This document shows positions 1 to 20,000 of a DNA stretch of 20,000 bases, piece after piece. The notes below the pieces were generated by a model. It was not told the origin of the DNA. It saw nothing but the letters and a program-made list of their open reading frames with translations, and made no database searches. Every line of letters starts with the position of its first letter. The stretch's first letter is position 1. The DNA is from an uncultured virus (IMG/VR IMGVR_UViG_3300037147_000124) (lineage: Duplodnaviria > Heunggongvirae > Uroviricota > Caudoviricetes): the IMG/VR virus record IMGVR_UViG_3300037147_000124, positions 54,196-74,195 of that record; one strand, written 5' to 3'. The translations under genes were made by a program, and so were the position numbers.

Positions 1-1
1 T

Positions 2-121
2 GACACCGCCGTAAGCGATGGCCGCGGCAGCTACGAGGCAACCGCGGGACCTCGAGAGCGGATGCAGTCGATGAATGCGACAGGATATCTGGTCTTCGGT
101 CTCAACGCGCGTAGGCACTAA
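2..121 (+). CDS. 3' end of a hypothetical phage gene truncated by the window edge (...RERMQSMNATGYLVFGLNARRH*)
   Basis: The frame is open from position 2 to TAA at 119-121, and that TAA overlaps the next ATG (TAATG), as at other junctions here. It is absent from the ORF track because its start lies outside the window. Confidence 0.7.
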   Translation, partial: DTAVSDGRGSYEATAGPRERMQSMNATGYLVFGLNARRH

Positions 122-645
122 TGCTCCTGAACCAGGCATCCCGGGATGGACTCAACGGAGCAGCGCAGTCGATGCGCATGGCTCCGTCGCGTGCGTTCTG
201 GTCAGGCATGAAGCTGAGCGGTATCGGAATCGCCGCGGGCGTCCCGATGATCGCGTATGAAGCAGGGCATGCCCAGAGGGGCGAGGTTTTGCCCACCGCC
301 CTGGGCCGCACCGTAGGCCTGATGACCTTCCCCGCGCTCAGCGGCGCGCTCGCCGCCGGCGGCGCGATGGCGGCCACCGCGCTAGGTCTCTCGGTCCCGG
401 GCATTGGAGCCTTTGCCGTGTTGGCTTCGATCTACCCCGACGTGATGATCGGCAATTCGATCAATCGCAGCATCCGGTCTCTCACCGCGGCCGGGCGCCA
501 GGTTCACCACCTCGAGTTCGGTGGCAGCTTCCAGGACACCGACACCGCGCGCCAGATGCGCAACTACGCCCTTTACGAGATGAGCGGAGCCACCTCCGCC
601 TCCCGTCGTTACCTGGGACAGGAAGCTGCCCTGATGCACCGATAA
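121..645 (+). CDS. Hypothetical Gly/Ala-rich protein with hydrophobic segments, possible internal virion protein (174 aa)
   Basis: TAATG-coupled start and GC3-biased codons. Hydrophobic stretch GALAAGGAMAATALGLSVPGIGAFAVLA; C-terminal FQDTDTARQMR...YLGQEAALMHR. Confidence 0.75.
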   Translation: MLLNQASRDGLNGAAQSMRMAPSRAFWSGMKLSGIGIAAGVPMIAYEAGHAQRGEVLPTALGRTVGLMTFPALSGALAAGGAMAATALGLSVPGIGAFAVLASIYPDVMIGNSINRSIRSLTAAGRQVHHLEFGGSFQDTDTARQMRNYALYEMSGATSASRRYLGQEAALMHR

Positions 646-734
646 CAGTCTTCGACTCGAAGAGCGGATTCATAGCGGTTTTCGACCGCCGATAACGCTT
701 TTCGACCAAACCCTTCAAATTGGAGTTCCTACTC

Positions 735-1151
735 ATGGGCGACTACCTGGATTTCAAGCGCAACGTGCTCAATACCCCTCACCCGATGTTCGGGGCGATG
801 CCTCCTGGCTTTGGCGTAGGCGACCTGCCTGCGCGGTATGACGACGGCTTCCTCGTGTTCAACGCTGTCACTGGCGACCAGACATCCGCAGCCATCCCTG
901 TCGATGCCAACGCGATCGAGCTGGTGGCCACCTTCAGCGACCTGCACACCGGTTGCACGATCACGGTGTTGGCGGCCGACGGCGTGACTCCGCTGGCAGT
1001 CTTCCCCGGGGTAAGCACGCTCAAGAGCAGCAACCTCTATGCCGGCTTTGCCGAGAACAACCAGCTGCTCGGCGGAGGTTCGTTTCTCTTCGCCGTATCC
1101 GCATGGTCTGGCACGGGAACCCTGACGTTGAAGGTTCGCCGCACCGGCTAA
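735..1151 (+). CDS. Hypothetical protein with a beta-rich C-terminal part, possibly structural (138 aa)
   Basis: GGAG RBS at 722-725 ahead of ATG 735, preferred over TTG 720. Codon bias matches neighbours; ends in TAA. Confidence 0.75.
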   Translation: MGDYLDFKRNVLNTPHPMFGAMPPGFGVGDLPARYDDGFLVFNAVTGDQTSAAIPVDANAIELVATFSDLHTGCTITVLAADGVTPLAVFPGVSTLKSSNLYAGFAENNQLLGGGSFLFAVSAWSGTGTLTLKVRRTG

Positions 1152-1164
1152 TACAGGACAACTT

Positions 1165-3291
1165 GTGAGCACTGGATTCGTTCCGTTGGCCGATCTTGTG
1201 GCCGGTCTTCCTGAGGAAGATCGGTCCTTTCTCGCCAACGCCATCAAACGCGATCAGAAAGAACACGCCGAGGGCAGCGACAAAGCTGGCATCATTCGGC
1301 GGATGCAGTGCGCCCAGTGCCAGAACTGCCAGGAGCACTACCGCACCAAGCATCCAGGCAAGCCCTTCGTCATCAAGTGCTTTGGCGTCTACGACACCCC
1401 TGACTATGAGGCGGCGAAGGTGCGCATGCACGCCGACGGCGAGGAGATGTCGATCGACGAGATCCGGGAGATCTATGACCCCGCGTTCTGGGGCTCACGC
1501 CACATCGTCGTCAAGAATGACGACGGCGACATCGTCTCTTTCATCCCCCGTTTCTACCAGGAAGAAGCTCTGCGCTGCACCTCGCCACGCAAGATCGACC
1601 GTTGGGGCCGCGGCCTGGGCAAGACCATGAGCGGCGTGGTGGAGGAGATGCACTTCCTCTGCAACAACAAGAACACCCAGACCCTGGTGCTCTGTCCATC
1701 GGCCGCGCAAGCTCAGTTGTGGTGGGATGAGATCAACTTCCAGGTCGAGAACTCGCCGACCCGTGAGTTCGAGATCTTGCAGAAGAAACAGCAGCCGTAC
1801 GCCATGATCCGCTTCGGCAATGGCTCGGTCCTGACCATCTTCACCGCCGGATCGAAGTCCGGTAAGGGCGCTGACTCCATTCGATCGCAATCCCCGCGCC
1901 GCATCCGGCTCGAGGAGCAGGACTTTCTCGCCGACAAGGATTACCAGGCGATCATGCCGCTGTTGCGGCGCTTCAAGAACGTCACCTTCCACGGTTCCTC
2001 GACGCCGACCGGCAAGCGCGAGATGTACTGGCAGATGTGCAACAAGCTGGCCGAGTACCAGGAGTTCTTCCACCCGGTCATGGATCACCCGGACTGGGGC
2101 AGTGAAACTCTCAATGAAGAGGCCTGCTTGGCCGAAGCCAAGACCATGGACCGCTATCGCCATGAGTGGCTGGCCGAGTTCGGCGATCCCGAGGCCGGGC
2201 TCTTCAAGAGCGCCTTCGTCGACGCGGCGATGATGCCGTTCACCATGCGGTCTTCGATGTACTCCCCGGACAAGAACCATGTGATGGGCATCGACTGGAA
2301 CGGCAAAGGCACCGGCACCCGCATCGTGGTCACCCAGTACGATCCTTCGACCCGCAAGCGGAGAGTGGTGCATCACGAGACCATCGACGACCCCAAGTCG
2401 ACGACCCGCAAGTCCATGGCCCGCATCGTCGAGATCAACAAGATGTGGCACTGCGACTACGTGTACGTGGACGCGGGGTTCGGCTTTGTCCAGGACGAGT
2501 TGATCAAGGAGATCGGCGTCGCCGCCGGCACCTTCGACCCTGACACCGCCAAGCTGAAGTACATCAAGGTCATCGACTTCGGCGCCAAGCTCGAAACCAA
2601 CGCCATCGTCCCCAACCGGGACCCCAATTCCAAGTACCTGGCCGATCCGAAGGACGACATTCTGAAGCGCCGCACCAAACCCTTCATGGTTGAAGGCATG
2701 GTCATGGCCTTCGAAGCCGGCCTGGTCGAGATCTCGCGCGAGTACAACACCCTCGAAGAGCAGCTCCGCGGCTACCGGGTCAAGACCTGGACCAAGGGCG
2801 GCGCAGCCGACACCTACATCACCGACTCCGAATCTGGCGACCATGACCTCGACGCCTGCATGCTGTCGATGCTGGGGATCGAGCTGAACTACGGCCTCTG
2901 GCACACCAAAGAATCCATCCGGCGTTTGGTACAGATCGCGCACGTGTCAGGCTGGGGACTGCCGGCAACTGTGGTCAATACCCAGCCGGCGGCAGCGGAC
3001 GATCCAGAACAGAGTCCAGCCGCGCGGATTGAGCAAAACCGGCAACTCCGCCGTCAGGCGTCCGGGGTTCCTTCCCGCGTTACTGCTGCCCAGACGGGAA
3101 CATCGCTGCAGGAGAAATACCGGCTGATGTACCTCTCCAAGGGCAGCTACATTGCCGCCCCCACCGGAGGCGGCGCTGCCAGTTCCAACGGACGCGTACC
3201 CTCCCGGACCGGAGTCTTCCAGGGAGCCTCGCGGGGAGGTTCGCAGTACGGCAACCCGCAGACTTCCCGGACTCGATTCAGGAGCTACTAA
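1165..3291 (+). CDS. terL: Terminase large subunit (ATPase plus RNase H-like nuclease), with N-terminal Cys cluster and low-complexity C-terminal tail
   Basis: PRFYQ adenine-binding motif, Walker A GRGLGKT, Walker B-like RIRLEE, coupling motif STPTG, nuclease motifs GIDWN, VDAGFG and DHDLDA. Lies upstream of the portal and head genes. Confidence 0.93.
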   Translation: MSTGFVPLADLVAGLPEEDRSFLANAIKRDQKEHAEGSDKAGIIRRMQCAQCQNCQEHYRTKHPGKPFVIKCFGVYDTPDYEAAKVRMHADGEEMSIDEIREIYDPAFWGSRHIVVKNDDGDIVSFIPRFYQEEALRCTSPRKIDRWGRGLGKTMSGVVEEMHFLCNNKNTQTLVLCPSAAQAQLWWDEINFQVENSPTREFEILQKKQQPYAMIRFGNGSVLTIFTAGSKSGKGADSIRSQSPRRIRLEEQDFLADKDYQAIMPLLRRFKNVTFHGSSTPTGKREMYWQMCNKLAEYQEFFHPVMDHPDWGSETLNEEACLAEAKTMDRYRHEWLAEFGDPEAGLFKSAFVDAAMMPFTMRSSMYSPDKNHVMGIDWNGKGTGTRIVVTQYDPSTRKRRVVHHETIDDPKSTTRKSMARIVEINKMWHCDYVYVDAGFGFVQDELIKEIGVAAGTFDPDTAKLKYIKVIDFGAKLETNAIVPNRDPNSKYLADPKDDILKRRTKPFMVEGMVMAFEAGLVEISREYNTLEEQLRGYRVKTWTKGGAADTYITDSESGDHDLDACMLSMLGIELNYGLWHTKESIRRLVQIAHVSGWGLPATVVNTQPAAADDPEQSPAARIEQNRQLRRQASGVPSRVTAAQTGTSLQEKYRLMYLSKGSYIAAPTGGGAASSNGRVPSRTGVFQGASRGGSQYGNPQTSRTRFRSY

Positions 3292-3711
3292 ATGGCGAAC
3301 GGCGATACCCAGAACAACATTGCCGCGGACACCGCAGCGAGTTACGACAAGCCGATCGCCGTGTCGGTCATCAACAAGCTGGAGAAGTTCCCGTTCATGC
3401 AGGAGCTGGCCTACAACGGCATCCTGGAATTCCTGAAGCAGGGCTTCCTCGGCCTGCAGGACTTCTTTGAGGAGATGACGGTGTACTCGAGCGTCAGCAC
3501 CCTGCTCAAGGCCGCCTGGAGTCTGATCGTGCATCGCGCGCCTCTCAACCTCGATGTGGAGCGGAATCTCTACACCACTGAATCCCTGGGAACGGTCGGT
3601 CTGGCCTTCCAGAGGATGATCGGCTACGACCAGGTCTTCGCCGTGGATCCTGACGACCTGCAGGACGCGACCGGGTCTTCAGTCGTTTCCGCCAACCTCC
3701 CGAGCGCCTAA
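3292..3711 (+). CDS. Hypothetical protein (139 aa)
   Basis: Abuts the terminase stop (TAAATG) and overlaps the next start (TAATG); typical codon bias. Confidence 0.8.
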   Translation: MANGDTQNNIAADTAASYDKPIAVSVINKLEKFPFMQELAYNGILEFLKQGFLGLQDFFEEMTVYSSVSTLLKAAWSLIVHRAPLNLDVERNLYTTESLGTVGLAFQRMIGYDQVFAVDPDDLQDATGSSVVSANLPSA

Positions 3712-5327
3712 TGTCCTTCGATTCGATCAAGTTCGCGTACACCCCGCCGCCTACCGTTCCCGCGACGATCCCAGTCAATTCTGTTCAGCAACCCGGTCTG
3801 TTCATGAACCCCGGACAGACGAATTCGCTGAACACGTCAGTGGCAGGACAGTTGATCGCCAGAGCCAAGGAGCTGCTCAATGCCAATCGGTACCTTCAGG
3901 ATGTGATCCTGGCGCGCAGCCAGGGATTGGGCGTGGAGTTCGATCCCGCCGTCGACCCCAGCACGGCGCAGTCGCTGGAGATTCTCTACCCGAACCAGAT
4001 CGTCCCGACTTCGCTGACCGTCAACATGTACGGCCGGATGCTGGACGCAGAACTGGCCGCGCTGCAGATCGACACCGCGCTTGGCACCAACAGCGCCTGT
4101 GAAGTCAACGCCTTCCAGGCGGCGGCTGTGAGCCAGGTGGCTCAGGCAATTGAGAACGGCTTGCTCAACAGCGGCAAGTTCCAGTACCAGCTGCCCCTGC
4201 TGCTCCGTCAACTCAAGGGAGATACCGCCCTCTTCAACACCGTAGCGACCGAACTGGCCAGGTACCCCGTGCTGGCGGCGCCGGCGGCGTCGCTCACGAG
4301 CGGCAAGCCGAGCTTGATCTCGGTGCGCGGCCAGGACGTGTCGCCTGCCCTGTCGTCCATCATGAACGACGCGTTTGACTCATTCCAGAGTTCCTACGCT
4401 TCGGTCTATCAGCTGGCGGCAACGACGGGTGTCATCGACCAGGACGTCAACAACGTCCTGAACCAATACTTCATCGAGCCGGCCGCGAACCTGATTCGTA
4501 TGACGGCTCTGTTCGACTCGCTGATCGGGTTTGCCCATCTCCCGCGGTTGAAGTCAGTGGTCAACGGGCTCACCGGCTACGCCTTCATGATGCTGATCGC
4601 CGAGGCCTCCACGATGGAGTTCATGGCCGATCGGTTCATTCAGACCGCAATCATGCCGCTCCGCCAGATCACCAGCAACATAGGCGACATGGTCAAGCAG
4701 GTACAACTTGCAACTGCCCTGGTGGGTCAGGCTGCCGGCGGCGTCAAGCAGGCCTACAACCACACCACCGGCGGTCTGAAGGGAATGTCCTTCGGCTACA
4801 GTTGCGGACTCCCGCACAACGCGGCGGCTCAGAAGCCGGCCGTTCCGGAAAGCGTTTGGTCCGTTCCTGGCGTTGGCAAGATGTCCCAGGGCCTGACCGC
4901 CCTGGCCACCCATCTCGACTGGGCACAACACGAAGGCATGAAGAAAGCCAGCCTGGTCCAGGAGTCGTTTCAGAAGCTCCTGCAGCGCCGTGTTGGCGAC
5001 ATGAACACCCAGCTGGACCTGATGTGTAGTACCCAGGCTTTGAACACGCTCACCCAGCTCGCGCGATCCGTCCTCTCTTTCACCGGATCCGCGGCGCCCG
5101 TGGGCGGCACCCAGACCATCAGTCAGATGCAGGCCGTCACCCAGATCATGAACGGCATGCAGTCCGCCACCGGATCCTCTTATGTTGTCGTGAACAGCCA
5201 GATGCAGGCCGTTCCTCCTTCCGTTCCCGCGCCACCGAGCAGCGTCCAGACCACTCTGGTCAACGGAGGCCTGACCCTCGTCGCCACTTCGGCGGCCGTC
5301 AAGGCACCCACCCTTGGAGCAAGCTAA
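3711..5327 (+). CDS. Hypothetical, probably helical virion or morphogenesis protein (538 aa)
   Basis: Long ORF, TAATG-coupled at both ends, A/Q/S/T/L-rich, located between terminase and portal. No recognisable motif. Confidence 0.8.
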   Translation: MSFDSIKFAYTPPPTVPATIPVNSVQQPGLFMNPGQTNSLNTSVAGQLIARAKELLNANRYLQDVILARSQGLGVEFDPAVDPSTAQSLEILYPNQIVPTSLTVNMYGRMLDAELAALQIDTALGTNSACEVNAFQAAAVSQVAQAIENGLLNSGKFQYQLPLLLRQLKGDTALFNTVATELARYPVLAAPAASLTSGKPSLISVRGQDVSPALSSIMNDAFDSFQSSYASVYQLAATTGVIDQDVNNVLNQYFIEPAANLIRMTALFDSLIGFAHLPRLKSVVNGLTGYAFMMLIAEASTMEFMADRFIQTAIMPLRQITSNIGDMVKQVQLATALVGQAAGGVKQAYNHTTGGLKGMSFGYSCGLPHNAAAQKPAVPESVWSVPGVGKMSQGLTALATHLDWAQHEGMKKASLVQESFQKLLQRRVGDMNTQLDLMCSTQALNTLTQLARSVLSFTGSAAPVGGTQTISQMQAVTQIMNGMQSATGSSYVVVNSQMQAVPPSVPAPPSSVQTTLVNGGLTLVATSAAVKAPTLGAS

Positions 5328-7570
5328 TGCCCAGCAAGACCGCTAACCAGATGAAAGCAGACCGTCTTCAGATCCAGGAAACGTATCGGCTCACCCGCCT
5401 CATGGCATTCACGGACGGCACGCTGAAGAGCGCGTCGAAGCCGATCGCGATGCGGAGGACGGTTGCCGGCAAGCAGATGGAGCCCAACATCAAAGGGCTC
5501 GGCGATCGTACCGCTTCGTACACCGGCGGAACCTTCCAGCCGCGGGAGATCCCGACCGGAGCACGCCACGTCACCGATGCCCAGATGCGCGCCTGGAAGA
5601 CGACCGTCGACAGCGGGATGAAGATCGCCGATGCCGGGAAGATCATCAACCCGGACATCACCCGGATCAAGCAGGCCAAGGCGGCCGACTACATCGGCAC
5701 CTATTACATGTGGAATGGGGTCCTGCAGCCGGAATACGACATGCGCGAACCGCATGCCATCGTGGACACCGAAGTCTATGTAAAGCAGATGGTCCACCGG
5801 AAGCTGGCGCTCGCCGCCCGCGCCGGCTACGAGATCATGAGCGACCGGGATGAGGACGCTGAGTACATCCAGCACCGCATCGACGTCATGGAGTTTGTCT
5901 CGGAGCGCAGTTTCCCCAGCCTGCTCAAGGGCATTCTGTACAACCTCTTCACCTGCTCCAACTGCTTTGTTCACAAGCTGCGCAAGGAAGATGCGTCCCC
6001 GGTTCCCCGCAAGAAGGGGATGCCGGCGCCGGTCGCCGCCTATTCGATCATCCCGGCCCACACCATCCAGCCCTACCTCGAGCATGGCCGGATCGTGAAG
6101 TGGCGTCGCTTCTTCGACTCCGCCGTTCCGTGGCAGGACATCCCGGTCGAAGACATCATCCACTTCAAGTGGTCCTCCGATCTCAAGGCTGGCCACATCT
6201 ATGCCACCCCGCGCACGATCGCCGTCCGCGACGACATCTTTGCGCTCCGCCGCTTGGAAGAGAACGTCGAACTGCTGTTCATCAACCACTTGTTCCCGTT
6301 GTTCCACGTTCAAGTGGGCACCGCGGAAGCGCCTTGCACCTACGGCGACAACGGCGAGTCTGAGATCGACCTGGTCCGCTGGCAGATCGAGAACATGCCG
6401 AAGGAAGGCGTCTATGTCTCGGACGAGCGCGTCAAGATCAGCGCCGTCGGCGCCGAAGGCAAGTCCCTCGACTTCTCCCCACTGGTAACGCACTACAAGA
6501 GCCGCGTCTATGTCGGGCTGGGCATGAGCGCCATCGACATGGGCGAAGGCGCGGACGCAACGCGCGCCACCGCCGACAACATCTCGCAGAACCTCAAGGA
6601 TTCGATCAAGGCCGATCTCGATGACCTGGCCGATCAGATCCGGATGTTCATGTTCCGCGACTGGTTCATGGAGGCGAACTACTCGACCTCCGTGCAGAAG
6701 GGCGTGGCCCGCACCTTCATCCGGTTCCACGAACTGGATCTCGACAACCGGATCAAGGAAGAGACCCACGTCCTGGCTCTCTTCAACTCCCACCTCATCA
6801 CCGAGGATGAAGCCCGCAAGCGCCTGAAGTACAAGGCGATGACTCCGAAGGATCGGGGCAACACCCACTTCAGCCTGCATGTGGTGAAGCTTGAGAAGGA
6901 GATTACCAAGTTCAAGACTGCCTCGACCCTCGAAATCAACGCCGCCAATGTCGACAACGAAAAGAAGATGGCAGGCACCCAGATCAAGCTGATGGAGGCG
7001 CAGGCCAAACTCTCCGAGACCAAGACCGGTCACGAGGAGCAGAGTCTCGCCGCCCAGGCCAAGCATCTGCCTGTCATCGCCAAGGCCAAGGTAGCGGTGG
7101 CGAATGCTACCGCGCGCAAGGGCGCCGCCGGCGCGCCGCGCCGCTCAACCGCCAAGAAGACGACGCAGACCGCGGCCGCCGTCTCGAATAAGATGCGCCC
7201 GACCAACCAGCACGGCAGCGGCCTGGGGCCGACCAAGGCTAAGTCCAGCCGTGAATCCTTCATGGGCGAGTTGTACGAAGGCTTGCTGCTGGCGCGCGAG
7301 GACATGATCAGCGATGGACAGTCCGCGCCGAAACAGTGGCAGTCGGTCAGTTCGGAAGTGGTAGATCAGGTCCTGGACCGTATGGAGAAAGCTGAAATCA
7401 CCGGTTCGGGTGGTGATTCCTATACTAGACAGGTGAGAGATGGACTTAGCCGATTGAAGGCCATGATCGCTGAGACCTCTGACCCTGAACTTCTCTCTGT
7501 CCTCCTTCGGGAAGGCATCGAGGAAGAGGTAGTAGACGATGTCGAACTTCACGACGCACTTGCCAGTTAG
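5327..7570 (+). CDS. Portal protein with long C-terminal extension (747 aa)
   Basis: Located between terminase and protease. Portal-like segments EDIIHFK, IYATPRTIAVRDDIFALRRLEE, RVYVGLGMS and LITEDEARKRL, followed by a coiled-coil and basic tail. GGAG RBS upstream. Confidence 0.85.
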   Translation: MPSKTANQMKADRLQIQETYRLTRLMAFTDGTLKSASKPIAMRRTVAGKQMEPNIKGLGDRTASYTGGTFQPREIPTGARHVTDAQMRAWKTTVDSGMKIADAGKIINPDITRIKQAKAADYIGTYYMWNGVLQPEYDMREPHAIVDTEVYVKQMVHRKLALAARAGYEIMSDRDEDAEYIQHRIDVMEFVSERSFPSLLKGILYNLFTCSNCFVHKLRKEDASPVPRKKGMPAPVAAYSIIPAHTIQPYLEHGRIVKWRRFFDSAVPWQDIPVEDIIHFKWSSDLKAGHIYATPRTIAVRDDIFALRRLEENVELLFINHLFPLFHVQVGTAEAPCTYGDNGESEIDLVRWQIENMPKEGVYVSDERVKISAVGAEGKSLDFSPLVTHYKSRVYVGLGMSAIDMGEGADATRATADNISQNLKDSIKADLDDLADQIRMFMFRDWFMEANYSTSVQKGVARTFIRFHELDLDNRIKEETHVLALFNSHLITEDEARKRLKYKAMTPKDRGNTHFSLHVVKLEKEITKFKTASTLEINAANVDNEKKMAGTQIKLMEAQAKLSETKTGHEEQSLAAQAKHLPVIAKAKVAVANATARKGAAGAPRRSTAKKTTQTAAAVSNKMRPTNQHGSGLGPTKAKSSRESFMGELYEGLLLAREDMISDGQSAPKQWQSVSSEVVDQVLDRMEKAEITGSGGDSYTRQVRDGLSRLKAMIAETSDPELLSVLLREGIEEEVVDDVELHDALAS
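7396..7426 (+). promoter_or_regulatory. Candidate internal promoter/operator: inverted repeat AATCACC-N9-GGTGATT followed by TATACT
   Basis: AATCACC at 7396-7402 and GGTGATT at 7412-7418, with a -10-like TATACT at 7421-7426, in a locally lower-GC patch at the portal 3' end. Confidence 0.35.
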
Positions 7571-7721
7571 GGAGATCAACCCCACCGGCATTGTATCCGC
7601 ACCGCTGGAGACCGCGCTTGCAATGGGCGCCGGGGCAATGTTCCAGAGTCCGGTACAGGTATCCCAGATCCCCGCAGGCGGTTCTTTCCTGCTCGAGATC
7701 CCCCTCAACGTACAGAACTAA
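7539..7721 (+). CDS. Small hypothetical protein (60 aa) overlapping the portal 3' end
   Basis: GAGGT RBS-like sequence upstream of the ATG. Ends in TAA and fills the gap before the protease gene. Confidence 0.6.
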   Translation: MSNFTTHLPVREINPTGIVSAPLETALAMGAGAMFQSPVQVSQIPAGGSFLLEIPLNVQN

Positions 7722-7791
7722 CTGCAGTCGACGCCGGACAAGAACTACGTTACCCGGGTGACTGACAGTTCGTCAGGAAGAACAAGCCGAC

Positions 7792-9903
7792 ATGTCCAAC
7801 GAGCGACGCTGGCTCAAGGTCCGCGACTTTCTGACATTCCGTCCGAAAGAGGTCCTTGAGGATAAGAAACACTTCTTCGAGTGCAAGGACTCTACCTCCG
7901 AGACAGGCAGTAGCCTGCTCGTGCGCGTCAACGCGACGCACGCCGGTCTGGTCACCGGCAACCGCAAGTTTTACCGTCCTGATTTCATGCAGGACTCAGT
8001 CCACACCTGGCTGCCGAAGCACAAGCCGGCGCTTCCAGTGTTGCGTGGACACAGTGAGGATGGCGAGGTTCTGGGCCGCGTTCGCGAGGCCAAGTACATC
8101 GATGACTCCTGGCAGTATGCGAAGGACTATCCGATCCTCAAGGATTCGGTCTTCTACAACCGGGATGCCCGGTCCAAGAAGGTAGGTCTCTTCAAAGCTG
8201 TCGACTGGATCACCGACAATCTAGTCCCCCTGTCCGACTACCGTGGTCTGGGCCACATCGAACTCGGCCTGACCATCACCAATCCGGAAGCGATCAAGAA
8301 GATCCTCCGCGACGAATACCTTTGCGTTTCGGCCGGTGCCATCACCGACGAGGCAATCTGCTCAATCTGCCACACCGATTGGGCTTCGAACGATAAGTGC
8401 GAGCATCGCCCTGGGCAGCTCGTTGATGGCCGCCGGATGTTCATTATCTCCGGTCGCTTCCGCTACGAGGAACTCTCCTTCGTCAACTTCGGCGCCGATC
8501 CATTCGCCGCCGTGAAGACCAAGGAATTGAAGGACTCCCTCGAGAAGATGTTCTTTCTCGGCTTGCCGATCGGAGACCAGGATCACATGGTCGAGGCGGG
8601 CCTCAAACTGACCGACAGTCTGTATGAGTCGGACATCCAGATTCATTACGAGGAACCCGAGATGACGATCGATTTGGCTGCCCTTGAGCAGACCATCAAA
8701 AGTGCCGAACTGACCGCGACCGATGCCTTTGCGGTGCGCGACCAGCTCCTGGCCTGGACCCCGGAATCGGAAGACGACAAGAGCGCCAAGCGCAGCTTGC
8801 AGTCGACCCTGACCGCCAAGATTCGTAAGAACAGCTGGAAGCAGGACACTCCTGTTACAGTGACCGACGCCGTCGCAGCTCCTTCCGCGGAAGAACTCGC
8901 CACCGTCGATAAGGTCAAGGATGCAGTTGATGCTGCCGCCGTCGCCGCCGCCGTCACCGAGTCCGAGACTCCGGCAACGGAAGTCAAGGACAAGGTCGAA
9001 TGCTTTGCCTGCAAGGCGAAGTTCACCAAGGACAAGATGGGCGTCACTTCCGACGGTGAGAATGTCTGCGAAGAGTGCAGCGAGAACATCAAGGACGCCA
9101 AGAAGGCAACCGACGGTGTTGTCAAGATCAGCGATGAGCTGAAGGCCCTCGCAGTCGGCGTCAAGTTGCTCGATGCCGAAGAGAAGGCCGAGCCCACCGA
9201 AGAAGCCAAGTCGATTCTCGGTTGCTACGAGACGCTGGACAAGTTGCACGGCAATGCGAGCCAGGAACTGCGCTGGAAGATGGAAGACCTTCACGGCTCC
9301 ATCGGCGAGCGTTGGGGCAAGGATCGCTGGGTCGAGTACGCGAAGTCCACGCTGGCCAACCACGTCAAGGACTCCAAGCTCGTCTCCAACGACGAGCTGG
9401 CGCTCAAGGATGAGGCTGTCGTCACCCAGGAAGCCGAGATCACCAAGCTCCAGGGCACGATCACGATCAAGGATCAGTCGATCGCCAAGTTCTTCAACGA
9501 CTCGAAGCTGAGCATGGCCACCACCATCGTCATGGCCAGTGTCCTGCGCCAGAAGGACGGTTTCACCGGCCTGGATGGAGCCAAGATCCAGGACAAGATC
9601 AGCGAGTACGCGAAGCGGCATATCACCAGCCTGCGCGACTCCGTCGCCGACATCCTGAATGAGCTGCAGTGGGCCAAGCCCGTTGTAGCCGCACCGGAGG
9701 CAGCGGGCAAGGACCCGGCCACCACGGTAACCGACAACGCGCATGTAAGCGAGTCCGAAGGGTTCCACCCTGAAGCGCAAATTCCGGAACTGAAGGCGCA
9801 AGACGCCCAGAAGCTGAACCGGATGCTCTCTTACATCACCGACGAACCTGCACGTACCCGGCTGATTGCGGATGTGCGGTGGGGTCGGACGAAGCTCAGC
9901 TAA
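7792..9903 (+). CDS. Prohead maturation protease fused to a scaffold domain (703 aa)
   Basis: N-terminal prohead protease-type motifs (GNRKFY, PVLRGH, YLCVSAG, CSIC...CEH, EELSFVNFGAD). The C-terminal two-thirds is A/E/K/D-rich and coiled-coil-like. Canonical position between portal and capsid. Confidence 0.85.
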   Translation: MSNERRWLKVRDFLTFRPKEVLEDKKHFFECKDSTSETGSSLLVRVNATHAGLVTGNRKFYRPDFMQDSVHTWLPKHKPALPVLRGHSEDGEVLGRVREAKYIDDSWQYAKDYPILKDSVFYNRDARSKKVGLFKAVDWITDNLVPLSDYRGLGHIELGLTITNPEAIKKILRDEYLCVSAGAITDEAICSICHTDWASNDKCEHRPGQLVDGRRMFIISGRFRYEELSFVNFGADPFAAVKTKELKDSLEKMFFLGLPIGDQDHMVEAGLKLTDSLYESDIQIHYEEPEMTIDLAALEQTIKSAELTATDAFAVRDQLLAWTPESEDDKSAKRSLQSTLTAKIRKNSWKQDTPVTVTDAVAAPSAEELATVDKVKDAVDAAAVAAAVTESETPATEVKDKVECFACKAKFTKDKMGVTSDGENVCEECSENIKDAKKATDGVVKISDELKALAVGVKLLDAEEKAEPTEEAKSILGCYETLDKLHGNASQELRWKMEDLHGSIGERWGKDRWVEYAKSTLANHVKDSKLVSNDELALKDEAVVTQEAEITKLQGTITIKDQSIAKFFNDSKLSMATTIVMASVLRQKDGFTGLDGAKIQDKISEYAKRHITSLRDSVADILNELQWAKPVVAAPEAAGKDPATTVTDNAHVSESEGFHPEAQIPELKAQDAQKLNRMLSYITDEPARTRLIADVRWGRTKLS

Positions 9904-9930
9904 CTCAGCGTTAGCACAAGGAGATTCACC

Positions 9931-11133
9931 ATGGCTTTTGACGTCAATAACCAGTACACCGGCAAGATGTTCGGCAACGACCGGTGGCCCGGTCACACCA
10001 CCCCCGATCTCGAGGCTTCCGAGCCCATTCGGCCGTGGCTGCCCGTTCCCTACCCGGCGCCCTACCTCCCGGCTCTGCGCCAGGATGCGGGTCATCCCAA
10101 GTTGGCTTCCGTTGTCCTCAGCTCGCAGCATCTCGTGGGCCAGGACAAGAGCGGCGCATTGGTTCCCGCGGGCCTGTTCTGCGGCGTCACCCCCGGCGCG
10201 TCGAACAAGTATTGCATCCTGCAGTACAGCTCCGGCCTGGCCGATGAGTTCACCGTTGACCCGCGCACCGGCGGACCGGTAACTCCTGGCGACCACGTGT
10301 TGCTCGCAGCGCCGTCCGATGCAGCTCCAGGGAACATCACGCTGCCCAACGGCACCGTGGTTGTGATCTCGCAGCCCGACATCGACTTCGCCCATGCCTG
10401 TAACCTCTTCCCGGCTGTGCAGTCCGGCACGACCCCCACGGGCGTGGCTGGCGCGCCGGTTGCCTACTCCTTCGGAGTAGCCCGTCCCATCGGCGTCGCA
10501 GTGCGCAACGTGCTCCAGTACATCGGCGGCGTGAAGGTGCTCGACACGACTCTGGTCGGCGGCATCCTGTATCGCCTCGAAGGCATGGTTCCCACCGGCT
10601 TCCAGGTCAACAACTACATGCACGAGATGGGCACGGCCATCCAGACCCAGTACGTGCTGCGCGTGCCATGGATCGGCGCAACCCCCGGCACTCTGCAGGG
10701 CTTTGCGACGACCGACAACATCCGCGGCTATGTCCAGGGTTACGGACGCAGCTTCGCCCACTACACCGGCGCACCCCAGGTCGGCAACGGCGTCACCTTC
10801 TCCCAGCAGACCGGCGATTGCGGCAACTACTCCGACTTCGACGCGACCAAGAACACCCCGGTCGATCTCATCGGACGCATCATCGGCGTGCTGAACATGA
10901 TCCAGAAGGTCGGGTACTCGAACCGCATCAAGACCCTGTGGGATCCGTCCCGCATGGTTGGTCCGACCAACAACCCGAACCCCGCGTCGATCATGATGGG
11001 CGGTTCCGCCACCGGCGGTATCCCGTACGACCTGTCTCTGACCACGGACGGCATCTACAAGGCCTCCCTGATCCAGAAGACGGCCGCTCGCCCGGAGTAC
11101 GGCACCTACGTCCTCGTTCGCGTCAACCTGTAA
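9931..11133 (+). CDS. Probable capsid decoration or minor capsid protein (400 aa)
   Basis: Strong AAGGAG RBS, highly biased codons, G/P/T-rich. Lies between the scaffold and major capsid genes; the function is inferred from position. Confidence 0.65.
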   Translation: MAFDVNNQYTGKMFGNDRWPGHTTPDLEASEPIRPWLPVPYPAPYLPALRQDAGHPKLASVVLSSQHLVGQDKSGALVPAGLFCGVTPGASNKYCILQYSSGLADEFTVDPRTGGPVTPGDHVLLAAPSDAAPGNITLPNGTVVVISQPDIDFAHACNLFPAVQSGTTPTGVAGAPVAYSFGVARPIGVAVRNVLQYIGGVKVLDTTLVGGILYRLEGMVPTGFQVNNYMHEMGTAIQTQYVLRVPWIGATPGTLQGFATTDNIRGYVQGYGRSFAHYTGAPQVGNGVTFSQQTGDCGNYSDFDATKNTPVDLIGRIIGVLNMIQKVGYSNRIKTLWDPSRMVGPTNNPNPASIMMGGSATGGIPYDLSLTTDGIYKASLIQKTAARPEYGTYVLVRVNL

Positions 11134-11172
11134 GCCGACCGAACCAACAGTTTGTTCGTGTGGAGATTGCCC

Positions 11173-11373
11173 GTGCCGCAGATCGTGATTACCCAGGGTC
11201 AGGCGTACCTGAAGGGAAACGGTCTGCGGTGCATGGCTCCCCGCTATGACGACGCCACCTGCAAGTGCAACACGCTGGTGGTGAAGAAGAACTCGGCCGG
11301 TGAACTATCCGGGGCCTTCCAATGCCCCGAACGCCGCTGCCGCCAACACATCGAGGTTGAGGTTCGGCCCTAA
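11173..11373 (+). CDS. Small zinc-ribbon protein resembling Mu Com-family translational regulators (66 aa)
   Basis: GGAG RBS at 11162-11165 and GTG start. Pattern LRC...CKCNTLVVK...AFQCPERRC resembles the Com-type RC..CN.LL...IKCPRC pattern. Confidence 0.65.
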   Translation: MPQIVITQGQAYLKGNGLRCMAPRYDDATCKCNTLVVKKNSAGELSGAFQCPERRCRQHIEVEVRP

Positions 11374-11458
11374 ACCGAACCCCTTCGTGAATCCAGCTCC
11401 ACAAGAACACCCGCACGGTCCCGCGCGGACCAGCTCGCCCCAGGAGGGTATTTTCACC

Positions 11459-12787
11459 ATGGCAAAGAATAAGCAGACACCGGAAGAGTTCCAGGCCGAG
11501 CTGAAGCTTCAGGACCGGTTCGCGACCATTTTCCGCAGCAATGGGTACGATCCCGAGACCGGCGACCCGATGGATATCAAGGACGCTCTGGATGTTCAGA
11601 ACGCGGCCTTCATGATCCCCCGCGCGCTGACTCAGATCGTGCAGGAAGGCATCGAGCCGATGCTCATCGGCACGAACCTGCTCCAGAAGGTCCAGTACAA
11701 GCCTGGAATGACGACCGTATTCCCCGCCATCGAGCCGCTTCGCGCGGACGAAGCCGGCGACGGAATGGATCTGCCGATCTACAACATCAACATCGGTGGA
11801 GCACAGTCGTTCGGTGTGACGGTCAAGCGGCACGGTCTGCGTCTCAAGATCGCCAAGCGCTTCGTCGACGAGTCCAGCTACCCCTGGATCAACTTCTGGC
11901 TGCGCCTGGCCGGCAACGCTCTCGCCCGCCACAAGGAAGAGTACATCTTCGACTTCATCACGCGCCTCGGCACGGTTGTCTTCGACAACGACGTCAACGC
12001 ACGTATGACGTCCAACACCGTCGGCCAGCCCATCAAGGGCGTCACCACGGGTCGCGACTACAAGGGCAAGCTGAACGGCTCCATGACGGTCGACGACATC
12101 TTCGATATGTACGCGGCTGTTCTCTTGAACGGTTTCGTGCCCGACACGATGCTGGTCCATCCAATGGCGTGGCTCATGTGGGTAAAGGATCCCGTGATCC
12201 GCGAGTTCGCGATCCAGGCGGGCGGCGGAAGCTTCTTCGCTCAGTGGACCGGAAACCCGGCTGTCCAGGGCAACAAGTTCTACAACAACGGCGGCCTCGG
12301 CCTCGGTACCGGCCAGACCGGCCAGTACACCAACGGTCAGCTGACCGGTGGGGAAGTCTCCAACGCCACGTCCGGCAACTACCAGAACATGAGTTCGGCA
12401 CCGCAGCTCCCCGGTTACCTCGGCCTGCCCTTCCGCATCCTGGTCTCGCCGTTCGTCAAGTTCGACCCCGAGGATCGCACGACCGACATCCTGATGTTCA
12501 ACAGCCGCAACCTCGGCGCCTTGATCGTGGCTGAAGAGCCCCATGTCAAGAGCTGGGAAGATGGCCAGTTCAACATCCAGAACATGTCGATCGAAGAGAC
12601 CTACGGCTTCGGCATCCTCAACGAAGGCCAGGCGATCGCGGTTGCCCGCAACATCAAGGTCCGCCCGAACGAGTTCACCATGCCGGCGCGCACCGTGTTC
12701 AACCTGTCGGAGGCGAACAACACCTTCACCGATCTGGCAACGGCAGCGATCTTCGATGCGGCGAACCCGCTCAACGTCAACGCCTAA
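11459..12787 (+). CDS. Major capsid protein, HK97-fold type (442 aa)
   Basis: AGGAGG RBS before ATG 11459, preferred over 11300, and very strong codon bias. Capsid-like segments IKDALDVQNAAFMIPRAL, KRHGLRLKI, AGNALARHKEE, PDTMLVHP and EETYGFGILNEG. Followed by a strong hairpin. Confidence 0.9.
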   Translation: MAKNKQTPEEFQAELKLQDRFATIFRSNGYDPETGDPMDIKDALDVQNAAFMIPRALTQIVQEGIEPMLIGTNLLQKVQYKPGMTTVFPAIEPLRADEAGDGMDLPIYNINIGGAQSFGVTVKRHGLRLKIAKRFVDESSYPWINFWLRLAGNALARHKEEYIFDFITRLGTVVFDNDVNARMTSNTVGQPIKGVTTGRDYKGKLNGSMTVDDIFDMYAAVLLNGFVPDTMLVHPMAWLMWVKDPVIREFAIQAGGGSFFAQWTGNPAVQGNKFYNNGGLGLGTGQTGQYTNGQLTGGEVSNATSGNYQNMSSAPQLPGYLGLPFRILVSPFVKFDPEDRTTDILMFNSRNLGALIVAEEPHVKSWEDGQFNIQNMSIEETYGFGILNEGQAIAVARNIKVRPNEFTMPARTVFNLSEANNTFTDLATAAIFDAANPLNVNA

Positions 12788-12808
12788 CCTCAACGCAACA
12801 TCTTCCCG

Positions 12809-12850
12809 GAGGCGGACGGTCAACACTGATCGTCCGCCTCGTGTGGTTTC
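12809..12850 (+). terminator. Strong stem-loop after the capsid gene (terminator or mRNA stabiliser)
   Basis: GAGGCGGACGGTCA-acac-TGATCGTCCGCCTC forms a 14-bp stem with one G-U pair. The downstream U-tract is weak (GTGTGGTTTC). Confidence 0.65.
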
Positions 12851-12922
12851 GAGGCCCTCCATGTTATCCAGCCTTTGGTAGTCCGCTCCGCCCTTCCACA
12901 ATCAGGGGTGGAGGCATACTTC

Positions 12923-13576
12923 ATGTCCAATTTGATCGTGATGCCTGGTTCGAAAGAGTTCAACGAGACTCTCGCCACCAAGACATCTCCCGCCAAACGC
13001 CGCACCGCCCCGAAGATGCCCGAGGACCTGACTGGCAAGACGCTGATGTTGAACACAGCGGTGATCCAGCAGTTCCAATGCGGTGGCTTCCACCTGGGCT
13101 CCCGCCATCCCTTTGCCATCGTGGGCCCGCAGGCCCAGCAGGCGCCGCTGCACATCGCCCTGGCTGCCGGCAACCTCATCGACATGACCGGCAAGGACAT
13201 GACCAAGGGCTACAAGGGCAAGGGCGGCGAGACTTCCGCGATCGCCGAGGAAGATACCGGCAAGCAGGTCTTCATCGCCACCGACGGCCGCGGCAACCTT
13301 TACATCGCCGCGCCCAAGTCGAAGGCGGAAGGCAAGCGCTTTGAGAAGGAGATCCGCAGGACCGGGACCCTCAAGAGCGTGAACTTCGACGAGCATGTCA
13401 CTGGCTTCGCTGGTGGCATCACCGAGGAAGTCGTCGAGAGCAGCCTGCCCGCCAAGAAGCCCACCAGGAAGCCCACCAAGAAACCGGCGCAGAAGAAGCC
13501 AGCCACCAAGCCGAGCAAGACGAAGGCAAAGAAGAATGTCAGCTCCAGTAGTCGTAAGCGTAGACCCGGGAAATAG
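12923..13576 (+). CDS. Hypothetical protein with Lys/Pro-rich histone-like C-terminal tail (217 aa)
   Basis: GGAGG RBS before ATG 12923. Tail PAKKPTRKPTKKPAQKKPATKPSKTKAKK. Confidence 0.8.
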   Translation: MSNLIVMPGSKEFNETLATKTSPAKRRTAPKMPEDLTGKTLMLNTAVIQQFQCGGFHLGSRHPFAIVGPQAQQAPLHIALAAGNLIDMTGKDMTKGYKGKGGETSAIAEEDTGKQVFIATDGRGNLYIAAPKSKAEGKRFEKEIRRTGTLKSVNFDEHVTGFAGGITEEVVESSLPAKKPTRKPTKKPAQKKPATKPSKTKAKKNVSSSSRKRRPGK

Positions 13577-14237
13577 CGAGACCGACGTCGTTCTGGGTCA
13601 GGCCCTCATCGTCACCTTTGACCAGGTGATCGATCCGACCACTCTGAACGACAGCACCTTTTCGCTGACCTACCCCGCATCGATCCAGGTGGTCAATGCG
13701 TCGCAGCTCATCTCAGGCAAGCCGGAGTCCTCGACGGTTGCCGTCGACGGCACCTGGTCCCTCGCCACGGTGGCGGGCGCTACCGTCGCCACCTTCCAGC
13801 CCACCCGCGGGTTCCAGCAGAACACCCCGTATACCGCGATGCTGTTGGGCGCCGACGCTTCCCTCTCCACTGAGGATCTCAAGAACCTCGCGGGCGAGTC
13901 GATGGCGGTCAGCTACCAGTGGACCTTCACGACGGGCGTGCTCGATCTGCTGATCCCACCGTCCACTTCTCCCCTGGTCGACGACAACCGCGCGATCCAG
14001 TTGGACCAGATCCGCATCGTTCCCCGCATTCGCCTGAACCAGGATCTCACCCAGGAGTTCGATGTCATCTTCCCAGGTGATATCGATCCGACATCCTTCG
14101 ACGTCAGCGATATCTATCTGAGCGTCGAGGCCATCCTGGGCAATCCCCTCATCCCCGGGCCGCCGCCGAATCTCGAGTACAGCGCGACGGTCGACGGCAA
14201 CAAGCTGCGCATCCGGGTCACCGGCTGGCCAGCCTAA
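13536..14237 (+). CDS. Ig-like (SbsA/Big_5-type) domain virion protein (233 aa)
   Basis: APVVVSVDPGNSETDV...IVTFDQVIDPTTL...TFQP...NTPYT...YQWTFTT matches the SbsA Ig-like pattern. ATG 13536 preferred because the upstream in-frame sequence shadows the previous gene. Confidence 0.8.
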   Translation: MSAPVVVSVDPGNSETDVVLGQALIVTFDQVIDPTTLNDSTFSLTYPASIQVVNASQLISGKPESSTVAVDGTWSLATVAGATVATFQPTRGFQQNTPYTAMLLGADASLSTEDLKNLAGESMAVSYQWTFTTGVLDLLIPPSTSPLVDDNRAIQLDQIRIVPRIRLNQDLTQEFDVIFPGDIDPTSFDVSDIYLSVEAILGNPLIPGPPPNLEYSATVDGNKLRIRVTGWPA

Positions 14238-14245
14238 GGAGCTTC

Positions 14246-14689
14246 ATGCAACTGACAGAACACTTCGCCGATCGTGAACTTGGAGTTGCCGGCGAGATCG
14301 ATCCTCGGATCTATGCCAATGCGGTCTTCCTGTGCAAGGAAGTCCTCGAACCCATCCACGCCAAGTTCGGCGCCGTCCGGATCCATGACGGTTACCGCGA
14401 TCCAGGCCACAACGCCCGGGTAGGCGGCAAGACAGCATCCTTCCATCTCTTCGTCGGCGGCGACGCCGCAGCCGACGTGGATGCGCAGGGCACCACGATC
14501 CAGATCCTCTTCGATTGGCTGCGCCTGGAGTCAGACCTGCCCTTCGACAAGGTCATCCTCGAGAAGAACGCAGCCGAAGTCCCCGCCTGCGTTCACATCC
14601 AGATCGACCGCCTCAACAAACCCCGCCGCCAGGCCTTCATCGGCCACACCGGCAACTCTCTCCGCTATGACCAGGTAGAGGTTCGCTAA
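14246..14689 (+). CDS. Peptidase M15 (M15A/M15_3-like Zn peptidase), probable endolysin (147 aa)
   Basis: Motifs LTEHF, LEPI, GYR...HNARVGG..ASFH...AAAD and VHI. AAGGAG RBS. No cell-wall binding domain. Confidence 0.85.
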   Translation: MQLTEHFADRELGVAGEIDPRIYANAVFLCKEVLEPIHAKFGAVRIHDGYRDPGHNARVGGKTASFHLFVGGDAAADVDAQGTTIQILFDWLRLESDLPFDKVILEKNAAEVPACVHIQIDRLNKPRRQAFIGHTGNSLRYDQVEVR

Positions 14690-14698
14690 GGAGCTGCC

Positions 14699-14944
14699 AT
14701 GTCCTTTCTTCCCAGCATCAAGATCACGTTTCCCGACCTGACCAGTAAGACCGCGACCATCGTGATCCTGCTCGGCCTCGACCTGTTGTTCTTTCACTCG
14801 GCCATCTCCGGAGCACACGACACCATCACCACCAACCGGCTCTGGGAGTTGTTCGTCGGATCCAACGCAGGTCTGTTGCTGGCGCTCAATGCAGGCAGCA
14901 GCCACATGCCTCCTCCGCCCGCGGTCCCCACAGGAATTCTGTAA
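14699..14944 (+). CDS. Small membrane protein, putative holin (81 aa)
   Basis: Two hydrophobic segments (ATIVILLGLDLLFF and LFVGSNAGLLLAL), AAGGAG RBS, directly after the peptidase. Confidence 0.55.
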   Translation: MSFLPSIKITFPDLTSKTATIVILLGLDLLFFHSAISGAHDTITTNRLWELFVGSNAGLLLALNAGSSHMPPPPAVPTGIL

Positions 14945-15720
14945 TGTCGGTTCTTCAAACAGCTTGCTTCCTCCGCAACCGGCGCCGCCGGGCGCGCGTC
15001 GCTTCAGTATTCACCTTCAGAAACGCTGTCCTCACTGCGGCCGCTTTCGCGCTGGTGTGTCTTGGACTTGCATTCCTATCGGTGCGCAAGGCCGCGACTG
15101 GGATGGTCGTAACGGAGCAAGCGCTGAACACGTTTGCCGCGACGGCGACGCGGGAAGTCACCAACAACGGCGATGAAGCCCACCGGGTTCTGCTCGAGGC
15201 TGGTCTGACAGCAACTGAGGCGCGCAAGGCCGCGGTGACCCAGCGCAAGTATTGGGAAACCGAAGTCCCCGTCCTCACCGCCAAGTCGGAGTTGACCCTC
15301 GATCGGACCAATGAACTTCTGGCGTCGCTCAAGAAGACGTCGGACGGCTTCAACGGTGATGGCACGGACATCACCAAGGAAGTGCTCAACGTCCTCGGCG
15401 ATCTGCGGCCCGCGCTGCAGAAGAGCACCGAGACTCTCCAGGCGACCGCCGATACGGCCCGCGCCGCCACCAAGGTGATCGGGGATCCTGCGATTCCCTC
15501 AGCTTTGAAGCACGTCGACACTGCGACGGGCCACATTGCTGAAGCGTCCGATCACTTTGCCAAGGCTACTGACCACGTTGAGAAAACTATGGTCGATATC
15601 CAGGGCGGCGTGCACACCATCGTCCACCCCACCAAGGTCCAGCAGGTTAAGAACTGGATCACATTCAGCCTCGACGTGGCTCAGAAGTTCACCGAGACCC
15701 ACTTCTACTGGCCCTTCTAG
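14944..15720 (+). CDS. N-terminally membrane-anchored coiled-coil protein, possibly spanin-like (258 aa)
   Basis: Basic N-terminus RNRRRRAR, TM segment AVLTAAAFALVCLGLAFLSV, and a long A/T-rich helical region. TAATG-coupled to the holin-like gene. Confidence 0.6.
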   Translation: MSVLQTACFLRNRRRRARVASVFTFRNAVLTAAAFALVCLGLAFLSVRKAATGMVVTEQALNTFAATATREVTNNGDEAHRVLLEAGLTATEARKAAVTQRKYWETEVPVLTAKSELTLDRTNELLASLKKTSDGFNGDGTDITKEVLNVLGDLRPALQKSTETLQATADTARAATKVIGDPAIPSALKHVDTATGHIAEASDHFAKATDHVEKTMVDIQGGVHTIVHPTKVQQVKNWITFSLDVAQKFTETHFYWPF

Positions 15721-15769
15721 CTTTGGTACTTCGTTTCTCCCATCCACACTCACATCAAGGAGCACACTC

Positions 15770-16132
15770 ATGACTTTCTCTCTGAAACCGTTCAAGTCCA
15801 TTGGCCATTTCTTCGCAACCGCGATCAAGGCCCTCGCCCAAAAGGGTCCTGCCGAAATCGACAAGCTCGAAGCGACCAAGACCGTTGTCGAAAAGGTCAC
15901 AACCGCCGCCTCCGCAGTCCTCGGGATCGGCACTGTTGCTACGAGCATCGAAGATCTGGGCTATGCCCTGCTCGGCGAGTTCGCCAAGGTCCTCACCCTG
16001 GGTGATGCGGCTGCTCAGGCCAAGTTGGCTGATGCAGGCGTCGACATCGCTGTGATCAACGAAGTGAAGACCTTCGTGAACCAGTCCCAGGCGCTCAGCT
16101 CCGCGCTGCCGGCCCTCATCGCAGGCAAGTAA
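15770..16132 (+). CDS. Hypothetical amphipathic helical protein (120 aa)
   Basis: AAGGAG RBS before ATG 15770, preferred over 15536. Followed by a terminator. Confidence 0.8.
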   Translation: MTFSLKPFKSIGHFFATAIKALAQKGPAEIDKLEATKTVVEKVTTAASAVLGIGTVATSIEDLGYALLGEFAKVLTLGDAAAQAKLADAGVDIAVINEVKTFVNQSQALSSALPALIAGK

Positions 16133-16151
16133 GCACACGTTCCAACCGGAG

Positions 16152-16178
16152 GGGCGGCCGCACTGGCCGCCCTTTCTT
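16152..16178 (+). terminator. Rho-independent terminator
   Basis: GGGCGGCC-gcact-GGCCGCCC followed by TTTCTT. Confidence 0.8.
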
Positions 16179-16198
16179 CCGTGACACTCGGAGACCTC

Positions 16199-16843
16199 AT
16201 GCTTTATCCCGGCGACATCCGCACCTTCCTGCTTTCCCTTTCGCATACCGACGGATCCGCCCCTACCGTCACCACTGCCCCGCTGATCACGGTGATTCGT
16301 CTCATCGACGGCGTGTCGGTGACGACTGCTCAGGCAATGGTGCTGGTGACCGGAACCTCGCTCGTCTATGCCTATCCCTGGAACACCGCCGGGTTGGCAA
16401 ATGGTGATTACCTGGCCGTGGTCTCCTACGCCGCTGACGGCGCGACCATCAATGGCAGGTTCCTCGAGAACGTGCGCCTAGGCGATACCCGCGTCACCGG
16501 ACTGGTTGCGCTGGACTCAACCGTCGCTCACGACGCCACGGTGGCTAAGGACGCAACCGTTGCGCACCTGGCGGACCTGGCGACGATCAATCCCAGCACT
16601 TCGGCAGCGGTCCTCGCCATCAAGGCCAAGACCGACACATTGCCCACCAACCCCGCCAGTCAGGACTCTCTCCTGGCTCTGACGCAGCTGATCACCGACG
16701 TTCACGACGTCTCGCTGGGCACATGGGTGGTGGATAAAACGCAGAACCCGAAGGTCCTGACCTTCCGCCGCCTGGATGGTTCCGTCCTGGCCAACTTCCA
16801 GATTACTGAAGACACCAACTCAGCCACCCGCACTGTCCGCTAA
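16199..16843 (+). CDS. Hypothetical virion structural protein (214 aa)
   Basis: GGAG RBS before ATG 16199. Beta-rich N-terminal domain, three hexapeptide repeats ([18 protein letters not shown]), TAATG-coupled to the next gene. Confidence 0.75.
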
Positions 16844-17445
16844 TGAGTCAGAGCACAGACCTTACGCGTTACTACACCCGCCCTCAGGTCGACGCAAAGC
16901 TTGCTGGCCTAATCGGTGGAACCGGCCCTACCGGACCTACCGGTACGGCCGGCGTTACTGGTGCTGCCAGCACAGTTCCTGGACCAACTGGTCCCACCGG
17001 ATCTGCCAGCACAGTTCCTGGACCCACCGGAGCAACTGGGGCCAACAGCACGGTAGCAGGTCCTACTGGGCCGACGGGTTTGACCGGATCTACTGGAGCA
17101 GCCGGCGCCGCGGCGCCGCTCTCCATCGGATTCATCATCAATATCGGCACTGCTGGAACGAATGTGGGGCCAATGCTGCCCGCCACTCGCGTGGCAGGTT
17201 TTACTAAATGTGTCGTCACTGTGAAGTTCTCGGATACGGTTACTGCTCTTTCCTTCCGAATCAAGCAGAACGGAACGAGTGTCTTCACAACTAACCCGAC
17301 CATAGCAGCTGGCACCTCTTCAGGCACTGTGTCCACATTTACAGCGCTCACCTCGAGTCCACTGACCGTTGCTGCGAACGATCTGTTCACCATCGACATC
17401 CTGACTGGCACCGCCAACTGGCAATTCACCGCAGTGATGGAGTAA
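16843..17445 (+). CDS. Collagen-like (Gly-X-Y) fibre protein (200 aa)
   Basis: Interrupted GPT/GAT/GST triplets in the N-terminal half, followed by a beta-rich C-terminal domain. Confidence 0.85.
16964..17024 (+). repeat. 22-bp direct repeat within the collagen region
   Basis: CTGCCAGCACAGTTCCTGGACC at 16964-16985 and 17003-17024 (39-bp period, in frame). Confidence 0.85.
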
Positions 17446-17452
17446 TCCGCAA

Positions 17453-18616
17453 ATGGCAGCATCCCTCAGCTATCTCCTCAATGACAGCTCTACCTTCGCT
17501 AACTACTTCGCGTGGGCGAGTTCTTTCGCCACAGCATTTATCGCGGCAGGTTCTTGGGTGCAATCACCCGATACTGGCCAGGTGATGTGGTCCGGGTTGA
17601 GCATCACAGCCGTGAGCATGTCCGGCACAACGATGACCTGCACCTATTCTTCTCAGACAGGTCTCGCCCTGGCTGTTGGCCGTGCTTTGACCGTCACCGG
17701 ATGGACGTCCGGCAACGTCGGCAACAACGGCACCTTCGTCATCACCGGCGGAACTCTTACCGCGGGCAGCGGAACCTTCACTGCGACCAATGCTGCAGGA
17801 GTCACCGTGGCTTCGGGAGGTACTGGGGTAGTCACCGCCCAGGCGACCGCTCCTGGCACGAACGTGTACTTCTATGAAATCTGGCAGCCAAACGATGGTC
17901 TGACGAACTTCTACCTGAAGATGGAGTACGGGAGCTATTCCTCCGGTACCAATGCACCTACCATAGCGGCCACCATCGGGGGAGCCACAAATGGAGCTGG
18001 AATCATTGTTGGTCTTGCCACAGGTCGATTCGTTGGTTCAGTGGTCACGAACACCGCTGCTTCTTCCACCATCCCCTATGAGTGCCGATTCTCAGGCGGA
18101 GCTGGGTACTTCGGAGCCATGCTATGGAGAGGCATCAACAATGGTCAGTTGGTGTATGTGGAGCGTTCGGTCAACTCTTCGGGTGCCTACACTAGCTCCC
18201 ATGTGACTCTGGTAGTCATTGGTGCAGCCGCAGGGACTCAAGCATGTTCGGCCAATCAGCAGACGTACACGCTTGGCGGTCTTGGCCCTGCTCCACAGGT
18301 GTGTTCATCTTCGAACACGAACAACATCAACTATATTGGCCTGTCCATCCGCAATGCTAACCCCCGAACCTCTCTTGTGTTCAACAACAGCGTGCCATTC
18401 GATACATTGGCCCCCGTTGTTGGCTACTACGACTATCCGCTACTTGGACTCGGGGGTACTAACTACCTCAACGTCACTGAAGGCCAAATCCTAGTGACCC
18501 CTGTGTATGGAACGAACCACACCTACATCTGCACTCAGGCGTACCCCTTTTCTTTTGCGTTTGTAGGCGCGGGTTCAAGCAGTGCCGGTCAGTCTCTTGC
18601 TATGAGGTACGAATAA
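17453..18616 (+). CDS. Putative fibre/receptor-binding or surface protein, paralogue A (387 aa)
   Basis: G/S/T/N-rich beta protein that aligns end to end with the next gene. Confidence 0.75.
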   Translation: MAASLSYLLNDSSTFANYFAWASSFATAFIAAGSWVQSPDTGQVMWSGLSITAVSMSGTTMTCTYSSQTGLALAVGRALTVTGWTSGNVGNNGTFVITGGTLTAGSGTFTATNAAGVTVASGGTGVVTAQATAPGTNVYFYEIWQPNDGLTNFYLKMEYGSYSSGTNAPTIAATIGGATNGAGIIVGLATGRFVGSVVTNTAASSTIPYECRFSGGAGYFGAMLWRGINNGQLVYVERSVNSSGAYTSSHVTLVVIGAAAGTQACSANQQTYTLGGLGPAPQVCSSSNTNNINYIGLSIRNANPRTSLVFNNSVPFDTLAPVVGYYDYPLLGLGGTNYLNVTEGQILVTPVYGTNHTYICTQAYPFSFAFVGAGSSSAGQSLAMRYE

Positions 18617-19765
18617 ATGACCGCTAACCTTGTGTACCTCTTGAACGACGCTTCCACGTTCGCCAACTTCTCCCAGTGGGCATCGCAGATTAGCGTCCAG
18701 CTTCAGCTCGCCGGATGGATTCAAAGCAACGACACAGGACAAGTCATGTGGACGGGCTTGACCATCAGTGCTGTGACCTGCACCGGAACCACATCAGTCT
18801 ATACATACGCCTCGCTCACAGGTCTGCCGCTTGCGAATGGTCGTGCCTTGAACATCACAGGCATGGGCAATTCGGTCAACAACGGAACGTTTGTCATCAC
18901 GTCGTTCACCGGCACGACCTCGGGCACCTTCACCGTGACCAACTCAGCCAGTGGCACTACGGCTTCCGGTCAGTCGGGTGTGGTCACAGCGAACACCGTT
19001 GTTCCTGCCACCAACGCCACGGTTTATGAAATCTGGCAACCCAATGACTCGTTGACCAACTTCTTCCTCAAGATACAGTATGGGAACAGTCAGGCCGCGA
19101 ATGCCCCGGTTCTAGTTGCTCAACTCAGCACCACCACCAATGGGGCTGGGGTACCCACAGGCTACGTTACCTCCCAATTTGTAGCGTGTGTGGGCGCACC
19201 CACCGCCCAGAGTGCCACGGTGCCCTGGGAGTGCCGCTTCTCTGGAGGACCCAGCTACTTCGGGGCTCTGATGTGGAGAGGAGTAAACACCGGTCAGTTG
19301 GTGTACATCGAACGCAGCGTGAACTCCAGCGGTGTCTACACCAACACGCACGTCACCTTGGTGGTCATCGGGGACACTAACGGAGGCGGAGTCGTCACGG
19401 TTGCTAACCAGCAGACTCTGTACCTACAGAGCGGACTCGGGGCTTGCCCTGTAGTGTGCTCATCCACGAACTCAAACGCTTACGGCGGTTTGACTATCTC
19501 TGTGCCTAACCCTACCTCCAGAGGCAACCAAGCCTTCAACGGCACCGTGCCTGTGGACTTCATCTCTCCAGTGGTTGGGCTCCTCGATTACCCCCTTTAT
19601 GGATTGGCGGGGACGAACTATCTGGCGGTGTCAGAAGGTCAGATTCTAACGGTATCGGTGTACGGCTCTAACCACACCTACTTCGCCACTCAGGCTACAC
19701 CTTTCTCTCAAGCGTTTCAGGGTTCAAGTGCCGCAGGTAACGCCCTCCTCATGAGGTACGAATAA
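18617..19765 (+). CDS. Putative fibre/receptor-binding or surface protein, paralogue B (382 aa)
   Basis: Shares YLLND.STFAN, DTGQVMW, NNGTFVIT, YEIWQPND.LTNF, ECRFSGG, GQLVY.ERSVNSSG and MRYE with paralogue A. Confidence 0.75.
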   Translation: MTANLVYLLNDASTFANFSQWASQISVQLQLAGWIQSNDTGQVMWTGLTISAVTCTGTTSVYTYASLTGLPLANGRALNITGMGNSVNNGTFVITSFTGTTSGTFTVTNSASGTTASGQSGVVTANTVVPATNATVYEIWQPNDSLTNFFLKIQYGNSQAANAPVLVAQLSTTTNGAGVPTGYVTSQFVACVGAPTAQSATVPWECRFSGGPSYFGALMWRGVNTGQLVYIERSVNSSGVYTNTHVTLVVIGDTNGGGVVTVANQQTLYLQSGLGACPVVCSSTNSNAYGGLTISVPNPTSRGNQAFNGTVPVDFISPVVGLLDYPLYGLAGTNYLAVSEGQILTVSVYGSNHTYFATQATPFSQAFQGSSAAGNALLMRYE

Positions 19766-20000
19766 TGCCCCTGATGGCGCCCACGCCCATTGCGATGGCG
19801 AATCGTGGTAACACGGTCACCAACAGCAACACCGTTGCGGCTACGACACTCACCATGTCTATCGCCAACAACAGTGTGGGTGTGAACGGGGGCAACTCCG
19901 TGGGCGGAAATGTATTGATGGTAGCGGCTATCGCTATCTACACGGCCAGTGTGACGGTCTCCTCCATCACCCCCGGAGCGAACCTCTTCACCGGATGGAC
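19765..20000 (+). CDS. 5' part of a T/N/V/G-rich probable virion protein, truncated by the window edge (MPLMAPTPIAMANRGNTVTNS...)
   Basis: TAATG-coupled start; the frame is open to the end of the window. Confidence 0.7.
   Translation, partial: MPLMAPTPIAMANRGNTVTNSNTVAATTLTMSIANNSVGVNGGNSVGGNVLMVAAIAIYTASVTVSSITPGANLFTGW

Follow-up and report, generated by a model that had tools for sequence, protein, structure and literature searches.

A Com-like zinc-ribbon gene and conserved leader hairpins before the major capsid gene of a phage clade: a candidate translational activator of capsid synthesis

The question raised by this locus is why a gene for a very small zinc protein stands directly before a major capsid gene. 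The window, that is, the whole stretch of 20,000 nucleotides analysed here from an uncultured virus of the Caudoviricetes, holds the head module of a large phage, in which terminase, portal (phrog_9232), protease/scaffold, a 400-aa gene, a mini-gene and the major capsid protein (MCP, phrog_3922) follow one another. An initial annotation had listed a 66-aa Cys-rich ORF with its own ribosome-binding site, repeats, hairpins and an 85-nt capsid leader, all of which lie where it had placed them, and had proposed that a Com-type protein plus an RNA element may set the timing or stoichiometry of the capsid. Com is the translational activator of mom and binds a hairpin adjoining the translation inhibition structure (TIS) of mom mRNA (PMC6483171). 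The reading favoured here, at a probability of roughly 0.6, is that the mini-gene product is a Com-type translational activator of the MCP, acting in trans. The genes concerned are the following.

9931..11133, plus strand: upstream 400-aa gene, putative head decoration protein (synteny with 0305phi8-36 gp124)
11162..11166, plus strand: mini-gene ribosome-binding site GGAGA (GGAG at 11162-11165; from the sequence, homologs sharing the start position)
11173..11373, plus strand: Com-like CCCC zinc-ribbon mini-gene (ZF), 66 aa, C20-x11-C32-x18-C51-x4-C56 (conserved Cys, model, HMM)
11459..12787, plus strand: major capsid protein (MCP), 442 aa, of the 0305phi8-36/ME3 lineage (PHROG 3922, E 1e-11)

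The mini-gene is a genuine gene. Its ORF opens with GTG at 11173, the homologs starting with ATG at the same position, closes with TAA at 11373 and encodes five Cys, and C20, C32, C51 and C56 are invariant in 49/49 aligned homologs. Judged by sequence, the product appears to be a CCCC zinc module. Its AlphaFold model is all-beta (pLDDT 89), and the protein has an N-terminal extension with an extra beta-hairpin that is absent from Mu Com. Pfam and PHROG returned nothing for the single window protein, and NCBIfam, applied to 49 family members, gave weak generic zinc-ribbon matches and nothing else. The best score of an ESM Atlas search with the window protein was 0.89, which is a lead only. Contigs covering the mini-gene turn up in the metatranscriptomes of two studies, and they show its presence only.

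Profile comparisons indicate that the protein is a remote relative of Com by descent and not a formal member of the Pfam family PF10122 (Zn_ribbon_Com). Mu Com (from NC_000929) reaches 18.6 bits on the family HMM, against at most 11.4 bits for 995 Cys-fixed shuffles, none of which (0/995) scores as high; on a wider profile it reaches 14.7 bits, and the best Cys-fixed shuffle 13.4. The family aligns to Mu Com by hhalign at 94%, a value attained by 0/100 Cys-fixed shuffles. Searched against 1.84 billion proteins, the family profile gave 57 matches, and three of the nine outside alignment A2 lie above the PF10122 cut-off. One true PF10122 protein retrieved in this way finds the Com genes of B3, SuMu and Mu-like phages, and its phage matches are Com-type or unannotated in 14/14 cases. 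Two full family members are named 'phage FluMu protein Com' in IMG. The Com-like protein first proposed from the window alone is borne out by the hhalign result, by the Mu Com score and by the retrieval of PF10122 members. At the PF10122 gathering cut-off, 0/49 family members were accepted (4/49 match, best E 0.0069), a PDB sequence search returned no Com chain, and fold searches in PDB and BFVD gave no match at E<=0.001 (best Z 3.1), a non-match that excludes nothing.

The MCP of the window is 28-31% identical to annotated major head proteins, and the closest cultured MCPs, at this identity, are those of MTATph1, ME3, KLEB27-3, WH1, Edson and 0305phi8-36. The 400-aa upstream gene has no family match in Pfam or PHROG, and its decoration role is assigned via synteny. 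An MCP 84% identical to that of the window lies on a 3.26-Mb contig of an Acidobacteriaceae MAG, another with 68% identity belongs to a Terracidiphilus MAG, and several records near the window's phage are classed as proviruses; an Acidobacteria host and a temperate life style are therefore likely. Other features of the module were also observed. Between portal and protease there is a 60-aa ORF (window 7539-7721), without match in Pfam and PHROG, which has a counterpart in L132, L135 and L145. The protease/scaffold protein (7792-9903) carries an internal CxxC...CxxC at residues about 398-432, with a weak HypA match. A terminator-like hairpin is present 3' of the MCP (window 12809-12915), and the Shine-Dalgarno (SD) sequence of the gene after the MCP falls within a long stem in the window and in L002, L018 and L035. 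Strong GC-rich hairpins with no clear U-tracts lie between decoration stop and ZF start in L018, L022, L031, L033, L038, L044 and L064, and similar ones follow the decoration gene in 0305phi8-36, WH1, KLEB27-3 and MTATph1. An Rfam scan of the window gave a single sub-threshold minus-strand match, which was taken as chance.

The position of the mini-gene before the capsid gene, suggested at first by one sequence, is confirmed by synteny. Loci found via the MCP have the ZF gene upstream in 43/43 cases with upstream DNA (44 viral loci; 2 with an HNH-like gene between), and metagenome loci found via the ZF gene have the MCP downstream in 25/25. Wider searches yielded 242/254 usable loci, which form 66 clusters at 90% MCP identity, and the ZF gene occurs in 21/22 clusters at >=56% MCP identity vs 0/44 at <=45%. 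It is single-copy in 3/3 long records; a search of five records from the outgroup or L180 did not recover it, and 0305phi8-36 and ME3 gave no match either. On a quick MCP tree the 22 clusters form one branch (100% SH-aLRT), with one gain plus one loss (L180). Gene and hairpins mark one clade, that is, one evolutionary event, and because of this single gain and single loss the gene-hairpin correlation is not independent evidence. The gap between ZF and MCP ranges from a 4-nt overlap to 520 nt. A ZF-MCP fusion by readthrough or frameshift was considered and rejected, the gap shifting frame among close relatives (76, 77, 78, 85 nt).

Two hairpins of the capsid leader are central to the argument.

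11416..11431, plus strand: H2, GGTCC-CGCGC-GGACC, candidate binding hairpin of the Com-like protein (SELEX match; Mu mom alignment)
11437..11449, plus strand: H3, hairpin over the MCP Shine-Dalgarno (AGGAGG, 11442-11447), local fold -4.7 kcal/mol

Across the clade H2 has a 4-bp stem, its base usually closed by G-C, and ends about 9-14 nt before the SD. A stable hairpin of 4-7 bp ending 7-17 nt before the SD is present in 13/21 ZF lineages, where 4.2 are expected (p 2e-5), those of L030 and L043 being probably unrelated; the outgroup lineages have a stable hairpin in this zone in 14/44 cases vs 10.5 expected. About 5/22 ZF lineages have no clear H2, by the stable-hairpin test or by eye. The bipartite Com SELEX consensus, an outside motif (PMC6483171), is matched at >=7/10 positions with intact stem by 15/37 distinct ZF-linked leaders (6/22 lineages; 0.1 expected, tile background 0.9%) and by 0/47 ZF-less leaders, the threshold of 7 having been fixed after the sequences had been viewed. 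The window's H2 matches at 7/10 positions, with its stem intact, and Mu's own site at 8. Single matches at 7/10 positions are frequent in this genome (about 110 in 74 kb, both strands counted) and the window loop has no GA, so that the SELEX evidence for H2 is collective. The Com hairpin loop motif is CC(N)2-3GAG and its GA is called crucial (PMC6483171); a loop GA is found in H2 of L170, L183, L249 and L280.

Twelve hexaloop examples of H2, selected by hand, can be aligned with the Mu mom hairpin from their sequence only, without any shift of register. Between L063 and L068 there is one double change within H2, from A-U to G-C. The A7 covariation count, which gives double changes at 4/4 pairs, a result reached by 0/500 shuffles, is descriptive, its 13 sequences having been picked for a 6-nt-loop hairpin. 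A covariance model built from 12 close leaders found held-out leaders weakly (E 0.2-4), missed the distant group and detected the full element at no other leader of the window; a MAFFT alignment of 34 whole leaders was of poor quality. No convincing second target was found in G000. The leader hairpin GGTCC/GGACC (11417-11431) of the initial annotation persists as part of a conserved leader element, its pair probability in the single sequence (fold of 11120-11480) being 0.29.

In ZF lineages the SD of the MCP leader is predicted to be occluded by structure, as in switches of the com-mom type. Local SD folds of <=-2.5 kcal/mol are seen in 18/21 ZF lineages vs 6/44 outgroup lineages, and the H3 stems and the bases following the SD vary together (e.g. 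CCC/GGG, GCCU/AGGC, AAGUC/GGCUU). At these loci the SD of the MCP is more occluded than that of other genes (median for the local fold -5.45 kcal/mol in 14 lineages vs -1.15 kcal/mol in 50 genes, one of which duplicated an MCP start; p 9e-5) or of 15 genes whose SDs are equally good (p 0.003), and more than in the MCP of the outgroup (-5.9 vs -0.1; GC-matched p still 0.003). The decoration gene, which serves as an internal control, has an open SD (local fold 0 to -1.7 kcal/mol) in 11/12 lineages where it was called, the exception being L018, where the start looks miscalled. The SD opening energy is not above that of shuffles of the upstream 45 nt (mean z -0.01; 5/14 above zero). For the window, most local shuffles exceed H3 in strength (p 0.93); the hairpin has a probability of about 0.26 in its long context (fold of 11120-11480), and H3 is no stronger than the C-rich local composition predicts. 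The conserved RNA element near the MCP start is real but modest. It had been said that the mini-gene is embedded in structured RNA; for the single-sequence signal this wording was too strong, none of six leader segments being clearly stabler than shuffles (z -1.6 to +1.3). In L036 (9478-9503) a second gene has a CCCU-AGG-AGGG hairpin at its SD, such as the MCP leaders have, with no obvious H2.

These results bear on another function that the protein may have, namely that of a minor component of the virion or a small factor in head assembly, retained in the head module so as to be co-expressed; the leader hairpins would then be unrelated to it and act in mRNA stability, processing or rate tuning. 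Such a role would suit the invariant place among structural genes, the N-terminal beta-hairpin that Com does not have, an SD occlusion not above local shuffles and the pairing of the SD also at the gene after the MCP in several lineages. It leaves unexplained why only ZF-bearing phages have a hairpin like the Com SELEX target at a set distance from the SD, and likewise the com/mom-like overlap described below; in five cultured relatives no gene of this kind stands between the decoration gene and the MCP. On balance we consider this role unlikely.

If the protein is instead a trans-acting activator of the Com type, the MCP leader would fold with its SD paired, either by H3 or, in some lineages, by a longer stem that uses the H2 loop and 3' arm. 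The protein would bind H2, which lies upstream of the SD by about 9-14 nt, and once bound would make the MCP initiation site accessible, the effect that Mu Com has on mom mRNA. Capsid synthesis would then likely lag late transcription and stay low under leaky transcription. The RNA binding of the protein, the sign of the regulation, its purpose and its target, the MCP, are what we infer from the homology, the synteny and the leader hairpins.

A counterpart of the com-mom arrangement is found in L183 and L280, where the ZF frame, with a C-terminal tail, runs through the leader, contains H2 and overlaps the MCP ATG; com likewise overlaps mom in Mu (NC_000929). The lowest-energy fold of these two leaders pairs the H2 loop and 3' arm with the SD region and excludes H2, and forcing H2 in L183 brings the SD opening from 7.3 to 3.5 kcal/mol. 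The leader of L183 and L280 is predicted to be a two-state switch with mutually exclusive folds. In L073 (505-548) a near-SELEX H2 with one stem mismatch was noted, whose loop and 3' arm pair, by eye, with the SD region like in L183. The C-terminal tails of the proteins P0016, P0031, P0033 and P0023 contain RFGET and end in EVS plus a few residues, which is the expected in-frame translation of the H2 hairpin plus SD; this coding by H2 and SD is confirmed in DNA for L280, a relative of P0016, only, and no DNA locus was recovered for P0031.

When H2 is forced in 22 leaders, the SD opening shifts by <1 kcal in 16, among them the window with 0.2 kcal; in only 5/22 is it lowered, by 1.1-3.8 kcal, and in one it rises by 1.0. 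In the leaders of the window and its closer relatives the two hairpins can coexist and forcing H2 has little effect, so for activation there the bound protein would have to play an active part. For Mu, melting of the structure was not seen with truncated Com, and a structure of Com in complex with RNA is stated to be not available (PMC6483171). The lineage that lost the gene, L180, has neither ZF gene nor H2, yet H3 is kept (the record is a 30-kb fragment); this fits loss of the binding site along with the protein, and equally shows that H3 may not need an activator.

The same data can be read in the opposite sense, the protein binding H2 and repressing or buffering MCP translation as a stoichiometry feedback, with H3 as a constitutive dampener that ribosomes open unaided. 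H3 does outlive the gene in L180, the SD stays closed in most lineages when H2 is forced, and the L117 group keeps H2 where H3 is weak or absent. That repression is quite improbable follows from the characterised relative, Com, which activates (PMC6483171), and from L183 and L280, where formation of H2 excludes the SD-pairing stem.

A candidate promoter was also found in the module.

7420..7427, plus strand: CTATACTA, candidate phage late promoter, located within the 3' end of the portal gene and ahead of protease-decoration-ZF-MCP (position conserved; putative function)

CTATACTA is at the same place in nine lineages inspected and is strand-biased in 2/3 genomes. The form CTATACTA(G/A) occurs in G000 at 31835, 50007, 53042 and 61615, with 4/4 copies on the plus strand; its strands are 8+/2- in G001, 0+/9- in G002, a reversed record, and 15+/5- in G003, which is richer in AT and has a high control. 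A sigma-70 promoter scan found none. HNH-like or other ORFs are inserted on either side of the ZF gene (L031:4427-4853, L032, L063, L030, L071), and some of them follow their own CTATACTA copy. The HNH-like gene of L031 and L032 puts ZF 520 nt from the MCP, and H2 and H3 remain at the MCP; this insertion and the candidate late promoter between ZF and MCP at four loci favour action in trans.

A second kind of repeated element lies at the start of the mini-gene.

11142..11156, no strand assigned: 15-bp dyad RACYRAC-N-GTYNGTY with a 1-nt centre, second copy at 7760-7774 (pattern search)

The initial annotation had read the CGAAC/GTTCG pair at this place as able to form an RNA hairpin, for which the predicted probability is 0.03-0.04; the pair belongs to one copy of the dispersed dyad. 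The window's copies lie ahead of the protease and ZF ribosome sites, those of close relatives (L130-L147) right behind the MCP stop and ahead of a tail gene, and several sites fall at late-gene borders. Counts are 7 in G001, 4 in G002, 2 in G005, 5 in G004 and 1 in G003, with 0-2 for a reversed-pattern control, the pattern having been derived from the same sequences in which it was counted. The half-sites vary regardless of pairing, which suggests a DNA operator, and the dyad is probably a separate, operator-like DNA element. Ahead of the ZF gene it is found in clusters L001, L002 and L024 only.

P2 Ogr and P4 Delta (PF04606) are small C4 zinc late activators that bind promoter DNA. It is highly improbable that the mini-gene encodes such a late-transcription regulator, acting on the CTATACTA promoters or on the dyad as its own site. 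A C4 zinc protein within a late operon would invite the comparison, as would the dyad at its RBS and at other late-gene borders and the NCBI name of Com-family members, 'DNA-binding transcriptional regulator'. However, this name is automatic, the protein is clade-wide whereas the dyad precedes the gene in the three clusters just named, and PF04606 has no match at the gene in 5/5 records (control: one over-cut-off match in 14 known genomes).

The remaining element surrounds the end of the mini-gene.

11361..11381, plus strand: H1, hairpin enclosing the mini-gene stop codon (P>0.99; strong in the closest lineages only)

This hairpin, GGTTCGG/CCGAACC, had been described as part of a switch in which the two ACCGAACC copies (11138, 11374) compete for the same partner. 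It does form, and is kept in three close clusters only (L001, L024 and L002: z -1.2 to -3.8, maintained via wobble and double changes), 7/21 clusters across the clade reaching a 4 kcal threshold. The alternative pairing of the copies is not supported, with a predicted probability of 0.000 and with both copies present in the window's cluster only (16/17 loci; 0/20 other clusters); their number is itself near chance (2 vs 0.83 expected; 49/200 shuffles have >=2). A cis switch, in which the ACCGAACC/GGTTCGG pairings are flipped by mini-gene translation, which would in this way gate the MCP, would make use of the enclosed stop codon kept in three close lineages and is hardly credible in view of a long-range pairing probability of 0, the absence of the ACCGAACC pair from 20/21 clusters, the variation of the gap to the MCP start and the candidate promoter between ZF and MCP in L030, L031, L033 and L044.

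Com has been characterised as the activator of Mu mom; a literature search that covered few subscription journals brought up no paper in which a capsid gene is under the control of a gene of the Com kind. If trans activation of the MCP is true, an activator of the Com type dedicated to the virion's most abundant protein would show that phages can time capsid synthesis post-transcriptionally, and the clade would offer a natural series of co-drifted protein-hairpin pairs for learning how Com zinc ribbons read RNA. Capsid protein is a known trigger of several abortive-infection sensors. A wider picture, which we hold as tentative and rather doubtful, is that the phages of a whole clade, which infect Acidobacteria, are partly temperate and measure roughly 200 kb, gate their MCP by a dedicated Com-type RNA switch, so that no capsid would come from leaky or early late-operon transcripts and protease and decoration protein would be made freely. 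The clade would then display the steps between a com/mom-like overlap and two-state fold, seen in L183 and L280, and an intergenic element that has become detached, with loop and protein both altered.

Among known systems, P2 Ogr and P4 Delta are likewise small C4 zinc proteins tied to late expression, with no profile match here. The head modules of 0305phi8-36, ME3 and MTATph1 have the same order portal-protease/scaffold-decoration-MCP, with MCPs 28-31% identical, no ZF before the MCP, no family or PF10122 match in the records searched and a largely open SD. In Pseudomonas R-tailocin clusters com homologs adjoin cargo genes, LlpA and others (PMC4684702). There, too, Com homologs are linked to non-mom genes inside virion-type clusters, although the neighbours are cargo and not a capsid gene, and the passages of that source on these clusters describe no RNA element (PMC4684702). 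The window differs from Mu in its downstream gene, which is the major capsid gene and not the DNA-modification gene mom, in the spacing of the first two Cys (11 residues apart, 2 in Mu Com), in a 19-residue N-terminal extension and the lack of a C-terminal tail, and in a hairpin loop of 5 nt without GA. Like Mu Com, its protein appears to be a small CCCC zinc protein with the pattern RC...CNKLL...C..C. As in com-mom, the ZF gene lies directly upstream of the next gene, overlapping it in L183 and L280, and a candidate binding hairpin of 4 bp, with a GA 5' flank and a C 3' flank, stands beside the structure predicted to hide the initiation site.
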